Source of the DNA: Parasitella parasitica NRRL 2501 | Taxonomy: Eukaryota > Fungi > Mucoromycota | Length of the DNA: 64,000 nucleotides | Assembly (NCBI GenBank): GCA_025201805.1 | Contig: MU619267.1 | Span: 1-64,000, forward strand | Direction of reading: 5' to 3' | Part shown: in pieces, positions 1 to 64,000 of the stretch | Position numbering within the stretch: position 1 is the first letter of the stretch | Layout of the letters: each line of letters opens with the position of its first letter | Translations under genes and position numbers: made by a program | Notes under the pieces: model-generated | What the model was told of the DNA's origin: nothing | What the model saw: only the letters and a program-made list of their open reading frames with translations | Databases searched by the model: none

Positions 1-879
1 ATAGCGCCAAGTCAACACTAAGTTTTCCAAGTTAGATCATGGTTCTACGGTCATTTTAGCAAAAGTTATGAGCAAATATCTGATATTTATGATAACATGT
101 AAATACTTGCGAATTAATAGTAATGGAAAGAAGCTCTTGGAATTAATGTTTGAAGCACTCGAATTGTCTTTAACATGAGGAAAATTTGTATTATTGAAGA
201 ACGACGGAATAAAGATGCTGTTGTGGCAGGTCTTGAAATTGAGCACAGTAGGTGATTGTATATGATATAAAGATAATAAGAAAGAAATAAACACTTAATT
301 TACCAGATACAAAACTATTGACTTATTGATTGACAAGAAGCTGTCTATTTATTAGAATTAATCTATCTGAATCAATCTATAAAATACAATCAAGTCATGT
401 TAGACATTTAATTGTCAAACAAGATTATAACACAGTAGTAGTCAGAGCTAGACCTATTTCTATATTTAATCAGCTAATCGTTATGAATGTGAATCATTCA
501 TCGATAAGTTGAGCTTCGCAATGTAGAATAAGTAGAACCCAAATAGATGGTTTCTTATACAAGACATTCTATTGAATACTTCTATTTACAAGATAGAATA
601 ATCGATGCCATTGAACCTTAGATCCGATCAGGAACGGTTGCCATGACAACTGAGTTGAAATACTGGTCAAGGATACAACAGATGCAAGAAAAAAAAAGTA
701 TTTAATTATTGTTGCGTAGATTTATTGTATCGTAAAGTAGAACAGTAATAAATGTAATTATATTGAGTGAAAGAGGAACGTGAGAATTATGTGTAAACAA
801 TCGATCGATGTCAGGATATTAAAGTAGAGGGAGAGGCATAATTGGCACCAAAAAGATAATAATTTCTACTAATGATGGT

Positions 880-1952
880 TTATTGAGGTACTATTTGATG
901 TACTTTTACTTGATGTGTCTAAATAGAGTGTTATGGTCGATAAATTATACACTTGATTCTCGACTCTACCTTGAGATTTCCACGTTGGGTGAAGCCCTTG
1001 CCACAGTTGGGAAAAGCACACACAAAAGGCTTAACTGGCCAATGTATCTTTTCATGAGTCTTTAAATTGCCTAGTTGTGTAAAAGCTTTATCACATCCAT
1101 CATAAGTACACTATAACAACAATCATTGGAGATTAGTTGAATAATCTATCGAGACTACTGTATAACGTTACATGATATGGTCTTTCGCCAGTATGTTTTC
1201 TCGAATGCGTCTATGTGAATCAAGCTCTTGTCAACATTTCGTACCTAATTTTAGTCGCATGCATACCTTCAAATTACCATATTGTGTGAATGATTTGCCG
1301 CACTCCGCATAAGGACAAACCTTTTATCTTTTGTGTTAGATCCAAAAAAATTGGATAGTACAACAATCCCACTTACATAGGGTCTACTTTGTGGGCCTCT
1401 TATATTATCATCGTTATTGTTGTCTCCTCCAGCAGTACGTCCATGTACAGTTCTGTACGAGTAAAAAGAATCAATATGTCCACATTTCGAGAATTAGCAT
1501 GTTTTAATATTTTACCTTTGATGTATTCGTAATCCGTTAGAATGATCAAAATATTCTGAACAGCCTGGCTCATTGCAAGTAAAAAGTTTACGTGAATCAT
1601 ACATCGAGGGTAACTGTTGATGAAAATGCTCCGGGTTTCGCTGCTGTTGTGGTGGATGTTGTGTTTGAGGAGGTAAGCTGGTATCAGGTCTACTGCCGTA
1701 ATGAGGATGTTGTGAAGGAGGTTGTTGAGCACGATATGGTGATTGCTCATGCAAACTAGGTAAATGATTACTCATATAAGCACTATTGGCATATGGAGGT
1801 TGCTGCTGCTGTTGAGCATGATGTTGATGTGCTTGTTGATGATGATGCTGTGGATGTTGTTGCTGGGGATGTTGCTGTCGTTGATGATGTTGCTGTTGTG
1901 GATTTTGCTGTTGGTGATGCTGCTGCTGCCCATAAGGATGTGTAAACGACAT
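880..1952 (-). CDS. C2H2 zinc-finger transcription factor, Azf1-like, Q/H-rich N-terminus, 6 exons
   Basis: Manual splicing through GT-AG introns gives four fingers: CNEPGCSEYFDHSNGLRIHQRTVH, CPYAECGKSFTQYGNLKTHSRKHTGERPY, CTYDGCDKAFTQLGNLKTHEKIH, CAFPNCGKGFTQRGNLKTHQVKVH. Stop TAA at 880-882. The FTQLGNLKTH motif is Azf1-like. Confidence 0.85.
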
Positions 1953-2451
1953 GATTCCTTATGATTTGTTTGATTTACTTTTATGATTTACTCTAGCTGT
2001 GCAGAACAAAAAAAAAAAAAAAAGAGTTAGAACCCATATCGAAAAAAAAATATTTTTTATCCTGGGCTGTTCGATATGTCCAATTAAATTTGGATGAAAA
2101 ATTTCGGCGAAACCAGCATTTAGAAAATAAATTCACCACTTTTAAAAGAGAATAATTTTGAAATGGTTACAAAGGTTCTTTATTTAAGCATTTATAGAAT
2201 ACATCGAACGAGCACTGGTTGAAATTTTGTATGTATTTGACAGGAACATCCTCGACACCCTCAATTACTCTTGCTTCCATGAAGATGGTAGGTTAGCTCC
2301 AAAACACCACATTAGAGATAGTAATGCCTCATTCATATCCGCAAGAAATCACAAATTAGTGAAAAAAAAAGGCACACATATTTTTAAGCAACCATAATAT
2401 TGATAATGGTATGTTGAAAGAAGAATAGTAATTAAAAAAAGGACAAGGGAC

Positions 2452-4186
2452 TCAGAAAAGTGAGCTATCGATGGCCAGTTCATCATCAGCAGGTATATAA
2501 CCCACATCAAGCTTTACCTTGGGATTGATTCTCAAGCTATCAGTAAGTAAAGTAGGCATCAAGTCAGGGAACTGTCTGTGGGAACGATTATAGATTCTTT
2601 GGTTAACAATGTGAGACTGTCTCAAGTTAGCGATGGCAGTAATTGTTTGCTGTATCATGGTTCGCAAATTCCATAATTCAATACAAAGGGACTCCACTGG
2701 TAGCTCACAAGATGTACAGTTGTCAGGAATAACCACACTATTTAGCAAGTTCAGCACGTAAAGACCAGGGGCAGGCATCTCAAAGCTCCAGAATCGCAAC
2801 TTGTTTTTCTTTGCATGTAAAAAGAAGATGCGAACAGTGGTAAATATATCAAATGAAGCAAATTTGTAAGTATGAGCAATTTCATTGAGCATTGCAATTA
2901 ATCCATATCCAGCTTTAACATGATCCCTAATAAACCTGCTTTCATCATTAAGTTTGAAAGGACCAGACACCTCCAGAAGTACCAACTCGATGCGAGCATC
3001 ATCAATGAGAGTCGAAATACAGCCATCGGATTTGTAGTACTGGTTGCTGCGGATATTTTTCCGGGAAAGTTCCTTATCAACAGATCCTAAACGATATTCA
3101 CCACAATGAAACTTCAGCTCGTCAACAGTGGCAACAACAACGTCCAATAAAGGCCAAATGATATAGTGGGAGTAGTTGGATTCTTGATCAGTGACACAAA
3201 CGCTGGCAAAGATTGATTTCAGGAAGATTTCAAGAACAGAAGTCACCATGAATACTTGAGGGTCTTGTTTGTCTTCGTAGGCAATTTGGTATAGCATTCT
3301 TGACATAAGCGACATATCAGAGGTCTCATCGAATATAGGATCAAAGATTCCAGCATTATTTGAGACAGGATTGATGCTTGCAGATGGATTATATATAAAC
3401 AAATTATAAAGTTCAACAGAGTAAAAATCTCGGCATTGCATCTTATTTCCACATTGTATAATTCCCAGCCGTTCCAAACTGTACTTGTGCAAAGAATCAT
3501 CATCAAGATGCAATTTCCAACACGCCCAAATATCGTCTTGACTGTTGATAGCAGGTTGGTCGGTGGCAAGATCAACAAATTGTTCGGTAGCACAATCAGA
3601 TGCAGGAGATTCAGAGAGAGAATCACTTTCGGTAGCATGCGTAATGACTTCAGTAAGAGAGGATTGTTGACTTTCTGCAGGAGATGACACTGAGAGGCAA
3701 TTGTTTTCATCGATTAACGAAGTCTCAGGATCGGTGGGAATTGCGCTGTTATCAAAAATTGATTAATAAGAAATCCACCTAATATAAGGTTCATTTTCTC
3801 GTTTACCTATTGCATTTCTTGGCAGGAGGGTTTTCGAATTCGCGATCCTCTAACTCTCTTTTTTTTTGGTTATTATCATAGTAGTTGTGAACATTTCCAA
3901 AAGAAAAGCCGTGATTTGTCGATCTTTTAATATCAATATTAATATTTGGATTCGAGGTACGGGCTGGTATCGCTTTGGCTGGTTCTGATTGCCTGCAAAA
4001 GGTTTTCCAGTTTGTGAGCCATGACTTCAGTAGGTTGTCGTCTTCCTTCCGTAATTGTTCGTGAAATTTTGTCAACTGTTGCGCTATAGTCAAATTTGGA
4101 TCAGCTTTTTTAAACGCATCAAAAGCATCGCGAAAATTCCAAGCACTCTTCTTTGTAGTGTCGAAATAATCGAAATTTTTGTGCAT
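2452..4186 (-). CDS. Uncharacterised protein with C-terminal PD-(D/E)xK/restriction-endonuclease-like domain, 2 exons
   Basis: ORF 3803-4186 splices in frame (GTAAAC ... AACAG, about 3805-3746) to ORF 2452-3690. Motif YKSDG-x(13)-LLEVSG ... DHVK resembles expanded nuclease-fold families of Mucoromycota. Confidence 0.6.
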
Positions 4187-4619
4187 TTGGTTGTAATCGC
4201 GACTTTTCTCGTTTGGGAGGATACAATACTATATATCTCTTTTGGGGCTTTATTGATCAAGTGTCAGTAATACCATTGTTTTTTATTTCAGAAAAATACA
4301 CGTCACTGTCCTGCGGCACTCTATTATAGAAACATTTTTCTTGAATTGCACTTCATCAATTACATGTAGACAACATTAAACTCATAAATTCTGAGTAAAG
4401 GCAAGTAGATTTAATTTAATTATAAGAAGTATTAAGAGTATGGAGTTTTATTTTTATGAGATATCTGGAAAGTTTTATCTTTTCATAGTCAACTTGAAGA
4501 AGAAACTCATGGCCCTTGCCAAGCCATGGCGCTCTCTTTCCAACGGAATCTTCAAGAGGGTTTCAAGCGTATCGACGTTGTTGGTTACTTGTACCTGTCG
4601 AATGCGGCAGCCTCTGGCG

Positions 4620-5444
4620 NNNNNNNNNNNNNNNNNNNNNNNNNNNNNNNNNNNNNNNNNNNNNNNNNNNNNNNNNNNNNNNNNNNNNNNNNNNNNNNNN
4701 NNNNNNNNNNNNNNNNNNNNNNNNNNNNNNNNNNNNNNNNNNNNNNNNNNNNNNNNNNNNNNNNNNNNNNNNNNNNNNNNNNNNNNNNNNNNNNNNNNNN
4801 NNNNNNNNNNNNNNNNNNNNNNNNNNNNNNNNNNNNNNNNNNNNNNNNNNNNNNNNNNNNNNNNNNNNNNNNNNNNNNNNNNNNNNNNNNNNNNNNNNNN
4901 NNNNNNNNNNNNNNNNNNNNNNNNNNNNNNNNNNNNNNNNNNNNNNNNNNNNNNNNNNNNNNNNNNNNNNNNNNNNNNNNNNNNNNNNNNNNNNNNNNNN
5001 NNNNNNNNNNNNNNNNNNNNNNNNNNNNNNNNNNNNNNNNNNNNNNNNNNNNNNNNNNNNNNNNNNNNNNNNNNNNNNNNNNNNNNNNNNNNNNNNNNNN
5101 NNNNNNNNNNNNNNNNNNNNNNNNNNNNNNNNNNNNNNNNNNNNNNNNNNNNNNNNNNNNNNNNNNNNNNNNNNNNNNNNNNNNNNNNNNNNNNNNNNNN
5201 NNNNNNNNNNNNNNNNNNNNNNNNNNNNNNNNNNNNNNNNNNNNNNNNNNNNNNNNNNNNNNNNNNNNNNNNNNNNNNNNNNNNNNNNNNNNNNNNNNNN
5301 NNNNNNNNNNNNNNNNNNNNNNNNNNNNNNNNNNNNNNNNNNNNNNNNNNNNNNNNNNNNNNNNNNNNNNNNNNNNNNNNNNNNNNNNNNNNNNNNNNNN
5401 NNNNNNNNNNNNNNNNNNNNNNNNNNNNNNNNNNNNNNNNNNNN
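4620..5444. other. Assembly gap (825 N)
   Basis: Run of N. Confidence 1.
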
Positions 5445-6119
5445 CTGTAGCTGCACCCAAGATTGTCTGATTGTGTAATACTTCCGCAAGGAAGAGTATT
5501 GTAGACCGTTCAGGGAAATGCATCATTTAGTTTCTCTCAGAATTGCTGTATCTAATTTCTAGTGATCGATTGTAGTTTGGATCTTTTATTCGTCGCTTTA
5601 AATGTTTCTCTTTTTTTTTGTATTTTAGACATCATTCTTCTACTCTCAATAGAGTGATATCACGAAACCATCGCTCATACACTCTAATTCGCAAAGAATA
5701 CGTATCCTCTGAAAGTCTGTGGGCCTCTGTGATCAGTCTCCATCTGAAATCCCGTTTCGAATGAAATTTTCCACATTTTATAAACGCTATTCATTCACAA
5801 AAACTTGAAAATGCATACAAAATTTAGACCAGCACTTTTTCGATATATTCCCTAATTCTTGAATAAAGAACCTTTGTAGCCAGTTTGATATTTGGTCAAA
5901 TTATCTTCTTAAAAGTGGCGAATTTATTTTCGAAATGCTGGGAAAATTATAAAAACTTATTCAATGATTATTTAATATCCAGCTTAAAAGAAACATTGTA
6001 TGTATTATACATTAACTTGTTTTTTATGTACAAAAAAACTCGAAAACATGTTTGTACTGAGGAAAGGAACAAGAGACAAAAAAAGGCCACATCATTTGGA
6101 GACAAAAAGGCTCGTAGAA

Positions 6120-6420
6120 TCAAAAACAATCAAGTTTATGACCGAGGTGGAGATGAGGTCTTAAAAGTATGAAGAAGGTCTTGATACACGGATAGATCCT
6201 TGCTTGTTTATATGTCATTTATTTGTCAATGGTTGCTTTGCTTTCAATCAACGTCTTGCAAAGATCAGAAAAGCACTTTGCTTCGTCGTATTGCTCTTTG
6301 TTAGCTTCCACATTCGAGAATGTCAATCCTCAAGTCAAAAATAATTCCAAGAAAAAATCATCCAATGAAAAAGCGTTTTATGGACCATTGACCAATCAGA
6401 TTGCTATAAATAAATAGACT
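6120..6420 (-). pseudogene. Decayed fragment of a PD-(D/E)xK-like protein
   Basis: Minus-strand translation with one frameshift: DLRIDI/SNVEANKEQYDEAKCFSDLCKTLIESKATIDK. The D..ExxK..D.xKxLxExK pattern resembles Mucorales nuclease-like families. Stops and frameshifts surround it. Confidence 0.35.
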
Positions 6421-7473
6421 TCAAATAAGAATTTGGTTTCGAGATTGGAATAAACGTGCAAAGAGTCTGATATTGTGGTATTAAAAATAAAGATTATGGC
6501 CGTTAAGATGTCTAGCTTTTTCAGCTCTCTACAAAAATTCAATATGTTGGTATCGATGGTGATTGAAGGTACAAATGTTGTTCAAAGATTCAACAAAATA
6601 GCTTTGGTTATCAATGTTACACTTCTCGGCCTGAGTGAATTGTGGAAGATGTTTTCATCCTTTCTCACTGAAAAACTAGGTCTACATATTTAGATATGTT
6701 TTACCGTGTGTTTTAAGCGAACAATGATCACCACTGCAGCATGATTTTTTACATCACTGACAAAACTCTCCTTCAAATGAGCAACCTGTCCTATTGATTC
6801 GATTATAAACAATACCTGAAAAAACTTTCTAACATTTTGTCGAGATATATCGATTTTTCCTAATGCTCACCTTACCCAAATGTGATAATGCCCATAATGA
6901 TTGATAACTTGATTAACGATTCGATGTATAGACTGGTTTTGATGTATGATGACGTGTCACGAAAATCCAATGTAAAAAATCAATTCAAAAGTGAAAAAGG
7001 CAAAAGCAACATTAGAAATACCAATCACCATTTCTTTAATCTCTTTGCGCCTCTGTCTCTCTCTTCTATACCTCTCCATTTGCATTTAAAACTTGCCCTT
7101 TAATTGATAATATTTTTCATTTTTTAGTTTTCGTCTGTAAGATACAACACAAGATAAACATACAACATTTGTAAAAAAAAATTAAACAGGTAATAACTCT
7201 TTTTTATATAAAAAAAAAGAATACAAAATAATTCAATATTATTATCGTTTCTTCTTTCATATTCTTTGTTTTAACTTTTAATTTTTTTTTTTTTGAAAAT
7301 ATTAAAAATATTCCGTGCATGAAATAGGTAAATTTAACATTTTTTTTTCTTTGAACCAAGGGGAAAGAAAGGTACAGGTTGAACTAAAAAATTTTATATA
7401 TCAGAATTAGCTTTTGAGCTGTCACTTACTAAATTCAATCAACCAATTCAAGTACTATTGCAACTTCATTGTA

Positions 7474-9302
7474 ATGGGAGACTATCGACGAAAACTAAGA
7501 TCTTCAAAAACAACAGACGAAGAGATAGCTGCTGAAGGAAAAGAAATCAAACAAGAACCACTTTACGAGGATGATTTACTTTATAAAGAAGATCCAGAGA
7601 GTCCAAAGACCCCCCCTACGCAGACAAGCATAGAATCATACTTTCCTCCATCCCCGTTTGGTCGCAAACGCCATCAGCCTCATGGCGATAGATTCATACC
7701 ATCCAGAGATCGAAATTTGGCCAGAGACTTTCAAATGATGGAGCCGTCCCCTTCCAATAGCTCCAGACGATCAAGTGATGCAAGCGCTTCAAATACGCCA
7801 TCAAACAGTAGAGAATCAAGACGTATTAGTGCCTTCTTCCGTGCAGAACTATTAGATGATTTGTCAGCTGTCGATGAGTATGTGTATCCAGATTCACCAG
7901 CACGCACACCAAGAAGAGTATTACACTACACAAACCCACTTAATAACGCCAACAGTACAAATGCAGCTGCAATATCATCTTCTGCGTCATCCTCTACTAT
8001 TGACATTTCCCACAACATACCAAATAATCATAGCAACAGTAACAGTAACAATTCATCCTCAAGTTCATTATTCCCTCACTATCGTCGCTCCCCTGAACCA
8101 TCTGGGAATGGAGAATCGATTCCGGTTCTGTCCCCATCTCCAACAGCTAATGACTACTCATCGGTAGTAGATTATCCCAATTCATCTCGCTTTCAAACTT
8201 CACCCATAGGAGAAGCTGGTCGTCGAATTCTGCTATCTTCAGACAAAACTATTCGACATATTAACACGACAGCTATTAAAATACTGGATGCACCTGAGTT
8301 GCAAGACGATTTCTATCTGAATTTAGTTGATTGGGGCACTAACGATTGTCTGGCTGTTGGACTTGGAACATGTGTTTATTTGTGGAATGCAAATACAAGT
8401 CGAGTAACAAAACTTTGTGATTTTGTTACTGATAACGTAACATCTGTCAACTGGTCTTCAGTAGGTTCAATTTTAGCAGTAGGAACAAACTCTGGCAGAG
8501 CCATTTTATACGATACGGAACACTCAAAGAGAATAAGAACATGGTCAACGCACCCATCCCGAATTGGTACGTTGTAGATAGCTCTTGTAAACTGGATCTT
8601 TTGTAAAAAAAAAATTTAAAAAAACTATTGACAGGTTCAATGGCGTGGAGGTCCAACATTTTAAGCACAGGTGGTCGAGATCACACCATTTATCATCATG
8701 ATGTTCGCGCGTCAAGACCCTATTTCCGCAAGTTGATAGGCCATACACAGGAAGTATGTGGTTTAAAATGGAACCTGGAAGGTACAATGCTTGCATCAGG
8801 TGGCAACGATAATAACCTTCTCGTTTGGGACTCGCATGAGAATGTTATTGCGCATAGATTCTCTCAGCATACTGCTGCTGTCAAAGCAATTGCTTGGAAC
8901 CCACATAAGCGAGGTGTCTTGGTCAGTGGTGGTGGTACCGCCGATAAAACCATCAAATTCTGGAACACAATTTCTGGTAATTTGACCACTTCTCATGACA
9001 CCGGCTCCCAAGTTTGTAATATTACTTGGTCTAAAAAAACAGATGATATTGTATCAACACATGGGTATGCAAACAATGCAGTAAGCTCTTCAAACCAGGT
9101 CATTGTTTGGAAAGCTGACAAAATGCAAAGATTGGCAACGCTAACAGGGCATACATCTCGTGTATTGTACATGGCTATGAGTAATGATGGCAGTACAGTA
9201 GTTACAGGCGCTGGAGATGAAACATTGCGCTTCTGGGATATATTCTCTACCGCTGAAGGCATTCGAGTTGATCCAGAAGACAGACGATCTTGTCTTCGAT
9301 GA
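7474..9302 (+). CDS. CDH1: APC/C activator of the Cdh1/Fizzy-related WD40 family, 2 exons (intron 8567-8634)
   Basis: C-box GDRFIPSR, KILDAPELQDDFYLNLVDW, GHTQEVCGLKW, LASGGNDN, GGGTADKTIKFW, TGAGDETLRFW. C-terminal LR tail. Confidence 0.9.
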
Positions 9303-9905
9303 CCAATCAATCTGCAAACAAATCAAAGCCAACACAATCTCACCGTATACCTTTTGGTAGTGCTATGCGACTCTTTCTAATTGCAATTTCATTACCCCTA
9401 AACCTTCTCACATTTTCTGTGTCAATATAACCTGTACAGTCGCTTTTATATACACATATATAATCTTCTTAATCATTACAATCAATACTATTATTTCTAA
9501 ATACGAAATAAACACACATTTAAATTGCTTTTATTCTAAACCCGATTTTTGCACCTTCCATAAAAGGTATTTTGATATTATTGTAGGACAACGGCAATGC
9601 CTACCATTTATAGTTTATTTGAGAGAAGGGAATCATATCAAACGATGGTATCATTTTATACAGCAAATCAAGAAAAGTGGAGTAAAGCAATTGTTGTAGT
9701 AAGCGATATTTCAATTTCAGCAATGATTTATCCGGACATTTGCCACAAAATGCGCATGCCATGAAAGCGGATAATACATATCATAGCAATCTTGCATTGT
9801 TTTGGCTTAGATGCGTGACAATGTCCTTTTTTAGGTGTCAAAACAAGCTGTTACGATTTCAAACCAACTTTTCTTGTTTATCGTTTTTTTTTTCTTTGCT
9901 CAAGA

Positions 9906-10046
9906 ATGTCCAATGAACCTAGCCAAAAGAAAAGGTCAATTAACTCTGATCCGTATGCTGGCCAATACCCTCCTCCACCTCCACTGAATCAAAATGATTT
10001 AAATGTGGAAGAAAATCAGCAATTATACCAGCAACAAGAAGATCAA

Positions 10047-10095
<49 letters not shown>

Positions 10096-11120
10096 CGTTT
10101 TACATTATTGATCCATCCTTGTCCTCGAATCAACGTAATTCATTCTCTTCATCAAAAAGGCCATCTTTTCATGAGGATTCAAGATCGACTGCTCATGTAT
10201 CTATGGCAGCTTCATCAAATCATTCTGTTCAGGATCCATTACGAAGTCATTATCATGACACTGCCAGCAGCAGCCATAACAACTACACCGAAGATGGTGA
10301 TTACGATGATCCAGAAGCCGTTAATTTGAGAGAATATTTGTATGCAGAAAGACAAGAAAAACTTCGGCGACAAGAGCTTGAAATGCAGCAAAACAAGCAA
10401 CAAGGTCAATCGTATCCAGCAGCATCTGAACTGTCAACAGTAGATATGAGTGATGCTTATAGACATCATCATCCTCCTCCAAGACCAGAACAGGTATTTT
10501 ATAACAATGGAAATTCATTATACAGTGATGACACACTTTTGTATAATAACGACACTGTAACCTCGCCCATCATGATGCCTCCTTTACCGCCACCTGTCTT
10601 TGGCCACCCACAATCCTCTTCCGTGTTTACACCACCGCCTATACAACAGCACCACCACCACCACCAGCAGCAGCAGCAGCAATTCATATCTCCTTTTCGT
10701 CAACCTCAATTGGGCCAGCAATCGAGCAACCCATCCCTTATGACGCCCATAGTCTCTCCTTTACCACCACCACCACCACCACCACCACCACCCCTTCCCA
10801 TGATGATGAGTGACAAATTTTCAAGGAGACGAAATGGCTGCTGCTGTTATGGTGTTTCACTGTGCTCATTGTTGTGGACACTGATTTTACTTGTTATATT
10901 GATTGCCGGAATTTCACTGATTGTCATTGCAAAGGTGTTTGAAGATAAATGTACTGCATCTAGTGATTACGCAGATTCCAATGGAACACTTTGTAATCGG
11001 GTATTGCATGACGGATTCTTGTACGGTGGCATCATTATAGCAGGTTTATCAGCTATTATAATGATATGGAGAGTTGTTAGATGGTCCTGTTTTCACCACA
11101 GCAGAAAATTAATGGGATGA
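9906..11120 (+). CDS. Q/P-rich protein with two C-terminal transmembrane helices, function unknown
   Basis: 404-aa ORF with polyQ and polyP tracts, a CCC motif, then two hydrophobic segments flanking a C-x(11)-C loop. Confidence 0.75.
10047..10093 (+). repeat. (CAACAG)n coding microsatellite encoding polyQ
   Basis: Direct reading of the tandem caacag units. Confidence 0.9.
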
Positions 11121-11261
11121 GATGATCAATTGCATTTTATACGACAGATGTTGATGTTTTAATAGTTGATTTACAAATAAATTTACATGATTTTTTTTTA
11201 ACAAGAATGATAATATGTTAATTTATGCATATCTAACTCTATGCAGTTGTATGGTAATAGT

Positions 11262-12263
11262 CTAATCCTTGCTCTGCTTGGACTCTTTAGCAGCCTTTTT
11301 GGCTGCCCTTGCTTCTTTCTTTGATGCTTTAGCTGCCTTTCTAGCTGCTTTGGCTTCCTTTTTGGCTGCTTTGGCCTCCTTTTTGGCTGCTTTTGCTGCC
11401 TTTCTGGCTGCTTTTTCTTCCTTCTTGTGCTTTTTAGCTGATTTCCTATTGTCTTTGTCATCTGTACTTTTTCTCTTTTTATTGTTGGTAGCAGCAACTT
11501 GATCTTCCTCGTCGATAGGCCTCACATAATCCTGCATCACACGCTTAAATTTACCAGTTTGATCTACTAAACCACGGCCACCTTTTCTAGCTGTACGTCC
11601 CTCACAAGCAGCAAATAATTCAGCATCTGATACTTTCATCGAGTAATCTTTTAATTCATCATCCACCTCCCCGTCTTCATCAGAAGTTCTTGGTGAAGGT
11701 ACGGCTGATACAGTGGCACTCTTTACAAATGAGCCATACAGAGATGCACTCGCTAAACGTTGAGCAATGTTGATATGCACATCTTTTACCGAATCCATCA
11801 TATTGCGAGAATCTGCCATGGAGCTCATACTAGTACTGGTAGCAGTACTGGCTTCTTCTGTTGATTTGAAGCTTTTCCCAGTTGGGCGTTGCGTTGAAAT
11901 GATGCCAGTCTTGGAACGACGAGTTTCTCCTTTCACTATGGTCGCCACTTTGATCTCCCCTTTATCTTCATCTTTCTCCACGACCACAGAACTAGCGCTT
12001 TTATTGTACAGATGATCCCACCAAGCAAATTCCCACTGACCCTGGCCAACACCAACACCTTTCTTGTCATTCTTTATAGAGACACTGACATGCTTGATAT
12101 TACCTTCCTTGTTTTTGCCGAGACCATCACCGCTAAAAGAAACAGAAGAGTTTTTTTTTTTTTTTTTTTTAGGCATTGAATATGCTAATCACAATGTTAT
12201 TTACTTTTCCCAGCCGAATTTTTCCAATTGAGTTTGTGCAAATGATCCCTTCCACTTTTCCAT
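11262..12263 (-). CDS. G-patch domain protein (GPATCH4-like) with Lys/Ala-rich tail, 2 exons
   Basis: Spliced N-terminus MEKWKGSFAQTQLEKFGWE/GDGLGKNKEG...KNDKKGVG, then WWDHLYN, LFAACEGRTARKG and KKE/AAK repeats. Confidence 0.85.
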
Positions 12264-13279
12264 TTTGTAGTTTAATATGAAAAAGAAGTTGTGCAAAGAA
12301 AAAAGAAAAAAAAAAAGGTTGGAAGGTTCGCCGTGGCTTGGAGGGTGACTAAGTCTAAACCTTGGTTCCTGGATTTGCATGAGAACATAGAGGAGAAGCA
12401 AGCACGATCTGTTGCAGAAAAGAAAATACTCATCAAAAAGGCTTGGCAAAGATAGCTAGTGTACAATGGTCTCTATCGCAAAACAACAAAAGCTGAGAAG
12501 CTCTAACCTGATCGAATGATTTTTCCATTTCAGTTGACATGGTTTATACAAATGACTACACTAAAATCAACTTGAAAAATCTTTGTATAATCTTTTAAAC
12601 TGTCTTTATACTCAAGGCAAATACCACTGTGCATCATTAATATTTAAATGGTCAAGCCGCAATGTATAAGCCTCACAATAAGATAGTACAGTAGTTTATT
12701 TAATGTCTCTTTGCTCATTTTCTGTAGATCAGCAAAAGAAATCTTGTGGCATATATGTATAAATCTGCAAGGTTTTGAAACCTTTACATGTCAAAAATGA
12801 TAACCTATTTTCCAAGGTATGTGGTATATATGAGATCAAATTTGGGCGCTTATATTTTGGATGAGATGAAAATGCGATTTGTTAGCAAACCATATAATCA
12901 TCATTTAATGTGTGGCCATCGTACGCATTTGACGTGTTTAATCTGGAGCCTTTTGCTGCGACTGTGCACAGATCTTAGTTTGTATACATTCTATCATACC
13001 ACTTCAGAGCATGATATCAAGTATAGACAAAGTCCCGTAAGCCGTACATGAGCCATTTCGTTGCCTCAGCGCAATCATTTTGTTGATAACAATTAAATAA
13101 CGGAAAAAGGTGGGTAATCAGGGTTTAAAATACATATTTAAAAAAGAGAGATTAAGAGTAGATCAATTCACAGATATTAAAAATTGAAGCAAAACGAAAA
13201 AAGAAAAAAAAACAGGTGAAAAGCGTTAGAGTGAAATAGATATCTGTTGAACTGAAAAACTTGACTTTTTCATAACATA

Positions 13280-15113
13280 TTATTGTTCCCTGGATAGTTT
13301 ACAATGTGTTAGTTGATCGAGTAATACGAGACACAGAAAAAAAAAGTTGACATACGTGAAAATAAACAGGTTGTTGGTTGCAGCAATCGCGATGGTATTC
13401 TCTTGGGGATGCCAAGAGGAATGTAAAATCTTCTTATTAAAGTCCATGTTGTCGGCATTAGGGTTTGTGTTTCTGGCCATAGACATCTTGTTCTTTGAAG
13501 AGCCAAGGCGCTTGGATCTGAACGCACTCTTATCTGCTTGAAGAGCGATGTCTGTTTTGCCCTCACGATCATACAAATGGAACATGTTATTATAAGAGCC
13601 TGTCATGACATGGCTATATCAAACAAAAAGAGTCAGATGCGACTGTCAGATACGTGGAACCACTCATACCTGTCATCACCACTGAAGGTACACTCGAATT
13701 TATCGAAAATGCAGTCATTTTCGTACAAATCACACAATCTAGCTCTCAACTGATCATGGATGTTGATCGTTTGCACAGGCTTATTATCCATATTAATATC
13801 CCAAATCTTCAATGTCAAGTAATCTCTTGAAAGAATGAATCGGCCATCGTGACTAAAGTTGATGTCAGAGACAGAAGAGATAATCTCGGAAAAGAATGAA
13901 CGATGAGCAGGATCTTCAGCCTCTTCGAAAACTGGGAAGAACGAGAACCACCAAGTCAACAAAAATCACATCATTACATCATTACTTTTTTTTTTTTTTA
14001 CCTTTAGCATGGTGATCGCACAAAGCAGATTCTCTCATATCACTCAACTTGATGGTTCCCTTACTAGAACTATACATGAAGACATTACACTGCTCAGGGT
14101 GAAATTCTGCAGCTGTAATAACTTCGGTCAACTCTTCCATATTGGCAGGTTTAATGTCCACAATATCTAATCCTAAATGTTAGCCACATCATAGCTTACT
14201 TCCGATCTTGGATATTTACTGAAGCTTTGATCTGAAACATCCAAATTCCAAAGATTAACTCTTAAATCATCAGCAGAAATGTATGTTTCGCTATCAGAGT
14301 TGATCGATATGGAGTTGATGTGGTAAGTGTGGGCTATAATAACAAATGAGTACATGGTCTCTGTATCGTATTCGAACCACACTTTACCGTTTGCATAGAC
14401 TTTTCTTGGTACAGCAGCAACAATGGTATCGTGATGAGTCAACTTGGGTAAACGAAGGGTATTGACAGGAGCATTGTTAGGAGCGATACTATTTTCAGTC
14501 ACCAATTTCAACGATTTATCAAATACTTTCCACAACTTGATAGTTTTATCTAATTTCATGATCTTTAAGCAATATGCATATCACCGTGCTTATTATACTT
14601 ACCATTGGTTGATAACAAAAAGTGTGCTGAATTCTGTCTTTTACACCATTTGATCTTGTTGATCTTTTCCTCAATTTCCAGACTCTTCAAATAGTCAAAT
14701 TCTGCTTCGTGCGATTGGAATTCGGTGTAAAAACGATATTCACAGTTCTTTTTCTATGCAGTTTAAAGGAAAGCTCAGCAGACGACTACAATGGTAGATT
14801 GCTGTATACTCACACTCTCATTTCTCTCGAATAAAACAACGCGTCCGCCTTTGTCACCCGTAGCAAGGTAATCACCAGTTTGATCAAATTCAACGGTTGA
14901 GATGATATCGGCTACATATGCAAATGTTATTTCATTTATGGCATAGGTCTTTCTTTGTCTTGCGCACCCCTCTCTACCTCCCCTTCCTCTCTCTCCCCTC
15001 TTTTTTGTGATTTTTTTTTTGTTGATGAAAAAAAGCTTACCATCAGTGATATCATCCGAGTCGCCTTTGTCACCAAAGCACTGGGCAAATTTCCAGTTAT
15101 GTTCTTCAGACAT
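13280..15113 (-). CDS. CDC55: Protein phosphatase 2A regulatory subunit B55, multi-exon
   Basis: [91 protein letters not shown]. Confidence 0.95.
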
Positions 15114-15635
15114 AATGCGCAATAAAGTCGATTTAGCAAACGAAAAAAAAAAAAGGTTTAGAAGAGAAAAGAGAGAGAAAAAAATATTTTTGTCTACATG
15201 TTGGGTTGCATTCATACATCTGTATTGCGTTTTAAATGCCAGCCTTTCTTGGTGAAGAAACAACCTTTCTTAATAAAGGATTCTCGGGGAAAGACTCTCT
15301 TGATCTGCTTATATTGATGGAATAGCGTCTCTGCTATATTTTGTTTACTTTTGTTTCAAGATTCTACCTTGGGTACAGCATGAATCGAAGGTAAATGTTC
15401 ATGCTGTGAATGATGTCAGCTTTAAATACGGGGAAATTCGTGATACCTTGTGAAGAAGGTTACTGATGTTGCATGCAAATCAAAACCCGGAGTGACACCC
15501 TCAAGGAAGGGGGGCTGGGGTCGCTGTTCATTGGGTAGATATATCTACAGAAGCAACTTCTTTGACCAAAATGTGTGTCATTCAACGGCTATCAAAATTC
15601 TTTTTTTTTTTTTTTGCAATCCATACCTAACTCAT

Positions 15636-16898
15636 ATGTCCATTCACGGTGGTAAAAAGCTTGTTTGCCACGATGCACTTGGGTACATATTTATGACAGC
15701 TGCAAGGTCAAGCATACAACGACGAAAATTATCTTCTTTTGCTGTGGAGCACATCAAAAATTCTACCATGGCAACAACCGAAATCAAAGCACCCTCAGCC
15801 ATTACGGCTGAAGCCATAGCCGCCAAACGAGCAAAAGGAAAAGAAATGCACGAATACAGCCAAAGATTAAAAGCGTATGCATTGAGGTTTAAGAAACGAG
15901 AGCAAAGTCAAGTCCAAGCTTCTGCCATTATCAAAGAAATGAAACAAAAAGGACTTCAACCTTCGAATCAAAGCTACCTGCAATTGCTTATGGGTATATC
16001 TTTGCAGCGACATCGAACACACAAACAAAACAAACGGATGGAATTATGGTTCGACGAGCTTTTGAAACTGGAATTAGTCAAAAGAAACCCATGGCCAAAG
16101 CTCAAGAAGGCTATAATAGCCATGTCATTCAAGGGCCACCCAAACATGAAGGCAATGTTTTTGAAACTGGATAGCTTGTATACAGTGCAGGATAGTGAAT
16201 GTTGGAATGCAGCCATCAAGGGATGTGTGAGGGATCGCCAGTTGCAGGACGCCCAAGAACTGTTGGTGATGGCTCGAGAACGACGACTGACAAATTCGAA
16301 TAGCTACCAAATTCTGATTGACATGTATCTCTTCCTGCAAGATCAGCCATCGGCCAGCCGAATATTTTCACTGATGGTAGAGCATAGCGTGGCAGTTGAT
16401 TTCTCTGTTTTTGAGTCGTTTATTACATACTACATATCACTGCCAGCAAGTAGTGACAATAACCAAACATTGGAACGACTGTGGCAAGCACTGCTCATGA
16501 CAAGCACAGAAAATATACCACATGAGACGATATATAAGCTACTCAAGTACTATGGAGTGCATAAGAACTTTGCAAGTGGAGAGCAATTGTATTTGGATCT
16601 CAAGTCAAGACAGCAGAGACTGGATGAAAAGTGTGTAGGCGAGCTACACAAGATTATCATTGGGTTCTCCAACGAAAGAAAGCTATTTTCGGCATTGTCG
16701 TTGATGTATGATTTATTAGGGCAAGGATACGATCCAAGCAGTAAAGTGCTATGTAAAATATTAGAAGGATGTATAAAACGCAACGATAAAGACGCAGCTC
16801 GTCAAATCATGAGCATAGTCCAAGAAGTTAGCCCTCAGACGAAGCTGTTGTTGACTAGAAAATGTTTTTCTGCCCTCAATGATCCAAGACAAAAATAG
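15636..16898 (+). CDS. Pentatricopeptide-repeat (PPR) protein, probably mitochondrial
   Basis: Repeats such as IIKEMKQKGLQPSNQSYLQLL, WNAAIKGCVRDRQLQDAQELL, LLGQGYDPSSKVLCKILEGC. Basic N-terminus. Start chosen at the first plausible ATG. Confidence 0.75.
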   Translation: MSIHGGKKLVCHDALGYIFMTAARSSIQRRKLSSFAVEHIKNSTMATTEIKAPSAITAEAIAAKRAKGKEMHEYSQRLKAYALRFKKREQSQVQASAIIKEMKQKGLQPSNQSYLQLLMGISLQRHRTHKQNKRMELWFDELLKLELVKRNPWPKLKKAIIAMSFKGHPNMKAMFLKLDSLYTVQDSECWNAAIKGCVRDRQLQDAQELLVMARERRLTNSNSYQILIDMYLFLQDQPSASRIFSLMVEHSVAVDFSVFESFITYYISLPASSDNNQTLERLWQALLMTSTENIPHETIYKLLKYYGVHKNFASGEQLYLDLKSRQQRLDEKCVGELHKIIIGFSNERKLFSALSLMYDLLGQGYDPSSKVLCKILEGCIKRNDKDAARQIMSIVQEVSPQTKLLLTRKCFSALNDPRQK

Positions 16899-17321
16899 AA
16901 GAAAAAAGTTAGTACTACAGCATACAGCATACCCCCCCCCCGCCCCACCCCTTCTCCCCACTTCCGTTTTACATCCATGCACCTTCCCCTCGTGGAGTAG
17001 AAATTGCTCCACAATCAAATAAATTGCGTTTAATTGTGTTTATTGTATATGTGATTCCTTGGACAGACTAATTTTTTCTGGCAAATATGTGCACAAATTA
17101 CTAATTTTGGTTATTTTATACCACTACATGTTGCACTTGTTTATTAATTGAGGTGAGAACAAGAAAACGGATGGACGCCTGGTTTTGGCGGCTATTCAAA
17201 GCCGACTAATGAAAGATGATCCTTTCAAGCTATAAAATTTTCTCTTTTTCTTTTGTTCCATTTATCACCTCTTTCTCTTCCATTTATAACTATACATTTA
17301 CACATTTACACATTTACACAC

Positions 17322-19985
17322 ATGATACAGCAAGAGAAAATGAATCGATTTACGGGGGCATTGTATCGATTCTGGGATACTCGCATTCATTTTCTGGAGC
17401 TACATTATCTATACATTTTGACCATCACGTTTGTGTTTTCCGGTTTGTATTATTGTGAGTCAGGCACAGACTGGAATTATATCGACGCTTTGTTTATGGC
17501 TACTACTGGCTCTACCGACACTGGCTTAAACACTATCGCCATGTCCGCCATGTCAACTTACCATATGGTACTGCTATACCTCACTTCTTTCCTGGGATCA
17601 CATGTAACTGTCTCTTTTGTTGTCGTAATGGTTCGAAGATACTACTTTTCGAAAAGGTTCGAGAAGGAATTGGAATACAACAAAAGACGGAAAGAGGAAT
17701 ATAAGCAGCAGAAACTGCTAAGAGAACAACGGGAGCAAGAAAAGGAAGAGCAGCAGCGGATGTCATCCGACGGCAGCAGCACCATCGCAGCCAAAACGAG
17801 CAGAAAATCAGAGATCATTACGGGTCCAATCCGCCGTCGCATGTCCCTGATCTCTGTACGCTCAACGCCTGCACAAAGCTCCAAGAAGCTGTCGCTGTTC
17901 AACTTTAAAAAGAGAGGCTCGTTCGACACACACACGGCTAGAGTCAGTAATATTGTCGTGCACCATCCCAATTACAACTACAATGAAAGTGGCTGTAGTG
18001 ATGCGAGTCCCAGCGATGCTAATTACAGCTCACTCCAGATGTGTGACAGCAACCAGCAGAAGGACCAAGACGAAAAAGAAGCTGCTGCAGATGACGACAA
18101 TGAAAATGCCAACATTGAATGCATCACAGGCACGCATCCCTGCGACAACACGCCATGCAATAGTACTGTTAGCAATGATGACAACCTATCACAAGGACAA
18201 GAAAAAACTGCTATTTCGTTTATGGAAGATCAAGACGACAAACCTGTAAACAACTCATCAAATGCAACAAACACAAACAACAATCATCAAATTACCTTTA
18301 CAGAAGATACCAATGTGCTTCGTGAGCGCGAACGCAGAAAGCTATTGAAGAACAGAAACGAAGACAACAGCAACTTTGAGCAGTTGCCCTTGCAACGCAC
18401 AAATTCAGAATATGAAATCATGAGACAGCCATCTGCAAAATCAGAGCTCACAAAGGATGAGCGTTATAGGATTGGTGGCACTGAATATCGCGCCTTGGAG
18501 ATGCTGGCTAGAATCGTCCCTATATATTATCTAGGCTTCATCATCGGTTTTGGCTTTCTTTTCCGTATCTACGTGGCGGCTTCTTCCTACGCCCAAGAAG
18601 TCCTCAAGACGTCGAACCCCACTGGCCCTGTTGATCCATGGTTTTTTAGCATGTTTATGAGTCTTTCAGCCTTTACAAACTTGGGTCTAAACCATCTGGA
18701 TGCAAGCATGGCACCCTTCCAGAATGCTCCTGCTCCTTTGATCTTGGCCATCTTGTTGATTTTGGTAGGAAATACCGCCTTTGCAATTTTGCTTCGATTT
18801 ATCATTTGGTTTTGTTACGTTCTGACACCAGAGCGCAAAGTGATGCGTCGTGAAACGTTTCGTTACCTGCTGGACCATCCAAGACGGTGCTACACTACCT
18901 TGTTTCCTTCTACGCAAACGTGGTGGCTTTTGATCGTATTGATTGCAATCACTCTGGTTGAATTGATCTGCTTTCTTGCATTAAACTACTGGCTGCCTGT
19001 GTTGGCCGGTATTAGCTGGGGCTCCAGATTTCTTGACGGGTTGTTCCAGTCGGTGGCCACTAGAAATGGTAAGTTTTTTTTTTTTTTCTATAATGCACAA
19101 CGATTGAATGCAAGCTTAACTCTGGATTGTTATCATTAGCTGGTTTCAGTGTTGTCAGCCTTGCAGATCTGAATCCAGGTGCTCAGCTGGTGTACATTAT
19201 TGCAATGTACATCAGTGTTTACCCCGTGGCCATTTCCATGCGAAACAGTAACATCTACCAGGTAAAACCAATATTTTCAGCATACTAAGACGACAAACTA
19301 ACCATGTCTAAATATAGGAACGTGCATTAGGCATATTTCGAGGCGAGGATGAAGAGCCAGTAAAGTTTTCCGATCTCGAGCTAGCAGAGGCTCCATTTAT
19401 CAAGTTGAAAAGACACTCGACAATGACAAGCATTGCTCAAAACACCAAGAAGCTGCTCAAAGGCCCTGATTTTTTTGTTATTACTCAAATCCAAAGACAA
19501 CTGACAAGCGACATTTGCTGGGTTATCACAGGCATATTCTGCATCTGTGTGATCGAAGCTGAATCCATCATGTCGCCGTCTCCTGTCACCATGGCAACTG
19601 TAATTTACGAATGCGTTTCAGCTTTTGGTAACGTAGGTGCATCTACTGGCTATCCCAACACGGCTACTTCGCAAGCGGCTCAGTATCGCACTTTAAGTAA
19701 GCTCGTTTTGATTATCCTCATGTATAGAGGAAGGCACAGAGGTAAGCACGGGTTCTGTTGTACGCTGCATGGCATGGCACTAAGATATATTATACAGGTT
19801 TGCCCGCTTCTATTGATAGATCCATCCTATTGCCATCTGATGCACTTGCTGAAAAGGAAATGGAGGACGAGGAAAGAAGACGTAATACCTCTGCATCTTT
19901 GCAGCTTGTAAATGACAGTGCCACGAGCACTGGTGTTCAAGGATCGCCCGATCACTTGATTTATACTAGATCTTGTACTTTGTAA
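17322..19985 (+). CDS. TRK1: Trk/HKT-family potassium transporter, 4 exons
   Basis: YIDALFMATTGSTDTGLNT, RIGGTEYRAL, SAFTNLGL, FRYLLDHPRRCYTTLFPS, FQSVATRNAGF, MYISVYP, YECVSAFGNVG, RGRHRGLP. Confidence 0.92.
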
Positions 19986-20072
19986 ACGTTAGAGTTGGCC
20001 CACATATATACCCCTTTTAAGCTAATCATATATTTATTTATTTATACATGTATAAAGCGTGGTTTTTGATAT

Positions 20073-20723
20073 TCATTTATTATTTACAAGTTGGTTTGCT
20101 GAAATTTGGTGTCTTTCACAAATGCCCTCAAAAACTCGCCAATAATCCCAATATCCATATAAGCTTGCCATATTGTAGACTTGACTGGCTAGTCTAGTTA
20201 GTTGAGGTTGGGAGCTGGGCCACATCTGACATAATTCCATCATTTCAGCAGGTTTTGCACAGTGCTCTATATCAGGTACTGTATTTGTGTCAGAAGCTGC
20301 GTAACTTTTGGCCTCTTGACCCTGTGATGTATTGTCAAACTGAACTATTTGCAAAGTAAATACAGAGGGCTGATCTGTACATGATAAGATGCCTAATAGG
20401 TCTGACGAAATGTTTATAAGGCCATGTACTGCTTTGCCCACAGACGCCTTGTTTTGCTTGAATGCTTGCGATAATAACGTCAATGTCTCTTCTTCAAAAC
20501 GATGTGATGATGCAGCGAGTTGAAGTACGTGCTTTTCAAGGGTTGGGTATATATTGGGAGGCGACTGAACAAAGCAGGATATGCTGATAGTATTACCAAA
20601 TGCCCATTGGGGAGTACCGAGCTCATTCTCCTCCTCTTCTTCTGCCGTTAGTGCCTGTGTCGAGCTTTTGATTGCAAACGGGATGGTGAGATAACCTAGT
20701 GCTATTGTTACAGAGAGTGTCAT
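20073..20723 (-). CDS. Uncharacterised 216-aa protein resembling the C-terminal half of Integrator subunit 14
   Basis: Intact single-exon ORF. FGNTISISCFV..P.LEKHVL, KSYA and MASLYGYWD..ICER segments resemble INTS14 as I recall it. Confidence 0.5.
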   Translation of the reverse strand: MTLSVTIALGYLTIPFAIKSSTQALTAEEEEENELGTPQWAFGNTISISCFVQSPPNIYPTLEKHVLQLAASSHRFEEETLTLLSQAFKQNKASVGKAVHGLINISSDLLGILSCTDQPSVFTLQIVQFDNTSQGQEAKSYAASDTNTVPDIEHCAKPAEMMELCQMWPSSQPQLTRLASQVYNMASLYGYWDYWRVFEGICERHQISANQLVNNK

Positions 20724-21084
20724 GAAAAAGGAAAAATAATTAACATTTCATGACTGCAAAAACCTTTTCAGTTTGATTCGAAACCCATTTATTGTGCTGT
20801 ATATCCCATCGTCTATTCTGGTCAAATGTGCACTATATGCCGATATATATTCTGCAAGACTTTCATTTTTAGATAAACAACTAAAATTGTACGCTATGGT
20901 CACGCTATTTGTTTAATATTGAACCTTTATCAAGCGGATGTATACAGTAGATGTGCCTATGGGACTCAAGGATTACGATGCATTCTTGTTTCATGCAATA
21001 GGACATGAATGTGACCATTAGAGGCATAAAATTTCCCGTATTGTGTTTCCTGCAGGAAAAATAACTTTCTTTACAGTGTAATAA

Positions 21085-21814
21085 ATGTCAAGTAGTAAAA
21101 ACAAGGCTCCTCATTACTCGGTAGAATCTTCCAAATCGCCAACTAAAGGTATATTACAAAAGTCTCACGACTTTGAAGAACACGAAACGCCCGAGCACAA
21201 GTAAGTAGCACCTGCAATGAAGAAAAAGTATATGATCATTGATGATATATAAAATGAGTTAGATTAAAATGGGATGAACCCAAACTCAAGGCTGCTGAAA
21301 AGCAACAGAGAGGCCAAGTCTTGATGAAGATAAATGAACCAAATACGCCGTATATCAGGTATGACCCTGTCACGGATAAAGTTACAAATTGGGAAGGTAT
21401 GTGTTTGTGCACTGTGTGTATATACTGCATGTTGTATATGTAACTTACAGGCGATTAGACCTTCCCGAGAATATAAGATCCGCGCACGAAGAGCCCGATG
21501 AATTTGCTTTAGATGATCAAGACGGGGGATTATCGAAAACGCCCAAAAAAGCAGGTATTGCATTTGCAAATGAGTCAGACGAATGGCAAAAGATAGACGA
21601 AAAAGAGAAAAGAGACAGGGAAGACGCAGGTACGTGATTTATTTTATTTTATTGTTTTGCCTTCAATCAAAGTGAATATCACCTAACAATTATGTAAGCT
21701 CGGAAACGCCACGAAGAGTTTGAAAAGAAGAGGGCCCATCATTATTATCATGCTGGAGATGTGCTACATGAAGCTTTTCTAGATGATAAGAACGAAAACA
21801 AAACGTCGAATTGA
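21085..21814 (+). CDS. Protein phosphatase 1 inhibitor-2 (IPP-2/Glc8 family), 4 exons
   Basis: Spliced motifs KGILQK (SILK-like), LKWDE, MKINEPNTPYIRYDP, HEEFEKKRAHHY. Confidence 0.88.
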
Positions 21815-23872
21815 ACCATGAGTTCCCGGCCAATATGTCTCAAATAAATAATCATAATTCGTTCTTTCTTTCTGCCCTTTTTGCCCTCTTGTTCTTTATT
21901 GCGTCGAATAATGTTAACGCATCATGGCAATGTTTCGTCGCCCTTGTGCGCAAATATTCCAAGCATTAGTAAACCGGTATTACACGTAGAACCTCGTTAC
22001 TGTACACGGCTCGAATTTATGAATAACAAGTGGGTTCCAATTGATCTTCAAGGCATGTTTGTCGATTTACGGGATAGCCATTTTTCAAGTACTAACAAAG
22101 TACGAGTCTTTCCTAAATCATGCCATCTCAGCTTTTTAGGGTCAAGATATACAATTTCAAAGGTAATGCAAATAGATGCTTGGAGATCTCTAGGAACCAT
22201 CTGATATACATAATCACAAATATCATTAGCAAATTCACAGCTCTTTATTATTCCACTAACAATTGTAATAATAATATAAATAACTATATTGCATATGACA
22301 AAAACCCTTGTCTTCTATTGCGTGATAAACGTCTCTACAATATAAACGAAAAGAGAGTGCTGTCATGCATACCGGTGTTTATTCTGATAAACTGTGACAA
22401 TACACTGTCAAGAGATTTTGTTTGGTAGTAAAAGATGACCTTGTAAGGCAAATACAGGATATAATCGAGTGTTTTAGCAGTTTACTTTGCTATTATTTAC
22501 CATAAATTTATATAGTTGCAAAAGGTATAAATAGCAGATGCAATTTCGATCTTCAATAAAGTATTATAAAGTTTTCGTATCTCGCTAACCTCTGGTTTTA
22601 TCTTTTTTTATATTCAACATGTGGATTATTGAATTTTTTTTTTTTCTTTTTTTGGTGATCCTGTAGTGGTTATAATAAAAAAGTATGTATCAGATAGCAT
22701 ACACCCTTGATTTTGGTAAAGTGTTCAATTATTTGGCATAAGCTATGATCAAAAGTGTTACTTATTTCTACATAAAATAGTTATTTGGACATGCTTTTAA
22801 GACTTCAGTTATTATTGTGATAAAGTACAATTATCTAGTAGATTAATGTATTTCTAATTGCGAACATTGCTATCTTGGCCATTACCTATTATATAATATA
22901 TGTGGATATTACTGGAAAAGTAATTGGCAGCAATATATATGAGGCAAATTTATGGTAATAAACTCCTTTATGATAGTGTTGATTAGAAGGGACAGATCAG
23001 TTGTAATAGTAAAAACTATTTAGACTTTTAATCATAGTAATAAGTAAGATTAGAATAAGAAGAACCTGATATTTTCATCAAGGTTCCGATATCTGGTAAG
23101 AGACTAAGCCTTATTTAATTAATCTGGATGCTTCATGTAAAATGAGACATCATGTAATGTAAATCATTTCAATTAAATATATCATACCTGGCATGTCCAT
23201 TCAAAAAATCACTTCTTTTTGTATTTTATGTCACTGTATCGAATAAATTTAAAACTGATGGTATTTTCGTCTGATTCATTCTTCTACTTTTACGTTTGCT
23301 ACAAGATCTTCATCTTCGTTTTTTTCTATAATTTTAGCAATACAATTTATGGTCAGGCAGGTGAAGTGATATATTACTAATGCTTTAAATAAGAACTTTT
23401 GTTTTCTAATGAGATGTCATATTATTAATAATCAATGTTAATTAGTGATAAACTTTATCAACTAATTAATACAGCATTGAATTAAAAACGTTGACTTACC
23501 AACTTGAGATACGCTCGGCTAAAGTGTAATTGAGAGCTAAGAAAATATACATACACTTCTTTTTTTAATTACTACGTATATATTTACCGCTATTTGCACG
23601 TCATTAAGGCCATCAATATGAACATGTTTAAGAAGTTTTCATCTACATGTATACCACATTGCCACAGTAATTGTTATTGGACATGTTTTCTTCGTTCATT
23701 AGCATTACAACCCTTCAAATCATCATATATACAATCGAAAGAAAACAAATGTTGATGGTTTCAAACTAATTGCATTTATATGTACATACACATAAGCTTT
23801 TTTTTTATTCTGTCTTACGTATATATGCATACAAAGATATAAATGATGGAATGATGATAAAAGGGTTTTTTT

Positions 23873-25419
23873 TTACATGATAATGCAATCTTCCTGAGAC
23901 ATACTCTTCTTCTCAGTAGAAATCTTTTGCTCGGTTGATTTGCCCTGGATTTTTTGTATAGCACGTTTATCGCCATTTTCAGCAGCTTTTTTGTACCATT
24001 CAGTCGCCTGGAAAGAGTCCTTTTGGCATCCAATGCCCACTTCGGAAAAGTAACCAACAGCATACTGGGCTTTCGGTAGCCCTTTATCAGCAGCACGCTT
24101 AGCCCAGATATATGCATTCTCATCCGATTGAGGCAAGATACCAGGAGAGCCAACAAGATACCAAGCTGTCAGTGCAAAGCAAGCGTCCTTATTCCCTGAC
24201 TCAGCTGCAATGGTATAATAATGAATAGAGAGCGCCGAGTCAGGTCGCAGATTGAGTTTGCCGTATTCGTACCATTCGCCCAACTTGAAGGCTGCGGCAC
24301 CATGACCCATTTCAGCGGCCTGATTCAACAAGACAATAGAGTATTCTAAATCTACAAAAATAACATTTGGTATGCCACTGATATGCAATAAAGCTAACTC
24401 GTAGATAGCATCTGGATATTCTGGTGTTGCTGCTTCGACTGAGAGATTAAGCCATTTAACAGCTTCTTTACTATTTTGTGAAACTCCAATCTCACCATTC
24501 ATGTAAGCCAAACCTAAGCGATACATGGAACCTGGATGGCCCAAAGAGGCCGCTTTTCTATAATATAAATATCAACATGTGATTCTGCAATAACCTCAAT
24601 AAACACATGATAGATGACCTACTTGTAGAATTGCACAGCTTTTGCACCATTCCGACGACATCCCAAGCCATACTCATAGCATTTACCAGCTCTTGGGTCA
24701 ATAATATTCAATATCAGCATTTCGCATATTCATTTATAAAATTTGACCCAACAAATTCAGCCGATATTACAAGCAATTTACCTGTCAGAAGCATCGGTAT
24801 GGAAATGCTTGGATGCTTGTACGTATAGAGAAAATGCTTTGTCCAAATCTGGCCTGCCTTTCTTATCCAATAGACCGTCGTCGAATAATTTTGCAAGGCT
24901 GTATTGAGCATTAGCATGTCCTTTCATTGATAGTTGTTTCAAAAGCTTCTCAGCCTCCGAAAGATATTGATGTTTACTTGTAGCCTCGCCATCTGGTAAT
25001 TGCTTTGCAGCCTCAATCATGAAAATAGCAAAATCACATTGGATATCAGGGTTATTGGTTTTTTGGGCATTTTCTCTATACATGTTAATTGTTTTTGCGT
25101 ACGATAAAAGCGAGGCGTCTCTTCCAGGCTTTAGGTGTGAATGATTTAACAGCTGCTCTGATTGAGGCGATGTTACACCATTATTAGTTGTACTGCTGCT
25201 TGACGATCTCGATGTGTTTGGAATAGAGCTAAATGAATCATGGCCAAATGAATCGTTGACTGATGAGCTTGCAAGTGACGAACTCGCGCTATGAGTGGAA
25301 GGGTTTGACGAAATTGTATCAGGAGAAAGAACTTGCCTGTTGCTTAGCAAAATGTCATTGGCAGGTCTTTTTAACATGATGGTTTCAATTGAAGCATTTG
25401 GAGATGTAATTTCTCCCAT
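23873..25419 (-). CDS. Sel1-repeat protein, chitin synthase activator Chs4/Skt5-like, 3 exons
   Basis: YRENAQKTNNPDIQCDFA, multiple Sel1 repeats, SIHYYTIAA, FALTAWYLVGSPGIL, GLPKAQYAVGYFSEVGIG, C-terminal CaaX CIIM. Confidence 0.9.
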
Positions 25420-25651
25420 TATTTTTTTTTTTTAAGAAAAAAGGAAGAAGAATAATGAGCTTCACCTCTAACGCTTAGTTCCGTATCTATTTTAGTTTTC
25501 TACTGATGTATTTATAAAAAGATTTTCTGTCTCACTTTGATGGCATTTATTTGCACGGATATGCAAATTCTCATTTTGGCTTTAAATCTACGGTCACCAA
25601 GCGCGCATCATATGCTGCTATTTTTCGTTTTTACCTTCGTATTGATCAAAG

Positions 25652-26086
25652 ATGACTGATATTGCAGGATATGCTTATGGCTTGACAGTATTTGCTGGTG
25701 GCCTTGTCGGTTTCATCAAAGGTATATGTTACTGGACAATTGAAAATCGGTTATGAAAGCTAATCAGTTTCGCAACAAACAGCAAAAAGCATAATGTCTC
25801 TCTTGGCTGGTAGCTTATTCGGCATATTAGCCTGTTTAGGCGCATCTCAAGTATCAAAGAACCCTAAAAACGTTACTTTATCTTTGATTGTCAGCCTTAT
25901 ACTTTTATGCGTTATGGGTGGGCGTTTCTATCGTGGACGTAAATTCATGCCTGCTGGGCTCGTGACATTACTCAGGTATATATTAAATGATTCTGTGTCT
26001 TGCTGATTAAAAAAGTTATTAAAGAACGCATTTACGATAGTCTAATTATGGTGCTTCGTTACGCTACTCGTTTAATTTCGAAATAA
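25652..26086 (+). CDS. TMEM14-family small membrane protein, 3 exons
   Basis: MTDIAGYAYGLTVFAGGLVGFIK/AKSIMSLLAGSLFG...RFYRGRKFMPAGL. Confidence 0.88.
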
Positions 26087-26106
26087 ACCCTCCTTTTTTT
26101 ATTACG

Positions 26107-27463
26107 CTACTCAAATGTCACTGCCCCTTCGACTGTATTGATGATAATTTTGCTTCCGTTGGGCGAGATAATATAAATGGAATCAGCTTTGTTTTCTGGT
26201 GATAAATCGAGGATATGTCCAGGTGGTAAAAACATCAAAAAATTGCGAATTAGCCATGGTTTTCCTTTGAATAATAGAGTAACACGTTCTAGCACTTGAG
26301 GGGTATTGATTCTAATAAAGAAAGATATGATGAATGTTTAATCGCGTAAATATGGATTAGTCGCTATACTTACTTTTCCGAACGAAAATCTGTCATGATT
26401 TCCAAAAATTTGCTGTATGTTTGCGGAGGCTCGTCCGTTTTGATTTGTTCTAAATAGCCAACAGCATCTTTCATCTCCACTGGCTTTGCCTCTACATGTT
26501 TGACCTCTAATTCTTCTTTCAGACTCTCCAAGGTAATTTCACCACTCAATATGGACGACAACATGTGCTGTTTATCTTTACCGAATAGACTCTCGATCAC
26601 GCGAAACACCTATTGATTTTCTTTTGAATATTTTTAATCACACAAAAATCAAAGCCGCAACTTACTTCCTCCAAATTTTTATCATCCTTGATCTTCAATG
26701 CTAACCGGGGCTGGATCGTCTGGTCTTTGATGGTTTGTTGCTCTCCTCGCAAAACCGTTCGTACCCACATTAGTAAATGCTGAGGCTCACCAAGCTTGTC
26801 AACCAATTTTGCCCACCCTGTTAGGATCAATGCCCGTTGAAGGTCGTCATTTTGGGCGAATTTTGCCAAAAGAGCACGTCTCCAAGCATCGATCTTTCTG
26901 TTGTCATGCCAGTCTTTTCGCGCTTCCTCGGAAATTGGTGATTTTTGTCTCAGTAGTCTAATTTGTGAGGCAGGTTGCTGGCTTGTGGGATCCCCAGAGT
27001 CCAAGTAGAGCTTGCTATAAATGTGTGGCGATTGCACGAATTTAGAAGCAGTTGAATAATGAACAACAGAGGCCCAAGCATGATCATCGATGTGTAATAA
27101 TACGAGTTGTGCTGTAGATTTAGTCGGCGAGCCAGCTATGGAATCACCAAGGTTCGTATCGCGCATATAGTCGTCAGAAAGAATACGGCGCCAATAAGGA
27201 TACTGAGAGCAAAGGTAATCGTAACTATTATTCATAATATCTGACATTGGACACTGTTCACCCGTCAAAGTACCTGGTTGTTTGTCATCTGCTTCGATGT
27301 CTAGCATGAAAACGGTGTCTTCTCGAAAATCTTGGGATATTCCACCGTAAGGTTCAGCAATGGATTCGGGCACAGGTGAGCCCACTTCTTCTTGGTCATC
27401 AACTATAAATTCGCTTGTAAATTGACTTGTGGTAGAAGTTATCGCTGATGAATTATTGGTCAT
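26107..27463 (-). CDS. NADAR (YbiA-like) domain + C-terminal PAH (Sin3-type) domain protein, 3 exons, about 412 aa
   Basis: Exon 1: WASVVHYSTASKF ... DW ... RALLAKFAQNDDLQRALILTGWAKLVD ... LLMWVR. Exons 2-3: MKDAVGYLEQIK..PQTYSKFLEIMTDFRSEKINTPQVLERVTLLFKGKPWLIRNFLMFLPPG. Introns 26665-26610 and 26373-26312 are GT-AG and keep the frame. Confidence 0.8.
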
Positions 27464-28191
27464 ATTACTTTTTGTCTCTTTTCGTTTCTCTCCATGTCTA
27501 CCAGTTTTGTGCTTTTTTGTTGCAAGTCGGTCTCTTTTATACCCCTTTTTCTTTAAAAAAAAACAGAGAAAAAGAAAAAGGCTTTTCTACTTGGGCTTGA
27601 GTGGAGAAATAAACAAAAAAAAATTGAGAGTAAAGTTTTCCCGATAGCTATGCAAGTTGAATTAAATGCGTGTTTCGAAACAATTATCTTTTATGAAAAC
27701 TGAAAGAAAAGAAAGAAAAAGTTTATCGTGAATAATACGGAAACAGCTATTCTATCTCATTTGATTATGTTTTCTGTGCGTCTAATATAAAGAAACGTCA
27801 ATCAAACATTCGTTTGTACTACGAGAATTTGGCGTTGATCCACAAGATTAGCCAAGAATTTACATTAGATATGGTATCACTTTTGCAGTTTAATGGCAAG
27901 GTTGTATTAGCTTGCGTGTTAGGCTCAAAATGCTCACGATATATCATAGATAGATGCGTTATTGCGGCTACATTTGTCTTGATTTCACTTTTCTCAGAGA
28001 CTGTTTTTTATAGTTAGAACCACAGAGTTTCTTTGTATATCGATAAAAAAATAAGAGTTATAGTTACATTATATAGGAAGAATGTGCAATTATAATTACT
28101 ATCTGCGTAGACTAATTAAAAGTGGTTATTATAAAACACAAAAACAAAACAAAAAAAAACCACAACTTGCGAAGTCTAAAAATTATATGAT

Positions 28192-28198
28192 TATATAA
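28192..28198 (+). promoter_or_regulatory. TATA box of the U6 Pol III promoter
   Basis: TATATAA located about 25-30 nt upstream of the inferred U6 start. Confidence 0.55.
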
Positions 28199-28221
28199 GC
28201 ATTAAAAAATCACTGTCCATC

Positions 28222-28249
28222 GTCAAGTCTTCGGACCTCTGACACTTAT

Positions 28250-28281
<32 letters not shown>

Positions 28282-28341
28282 GGCCCCTGCACAAGGATGA
28301 CACTAAATCTCTGAGAAGGAAGCTCTACGGAGCACATTTTT
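28222..28341 (+). ncRNA. U6: U6 spliceosomal snRNA
   Basis: AAAATTGGAACGATACAGAGAAGATTAGCATGGCCCCTGCACAAGGATGACAC core (ACAGAGA box, AGC triad, ISL). 5' hairpin with cUUCGg. TATA about 28 nt upstream. T10 Pol III terminator. Confidence 0.95.
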
Positions 28342-29169
28342 TTTTTCATTTGCTTTTAAATCATTCTTCTCTTGTCAGGTTCACACTGACCTTGTGCATA
28401 ACCTTTTAGTCAATATAAATATCTATCAAAGTACAAAAGAATAAAGGGCATCTATTTATCTCTTATAATATCTTATACCTATATCTTATAATAATCCCAT
28501 CTCTGCTCACGACACTCTTGAAAACAGGTATATTTTTGTTGTGAATATTATTAACTTCAGTAAGATAAAGTATATACCAGTTAAAAGATGATCTTTATTA
28601 ATTTGACAAGTAATTTGCTATTTATATCAGAGATCTATGTTGAGCATTGAAAGGAATAATTGAGATTGACATGAGTGTCAAATGAATAACATTTTGATAC
28701 AAAAATTCGGCAGTCGACTACTTAAGTCCTCAAACTATTCAGTCTTGCCAATAATTATCTTGCTCTATTGAGAAATGCTCGCTAAATATCATGAGCGGAT
28801 GCCAAGTCGATAACGAAGAGTTTACCCAAAAATGGATCGTTTGTAACGCAACACTGCCAGTTTCATGAAGTACTATTGTCATTTTGCAACTTCTGAGAAA
28901 AAATTCAAGTAAATGATAAAGGTCATGGTGATTGCGATAATAAATAAATTATGGTTTCTGCTAACTCAAACCTTTATTTCTGATAAAAGCTAACAAGTTT
29001 TTGAAAGGGAAAGTGGGGAGTTCCATATTTAGAGAAAAAGAGAAATTGCTTTTTTTCATTTATTAGTGAAAATACAAAGAGAATGATTTGTGAAATAAGT
29101 TGTTTACACCATATTTTTAAGTTCAAGGCAGTCTTTAAAAAGCCTACGGCTGTCTATTGACAAACGTCT

Positions 29170-29345
29170 GTGATTTTGGGTGCAAGTGTGTTTGTTGACC
29201 TCGGATCAAAAACCTTTAATTGGATCCAGGAACAAAGAGCAAGATTGAAGATAAACACATTTATACCCTTGGGATTCCATAAGTTTCTATACAGATAATA
29301 TTTTATGAATGGGTGTGTTATCCTGGTAGCAGATTGTTTCCTTTT
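29170..29345 (-). mobile_element. Tc1/IS630-type DDE transposase remnant
   Basis: Frame not in the ORF track: DNTPIHK...MESQGYKCVYLQSCSLFLDPIKGF*SEV, a decayed DNAPIH...GYKCVYLPPYSPFLNPIEEFWSKVK. Confidence 0.7.
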
Positions 29346-30929
29346 TTCTGGCATTTTCTTATACCTTTGGTCGATCTGGCGTCTTCTAGTGTAGAAGGTC
29401 TTGTCGGACAAGTACCAAGCTGGGTTTTCTATATCTAGTTGCACAGTAGAACAGCTAATCAAACCTGTGCCATATTTTCTATAATATTGGAATGGTTCAA
29501 AAGTTTGTGTCTTTGTAAAGTGTATATTTTAGACACCTGTTTTTTTTCGGTCTACGTGAACGTTAGTGTGTTTTGTCAGAAAAAAGCCAAAAACTGTAAG
29601 AAATCAATGTTTAGAAATCTCAAACACAAAAAAAGTAACGTAAAGTAATGCATTAGACTGTAAGGCATCTTTTGATTACATATTTGCATAGCTTAGAGCA
29701 AGTTTTTGTACTTTTTAAGTTAACATCAGATGAAGGTAACGACTTTTCTGACTTTTTTCGGAAAAGTGTTTTTCAAAATCGGAGCGTGAGATCGTCAGGC
29801 CAATTACACACATGCAAGTGCTACCATTAGAAAGCCAAGAATCACACTATTTAAATAAATTAGTTTGCAATAGTTTTATCTTGAATTGGGTAAGCTATGG
29901 CTTCTCAAAGCTATAGCTTTACCCAAAAAAACACCATTTTTCTTAAATAGCGGAGATTAAATGCGTCCAAAATCAGGAAGGAAAAATTCTTTAAAAAACT
30001 CCATTTGGACAATTAGAAAACAAAATTACTCTTTTGAGGCAAAATATCATTCTTTGATACTATGCATACCACGGCTGTCAGTCTATGATAATAGCTGTAT
30101 ATTTGGGCACGCTACACGATGGTGTTATTCTCATAATTCCCGTATGCCTATGGAAGGAATCCTGCCGAAAAATTTCAAAAACAGATTAAGAGGGAAAAGT
30201 TAATATTTTGCTTAATCAGAGCGCATTTTTAGTCTTTCAGATCATGGAATGGTCTTTTACGATCATTTTCCTCTAATATTTGCTATAGTAAAAAGTTGCA
30301 TTTTTGGTGTCAAAATCGAGGATAATGCATAATCGATGATTATTGATGTGTGGATACAAGGAAAAAATCGAAAAAATCGTCGTTTTGCATCGAAAAAAAA
30401 ATCATGCTCAAATTGCACCAAAATCATATGTAATAAAGTTTTTTCCCAATTGATATTATTTCTGGCGTTTTCAGGGCACTTTTGCTTATGAAAATCAGTC
30501 AAAAAATGACGCTCTAAGCTAAAAAATTTGCTTTTAAGCTGTAAAAAATATCTATCTGGAGATGATATCACGTCAATATCAATTCTAGTACATGATACAG
30601 CTCTATAAAGTAAGTATACCTTTCTTCATAGTAATATGAGAAACAGGCATGGCTCATCGATTTGGAAGCGGAAGAGGATAATTAATGAATACAATGTTTT
30701 GCTGAAAGAACCCCTTGTTATTTGTAAATAATTTATAAGTTGCTAATTGCTTATAACAGAGAAGCCCTATTTCCATTGCTGCTTATAATAATGCTTAGTG
30801 TCAGTGCAAGAGCTCCTTTTTTGTAATTATAGTGCTAAGCATGTAAAATAGAAAGTAAATAGAGGCTAGGATTGAGATTAAGGGTAATTTTACTAACAAA
30901 AGTTAAGCTTCATAATACGTTCCTGGTAG

Positions 30930-31870
30930 GTTCCAGGTTCCAGGCACTGTACTATTACGAATATGCTCAGCAAGATTGCCGTTTTTGCTGATATTGCAAG
31001 TTGAGGTTTGAAATATTTCAAGAGGGATATCAAAGCGGGAGTGAGATGTTCGACCACCAGGCAAAAGCAAAGCAGCGATACCAGAAGAGGCGACACGTGA
31101 AACAATTTTTCCCTGGCTCTTATAATAATTCCAGAGAATGTTGTATACAAAAATTTTACCAGTTCCAGCAGGTTCTTGAAAAAAGAAGTACTGTTGACAA
31201 AAGATGTGATACGATCAAATACTTGCTTTTGCGTTGGATTCATTTGCGCATATTTCTGTTGATACAAATTATATCCTTGCTCATGTTAACACGACATTTT
31301 ACCAAGTATTGATGGATTACGCTGGATTCCAGCCATTTGGTCTTTGAGGCCATTCCAGTCAAATAGGGGCGAAGGTGAATGATATTGATTTAAAGACTTG
31401 TTTTGAGGTTTTAAAGAGCTATCCAAGAGATGCAATCCATATCCAAAAAACAATTGTTTCTTATAGAATGGAGTATCGAAATTTGTGTCAAGTAAATTGG
31501 TTCCAAATGTCAAATGGCAAAACTAAAGAATTAAACAATAGAGCAGAAACAAACAAAGAACGCAACAGAGAGCCTGAGGCGAAATTAATAGCTTTATGAA
31601 AGCACCTTCTCATTCTTAATCATCTTCAATCAAATGAACCGACATACATGCTTCTTTTTACGAATCACGCAAAACGCCATTGGCAGTGCGTAAATTAGTA
31701 AATGAAGTTGGGTTTTTGGAGAGAGTCTCTTTGACTTGACTTTGTTTCCATTTTGGATCTGATCATTTTCGAGATGAACTGCAAATTGTAACAGAAGGGC
31801 TCACTTCATGCATAGGGAACTCGAGAATCCTCCAAGCTGCTTCAATCGTTCCACCGTTAGATTGATGATC
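30930..31870 (-). mobile_element. Helitron Rep/PIF1 helicase remnant
   Basis: EAAWRILEFPMH (about 31843-31807), LRTANGV..KEAC..LIEDD, MNPTQKQVFDRI, PAGTGK (about 31172-31155), VASSGIAALLLPGGRTSHSRFDIP, spread across frameshifts and deletions. Confidence 0.85.
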
Positions 31871-32599
31871 ATTGACCGTGGTGGTCTGTCGTCTAACTTT
31901 GGTTATATTCAGCATTTTTTTCGACACATTTTCTCATCTTACGGAGCTCGTCGTTGATGGAGATTTCACGTTCGAAATTTTTACACGATATACGATCTTA
32001 AATAATCAAAATTTAGCTCTCAAATTTCAACGAAAGAACACACCCAAACGAAGCAGCCAATCTTCTCAGTCTTCTTGATTTGATTGGACTAATCTTTACT
32101 CCCTTCCTCCTCTCCTTGTATTCCCTTTGTATTTGATACCTTTACTATATCTTGCTTTTACGTCTTTTTAGTTGATGACAGTATCAAATGAAATAAAAAT
32201 GGGGCCCTAATATAATTGTATGAAACTTAAAGACTTAAAGTTCGTTAAAAAAAAAACTTAGTGAGTTAATTGAGGGTTTGTAAGATTACGAGAGTGCGTT
32301 TAAGACTTGTTGGATTGTGCACAATAAAACCTTATGAATTAAATAAACCGGGACAACATAAATATTAGCTGAACGAATCACTGGCATAATGTCAATAAAG
32401 TAAAAGAATATGGCGTGTATATATTATGCCCATTAAAATGAGCACAACAGACAAAAGAGCAACCTGATATGGACTGCAACGGTCAGTGGGAGGCGTTTGA
32501 CCCTCGATTCTTTGATCTTGGCCAATGCATTTGATTTTTGGAAGAGCTTGACCAATGAGAATGAAACTCAATTACTTCACCTTGGCAATCAATTCTTTG

Positions 32600-33250
32600 A
32601 CCTTGGCATTCAAGATGTTGCCTCCGCTCCGCTTCCAATGTGGTATAGTTTTCCGATAAAATAGAGTTTTTTATCTTGGTACTGGTATGATTCTTCATAG
32701 TTGTCTTGTAGTAATAACGGTCGAAAGTGTTTGTCTTCAAACTCCAATTGCGTGTATTTTGACATTGAAAATGTCAAATCCCTTTTCAACTGCTTTTGTT
32801 CTGGCAACAGACCTGATTGAATGCGCCTTGAAGACCTCTGTGTCAACACCTGCTTTTTCAATGATTCTTTTGATCCATCCAGATATGGCTGCTGGCCTGG
32901 TTGATCTTGTCTTCTCGGTATTGTTTATGTACGACAGGAACAGGGTATGGCCATTTGGTAGCCCTGCTTTGATGCTTCTTGTTTTCCTCATAAATAATTG
33001 CATTGTCCTAACTGGACAAATCGATTCATCATGCATCTTTCCTAGTATTGACATCTTGACCTGTGCTTCTTTTGGCTCTCTGAAAAACAACCGGACAGCC
33101 TCGAATTTTCCCTCTTCCATTATAAATCCATTGTCTTGGTGTTTCAAACAACTCACATTTGAAGTTGGTCTAGCTATCGTAGTCAAGTACAATGTAATGA
33201 TCGTTTTGTTTTGTGATTCTTTTAGTGAAAGCTCTTCCTTCTTCCTCCAA
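32600..33250 (-). mobile_element. DIRS-type retrotransposon tyrosine recombinase remnant
   Basis: IARPTSNV, REPKEAQVK, CPVRT, ISGWIK..AGVD..FKAHSIRS, then a frameshift to KTNTFDRYYYK, giving the R-K-HxxR-H/W-Y set. Confidence 0.85.
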
Positions 33251-33369
33251 TTCTTCTTATTATGGCTCATCAGTAGATCTGTATCCGATATTTTCAACCG
33301 GCTTTTCTTTGATATAACCACTTTCTTTCGTCTTTTTTCTTTAAAAGACTCCTGAATAAGAGTTTGTCC

Positions 33370-33532
33370 TGCTATAATTACTAAAACAACAAAGAAACCT
33401 CGAAAGCAGCTTTGCATGAACTTTTTTGATAAAGGAATGGCCGCTAAAAACATCTGCCAAAAGTATAAATTAGCTAATAGTACTGTACGTGAAATTTTCG
33501 AAAGATTTAAGAAAGAGGATCGTATTCATTAA
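33370..33532 (+). mobile_element. Transposase N-terminal HTH fragment (Tc1/IS630-like)
   Basis: RKQLCMNFFDKGMAAKNICQKYKLANSTVREIFERFKKEDRI*. Confidence 0.5.
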
Positions 33533-34533
33533 CGACGACGAAAGATATTATGGATGATGATGAACCTTTAAAGGGCAGTTACTTAGTGATGTACAATATT
33601 TGTGCAAACATTGAAACAAAACTAAAAATTTAAATGACCTTGATTTTGATCTCTTTGATCTGCGAAGAGAGAAACTAATGGTTTGTTTTTTAAAAAATGT
33701 CAATTTTTGAAATGGCATTAAATGGCTCTTTCAACACGGCTTCGTAGTATATGGAATAGTTCTGATTTCTACCTTCTAATATCCATTTAGAGGAGAAATA
33801 TTCTTCCATCTAGTGTTTCAGTTTTTATTTACCCTCCCAAGAAAGGATGTAGATCTTGCGAGGGAATTTGATAAGCCGAGGCAGATGAACTAAAATGTGG
33901 TAATTCGAATATTGGAACAGCTCAAAGACGACTATACATACACATACTAAAATACAGCGTTCCTCAGCGTAAATGAGTGGGAAGCTTTTAAGAGACCACA
34001 AAGATCGAGAACAATGACAGTAAATAACACGGCTAATTTTGATCGTGTGCATCCATCATGGAAATAGTCGTAATGCTTAGCTTCTGCCTTTAAATGTACA
34101 TGCTTATTATTAATCAGAAACTGATAAATGCTGGTCAGATCAATCATTGAGACTGGTAGAATTTAAATGAGGCGATCATTTTGCCATACAACATAATACA
34201 GAGTCGTTGCTGTGAGCATTCATTAACCATATGCTCGTGTTGTCTTTACAAACGAAAGCTGCTCCAGCAATCAAGGACATTATACAAGGAAATCGATTAG
34301 CAGTTTAAGGCTCAGTTTAATCTGATCATGTACAACCTAGACCAGATGAACAAGACCAGATACAACAAATGAGCCACAATAAAGCGCAAGAGGTGCTTGT
34401 TGGATCAATGTTTAATCTCGACAAATCTGTTTGAGGAAAGCTGTATTAACAGATTAAAAAAAATAGCACAATTAGTATCTCCTCTGTTTGAACGACATCA
34501 AGCGAAGGCTTTGAACTATTAAGCGCTTTAATT

Positions 34534-34660
34534 TCACTTTAGATGTTCTTGTATATATGATCTATTTCGGTTAAATATAAAATAGAATTATTTGGCCAAG
34601 ATTTATACATATAAAACAAATGAGGGAGCGTGATACAGAAAAAAAAAAAGGATCAAATAT
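34534..34660 (+). repeat. Dispersed repeat A, copy 1 (about 130 bp)
   Basis: tcactttagatgttcttgtat...tcggttaaatataaaatagaattatttggccaagatt...gatacagaaaa...atcaaata closely matches 41909-42038. Confidence 0.85.
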
Positions 34661-35961
34661 ATATAGCCTCAGTGTGATTTTACCCGGCGTGTAAGACCGA
34701 TCTTTTTAATGAATGCATAAATTTATTCCAGCCAAGAACTGCTGGACCCAAACATCAGATCGAGACAATAGTACGTGTTAAAACAAGGAATGCAAGGTCC
34801 CCGTTTTCCGACAAAATGACCGTGATCTCTGCCCCTTGCTGTATTATACACACACATACATCTACGCAATAGATCAAAAATGATTTCTGGGAATCGAAAA
34901 AAACTGACTCGTGTATTTCCTTTTTATATAATTGCGTGGCACCATCTTTATATAATGCAAACGTAATTGCATTCAATCGTGGCTAAAATGCTGCCGACCA
35001 CCCAAAAGCATTCGGAATGTCGGGGTGCTTATTAACCTTGGCCAATAACCACTGTTTTTGTCATAAAAAAAGAACAAGAAAGAAGGAAAAAACCATGAGC
35101 AAATCCTAAGCTTCTTTACAAATGAACCAGATAATGGTATAATAGGGATATGCCGTGCCATTTGATTCTGAGACGAAAATTGACTGGAATCTTTAACAGC
35201 ACATCTTAATTAATAATACGCTAGTCATTCCTTACTAATTGGTCTTTTTCGATCTGCACATTTATATACTTTTTGTACCATAAAATTAGTAACGGAACGA
35301 GGCTTAAAATAGCAAAGCACAAAAGTTGTATCTATTATGGCTCGCTATTATCAACGGCTACAGCTGCAACAACAGGGTTGATTTACAAGATTATTATATC
35401 TGGATCATACATTTTCATGTTGAGAAAATTCGCTCATCGTTGAGTCGCCGCCATGTTGTTAAACAATCTTTTTCCGAATAAAACAAATGGAACATCCGCC
35501 ACGATGATTGATTCCACAAACATGTATGTTTCTGGTTTAGATCAATACAGCACGGAAGGGAGGAATAGTTCAAATCAGCCAAAACCACACATCATAAGCA
35601 AATTTTGCCAGAGTATTAGTTGATTTCAGTGAAAGGTATTTAGCCGTATAGTCTCGGTACCGGCTACATCTTACACCGGGCTCTGAATTTCCGGAAAAAG
35701 AGAGAAAGCGTAATAGAAGCGTTTTACAATATAACGCATATTTCTTGATCTGGCTTTATTTGCTGTATAAAAAGGTCATTTTTCCTTTTTCTTCAATTTC
35801 TCTTTCTCTTTCTCTTCTTGACTTCATCCTCTTTCTATTTTATTTTTGTTTTCGTAAGTTGGATGCAATGTGAATCATTTTAATATGCTTGAAAATTAAT
35901 CTCTCTCGTTTTGTAATCAGCAGTCCATCCTCCTCTTCGCAGCTGTATTGTATAACAGAAC

Positions 35962-37377
35962 ATGAATATCTCAGAATTGAATGCACCTGCAACCCCGCCT
36001 TATGACTACCACAATCTTACTACAAGCAGCAGCAGCAGCAATAATGGTAACAATAACAGTGGCAGCAACAGCAAGAATTTCCAAGATCTGTTTTTTAATC
36101 AGTCTTCTGATAACAGCAGAAGCGAAACAAGTAGTGAATATAGCAACCGCAGCGTAGCCAGTGATGATGGCAACAGTCGTAATGAAACAAATCATAGTGC
36201 TTTTCGCCGTGTGTCACCCATGTCGATGCCATCACCGCCAGAATTGCTGATTGATTCATCTGAAGATGAGGATGAATTCATCTTGCCGCCTACATACGTC
36301 AATGTTGCAGCGTCTTCTACAGCATCATCTTTGTCATCAGCCTCATCATATACTATGCATCACAAGAGAAAATCAGTGCCTCATCGATCACCATCGAATA
36401 TCGTGGATCACAAAAGTGTCGTATTTCAAATCAACGATAATAGTACACCTAAAATTCTCGGTGGCGGTGATCGTGGTGTTCTTTGGTCTCTTCGTCAGCG
36501 CGTATCCATGGCAAGACACTCGCAGAGATCTAGTAGCAAGAATAGACTTTCGGCGCCTCATCTTCAAAGACGCGTGAGACCTATGCGAATCCAGATACCC
36601 AGACCTCAGTGGTCCAGAGACAATACCTATTATGATGATCTTGTCTCACCTGTAAACAGTGATTGGCAATCAAAGAAATCTATCCAACCTATCGTCATTG
36701 TACCTGCTACTATTGGCACTGGTGCTACATCATGGCAATCGAACACCAAGAAATCACACACTTCTCCTCCTCCTCCTCCTCCTACTACTACTACTACTAC
36801 TACTCCCGCTACTTCCGTTGCTGCTGCTACTGCTGAGCGCAAGAAATCCACAAACTCTTCAGCCTCTGCATCTTCAGCCAGCGCAGCAACAGCTCGTCGT
36901 AAAAGTTCCCATCACACCACGTCTGGTCGTCCATCTCGTGTAAAAGGCCCTTGTCAAGCATGCAACGAAACATCCGATGGATGTATGCGTAAAGCGTTCA
37001 ACTGGCCGTTTCCAACAAACACCATCTTTAACGATAAAGGAAAACCCTTTGTTTATCTCTGCAACAAGTGTGGTCTTCGCTATAACAAAAGTGGCGGCTG
37101 TGTATGTCGCCATTGTCGCTGGGTCCTCTGTAAAGAGGAAAAACGTAAGGCTATGCAATTAATAGATCAGATGCGCCGCTCTCGTCCTGATGGTAAAATT
37201 GACCCTGAAGAAAATATCGAAAACTTTGCATGTACGCCAAAGTATTGGAATTGCAGCCGTCCTTGGAAGGTTGGGTGGGTCTTGCACAGTCAACATGATG
37301 GCGATGAAGACGACGAAGATACAAGTATGGCAGACCAACAACAACAATCCCCTTCTATGAGTGAAGCTACTCTTTAA
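35962..37377 (+). CDS. Ser-rich Ash1-like GATA zinc-finger transcription factor
   Basis: CQAC-x32-CNKCGLRYNK followed by CVCRHCRW..KEE. Probable 5'UTR intron (GTAAGT at about 35854 to CAG at about 35920). Confidence 0.7.
   Translation: MNISELNAPATPPYDYHNLTTSSSSSNNGNNNSGSNSKNFQDLFFNQSSDNSRSETSSEYSNRSVASDDGNSRNETNHSAFRRVSPMSMPSPPELLIDSSEDEDEFILPPTYVNVAASSTASSLSSASSYTMHHKRKSVPHRSPSNIVDHKSVVFQINDNSTPKILGGGDRGVLWSLRQRVSMARHSQRSSSKNRLSAPHLQRRVRPMRIQIPRPQWSRDNTYYDDLVSPVNSDWQSKKSIQPIVIVPATIGTGATSWQSNTKKSHTSPPPPPPTTTTTTTPATSVAAATAERKKSTNSSASASSASAATARRKSSHHTTSGRPSRVKGPCQACNETSDGCMRKAFNWPFPTNTIFNDKGKPFVYLCNKCGLRYNKSGGCVCRHCRWVLCKEEKRKAMQLIDQMRRSRPDGKIDPEENIENFACTPKYWNCSRPWKVGWVLHSQHDGDEDDEDTSMADQQQQSPSMSEATL
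36764..36805 (+). repeat. Compound (CCT)n(ACT)n coding microsatellite (polyP/polyT)
   Basis: Direct reading. Confidence 0.85.
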
Positions 37378-38651
37378 AACCCTTTTATGTTTCCTATAAA
37401 ACTTGTTTATATGTCCCCTCCCTCCCTCCCTCCCCCCTCTTTTTTTTTTCTCATCTTCCCTTAAGTAGAACTTCTTTATAAACTGTACATACACACTATA
37501 TATGAAAAATAAAACACTCAAAAGCCTTGAAAAATAACTTTATCCATACATCTTGAAGCGGATCAATGGATCGAATATTTACCCGAGACCAAATACACAT
37601 GGAAAAACTAAAATGTGTGAGCCAATAGTACAAAAAGAAAAAAAGAGATGGAGTCTTTTCTCTTTCATTTTCTTGCTCTTTCATATGCACGCTTCCTCTC
37701 TAAATAAGGGCTTTTCCTTGTAAATTACTAGACAAATCCATCTCTGTTATCTTTAAGGTTAAATAAACAAATAAAATTGTGTTTGTATTTATGTCGTACG
37801 AAATCGTTTATTAAGCTGAGATCAAGAAAATGATTTCTATATTAAAAATCTTGGTCTTCTACGCTTGCAGGTACCTATTTCTCGATCTTTCCTGATCAAA
37901 TCCCTCATTGTACATGTTAGCTAGAATTTGAGTGTGTCCCTTTGCAGTTATGAAATGGTGTCAGGTTTAGTGAGTTCGCGGGCGAATTGGACGGACATGT
38001 CAAGTCTTCAAACCGTCTTTTTACGTTGGTCTTTTGACAGAAAGGAGACGAGCTCCAGTTTGTGTTAAAAAAAAAAGCCAGCGTATAGCAGCCTACAGTC
38101 AATGCTATGTTTTTTTGAGCGCCATGTGGCAAATCACTTCACAGTACCAGCATTCTGAGCATCAGTCCACAGTTTTCAAGTAATTGCTTGAAGGAAAAAG
38201 TCAAACGATACCAAGAAATTCTTGAGAGCTGTGTTTAATCGATGGGATGAAAGATACTGTACATGCATTCAAGATACTGCGCCGTTTCTCTGACATTACT
38301 TCTGTGGTCCAAAATTGAGTTTACAGAATACCTTTTACGTGTACTTTGCTCATGAGGAATTAAAAGGAACTAGAAGAAAGAATGACTAATCTTTTCTGAC
38401 TTTTTTCATGTACAAGAGATTATCTAAACAACTGCTCCACCAACACATTGATTTAAAAATCAGTTTGCCAGATTACAGCAAAAATTGGGTTCGCTCTGAC
38501 TACGATGTTCACTGACATGTCTGCAGGTTTTATATATATATGGAAAAAGTCATCTGTTAAGCGTAGTGGAATTTTTTTCTTCTCATTATACTTTATTGTT
38601 TTAATATGATACACAGTTTTATTTTATTTTATTGGTTTGGGGGGGGGGGGG

Positions 38652-39606
38652 TCAAGCCTTATTGATTTTGATGGTAGTAGGGCCCTCGATACAAGAAATG
38701 GTGACGATCTGGCCCTTTTCAACATCTTTAATATCTTGCTTAGCATTGTCGCTACTACCGACTATGGAGATGGTAATACCATTAGGATACATTGTCTTTG
38801 AGGTCATCCATTTACATTCGCCAGAGCCATCAAGATCGCAGACATACTCTCTCTTTGCATGATCAAACACCTCTGATTTGAATTTAGCCAAACAATCAAT
38901 AGCAGTAGGCGCAAAACCAAATTCTTGAACGTATTTAACGACAGAGCCAGCACAAAGAGGTACTTGCTGCTGAACACTTTTTAAGAAAGCAGTAGGAATA
39001 GAGCCAGCCAGATCGACTTGAGTAATATAAGTAACATGAATGCCTGCATCTGCCTTGGTAATCTTCCATCCAGAAATCATTAAATTAGCACGGACACAGC
39101 CAGAAATTACAGGAATCGACTCGTCTTCAACAGATGTCATAACAACATAACATTCATTGTCGGAAATCTCACGAAGAGAAGTGGCAGCCATATCACGAGG
39201 ACTGACAGGCCAAGGTGTCTTGATCTTGCACCAGAACAAAGCTTCGACCCTGCTGAACATTTGCTTGATTTCAGATGTGTCATACTTTTCATCCCCTGTT
39301 ACCAACAATGGGTTGAAATCAGCCCTTTTTTCCCCTCCTCAAATATAACAATTATGTCAACTTACAAATTGCTCTACAACCAGGTAACGTAGCAACAGAT
39401 AAAACTTGCTGAGGAGTGTATTCATGACCGACAAGGTCAGTCTCACCACGCACAATTGCAATGGGGCTTCCGTCGATGATTTTGCTGTAGAGTTTGACAC
39501 CATCCTTCTCTTGAATGTAACTCCAGCCGTCTAACGAACTAGCAAGCTGTTTCAAGTTGGACAAAGCCTTTCTGGTAGTTTCAGCATGAATATTTTGAAC
39601 GGGCAT
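38652..39606 (-). CDS. START-domain lipid-binding protein, 2 exons
   Basis: GWSYIQEKDGVKLY, RAI/WDEKYD, PWPVSPRD, GCVRANLMISGW, VTYITQVDLAGSIP. Confidence 0.88.
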
Positions 39607-41369
39607 TTTCTGATTTTTATATTGGGTGTTATTATATGTATATAGAAAAGAAGAAAACGAGAAAACATTAAATTTGATGTGGTTATATACACAGGCGGTT
39701 CCCTAAATCTCGATCATGATATTGCAGGGTAAGCGATATAAGGAACTGCTTTCTTTCGACAGAATATTGCATGTAATACAATGATAGCCTGTACGCCAAT
39801 AGTTGCGATACTATCATGTGAAATGGATTCAATGTATACCACTGTTAAAAAGGAGGGGCACACTTTCATATGACAATTGCAAATGAACTGTAATTTTTCT
39901 TGCGCTCCTCGGCTAACTACTAACAGTAAAGATCACTTTTAACATGAGATGCACAAAGATTACGACAATCATCCCATATATAATATACATGCTCAATTAT
40001 ATACAATAAGTTGCTTTTAATAATGGTCGTAAATACAGTGCTACATTAAGTCTTGTGTTGTCGAATCCATGGTATATACGACGTGGGAGTTTTACTCTCT
40101 CATATGTAAGTTCTCCTCATTCTATGACAATAAAATGTGCGATGGATATAATTCGCATAAAAATACATCATGCTGGCTCATTTTTTTTCCGCAACATGTC
40201 TGTAAATCATTCGGCAAGATGAAAATACGATTTCATAAGCGCGACATTACTCGCGTATAATTGATATTAGTGCAGGAGAGAAGAGAAATGATACACATGA
40301 ATTAATGAAGTGAATTACATTTTGGTACGAGCATACACCATATATGGATCTAGGGAAAATAATTGATGCATGGCATCAATGCCAATTCTGTGAATCCTTG
40401 CTCAGATTTCACATGTTAGATATAAAAATGAATACGCACATAGTTGCTTGATGCAATAAATCTATTGTAACCTAGAAGGCAAATTGGCCAAATCCATGGG
40501 AAAGCACTGTTTTTCTAGACACATGGAGCAAAGGCTAGCTTTGTACGTGACATACAGGATATATAGCTAAAATAATCAAATGGTGTGGAATCTTTAATGC
40601 AACAGCCATTGACTAAATCAAATTTATTAAAGACCTTACCGAAGTACTGCAAATGTTTGATAAAACATACAAATTTGGCAACTTTAAAACTGGAGGAGCT
40701 CATGTTTCGTTTTTAACTATAAGGGAATAAACCTGAAATATTATCAAAAAAGCCTTTATTAATCGGTAGAAAAAGCCTTCTGGTATCATATGCCTTGTGT
40801 CGTTCGTGTTCGTCCTCTTAAATCAGCATTCAGCATTCAGCAACAATAGAAATCTTGCAAAATGAGCAAGATCTTGAGACATTGTTTTGACAGTTACTTT
40901 CTTAGCGAGTTGATCCTTACATATCTCACAATAATTAATCACAGCTGTATTTTGGCTTTCAGTGACGATATTAATGTCTGGCCACTTTGGCTATCATCGC
41001 AAATAAGCTGGTAGCAATATTCTTTTGTGATTAATTTGATTGATCTGTTTTCTACAATATTCTATTGAAAATGTAGTCATTAATATGGGGTACATATAAA
41101 ATAATATATTGATATTATACTTACAAAAGAGCATCAGTATCTTATATCGAAGAAAATGTGAGAGCTTTTGCTCAAATTTTCTCAACAAACATCTTAGTAT
41201 GTAAAATTAAAAATGCATTTCGACCAAGATCAGATTTCGCAAAAGATTCTTTGTACGAGTTGGATTACATCTAAAATAGAGATATTATTACATTTGTTTG
41301 GAACTATAAAAAAGATTTGATAAATCAACCACATCATTCACTAAGTGCTTAAACAAACAAAATATCGAT

Positions 41370-41905
41370 TTTGTATTAGATGAACCTGTAAGAAAAGTTC
41401 AAAAGATCAACAATAATGAAGCTGTAAAAAAGAGACAAAGACGTCTTAATATACTTAGACAATATCACTGCAATACAAAAGTCAATAGAAAATAAAACAG
41501 GTATTTTCTCCAATTTTAAAGGGAATGTAGCAAATAGCATTGTTAATATTTTGCCAAAGCAACTTGAATACACGAAAAATTTAAAGAAAGAAGGATACCA
41601 TATAATTGGGTAGTGTCGAAAATCCAACATCAAATCCAACATAAAATCTGACAATTTAGCAGGTTTATTACAACAAATGATCGATAATTTACATGAGAAA
41701 TCTCACTTAGACGAAGTCTTTTGTCTCCAAAGAGCAATGTTAAACAACCATTTGGAAAGGTAAAATCAAAATAATAAAACCATTATACGGCATCAAGTAT
41801 TCAATTTTAATAGATTTTTCAAAAACAATCGTCGACTATGATAAGATTTGCATTGTAGGAATAGATTACGCTGGGTTTACTATAAACATGTCTAATTTAA
41901 AAAAA
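41370..41905 (+). pseudogene. Decayed serine-recombinase/resolvase-like ORF, probably repeat-borne
   Basis: LKKEGYHIIG*CRKS...LLQQMIDNLHEKSHLDEVF(VS)...KICIVGIDYAGFTIN. TAG at 41611-41613 sits where the Y of a GYxRxS motif would be. Confidence 0.55.
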
Positions 41906-41908
41906 TCT

Positions 41909-42038
41909 CACTTTAGCTGTTCTTGTATAAATGATTTTTTTTCGGTTGAATATAAAATAGAATCATTTGGCCAAGATTCATACGTACATATAACAAATGG
42001 GGGAGTATGATACAGAAAACAAAAAGAATCAAATACAT
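41909..42038 (+). repeat. Dispersed repeat A, copy 2
   Basis: Matches 34534-34660 in direct orientation. Confidence 0.85.
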
Positions 42039-42233
42039 TTAAGTGTAGGGAGTAATATCCTTTTTTATGTATTTATTATTTGTGCAGCATATATAAGAAA
42101 TAAGTCATGATATAGAAATAAGGTGAGATAAAAATAAACTATAGTAAATGAATATAATGTGTATTTTTTTTAAAAAAAAAATCAGAAGGAGAGGAGGATA
42201 GAGAGAGAAAAAAGCGAGGAAGGGGGGGGGGTA

Positions 42234-45195
42234 TTAAGAAGTATGTTCGATAATACGTGGTTCATCACACATAATATCTGTTTTCATCATGACAGGGTTC
42301 ATTGGAGTAGTAGGAGAGCCAAAAGCATTCCAAATCCTTGAATAAACACTTGATCTCTTGCTGTTATAATTGCTGCTATTCATAGAAGTTAACGATGTTG
42401 TGTCAGATGCATAGCTTTCAGTAGACTCTCTTCGCTCACGCGGTGATGTAGGTGTGCCCACTCTATTGGCCAGCATAGATAAAGATGCAGTAGAGCTGCG
42501 CTTGGTGTTATGTATCATGGACGATGATGCACGTCGATGTTGCTGAAGGGATCCTCTGGGGCTAATGATACTACAGCTACTCGTGGTAACTCCAGAAGAA
42601 GACTCTAATTCAGCTAATCTGACCTTGGTCTCTGCCAAGTACTTTTCCAATTCACGGCAGCGTAATTCGCTCTCGACAAACTTGGTCTTGTACTCTTCTT
42701 CCAACGTATTCTTGCCTATTTGCAGTGTATGTCGTCTGTTCAATTCCTTTGTTGATTGCTGCTGTTGCTGCTGCTGTTGCTGTTGCTGCTTCTTTGTTGT
42801 GGGTTGTCCAAATAGAATTGAATGAGCTGCAAAGACTTCTTCTGAGAATGAGTTTCGAGGCATGAAGTAAGCTTTCTTTTCTTCTTGCAAATCCTTGACG
42901 CATTGCTCGAGTCTCTCCACTTCTTTGCTCAGAGTCATCTTCTCGAGCTGTAATTCAGCTGCTGTTTTTTTGGCCACCATAGCCATAGCTAGCACTTCTT
43001 CTTGATCTTGGAAAATATTATCACGTTCAGTCTGAACATCTTCAAGTTCGCTTTCAAGGTAGATAATTTTCTGTAAAAGCGTAGTATGAGATTCTTGCAT
43101 CGATTGCATTTGAGCAGTGAGTTCTTGGCAATGGTGATACAGAGATTCATAGCGCTGTGATGTTTCGAAATGATCCAACTTGACAGCCACTAGCTCAGAG
43201 GTCACGTTCTGCAATGCAGCATCCAATTTCTTTTTGTTATTGACGGCATCCTCCTCTTCGTCTGCTGCTGTTTGCTGCTGCTGCTGTTGATTTTGTAAAA
43301 GATCGACTGCATCAGTGTCAGCAGCTTGGGCATCCTGTTTTGTTAAATCAAGAGCAGGAGCCAAGGCACCAGCGATCAAAGCACCAAAATCACCAGTATC
43401 ACGAAGAGAAGCAACAAATGAAGTGTATTGATCTTGTCGTCTTTCTTTCTTCCCGGTGTCGTTAGTGGCGGCAGCGGTAACACCAGCATTGTTGGACTCG
43501 TCGCTGTCTACAGTATTGCTGGATAATTCAGCCAGTCTAGTCCTGTACTTCTTAACCCTCTTCTCGAGGACAGCGTTTCTCTTTGCTAGTTTTGTTTGGG
43601 CTGCGTCTTGGTCCATTTCATGCATTTTGAGGGCTTTATTTTCTTCTAATAATGCAGAATGTTCTTTTTGGATCTGAGCCATGGCAGCTGCAAGATCTTC
43701 TACTTGTTGCTGTAACACAGGAATTGTTTGTGTAGATGTATGTTTCTTCTTGTTGTTTGTACTAGATGCACGAAGAACAGGACGTTGTTCAGGAACAGCA
43801 ACATCGAGAGCCATGATGTCTTGGATGAATAAATCGCCATCTGCATCTTTGTTATACGCAAAAGAGTGCATCTGGCTTGTATTCAAAAATGACAAAATTT
43901 CAGCCAGGTTATTCATAGACAACAGGCGCTGCTGATTCTTTCCAACGAGTACCATGGTTGCCCGTATCACAGTTTCGACTGCTCCTTCAAGAAAAGCAAT
44001 ATCGTACAAGCGCATCATGTGCTGCTGAGATGAAATCAGGCAGGAGCATAATGTTTTATACCACATTGATGCATACATGTGAGGTTGAACTGAGAGGCGA
44101 AAAAAGTGAGCACTCAATTCAGGGAACTGCTGGGCCAAAATAGTTTGGAATTGCTGCAGACAAAGATCAAGGCGCTTGCCTTCCATGCAAAAGGTTTGCA
44201 ACAGCCTTTAAAGAGAGATTTTAGCTGTGTGTAACTGTAGTAACATGAGTGCTTTTTATTTACTCACCTGACAAATAATGCAAAAGCTTCAATTTCTGGC
44301 ATCTGTCAACCATTATTAGCAAATCAATCTGTGTTTGTGTGTACGGGAGACTTACATTTGCAAGAATTGGAGATAATAACTTAGCCATGCCTTGGTAATA
44401 GCCTACACGAGTATCGTACAGGCTGTAGGCTTTAAGTATGCGACCGGCACTTTCTTGTTGATTTGCAGGCAAGCACTGTACATCTTTATCAATCATGGCA
44501 TCAAAAGCGCACGGCTGATTTACAAATTGGTGGTATGAAATCGCTACTTCAGATTCAGACGATGTCTGGCAGATAGCTTGCCACACTTGACCGCGAACAT
44601 GTTCAGGAATGCCATGATTTGCCACCATGAATTTAAGTAAATCGAGTCTCTCCTTAACAATTGTTGCATTTTTAATGAAATTTTCCCAAATAGGCTCTGT
44701 CGTCGTGAATGATTTTAATAGTGGTGTAACTGTAACAGCCTTCATTGAATCTAGCTTGGATAGTCTGTCCAACTGCTTGATAATATATTGATCAGAAACC
44801 TAGCATAATGAAAAAATGTTTAGTCAAGGGGGCAAGACGTAGAAGAGGGGGTTCAAGGAGGGAAAAAGAAAAAGAAGAAATTTAGGTGCATAAGGCAACG
44901 TTGCTGTAAAGAAGGGATGAAAACTTACTTTAGTATCCACAGCAGTAGGATACAGTTGAAATGATGCAGGGATATTTTTATTATTATTTTTGCGTCTCTC
45001 GGCAAGAGAAAGTGAAGTGGATTTCTCTGGATAAACCAACTGTGTGGTTGTTTTATTATCAGCTGATTTTGATGCTGTAGGTCGTATCATGTTGGCCTGC
45101 TCTTTGTGCTGTTGGGTTTCAAGAACTTGGAGTTTCTCGAGTACTTGAGGTGCCAGCTCCAAGGGATTGTTTTCTGCTGGAATAAGTGTCGCCAT
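42234..45195 (-). CDS. TBC-domain Rab GTPase-activating protein with coiled-coil C-terminus (Evi5/Gyp5-like), 4 exons
   Basis: GIPEHVRGQVWQ, IDKDV, ILKAYSLYDTRVGYYQGM, FPELSAHF..VQPHMYASMWY, RLYDIAFLEG, ELVAVKL coiled coils. Confidence 0.88.
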
Positions 45196-46437
45196 TTTGT
45201 TTAAAAGGTAGAGTAAATTGCGACAGGAAGAAAAGGTGGTGAATAAAACGAGCTTTCTACTTTATAAAGTGAAAAATATTAAGCTTGTAACACTTGTATT
45301 ACAATACAAAAGAACCGAACGAAAAAGAGAAAAAAGAAAAGAGAAGGGAAAGGGTTTGCAATAAACCAGCAAGGTTATATATCATCGCAATTTACGAGAC
45401 GTTAAATACCTGAAGCGTTCGAAGAATCAAATGATTCATAATCTTGTTTTTATGCACTCCTTTCGAAGGATACACAGAAAGAGAGATAAACCCCACTGTT
45501 GCTCATGTACTATACCATTTGTTTATGTATTCACATGTACATCTATCCAAGGGGGAAGATCACTATCTTCTATTTGGTGTGATCTTTTTGTTATTGAGCC
45601 TTTATGTATACACATTTACCAAGTCTTGTTGTTAGGAATACAAGATACAGTTTCGAAAAAGGTGACACACACTTGCTTTGAGGCTGGATGAACAAAAGAC
45701 AAGGATAAAATATTGCTTCATACAGCTAGTTGAACGAAATGAGTATGCATATCCTTATTATTACTGATAATAGTCATTTCATTGCATGCAAAAATATAAC
45801 TTACTATATTACTACCCTTACAACTGTAAATTATGTCAATTCACATTAAAAACAGTATACAAAAGCTATTCTGGTAAAGATACTGACACATGGTAGGAAC
45901 AAGCAAATATTAATTCAATGATACCGCACTTTCTTTGTGAGGTGCTGTTCTGCTGTAGGTAAATAGTAGCACAGACTTCTCTGAACTATCGCCCACTCTT
46001 GTTTGTGTTTTATGTACATTAGGCTTTTTTTTTTAGTTTAAAATGATCTGCTAAAAGCGGGAACTCTAACACAGGGGTAAAATATCATTAACTTTACCGT
46101 ATTTGCGTAATTATCATAGATACAACTCTCCTTTTTTTATTTTATGTTTTAGAAGCGCCATATTTTTTGAATATATTCATTGCCTACAGCCATGCTATAA
46201 TTATTTCGGACGCGTTGTGCTGAATTAACAAAGATTACGTTAAATGATTCAATGTCATCATTTTGTAGATATGCTTAGCTGTGTTTGATCACTCTCGATG
46301 CTCACTGTTACATACTATTCGAGCATCATACAATACATTGTAATTCTGAATTTAACAACACTTGATCTCGGGCAAAGCAATCGGTTTAACTGGGTGATTT
46401 AAATAGGACTCTTGCCCAATTGACAGCCAAAAAACCA

Positions 46438-46499
46438 TACCCCTGACGGGTATTGAATCCAGTCTAATTACTTGCTCTCATTTTGAGCTATGCTAGGTA
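46438..46499 (-). pseudogene. tRNA-derived remnant (D arm and T arm, anticodon arm lost)
   Basis: Reverse strand reads TACC..TAGCTCAAAATGAGAGC..CTGGATTCAATACCCG..GGTA followed by GGTTTTTT: A-box-like, B-box-like, terminator. Confidence 0.45.
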
Positions 46500-47111
46500 A
46501 GTAGTGGTATATGGTGCTGAATGATCTTGAATAGCCACACATACCAATATTGTCAATTTAAGCTTTTAACTTATGATAATGTGTTGTTATTACTATTGAT
46601 ATCAAGTTTGAATATGAGATTATAATAGGTAATTAGGCCTCGAGTATCCTCAATGGCATTGCATTATGTAAACAAAGAAAGAAAAAAACATCATATAAGT
46701 CTTCAAGTGCCTGGAGATCAACTGATCACCCCAGAAGCTTATACACTCGATTGATCGAGTACAATATGCTTATTACCAAGGACTTACATTACAGATTTAT
46801 TTACAGACAGCAACAAAATCTATTCTTTATTTATGCAGCAATAAGACTCCAAATCGTTGTTCTCAGAACTTCTTAAAATATTACAAAATACAGTCCAAGC
46901 TTTCAACTGTATGATTTGGATGAGAGGCGTTCTGTTATCATCATGATGTAAAGTAATAGCAACAGTAATGCATTTATCAACCAATAATACTAAAAAAAAA
47001 AATTGGTAAGCAACACTTTAATCCACAAACACGCTTGTAGAGCTGCTCTTATTCTATACTATGAATTCCAGTTTAGATTTTATTTGATAACGAAATCCAC
47101 AAAATCAGATT

Positions 47112-48131
47112 TTAATCAGTCTTCCTTGCACGCACTAAATGTAATTATAAATAAAATCGTCTTTCACGATACAATTACCTTAGCCTGTACTTACCGTCAT
47201 TACGAATAGGGATCTTCAAACCTTGCTTAGCAAATGCTTTAGATAGATCTGTAGATTCTGTCATTCCAGGAAACTGATTATATAGCGAACGTTAAAAAAA
47301 AGCCAAGTTGGGTAAAAAACAAATAAACAACCAACCTTTTTCGCGGAATATACTGTAAATGGATCAGAAAACACTTGAGCAACAATCTTTGATTTGGCAT
47401 TTTCCTGAAAATCGGAACTATATAAAATCGGTCAACCTTTCAAACATATACAATACACGATAAATGGGTAACTCTACTTGACCAATTTCATTAGACTGAA
47501 ACGTAATGTATATCTTCCTTCTGTACGGATGCTCAAATCAGGAAATGCAAAATAAAGACCTTGCTCTCCTTCGGTGTTTTTCAGTAAACTAGGTGAGCTG
47601 ACAAGTGAACCCATCAATACTCTAGTGCATTTGGGTGGATTAGAGATAATATTGCGCTCCTCTGAACGGTCGTCAGACCACAAGGTTACATGAAGTACAA
47701 AAAAAGGTATTTGGAGCATTCTTAACAAAAATAAAAAATAAGCAAACAATATTAGATTCTGTTGCAAAAAACATACTGAACATCTACTGGAGAATCTTGT
47801 CCTTGTTGCTTTACAATCAACTGAACAATGGGTGGCGGATCAATGGGTCGTCTATCTTTCTCACCAAATCCGCACATACGAGCATGAAGAGGTTGCTGAC
47901 ACACGACAAGCTCGTAAGTTCTGTTATTAGTGAGTATACGGATCCTGGAGATAATCATCACCATGTGCGTTACCTTTTTTCACGTTCATCTAATCCTATT
48001 GACCTATATGGTATATTATCGTTGTTCTTATTGTATTCTTCTGCTGAATTGGTGTAATAAGCTGATTGCTGATAGCCATCTGCTGCATAATGTTGCTGTG
48101 ATTGTTGTAAACTAAAGTTTTCTCGGTCCAT
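47112..48131 (-). CDS. Velvet-domain protein (VelB/VelC-like), multi-exon
   Basis: YELVVCQQPLHARMCGFGEKDRRPIDPPPIVQL, LMGSLVSS, YFAFPDLSIRTEGRYTLRFSL, FSDPFTVYSAK, FPGMTEST.LSKAFAKQGLKIPIRND. Confidence 0.93.
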
Positions 48132-49441
48132 TCTCTCCTATAGTGCCCCTTGCTTATACTTGGGAGTAGTTGCTGATAAAAAACAAAGAGGGGAAAGAGA
48201 AGAATGGAAACAAAACAAAAAATGAATCTATGATCAATTCTAAATGCCCCCCGGCCTGCCCCTTCCTCTCCAGAACTCCCAGCTGTCTATATTTCAAATA
48301 GCAGCTTTCTTGGCACCACTAAACCTTGTTTGATTTGTGGTCTCAGTTGTCTTCATTTAATCACAAATTTGGATTTGATATTGTTTAATAAAGCACTCAG
48401 ATTGATACTGCTCATCATATAAAGTAATAGTAATACAAAGCACCTATATCCCTGAATAGATTAATTTAACTTCTTCTGCATCCAGTACTTTTCCATCTCG
48501 ATTGTATTCATCAGAATTTTTGTCTCACAATCAACAGCTGCGACAAACAATTGTATATTTAATATCATTAAGAACAATGATAACGAAAAGAGTGACGAAG
48601 GAATGCAGATAGAATTGACATGAGATAAAAGTCTTACGAACAGGTTCACTTCCTACTCATTACACAAGAGTTTTGTCTAGAAGTAGATATCAACAGGTGC
48701 CAAGGGAATCTCGTCTGTATTCTCTGAGAATGATAACACTACCGCCAAAAAGACTATTTTGATAATAAAAACTTTTGCTTCGTCTATTGTCGAAATCAAA
48801 GTGCTAAAAAGTCTTAAATCCTACTGTGGGCTCTTTTGACAGTCTATTGATACTCCATCTTCCGATATACTTTCTTTCCGTTAGAACTTTGTTTTAGACT
48901 CTGTCCATTACAACATCAAGCAACATGCAAAAAGTATAATTCTCGGCATTGTTAGTTCAAAAATAACTGAAATGGCATTTTCCAACAGCTTGAGCATCTT
49001 AAGGTACTGATCTGTATTCACCGATACCTTCTTCAATGCAATACTTACATTTGAATCGTCATGTTCATTCTCTCCTTCGAGTCTCTCCTCCTCTTTCTAG
49101 TTCTTGCTGATATGCAGGTTAAATCAAAACTTATTGTCGAAAAACCAACTGAAATTAAAGACTCGCTTGTAAGTTAATGCAAGGCTGCCATCCAAAAACA
49201 ATATCGAGTTTGGGGTGGATATTGCGACTAATCCCTACCTTGAAACGTAGTATTTGCCATCAGCAGCTATTGTAAAGTTTAAAGAAACAAAAGGGGAAGA
49301 GACATGCCTTTTTAAATTGATATCAAATTATATCTGTACTTGATATCATCTATTAATGAGCATAGGCATTTGAGTAACCAGCATGTCTAGATAACAAACA
49401 CAAGCAACACGAATATAAATCAATCTAACTATTTATTCAAA

Positions 49442-50953
49442 TCATTCAGGCTTCCCAATTAATCCTCTGCCCCAATTTTGGATCACTCGAGAACATTGCT
49501 GTCTAATATGTTCTGATTTTTTGGTGTTCCATAGTCCCATAGCATCTAGTTGTCTGCCATGATAAACGCATTGTTCCCAGTAAAATTTTGAGTATAATCT
49601 TTTTTCAATGACGCTCTAGACAAACAAAATCAATATATAGGATAGAAAGTACCATAAATATCAGTGCCTTACATCTAGGTTAGATATGGCAAAGTTTTTG
49701 TTGCTTGGCTTTTGGATAGCAAAATCGTGGGGCAAGACTAAAAAGTCGTTTCCTGCTAAATAGCTCGACAAGAGACAAGCAGATTTCTTATCTACAAAAC
49801 GTTCAGAGCACCACGGTTGAACAGTTTTACTCTGAATCACGATTGGCTCATAATCCATAGTGTATTCTGTTACAACATACAAGCTATCGGCATCTTTCCA
49901 CTTTTTAAACTCGGTTGGCCCTTGATTTATCTCGAAATTTGAATCGTATAAACCCAACAAATGTTCTCTTTCAACCAAACCCACCAATTCCTTCTTTGTT
50001 TGTGGTATTTGAATCTTATTCAATTGCTGCTGATCATCGAATTTAAAAGTTGGAATAACCAGCAGGTCACCTTGGTTGAGCAATTGCGAGTATTTGGCTT
50101 GGTTCTTCTGTAAGGTTTGACGCAAATCAGTGGCAATAACGGTGCTGAATGGCAAATCAGACACGTGGTCACTTCTTGCATAGATACGGGCCAAATTTCT
50201 TTCTAAATTGACTGGTACCATAATTGATGCCGTCTTTTCAATACCATTTGGTGTCTCGACGAGATGTATATCGACGTTTTCGAATAATTCGGGTTTAGAC
50301 TTGTATTCAGATTCTACAGCCAACAAAATATTTTTATCGAACTTGGAGGATACATGTAAAGTAGCGGAAATAGGCCCATCCCAGTGTTTTGCCATTTGAA
50401 CAAGATCTTTCCAAGTATTGGGCGTTGTCGTAACAATAAATGTCACTTGGTTCGTTTCAGGTGCTTTTGTTGCTTTTTGCCAGAATGGTTGTACATATTT
50501 AAGTGCATCATAATGACCTTGTGCAAACAATTTTGACATTTTTAATCCATGCGACATGTTACTGAGCAAAGAATAAGCTTCGTCTAAGAAAATGAAAGTT
50601 AGCATGCATATAAATGTATGCTAGAACAGCAGAAACCCTTTACCTGCATCATAAGTGCGCTGATAGCTTTGGGTATTGATGGAGCTTGCTGATTTGTACA
50701 AATGATTTCCTTGAGTTCCCGAGAATACCCAAGAAGTAGCGTGAGAAGCAGTGAACAAGATCGAAAATAAAATGTATACTACAATAGATAATCTGAACAA
50801 GCGAGACCTTAAGATGGTGTTTTTTGCTGATTCTTGTTGCTGTTGTTGTTGCTGTTGTGGCAATACAGATGAAGGTGGCAACAGTTGATCAAACCAAGAG
50901 TTTATTTGATTTACTCCTTTACTTATCCCTTTCTTTGTAGATGCTGTGTCCAT
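49442..50953 (-). CDS. GT49-like (LARGE/B4GAT1-type) type II membrane glycosyltransferase, 3 exons
   Basis: N-terminal TM helix, HWDGPISATLHV, PVNLERNLARIYARSD, LVIPTF, YEPIVI...PWCSERF, FLVLPHDF. Confidence 0.8.
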
Positions 50954-51777
50954 CTTATTTATTAGCAAAAGCAAAAGGAAAAAAAAAGAATTATCAATAG
51001 GAGCCCTTGAACGAAATTAAATAATATTTTATTTTATTTAAACGGGGAGTAGTACAAAGGTTTTTCTGGTCAAGGGGTTCCCTATTTTTGATTGATCACA
51101 TCAATCAGAGTAATTCTTTGCTATAGAAGACTAAATGCTGTAGGCCTTTGATTTATTGCTAGCCATCATATTAATCCAACATTCATATATCGAATATTGA
51201 GTGTTGAAAGAATGATACATGTTGTGTACACGGGAATCATTTTAGGCAAGCAAAGCACCCCTTTTGCACATTTGTTTATTTCTTCGTTTGACTGCATCCT
51301 GTATTTTATTATTTTGGAGAATATGTAAGAGTTAGAGATACTAAAACGAAAGCTTTTGTACAGATTAGATTAGTTATAAATTAAGACAATTGCTTAAAAA
51401 AAAAAGACCACTTGTATTGATCATACGCTATACCACTTCTCTGAAAGTATTTCTTTGTAGAAGGAACTTTTACGTTTCTATATTATACACTTCACTCTTG
51501 ATCATCTCACATAATCTTCAGAGTAACTCATTCAATTTTTTTTTGACAGCTCACTGTTGCTAGGCAACTATTAGTTGTGCCTGGATTTATTAAATGCTAT
51601 TCTTATGGAAACAAAAGCAGATTTATGTCCCTATTACATCATTCCCTTTTCGTTTGCATTCGGCCTTCTGTTTTAAAAAAGCGCATATGGAGGAAATTCC
51701 CCGTTATTCTGATTTTACTTTCCAATTGATTGCAGTTTTTGACATTTCGTCTTTCTTTTATTTCAAGACATTGCAAA

Positions 51778-52203
51778 ATGTCATATCCGCCACAACCACC
51801 TCAACAACAATACTATGCGCCTCCACCAGCACCAGCACCAGGATCACAAGATTATGGATATCAGCAACAACCATATGGCGGTCAGCAGCAACAACCTTTT
51901 GCTGGGCAACCCCAGCAAGGTGGCTATTACCCTCCGCAACAGTCCGATAACTATTATCAACCTCAGTGAGTGTATACTCTGCTTGAGTCTTGATAAAATG
52001 TGAAACTAAGCTCCTAGCACAATTTATCAGGCCACAACCACAACCATATGTAGTTCAACAACCACAACAGCAAAATGGCAGCAATTGCTGCTGTGCATGG
52101 TAAGTGAAAGATTTGTTATCAAATAAACAAGTTTTGCTAAGATAGTTGATTTAGTTTATCGAGTTTACTTTGCTGTTGTTTGCTGGAAGATCTTTTGGGC
52201 TAG
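51778..52203 (+). CDS. CYSTM (cysteine-rich TM module) protein, P/Q/Y-rich, 3 exons
   Basis: MSYPPQPPQQQYY...PQPQPYVVQQP...NCCCACLSSLLCCCLLEDLLG*. Confidence 0.85.
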
Positions 52204-52492
52204 GCCTATAGATCCAATCTATCAGTTTCTTATACATACTAATTAACTATTTAGACCATGCCTTGCAAGATATAATCCAAATAAACAGCTATATTTACAA
52301 ATGCACACTTGGCACGTGACAAGAATGCTCTGCTTTGACCAGCAGAATCATTTACCCAAAAGAAAGAAATAAACTCCTTTATTTAATTTTTTCATTCTAC
52401 TCCCTCTCTTTCCCTCACAAATACTTGGATTCTCTTCAATCATTTTTCGTATATCAGAAAGATATAGACAGAAAGAGAGGGAGAATAATCTC

Positions 52493-53839
52493 ATGACCTT
52501 TTTACGTACATTGAAAATAAAAGGTTGGGCAAGCCTTGTAGCACTCGTTCTCATTTCTATTTATTTGGTTTCTTCTTGGGATACAACATTTCGTACCGAG
52601 AAATTAAAGCAACAATCTCAACAGCAGCAAAAAATCAAATCAAAATCATCATTCAAAAGTGGAATAGGTCATAAATTTGATCGCTTTACACCTGCTCGCC
52701 GACAACTTCTCTCATCAGCTTTAGCACATATCCGTTTAGGCTATGTAGCTAACAGGACTCCACCTTACTCAACTCCTCCATTGCTTATTTTGTACACATG
52801 TAGACCTGATACCACTGCTTGCGGTTCTTTGGATAATCGCTTAGTCAACATTGTGAACGCTTATTATTTCTCCATGCTGCAGCAAGACTCTGCCTTTGCA
52901 TTCGATATGACAGTACCCGTTAAGATGGAATGGTTTTTTGAATCTTCGCCAGCTTACATGAGTATGAACGTCGATCAAGCCAACTACTATTTGGAGCGTG
53001 CGGAAACTCATCAGATCAAATCAGAAACCACATTATCAACTGCTGAACTGGTCCAGCGTCGATTTATAGTTGATTATAAGTCAGAGGGAGTAACAATTGT
53101 GAAGGCAAGTCAATGGTCAGGAAATTGGGTAGATCAGAAAGAAAATCCTTGGATGAAACCACTCAGAGACAAGTATCGATTGAATCATCTGCTACAAAAA
53201 TCAGATTGGTTTTGGCTCGCAGGTAGATTGTTATTTTCCAAACCATCCTCAAATTTACGGGGACATTTGGAGCCTTATCGTGAACTTATGGGTGGGAAAC
53301 TGGAACTCAGTGAAAGCGTATCTCCCTTGGACCCCGACAATAATCCAGTAACATTAGAATTTGCAACCAAAGGATGGCTGCGTATTGGGCTTCGAGTTGG
53401 CAAATATAGCACATTAGAAGAGGCCGTTTGTCTTTGTGCTCATATCGCTAATGTATGCCTTAAACACACAGACAACTGTCACGTTTTTATATCTGCACCT
53501 AATCGAAAATTACTCGCAACACTTCGTACAGAATTGAATAAGCATCGACATGTAGCTGTTCATGCGGTGGCAGAAGGTTATGGATTTGCAGACTTGGATC
53601 AAGAATCAGAAAATAGCCTGGATCATAGCATATTTGATTCTGGTGATAACCGGCTTATTAGAGATTATGCTCGTACATTTATGGATTGGATTATTCTTTC
53701 TAGAATGGATTACTTGGTGGGCCAAGAAAAAGATGGCTTCTTGAAAACTGCTGCCTGGGCTGCTCAAGTTCAAACAGATGTTAGTGTTCATAACTCAACC
53801 TCCAGGAACTGTCGTATCATACCAATGTACGATTGGTAA
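52493..53839 (+). CDS. Type II membrane protein, fucosyltransferase-like (GT-B fold)
   Basis: N-terminal TM, ACGSLDNRLVNIVNAYYFS, IGLRVG, HVFISA, DWIILSRMDYLVG..GFLKTAA resemble fucosyltransferase motifs I-III. Confidence 0.55.
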   Translation: MTFLRTLKIKGWASLVALVLISIYLVSSWDTTFRTEKLKQQSQQQQKIKSKSSFKSGIGHKFDRFTPARRQLLSSALAHIRLGYVANRTPPYSTPPLLILYTCRPDTTACGSLDNRLVNIVNAYYFSMLQQDSAFAFDMTVPVKMEWFFESSPAYMSMNVDQANYYLERAETHQIKSETTLSTAELVQRRFIVDYKSEGVTIVKASQWSGNWVDQKENPWMKPLRDKYRLNHLLQKSDWFWLAGRLLFSKPSSNLRGHLEPYRELMGGKLELSESVSPLDPDNNPVTLEFATKGWLRIGLRVGKYSTLEEAVCLCAHIANVCLKHTDNCHVFISAPNRKLLATLRTELNKHRHVAVHAVAEGYGFADLDQESENSLDHSIFDSGDNRLIRDYARTFMDWIILSRMDYLVGQEKDGFLKTAAWAAQVQTDVSVHNSTSRNCRIIPMYDW

Positions 53840-54199
53840 ATCTTTATAATACATAGTTCTCTCTAATTTTTATATATAATCTAAAGCAAGTAATATCTTC
53901 CTCGTGTAAATTATAATATAGTCAACGAAACGCCAAAGGGCGCTTTTTTCAATGGAAGGGCAGGTTGAATAAATTTTAATGGGCGGCTTTCTATAGCCCG
54001 AAGGGCGATAAAAAGTAGGTGCTTCTTTTTCAAAAAAGTTAAAATGAGTACACATTTTTTTATGGGGTCGGGCAGGGGGAAAATTGTCGACAAAGAGGGG
54101 CGCGATGGAATGGAATGAAAAGAAGAGACTCGCCTACATCACCTAAAACCATCAACCCGCCTAGGACTTTATTGCGAGAGACAGGGTCCAGAGCAAGTC

Positions 54200-55050
54200 T
54201 CGGTTGCGAAAGTTTAGATGCTGAAATGGATGAAATCGCAAGAGTAGTGCAAGCGCAGAAAAAGAGTTATAATATCTATTCCAGCGAACAAAAACTTCTT
54301 TTGTATATAAATATAGGATAAAACTATTCAATGCTGCTAAGTCTGGAATAATTGCCGAATATACAGCACAGAAATGGTCTAAGTGACTCAAAGAAGATTA
54401 GGATATCTTGTGAAAACAAACTAACAAAGTCAATCGACCAAAGACACAGCTCGATGAAAGACATGAGGCTCATTTAATCAATTTTTATGATGAAAACCCT
54501 AACGCTAGGATTGTAGATGCAGTCGCTTCACTCACTAAAAAGTTTAAAGGTTTACATTTGAGGAAACCAGTATTAGAAACTTTATAAAAGAAAGTAGCAT
54601 TTCATTCAAGGAACTCACCCGTCTCCCAAAAGCAAAGAGCAATCAATCAAAAATCGCAGACCGAAAAGCATAGATTGAGAAATGGAGTAAGACAGATATG
54701 AATTATCTAGAAAATTGCGTTTTTGTAGATGAACCAGGTTTTGACATCAACAATGAGGCCTCCTGGATGGTGATCTGCTTAGGGTATCGCAGCTATTACA
54801 ACCACTCCCAGCACCAGAGCATTTTCACCACATGCAGTTTTAGGTGCATCTTCAGCCAAATCTGTTGTATCAATGGAGCTTAGAAATTCACAGGAACACT
54901 CATCAAAAAAACTTAAAGATATATCACATAAACCGTAAAAGAAAAGCACCATCCAAGGCAATAAATATTGCTTCTAGAGGTACTGTCACTGGCCATCATA
55001 CACGTTTTATTTAAAAAAAACCATTGATGAAATGGATTGCGTTGAGATGA
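54200..55050 (+). mobile_element. Tc1/mariner (IS630-like) transposase pseudogene
   Basis: KLFNAAKSG..AEYTAQKW, KQTNKVNRPKTQLDERH..HLINFYDENPNARIVDAV, MNYLENCVFVDEPGFDIN, GTVTGH, with many stops and frameshifts. Confidence 0.85.
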
Positions 55051-55525
55051 CCACTTTTTTAGCAGACGTTTTGAGTTATGATGTAAAAATGTCGCACCAG
55101 CGTAAAAGGCCTATTCAGTTTAGTAGTCAAATGTACATTATAAATTTAAAAAGATCTCGTAAATAGCATCTGAAAGGCTTTTCCCATTGTTTATACACTT
55201 TCTTCTTCTAACCATTGATACAGCTATATTTTTTAAGCAAGAAGGAAAAACTTTGAATAAAAAAAAAGTAGGTTACTTCACATACCTTATATTGTATCAA
55301 TAACATGCCATAAAGCTTGTAGCCAGATCAATCGGCTAAAGCCATTGTGCGTGGGTAAATCAGGGATTTACACCGCATGCTCTATATATAAATCTTGGTT
55401 ACAGTTGCGTATGATTACGTTAGCATATAATGTTAGTTTATATAAATACATCCTCTGGATGTATTTCTAATAAAAGTGCAAATTCATTTTATTGACTGAT
55501 TTTGACATAACAGTGGCATCTGTTG

Positions 55526-55548
55526 TGCCAGTGCCAGTGCCAGTGCCA
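55526..55548 (+). repeat. (GTGCCA)4 tandem repeat
   Basis: Direct reading. Confidence 0.8.
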
Positions 55549-56728
55549 AAGGGCGCAGCGAAATGTTGCGTAAATGTTTTATGAAAGAAGTAATTAAGAC
55601 TTTTTCTGAATAAATCAGACACAAAACTGAAGTCTTTTGTTGACATAAGAGACTTGATCTCTATTTATACTAAAGTATATCCCAATCACTGTTTATCCAC
55701 ATAACATCTGATGTTTGACAAGAACTGTCAAACATTATTAAATTATAGCATTTCCAGGACAAACCTATTCTTCTATTTTACATTAAAGAGAAGATTAGGT
55801 AGGATGTCTCCCCGACATCCCGCGAACTGATCTTGATGTAATTTTCGAATAAGCCTAGAACCTTGCAAGAGGTTCGATTACTCAACTTGTAGCTTATTCC
55901 TCATCAGTAAAAGAATTACCAACAATTAGTATCATGGTCTGTAGATTATAACTATGTTAGATGTGACATATGTAGACTTGATATGGATACAACAATACTG
56001 CCCTAATAGACGGCTCTTCTTTAAATTTTTGCGTATTATTCTGTTATTAATTGTGCTGAAGTGATAGGGTTTCCCACAAAAAGTAATTGAATGCCATCTC
56101 TTACGAAACCACCTTAGAGATTCCAGATCAAGCTAACAAACAAATTAGATAAATATCTAACCGTGTAGCCACGAAGCATTTACAATCAATTAAGAATCAA
56201 CAAAAATAAATCGAACCACAAACCACATTTGGAACACATAGATCAATGAAAGAGCAAGTCCATGCATATCGTTTACAAATTTGTCAGAACCATCGATATT
56301 AGAATACATTACTTGATTATGTAAAATCGAATACAAACAAACTTAAACTTGGTCCGACTGACAGTTACGGCATAACTGAGAGACCGAGCGTTTACAACAA
56401 CAAATATAAATAGAGTAGAAATATTTAATTTTTGCAAGTTAATCTATTTCAAAAATAAAGAAGAAATTAAATTGTTTCTATTATTGTTTTTACACTTTTT
56501 ACTACACTAATACCTGGAAATCATCACTGTTTGATTTTTTTTGAAAAAAAAGATTAAGCATTGAACTTTTTGCGTTTGTTCAGAAATTTATATAGTTATA
56601 AAAATGTTCTCCATTCTGACGAAGAAAGAATAAAACTGGTAGAAGAAGGAATGACAAGGGATTTGAAAGAGTTGGTAGACATATCGAACAACTCATTTGG
56701 ATCAGAGTGGCGTGAAAAGAATATGGGT

Positions 56729-56832
56729 GACCAAAAGTCTGCTAATTATGAAAATAAAACCTGTTTTTGCGCATAACTTTTGCTGGATAGACCCCCAGTG
56801 GAGATCTAGAGCATACGATATAGCCCTGATCA
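56729..56832 (+). repeat. Dispersed repeat B, copy 1
   Basis: gaccaaaagtctgctaattatgaaaataaaacctgtttttgcgcataacttttgctggata...gccctgatc matches 62451-62554. Confidence 0.8.
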
Positions 56833-57058
56833 TTTCTATGTCATTCAATCTTGAAACGCCTTATCTTGGATTATAGGAAAAGGTACTACAGACGCTATTA
56901 CGTCTACCAGAGAATTGGATTTAAATAAAGTATCTTGATTATTTACGAAGAAATAGCTCGATAAATTTTAGTGTGAAAGTGGAGGGAATTAGTTCTAGTC
57001 CAGTAAAAATAGTTATATGCCAGTGTTTGAAGAACTCATTTGTATAGTTCACTTGATG

Positions 57059-57062
57059 TTTT

Positions 57063-57113
<51 letters not shown>

Positions 57114-57123
57114 NNNNNNNNNN
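57059..57123. other. Long poly-T tract followed by a 10-N gap
   Basis: Direct reading. Confidence 0.95.
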
Positions 57124-57348
57124 TAGATATTTCGATAGTTAAGAGAAGTGATGAATTGGTATAAACTAATCAATTCAAATTATAAAGCATCTTGCACAAC
57201 TAAACACTTCCATATCTTCCAAACAAATCGTGTTGTATTATGCATCATCTCAATCTTCTTAACAACTCAGGTTTTATGAATCATTTCATAACAAAGCTAG
57301 TCTGCGAATTTTATTGCATTTTGTCAAATGGGACACCATGATAAGGTT

Positions 57349-59002
57349 TTAAACATTGGTGCGAATAAACGATGGACTGATAGTTAGTACCGAAGCCAAG
57401 CGAGGGTGAATTTCAACTTGAAATGGTTTGCATGGAGCATGCTCACCATCAATAGCCACATATGCTTTTTGACCTGGTTTCAAAATTGGGGTTAACCTGA
57501 AAGCTTTGATTTTATAGTATTCGACCTATTATGATAATGATTAGTGTATGTAAAAATTCAAATACGACAAAAAAAAATTACAATATCACTATTAATGTGT
57601 TGCCCTGTTTCAACTTTTGTGAAAACATCTAGCTGTTTAGCAATGCTTGGCGATCCTCGAATTAACAGCAGATCAATGTTGCCGTCGTTTGGTAGCGCAC
57701 ACGGATGACTCAACATGCCTCTTGATAAAAGAGGTACTTTACTAGCTAAGAAGAATGAAATATCATCGTTAATGATCATCCAGTCTTTAGGAACAGGTTT
57801 AGATAAGTCAGGGATGGTATCTTCGACATCACCATCTAATTCATTTACAGGCACACGAATTTCATTGGCAAATGTAGTTACATAATCAGATTGGATCTTC
57901 CTTTTATCAGATTCGACAACTTGAACAGCAGCTTCGATCTTGTATGAATGACGAGAAAATATTTCTTGCATCAATCCAACCACAGCACGAGTATCACCCA
58001 TCCAACGCATGTTTTCTGTACCAAGGTCAGCATATGCAGTGATACCATAGTTTTGCGACAAGAATGAAAAGTATCTATGGTCATCATAGACTACAGAGCA
58101 GAGATCCAAAGCCATGGGCTTTCCCTTGATTACTTGTAATGCAGTATACACAGGATCAAAGCCTCTCTTTTCACCTAGTAATGAGATAATAAGAGAATTA
58201 CCGGTACCACCAGGAATTATACCGATCGATACTTGTTTCATTGCTTCTCTGGCATCCGGTCTTTTAAGGAATCCATTAATAACTTCATGTATAACACCAT
58301 CACCACTGACAGTTACTATAGCATCATATGCATGAATGTCTAGATCTTGAGCAATCTGTAAAGCGTGACCTTGGTGTTCTGTATCTATTTCAACAACGTT
58401 AAGTATCTCGGCAACTACATATCAAGCAGGGTCCAATTACATCTCATTTCAATATTGCACTTTGCGCTTTCAAAAATAGGTCTCACATTGTATTCAAATA
58501 TTTCTTTTGCTTTTCCTTGGCCACCAAAAGGATTGAGTAGCACTAATAGTTTCTTTCCAAACTTGATGTCACAGTAAACTTCTCTAACTACTTGTTCACA
58601 AAAAGCAATGGCATCCTCCTTTTTATCATCATCTACCGAGTATATGAACTTGTAGATATCTGCAGGCGATTCTTCTGCCGTTCTGTCTTCAGGCAAAACG
58701 CAATGAATTTGAATCATTCGTGTGCGTTCATGATAGAAAGCGTTCAAAATATACAAATTATCTATAGGCAGTAGTGTTGGATCAGGTCCTTTTCTAGCAG
58801 GAATAGGTATACAACACACTGTTTCAGTATTCTTTGCTTTTTTCCGAAATGGATATTGTTAGTTTAATGATAGAAAGAAGAATAACTTTTTGTATTTACA
58901 ATTTTTGGCAGCGTTAAAATCTCCTTCTATACGAAGGCCTTCACCATCAAAAGATAAATTGACAGGATGGTTGGCTTTATTTACTTTAAGTGAACGAATC
59001 AT
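57349..59002 (-). CDS. Sphingoid long-chain base (sphingosine) kinase, DAGK family, 4 exons
   Basis: LVLLNPFGGQGKA, IVTVSGDGVIHEVINGF, GIIPGGTGNSL, ADLGTENMRWMG, VAIDGE. Confidence 0.92.
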
Positions 59003-59333
59003 ACAATGTATGTTGTGAGACAAGAAAGGTTGATAAGAAAGAGCAAAGAAAAACCTTGCACAGAATATCAGGAACCCAAATGAGAAACCTGAAAGCCACC
59101 TAACATATCATACCTATAAATGGAACTCATCAACATTGTTTTTGGTTCATTCCAGGCATAAAGGTTACGTTAAATTCACAGATAACGAAATATTTTGGCT
59201 CTGATTCTATCGTCTAGCATATCAATCTTATTCAATGAGGGCACGCATTATCTAGGCAATGGACGCTTTAAAAAGTACCGCATGACATCATGTTGAAGGT
59301 ATATATATTATTACGAAAAAAAAAATATTTGTC

Positions 59334-59834
59334 ATGCTTTTGTCCACTGCAAACATGCCATTTCTGATATCAAGACAGTTAATCAAGAGAATCCGGCCTA
59401 CACCTAGGATAACACATTGTCGTGATATAACGACGCAACAGCCCCACCCACAGCCGCATCATCCGGCTTCGAGAACAAAACAATTCATGAAAAAATATGG
59501 GTATGTCGGAATCGGTGTATACTTGGCTTTGGGTACGGTGGATTTGGCAGCAACAATGGCTCTTATTAGTGTAAAAGGCGCAGCGCATGTTAAAGAGGCC
59601 GAGGATTATTTGATTGGTAAAGCCAAAGGTTGGGTAGGAATGGATCATACGCCCATAGAGAAAGGTCAGCTACATGAAAAGCCATCATTGACGTCTATAT
59701 TTGTTCTTGCATATGGCATTCATAAAACGGTGCTACTGCCATTTCGATTATCCCTAACAGCTGCTATTACACCTGCTGTTGCGAAACGACTTAAGAATTG
59801 GGGCTGGCTCAAGAATCAGTTTGTCAAGAAATAG
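59334..59834 (+). CDS. DUF1279 (FAM210/Nat2-like) mitochondrial membrane protein
   Basis: Presequence-like N-terminus, FMKKYGYVGIGVYLAL, FVLAYGIHK..LPFRLSLTAAITP. Confidence 0.85.
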   Translation: MLLSTANMPFLISRQLIKRIRPTPRITHCRDITTQQPHPQPHHPASRTKQFMKKYGYVGIGVYLALGTVDLAATMALISVKGAAHVKEAEDYLIGKAKGWVGMDHTPIEKGQLHEKPSLTSIFVLAYGIHKTVLLPFRLSLTAAITPAVAKRLKNWGWLKNQFVKK

Positions 59835-59841
59835 TTGTAAT

Positions 59842-61815
59842 TTATTGATGTGAATGTGATAATTTTCTAGTTTCAAATGGTAATAAAACAACACAAAGTC
59901 CTACAATTGCAAATCCAATCACGCTGATATAGAGTGGTAATGATGTATTGATTGTTAATAAAATGCCGGTGATAATTGGGCTAACTATGCCTGCAATTCT
60001 CCCCAGACCAGATGCGGCACCTACAGCTGTTCCTCGCACATTTGTATCGAACACCTCAGGCGTATAGCCATATATTACTGCATATAAAAGAGTAGCAAGG
60101 AATGATACAGAAGAGCTCGATAACACCATAGTAATGCGAGAGCTAATTATTGAGAACAAGAACAGCGCAATCGATGAGCCAAATGCAGACATTGCCATTG
60201 TACCTTTTCTTCCTAATCTTGTCTCTATCAACCAAGAAGCAATCTACTTGGGGATATAAGTCCATTGCGCTAATCTGATTTTTTTTCTTGGTTTACCACT
60301 GATCCTGGTACTCCTGCTATTGAATAGATCATGTAATCCCAGTAAACTTGTTGACGCGAAGGTATCGCTTCTCCCTCAAACCCCAATGTTTCCAAAAACT
60401 TTGGTAAAAATACGTTGAACATAGTATAAGCAACAGATGTAAATGTCCAAATCGCCCAAATCAATAATGTTGTGAGTCTCCATTGTGAGCTCATCAACAG
60501 CTGAAATGCTTTGGTTTTCTCTTTCTCTTTGACAACAATCTCCTCTGAGTGCTGTCCGTTTGATAATAATACGTGATTTGCCTCATCACTCTCTTCGTTT
60601 CTGTTACTGCTAGGATTTTCCACCATATCAAAACTTCCTCTTTCTTCGTCTTCATCGGATGCTATTTGTCTAAAATCGTGTCTCATATGTGGCAATTCGT
60701 CTTTATCGATGTGGACATGACCTCCATTGATCATTGCAATATCTTGTAATACAATGATAGTTTCGTTATGTCGATTTTGACTCATCAAAAACTTTGGGGT
60801 CTCGGGCAACTTCAACCAAAGACTTCTAAGCGCCAACATGACAAACGTTACCATTGACACAGTGAATAACATGAGTCTCCATCCATTATTTTGTGTATGC
60901 ATATCACATGGTTCTAATGCTTTCTCAGGACAGCTCCATCTGGGTAAGATCAGATAGCCAATGATCGATGCAAGTACTGCACCAACTGAGAAGAATACAG
61001 ACATAAAGGTGAGTAAGTAGTGGTATTCTTTTGGTAAAAACTCTAGATAAAGTGCGCCTAATAAAGCAGAGTTTGAGTGAAACCTATAATTGGTTTACTT
61101 AAGACAATTTACCATCTGTTGGCATGTTTCCTCCAACACCAAAACCAAGAAAGAACAATGTTATGCACAAAGTCGCAAAGTTGAATGTGAAACTCGACAG
61201 CAGACCAAATATCGATGTAATGACAAGAGTCATTGTATAAGGTACTTTCCTACCTCTTGTATCTGAATATGTGCCCCAAAAGAAAGATCCAAATGTCATA
61301 CCAGCAAACAGTGAGCTAGATAAGGTGCCAATCCATTTGTCAGGAACATCATAATGCTCTTGAACATTATTGAGCATTCATATTTCACTTTTGTAGTTCA
61401 AATTTTATCTTAATATTACCTTGTACTCGAGGAAGGATGATAGCAATAGTCTAGAATCTGAGATGTAAGCGTATGAATTTCTTGATATATAGTACATTTT
61501 ACCTGAAGCCACATCTACATTCGATAATTAACACTGGGCTAAAAGACCAACAAAGTTATCACTTACATTATCCGCTAACCATCCAAAGCCACATAGTATC
61601 TTGAAAGCATGTCAACGTGATGGGATAAATGTAGACTTATAGTAATCGCTTACCAAAAGCTTCCTTTGAAATAATCCGTATCCAACTTTTGATAATAATC
61701 CATCAAGTATTTGGTCTGTCGTTCCAACCAATGTTGTAGAAGAACTTTCTTCGATTTGCTCCTCTGTTGGTAAAGCCGTGAACACATGAGCTGCATTTGA
61801 GTTTATTTCCACCAT
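59842..61815 (-). CDS. MFS transporter, SV2/SVOP-like, 7 exons including micro-exons
   Basis: VGYGLFQRKLL/ILCGFGWLADN/MWLQ/TIAIILP, FWGTYSDTRGRK, GVGGNMPTD, LPETPKFL, YTPEVFDTNVRGTA. Confidence 0.9.
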
Positions 61816-62450
61816 TATAAGTACTTTTGAGTAAAATAAAACCTATTTTGCTAAAGAGCGGTCTATATACAAGCTCTTTATTTATTTATTTGTTGAAAAA
61901 GAATCAAGAGAAGCAATATACACTAAAATAACTCGCTTTATTGAGTGCAAGCTATTGGACTTTCTTCTTTGTACCGTATAGGTTGCATTCGTTGACAATT
62001 TGAACTCAGGAGCATATTTCGGTGAGGAAACAGACAAAATCGTCCAATCCAGGAAGATGATACGAGATACATATGATAAGAAATTCATCAATTCATTAGA
62101 TACACTTTCAATAGGTTTTTTATTCTATTAATCAAGATAAAATCCGTTATTTTAGATGAATAGGAAGGTTTATTCATTGAGAATTTGCATATTAGTAGCT
62201 TGAATGCTCAGGCTATTTTTAAATATTTAGAAAAAAAATTAAAATCTTAATTTTAAGACATTTCATGCTTCAGACTGAAATGTTAAATTTAGAACATTGC
62301 TGTTGTCCTCTTTCGATAGATTTAATCTATTTGTAAATCATCTGAGATATTCAATGTCCAACAATAAACAAAAATGAGCTTCAAGCGTACTTCTTCAAAT
62401 GAACATTTCATCGAGTTGTTTTAAAATCCCATAAATTTAACAGAAGTTAG

Positions 62451-62554
62451 GACCAAACGTCTGTTAATTATGAAAATAAAAACTGTTTTTGTACATAACT
62501 TTTGATAGATATACCGCTCAATGGAAATGAAGTGATGCCCAGATTGCCCTGATC
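62451..62554 (+). repeat. Dispersed repeat B, copy 2
   Basis: Matches 56729-56832 in direct orientation. Confidence 0.8.
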
Positions 62555-63063
62555 GTGCTAGTATTAGCCTAATGTAAATACATTGATTTTACTGAGAAAC
62601 CGTTATATGAAATATTCGTATTTTCATCGTTAGGATCCGGCCAAGTCCCTCTGTAGATTAATCAAACGAATGTCGCAGATACTAGCAGTAACAACGAACT
62701 CATAGCAAGGAGTAAGATATCGCAAAGAATGTAGTAGTTCCTCATTCTGTGAAATATTTTATTGTAAATTTTTTATAGTACATCTGTTTAAACTTATTAA
62801 CGCAATTGAGTTTGTTGTGCTGCAGTTAACCGATATAATTGTTTTTAAATTGATTCTAACTTCATTAAATTGAGAGGTTTACTTGCTTGTTACAAGCCAT
62901 GATGTCCGTAATGTCCAAGCCACAAAACTATACATCCATGACAAGTACCTCCTTAGTATTAAGATTGACTTAGCATTCAAATCACCACGTAAAACAGTAG
63001 TATCGTATGAGGTTATTAGATTTGTTTTATTATACATAAACAAAGTATGCGAAATCAATGGAT

Positions 63064-63548
63064 TTAAGCAATGGTGACCTCAACCTCAACTCCAGGTTCG
63101 ATGGAAATGGAGGTGATTTGCTTAACGATCTCAGAGGGAGAGTGCAAGTCAATCAAACGCTTGTGGATTCTCATCTCAAAACGATCGAAGGTCTCGGAAC
63201 CGTTACCACAAGGAGACTTACGGGTGGTGATACGGAGAACCTTGGTGGGGAGGCGAACGGGACCCTTGACCTTAAGTTGCTTGTCCTTAGCACGTTGGAT
63301 AAGATCACTAGAAACCTTTTCAAGGTTCTTGACGTTACGAGAAGTCAAAGTGATACGGATACGATGGATCCTAACGAAATAATAGCAGATCAACATTTCG
63401 ATCTTTCGCCAAAATTGCATATTCAAACTAACTTGGCCTCAACTTGTTCCTCCAATCCAGGCTTGGCAGCAGACTTAGCCTATCAACAGAAAATATAAAT
63501 AACAAGCTCACTTATTTATCGAACTGGACATACAGCAATAGCAGACAT
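63064..63548 (-). CDS. RPS20: 40S ribosomal protein S20 (uS10), 3 exons
   Basis: [66 protein letters not shown]. Confidence 0.97.
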
Positions 63549-64000
63549 TTTTAGTATAAATGAAAAAGAAAGATATATCAATGTGCCGTGTCAAAAGAAA
63601 AATTTTAACATCTCTTTACGATAGTCACTAAATTTGCTTGAGTTTTAATACCTACATCTTGTCAAACTTGGTTGTAACATTGAATTATCTTTTTCTACCT
63701 TCAATTGCATTTTGTTATGACTGGAACTGAACAGAACGAACGTATACTTATTTCTGCACCTGGAAAAGTAATTTTATTCGGTGAACACTCGGTTGTTCAT
63801 CAAAAGGTAATAGCACATTGCTTCTACGCGAAAGCATAGATTAATTAATAATATAATAGACTGCAGTTGCCGCATCATTAGGGCTGAAATCCTACCTTTT
63901 TCTTGAGAAAAGAAAAGACGATTTGATCCAACTTGTTTTACCTGATGTCAATATTGAGAGAAACTGGAAATTAAGCGATATACCATTGAGATACGAATAT

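Follow-up and report, generated by a model that had tools for sequence, protein, structure and literature searches.

The closest known relatives of the gene reported here belong to two families. Among the NADAR proteins, E. coli YbiA and the P. nicotianae enzyme are single-domain hydrolases, and phage T4 AdfN (gp30.3) likewise stands alone, as an active DNA ADP-ribosylglycohydrolase in which E36 and K43 are both required: the mutations E36A and K43A abolish its activity (bioRxiv 10.1101/2024.07.11.602962). The bacterial DarG1-type (BC4488) antitoxins, which are operon-linked to DarT1, add a basic, DNA-binding extension at the N-terminus to a NADAR fold with catalytic Glu and Lys residues. In the C7 NADAR of E. 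coli, mutants of the catalytic glutamate E88 do not function in vivo; in vitro E88Q shows no activity, although E88A keeps most of it, with a minor defect (PMC11543638). The physiological roles of eukaryotic NADARs have been stated as unknown (PMC11125620). The other family is Sin3, whose PAH1 (about residues 213-315 of yeast Sin3; mouse Sin3A PAH1, 2rmr) is a four-helix fold with a strand segment behind it, in a protein that also carries PAH2, PAH3, an HDAC-interaction domain and an HCR.

In the 64,000 nucleotides of Parasitella parasitica DNA analysed here (the window), both modules occur in a single minus-strand gene, 27463..26107, in whose product a disordered linker joins the NADAR-like domain to a single PAH domain C-terminal to it (Table 1). 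Its coordinates and translation agree with the initial annotation: three exons, separated by two short, AT-rich GT-AG introns that preserve the frame, give 1239 nt of coding sequence and 412 aa, with a TAG stop at 26109-26107. The introns are 27-29% GC, as against 38-44% for the exons. Searches of the window were made with each exon separately, while full-length analyses used the deposited orthologue P0003 (82% identical) and the cDNA-like locus L001; the residues of the NADAR fold were placed through an alignment with YbiA.

Table 1. Features of the NADAR-PAH gene and its convergent neighbour, in window positions.
Feature	Positions	Strand	Description
Exon 1	26666..27463	-	266 codons, phase 0; acidic low-complexity N-terminus, NADAR-like domain and start of linker; Pfam NADAR E 5.3e-8
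NADAR (YbiA-like) fold	26735..27331	-	About residues 45-243; V134 at the catalytic Glu position; H135, Y136, K141, W185, D222
Intron 1	26610..26665	-	56 nt, GTAAGT..TAG, 27% GC
Exon 2	26374..26609	-	78 codons + 2 nt; conserved linker helix (VFRVIESLFGKD), variable linker, first half of PAH; dN/dS about 0.03-0.08
Intron 2	26312..26373	-	62 nt, GTAAGT..TAG, 29% GC; splits the PAH domain after DFRSE
Exon 3	26107..26311	-	PAH1-type second half, conserved beta-strand tail, TAG stop
TMEM14-family gene, outside the NADAR-PAH gene	25652..26006	+	Convergent neighbour; Pfam Tmemb_14 E 2.2e-14

Searched alone, exon 1 matched the NADAR profile PF08719 over positions 31-122 of 163 with 33.7 bits, just under the gathering score of 35.1 bits, which is a near miss and not an absence; precomputed annotation assigns PF08719 to orthologues, and the Umbelopsis protein P0058 scores 40.8 bits. 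The AlphaFold model of P0003, with pLDDT 80-91 at residues 45-243, aligned (VIA-align) with YbiA 2b3w at Z 12.7 (144 aligned residues, rmsd 2.9) and with the NADAR-ADPr complex 8bau of P. nicotianae at Z 10.8 (136 aligned). These two were the best structural matches and covered the whole YbiA chain at 17-24% identity; Foldseek concurs on a YbiA-like alpha+beta fold with probability 1.00 for the same model, and at sequence level the family profile of the N-terminal module matched no PDB entry other than 2b3w (E 7e-9). Superposition on a NADAR-ADPr complex had been proposed as a check of the domain call, and together with the sub-threshold profile score it supports the NADAR fold. A look-up of P0003 in the ESM Atlas gave no usable match.

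Judged by its motifs and nearest relatives, the NADAR part falls into a short-loop subgroup of which T4 AdfN is the type example; for AdfN we took the gene 30.3 sequence from the annotated T4 record. The nearest non-fused profile matches are of this AdfN-like type, and some also match Pfam Phage_30_3, while a tblastn search of phage genomes with a gp30.3-like relative gave no match. Like AdfN and other "His-type" short-loop NADARs, the Parasitella protein joins its last strand to the C-terminal helix by a short loop; it shares with AdfN the LSN-type, (V)EHY, KF and AKF-QN motifs, and both are without the D-x-x-WG...G-x-N-x-LG segment. It differs from AdfN in a loop shorter still by about 5 residues, an N-terminal insertion of about 35 residues, an acidic N-terminus, the C-terminal PAH domain, Val at the position of E36 and Asp at that of the last-strand His. 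The YbiA-type Glu (E48), D130/W133 loop and last-strand Glu are not present as such, and the two-module chain is unlike the single-domain YbiA and P. nicotianae hydrolases. The Asp at D222 is found at the same last-strand position in DarG1-type NADARs, but the fused clade was not close to these in the profile search.

The initial annotation had read the LVDKLGEPQH segment as a collapsed loop and a sign of lost catalysis. The segment is indeed present and short, but it is collapsed only in comparison with YbiA; because the short loop is common to the active T4 AdfN and the roughly 150 nearest relatives, it is a trait of the subgroup and no sign of decay, and we reject it as proof of inactivity. 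The loss of the EHY glutamate, on the other hand, is confirmed. V134 aligns with YbiA E48 and AdfN E36, and V134 and K141 fall at the catalytic Glu (E43) and phosphate-binding Lys (K50) positions of PnNADAR, the latter corresponding to K43 of AdfN. Glu occupies this column in 136 of the 164 nearest non-fused relatives, whereas the fused clade has Val (40), Ile (6), Asp (3), Glu (3) or Gln (2), the Glu being confined to Umbelopsis, Bifiguratus and a single metagenomic member. Within the Mucorales most members have Val or Ile, as do Mucor and its kin, and some families Asp or Gln, the latter in Phycomyces and Spinellus.

The remainder of the scaffold is kept. K141 of the KF motif is kept (Lys in 52 and Arg in 3 of the 56 fused-clade sequences), and 33 of the 38 positions conserved in the subgroup are unchanged, the His, the Tyr and the phosphate-binding Lys included; Glu to V134 is the only change at a conserved position with a known catalytic role. 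The broader statement that the catalytic acidic residues are lost holds for the Glu; in the last strand an acid, D222, is present in this protein, in a column that varies between Asp, Ser, Thr, Asn and Lys in the fused clade and between His, Tyr, Gln, Lys and Glu in the nearest relatives. Because neither T4 AdfN nor, in vivo, C7 NADAR works without the Glu that is missing here, the pseudo-enzyme proposed at the outset is the most likely reading of this module, and the retention of 33/38 conserved positions with the Glu gone is what one would expect if catalysis had been lost and a binding function had stayed.

Our comparisons also confirmed the assignment of the C-terminal module to the Sin3-type PAH domains. 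Exon 3 alone scored 24.1 bits against PF02671 (cut-off 21.3), in agreement with a scan of the organism's own genome. Since the end of exon 2 covers profile positions 1-16 and the start of exon 3 positions 18-45, intron 2 interrupts a single PAH domain, precisely in the codon that the two exons share. This domain is specifically PAH1-like, with a four-helix fold closer to PAH1 than to PAH2 or PAH3: against yeast Sin3 it gave E 1.7e-19 with PAH1 and 8e-4 with PAH2, and against mSin3A PAH1 (2rmr) TM 0.80 and Z 10-11 (10.4) at 49-53% identity (45-53% when yeast Sin3 is included). The part encoded by exon 3 was modelled with pLDDT 85-92; its tail aligns with yeast Sin3 residues about 285-315, and helices 3-4 carry family-specific changes, reading GKPWLIRNFLMFLPPGH where Sin3 has GHPxLIxGFNxFLPxGY. 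The genome holds four separate three-PAH Sin3 loci, and in three of these four paralogues (C21, C45, C8) PAH1 is interrupted by an intron at the position of intron 2. This common position suggests a partial Sin3 duplication; the module is a copy of the PAH1 region, intron and beta-strand tail included. The product is not itself a Sin3 protein, which would have three PAH domains, an HDAC-interaction domain and a Sin3 C-terminal region: it has one PAH, and the chain ends 35 residues after it. Lacking PAH2, PAH3, the HDAC-interaction domain and the HCR, it cannot scaffold an Rpd3/HDAC complex.

The linker of about 70 residues between the two modules is disordered in the P0003 model (pLDDT below 50), and the full-length model (pTM 0.51) does not predict how NADAR and PAH are placed relative to each other. 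A conserved linker helix, F-x-x-I-x-x-L-F, loosely resembles the PAH1-binding motif FXXLVXLL (PMC1557813); in AlphaFold models used to probe whether this helix might dock into the PAH cleft in cis, its pLDDT was only about 55 with linker and PAH, and less than 40 in the full-length model.

Comparison with orthologues showed that NADAR-PAH is a genuine gene maintained by strong purifying selection on all exons. Orthologous fused models are found in at least 15 Mucorales species, among them Mucor circinelloides, M. lusitanicus, M. plumbeus, M. ambiguus, M. fragilis, M. bainieri, M. velutinosus and M. flavus as well as Pilaira, Benjaminiella, Blakeslea, Choanephora and Thamnidium, and also in Umbelopsis and Bifiguratus. 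The exons are 75-86% identical to those of orthologues and the introns 39-58%; exon 1 is 78-83% identical in nucleotides to its M. plumbeus and M. circinelloides counterparts, with all gaps in-frame and a dN/dS of 0.06-0.09, and exon 3 is 97% identical to that of P0003. With dN/dS at 0.03-0.14 in every exon and the frames intact in all species, a pseudogene or decaying gene is ruled out. The two-module protein was found in Mucoromycotina only, and its presence in Mucorales, Umbelopsis and Bifiguratus means that the fusion is old. A single origin is likely, and the fused proteins group in a FastTree of the NADAR region, but clean monophyly was not upheld, as six non-fused sequences on long branches are placed between Umbelopsis and the other fused proteins (support 0.775). 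Literature searches, by accession and for NADAR combined with Sin3, PAH or Mucorales, returned no paper describing the fusion. The suggestion that the architecture is undescribed thus stands for publications but not for databases, where fused models with both Pfam domains are already deposited for many Mucoromycotina, labelled as hypothetical proteins.

We favour, at slightly less than even odds (about 0.45), a reading in which a dead NADAR scaffold is tethered to a PAH1 docking module and the protein works on the clients of Sin3-PAH1, as adaptor or as competitor, in an old Mucoromycotina fusion gene. The early-branching fused members have kept the catalytic Glu, which was replaced in Mucorales with little other change to the scaffold residues. 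In Parasitella the NADAR module would no longer hydrolyse N-glycosidic ADP-ribose bonds and may offer a conserved surface for binding, perhaps still of a ligand resembling ADP-ribose. The PAH1 module would take up the amphipathic-helix motifs by which DNA-bound transcription factors ordinarily recruit Sin3; to our knowledge, no PAH1 client has been described in Mucorales. As there is no HDAC-interaction domain, the role at such clients would be that of an adaptor or competitor instead of a co-repressor.

The initial annotation offered two putative roles, a reader of ADP-ribosylation and a decoy for Sin3 partners. The reader, its preferred version and in our view rather unlikely, would have a dead pocket that binds ADP-ribose, or a base or protein modified with it, and would couple the mark to PAH1-binding transcription factors. 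Selective loss of the Glu from an otherwise conserved scaffold and pocket is the classic signature of such a pseudo-enzyme, the E-to-Q state of Phycomyces resembles a substrate-trap mutant (PMC11543638), and a PARP and a macro-domain locus in the genome indicate that ADP-ribosylation exists in the organism. Ligand binding is nevertheless uncertain because the fused clade varies both at the last-strand residue and in the GRK-like phosphate loop (equivalent to G78/R79), which reads LLRQK here and differs among orthologues; moreover, the W133/D130 contacts of the YbiA-type loop are absent from the short-loop subgroup, and a search of the genome for a DarT-like DNA ADP-ribosyltransferase, run without a positive control, detected none.

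It is also conceivable, if less probable, that the protein is an active N-glycosidase or ADP-ribosylhydrolase with a rearranged site (K141, D222, H135), which PAH1 would target to transcription-factor-bound chromatin to erase base ADP-ribosylation or another N-ribosyl adduct. Residual or altered activity may persist, given the largely active E88A variant of C7 NADAR, the retention of the essential Lys together with H135, Y136 and W185, and an acid, D222, at the catalytic-Asp position of BC4488/DarT1-type NADARs (PMC11543638). The Glu of Umbelopsis, Bifiguratus and the metagenomic member points to an ancestral fusion that was probably an enzyme, the domain is under strong selection, and no NADAR locus apart from this one was detected in the genome. 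However, AdfN, the closest relative to have been characterised, depends on the Glu, as does C7 NADAR in vivo; Val is unable to hydrogen-bond the distal ribose; the Gln of Phycomyces and Spinellus is the substitution that inactivates C7 NADAR; and D222 probably does not compensate as a catalytic residue, as other members of the clade have Ser, Thr, Asn or Lys there.

A still more ambitious proposal, and a distinctly improbable one, would make NADAR-PAH1 a chromatin-targeted base-ADP-ribosylation module, an active eraser brought in by PAH1-binding factors in Umbelopsis and Bifiguratus that became, in Mucorales, a dead reader or trap that couples the mark to Sin3-dependent repression or sets the two in competition. 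If true, it would be the first link between a NADAR and transcriptional co-repressor docking in a eukaryote.

That gene predictors wrongly merged two genes, one for a NADAR-only and one for a small PAH-only protein, is very improbable: Phycomyces blakesleeanus is annotated with two separate models (301 aa and 85 aa), its exon 2 starts with ATG directly after the acceptor, and many ORF-based gene calls end in intron 1, but such truncation is expected wherever prokaryote-style gene callers encounter an intron, the donor, acceptor and phase of intron 1 are conserved even in Phycomyces, and two genes would leave an intergenic space of 56 nt only. Retention of intron 1 leads to a stop after 22 codons, at an in-frame TAG immediately upstream of exon 2, whose first ATG is codon 16. 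The 15 codons before this ATG are nonetheless conserved among the Mucorales and subject to purifying selection. Aligned with orthologous introns, intron 1 itself shows indels, yet it keeps its GT/AG ends. Two independent Logan contigs of a relative (about 1.5 kb, from different runs), which look transcript-like and have near-identical ends, carry an uninterrupted 391-aa ORF with NADAR and PAH. Together with the per-exon Pfam matches, the fused orthologues and the dN/dS values, these observations uphold the original proposal of a single spliced gene in which a NADAR-like domain is fused to one Sin3-type PAH.

The NADAR-PAH family offers a concrete, lineage-wide context in which a NADAR is hard-wired to a transcription-factor docking domain, and its value is that of a lead, with a function that is predicted only. 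The series from the Glu-bearing proteins of Umbelopsis and Bifiguratus to the Glu-less ones of Mucorales permits a direct test of the conversion of an enzyme into a pseudo-enzyme, and the protein offers a rare free-standing Sin3 PAH1 module that could be a natural competitor of Sin3 recruitment. Orthologues are present in the genetically tractable M. lusitanicus and M. circinelloides, which makes these hypotheses testable. The surroundings of the gene are conserved as well, the order of a Tmemb_14 gene followed by a Sel1-repeat gene being common to Phycomyces, M. plumbeus and M. circinelloides.

The minus-strand NADAR-PAH gene is a real, spliced gene under selection. Its three exons (see the table) yield 1239 coding nucleotides, or 412 residues, and reproduce the three-exon model of the initial annotation in coordinates, GT-AG ends and reading frame. 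GC content is 27-29% in the introns versus 38-44% in the exons; retention of intron 1 would bring a stop after 22 codons, and exon 2 is directly preceded by an in-frame TAG. Searches were run with each exon separately, and full-length work was done on P0003, a deposited orthologue that is 82% identical.

Features of the NADAR-PAH gene and its surroundings
Feature	Position	Strand	Remarks
Exon 1	27463..26666	-	ends in phase 0
Exon 2	26609..26374	-	78 codons plus two bases, completed by exon 3
Exon 3	26311..26107	-	
Intron 1	between exons 1 and 2	-	56 nt, GTAAGT..TAG
Intron 2	between exons 2 and 3	-	62 nt, GTAAGT..TAG
TMEM14-family gene	25652-26006	+	convergent, adjoins the NADAR-PAH gene; Pfam Tmemb_14, E 2.2e-14
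Sel1-repeat gene	23873-25419	-	beyond the TMEM14 gene; E 7e-37
238-aa ORF	32740-33453	-	weakly resembles tyrosine recombinases (Pfam Phage_integrase at E 0.0016, under the cut-off)

Exon 2 has no in-frame ATG before codon 16. Because its initial 15 codons are nevertheless conserved across Mucorales and selected (dN/dS about 0.08 over the first 44 codons, these 15 included), their translation must begin in an upstream exon. Compared with the loci of M. plumbeus and M. circinelloides, the exons are 75-86% identical with in-frame gaps only, and the introns 39-58% identical with indels, GT..AG and phase being kept; dN/dS is 0.03-0.14 in every exon (0.07 in the NADAR-like part). The NADAR-PAH, TMEM14 and Sel1-repeat block is common to the window, both Mucor species and Phycomyces, and the loci are therefore orthologous. 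A word-based search with exon 1 returned 34 relatives, all from Mucorales, nine of them full-length models with both Pfam domains, while cluster look-ups added M. lusitanicus, M. plumbeus, M. ambiguus, M. fragilis, M. bainieri and M. velutinosus. In the alignment, every fused model keeps the junction, EE followed by V-F/L-R-V-I-E-G/S-L-F-G-K-D. Two Logan contigs of about 1.5 kb from unrelated runs (SRR5829908 and SRR5215434), whose end points differ by no more than about 30 nt on either side, contain an uninterrupted 391-aa NADAR+PAH ORF apiece and appear transcript-like, resembling assembled mRNA. The only item contrary to a fusion is the Phycomyces annotation as two genes, at a locus where ...QEE is nevertheless linked to MLRLMEGVFGKE across a 164-nt GT..AG intron that keeps the frame. 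Three Mucor annotations (P0037, P0041 and P0044; 336-337 aa) describe a second isoform with a shorter N-terminus and the PAH kept. The M. velutinosus orthologue P0043 (XP_064687450.1) is labelled 'S-adenosylmethionine transporter', which looks like an annotation error.

The C-terminal module originates from Sin3 PAH1. In per-exon Pfam scans exon 2 closes with PAH (PF02671) positions 1-16 and exon 3 opens with positions 18-45 (24.1 bits, cut-off 21.3); since the codon split by intron 2 fills position 17, the intron interrupts a single PAH domain exactly, which is not expected by chance. P0003 matches yeast Sin3 residues 213-315, that is PAH1 and the following segment, with a domain E of 1.7e-19 as against only 8e-4 for PAH2, and also matches the mouse Sin3A and Sin3B PAH1 structures. 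The predicted module, a four-helix bundle with a small beta-sheet tail (pLDDT 85-92), superposes on mSin3A PAH1 with a TM-score of 0.80, 49-53% identity and VIA Z of 10-11. The P. parasitica genome holds four separate canonical Sin3 loci, each encoding three PAH domains, on contigs C8, C17, C21 and C45; all except that on C17, which is without an intron inside PAH1, have a PAH1 intron exactly at the intron 2 position, after DFKSQ/DFRSE. Because of the PAH1-specific match and this common intron position, the best explanation for the module is that part of Sin3, its PAH1 region, was duplicated at the DNA level. Unlike Sin3, the protein is without PAH2, PAH3 or an HDAC-interaction domain.

By fold and sequence, the N-terminal module belongs to an AdfN-like NADAR subgroup. 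Exon 1 matches NADAR (PF08719) over profile positions 31-122 of 163 with E 5.3e-8 and 33.7 bits, slightly below the cut-off of 35.1 bits. The superposition that the initial annotation proposed bears out the NADAR-like fold: the P0003 model (pLDDT 80-91 over residues 45-243) fits the whole E. coli YbiA chain (144 residues at rmsd 2.9, Z 12.7) and, with Z 10.8, the NADAR-ADP-ribose complex of P. nicotianae. An exhaustive profile search returned 1531 proteins at E <= 0.001; all eight at or below 1e-30 are of the NADAR-PAH family, followed by a gap to 1e-28 and weaker. Among the best 150 of these 1531, just two proteins from outside Mucorales also carry a PAH, P0058 of Umbelopsis vinacea (427 aa) and P0060 of Bifiguratus adelaidae, and the fusion appears, among the proteins found, to be confined to Mucoromycotina. 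P0060 (OZJ05974.1, 1380 aa) joins Sin1/AVO1 domains (CRIM, UBL, PH) to NADAR and PAH, probably because a predictor merged two adjacent genes, rather than as a three-way fusion.

The nearest non-fused relatives, from metagenomes, are either 170-200 aa long or form the C-terminal domain of a larger protein. They have in common with the window protein an N-terminal P-G...G-E...W-R-x-x-L-S-N motif, and their link from the last strand to the final helix is short; the last-strand residue is usually His, and several also match Pfam Phage_30_3. Several of the large NADAR relatives, such as P0059 and P0069 (1337 and 625 aa), carry an OTU-type cysteine protease domain, and one OTU-NADAR cluster includes a Tara Oceans sequence. 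Phage T4 gp30.3 (AdfN; sequence as annotated in the T4 record) aligns in the same short-loop form, and its ADP-ribosylglycohydrolase activity has been shown by experiment (bioRxiv 10.1101/2024.07.11.602962). The initial annotation had read the 'collapsed' LVE...D-x-x-WG...G-x-N-x-LG segment as a sign of lost catalysis; since active AdfN and the nearest relatives have the short-loop form, from which the window differs by a mere 5 or so residues fewer, decay of the loop is ruled out, and this part of the argument is a subgroup trait.

The catalytic Glu was lost in a lineage-specific manner, after the fusion arose. In the YbiA and T4 alignments, V134 stands at YbiA E48 (AdfN E36), K141 at K55 (AdfN K43), W185 at W89 and D222 at E125. 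The claimed loss of catalytic acids thus holds for V134, while the E125 position is still acidic. Of 164 nearest non-fused relatives, 136 have E in the Glu column; the fused clade has V (40), I (6), D (3), E (3), Q (2) and T (1), with E in Umbelopsis, Bifiguratus and one metagenomic member, D in Apophysomyces and Backusella, Q in Phycomyces and Spinellus, and V or I in the remaining Mucorales. An unbiased tally found that the window keeps 33 of 38 positions at least 75% conserved in non-fused relatives, the changes being at A58, L66, L123, L152 and the catalytic Glu, so that the scaffold is preserved and selected, and the Glu is the sole lost residue with a known catalytic role.

On function, we infer that the Mucor NADAR module would be non-catalytic, working as a binding surface, and that the PAH1 module would dock helical motifs of transcription factors; being without any HDAC-binding region, the protein may act as adaptor or competitor at Sin3-PAH1 clients. 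The main rival is residual or altered hydrolase activity of the NADAR module. E88A of the E. coli C7 NADAR keeps most in-vitro activity, but the E88Q mutant has none, and there is no in vivo rescue by E88A/E88Q, K95A or D171A/N (PMC11543638); AdfN E36A and K43A are dead (bioRxiv 10.1101/2024.07.11.602962). D222 is unlikely to compensate, as the last-strand residue varies within the fused clade. The pocket may still bind ADP-ribose, as in the 'reader' model of the initial annotation. The roles of eukaryotic NADARs are stated as unknown (PMC11125620). Our literature search found no published mention of the NADAR-PAH architecture, although public databases already list such proteins under the names hypothetical or 'NADAR domain-containing'. 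The domain combination is ancient and undescribed, and provides a natural series leading from enzyme to pseudo-enzyme.

A single NADAR-like locus was detected in the 32.8-Mb assembly, along with one PARP and one macro-domain locus; a search for DarT in this genome, run without a positive control, found none. The 238-aa ORF, in an ORF-poor stretch upstream of the NADAR-PAH gene, may be what is left of a Crypton/DIRS-like element.
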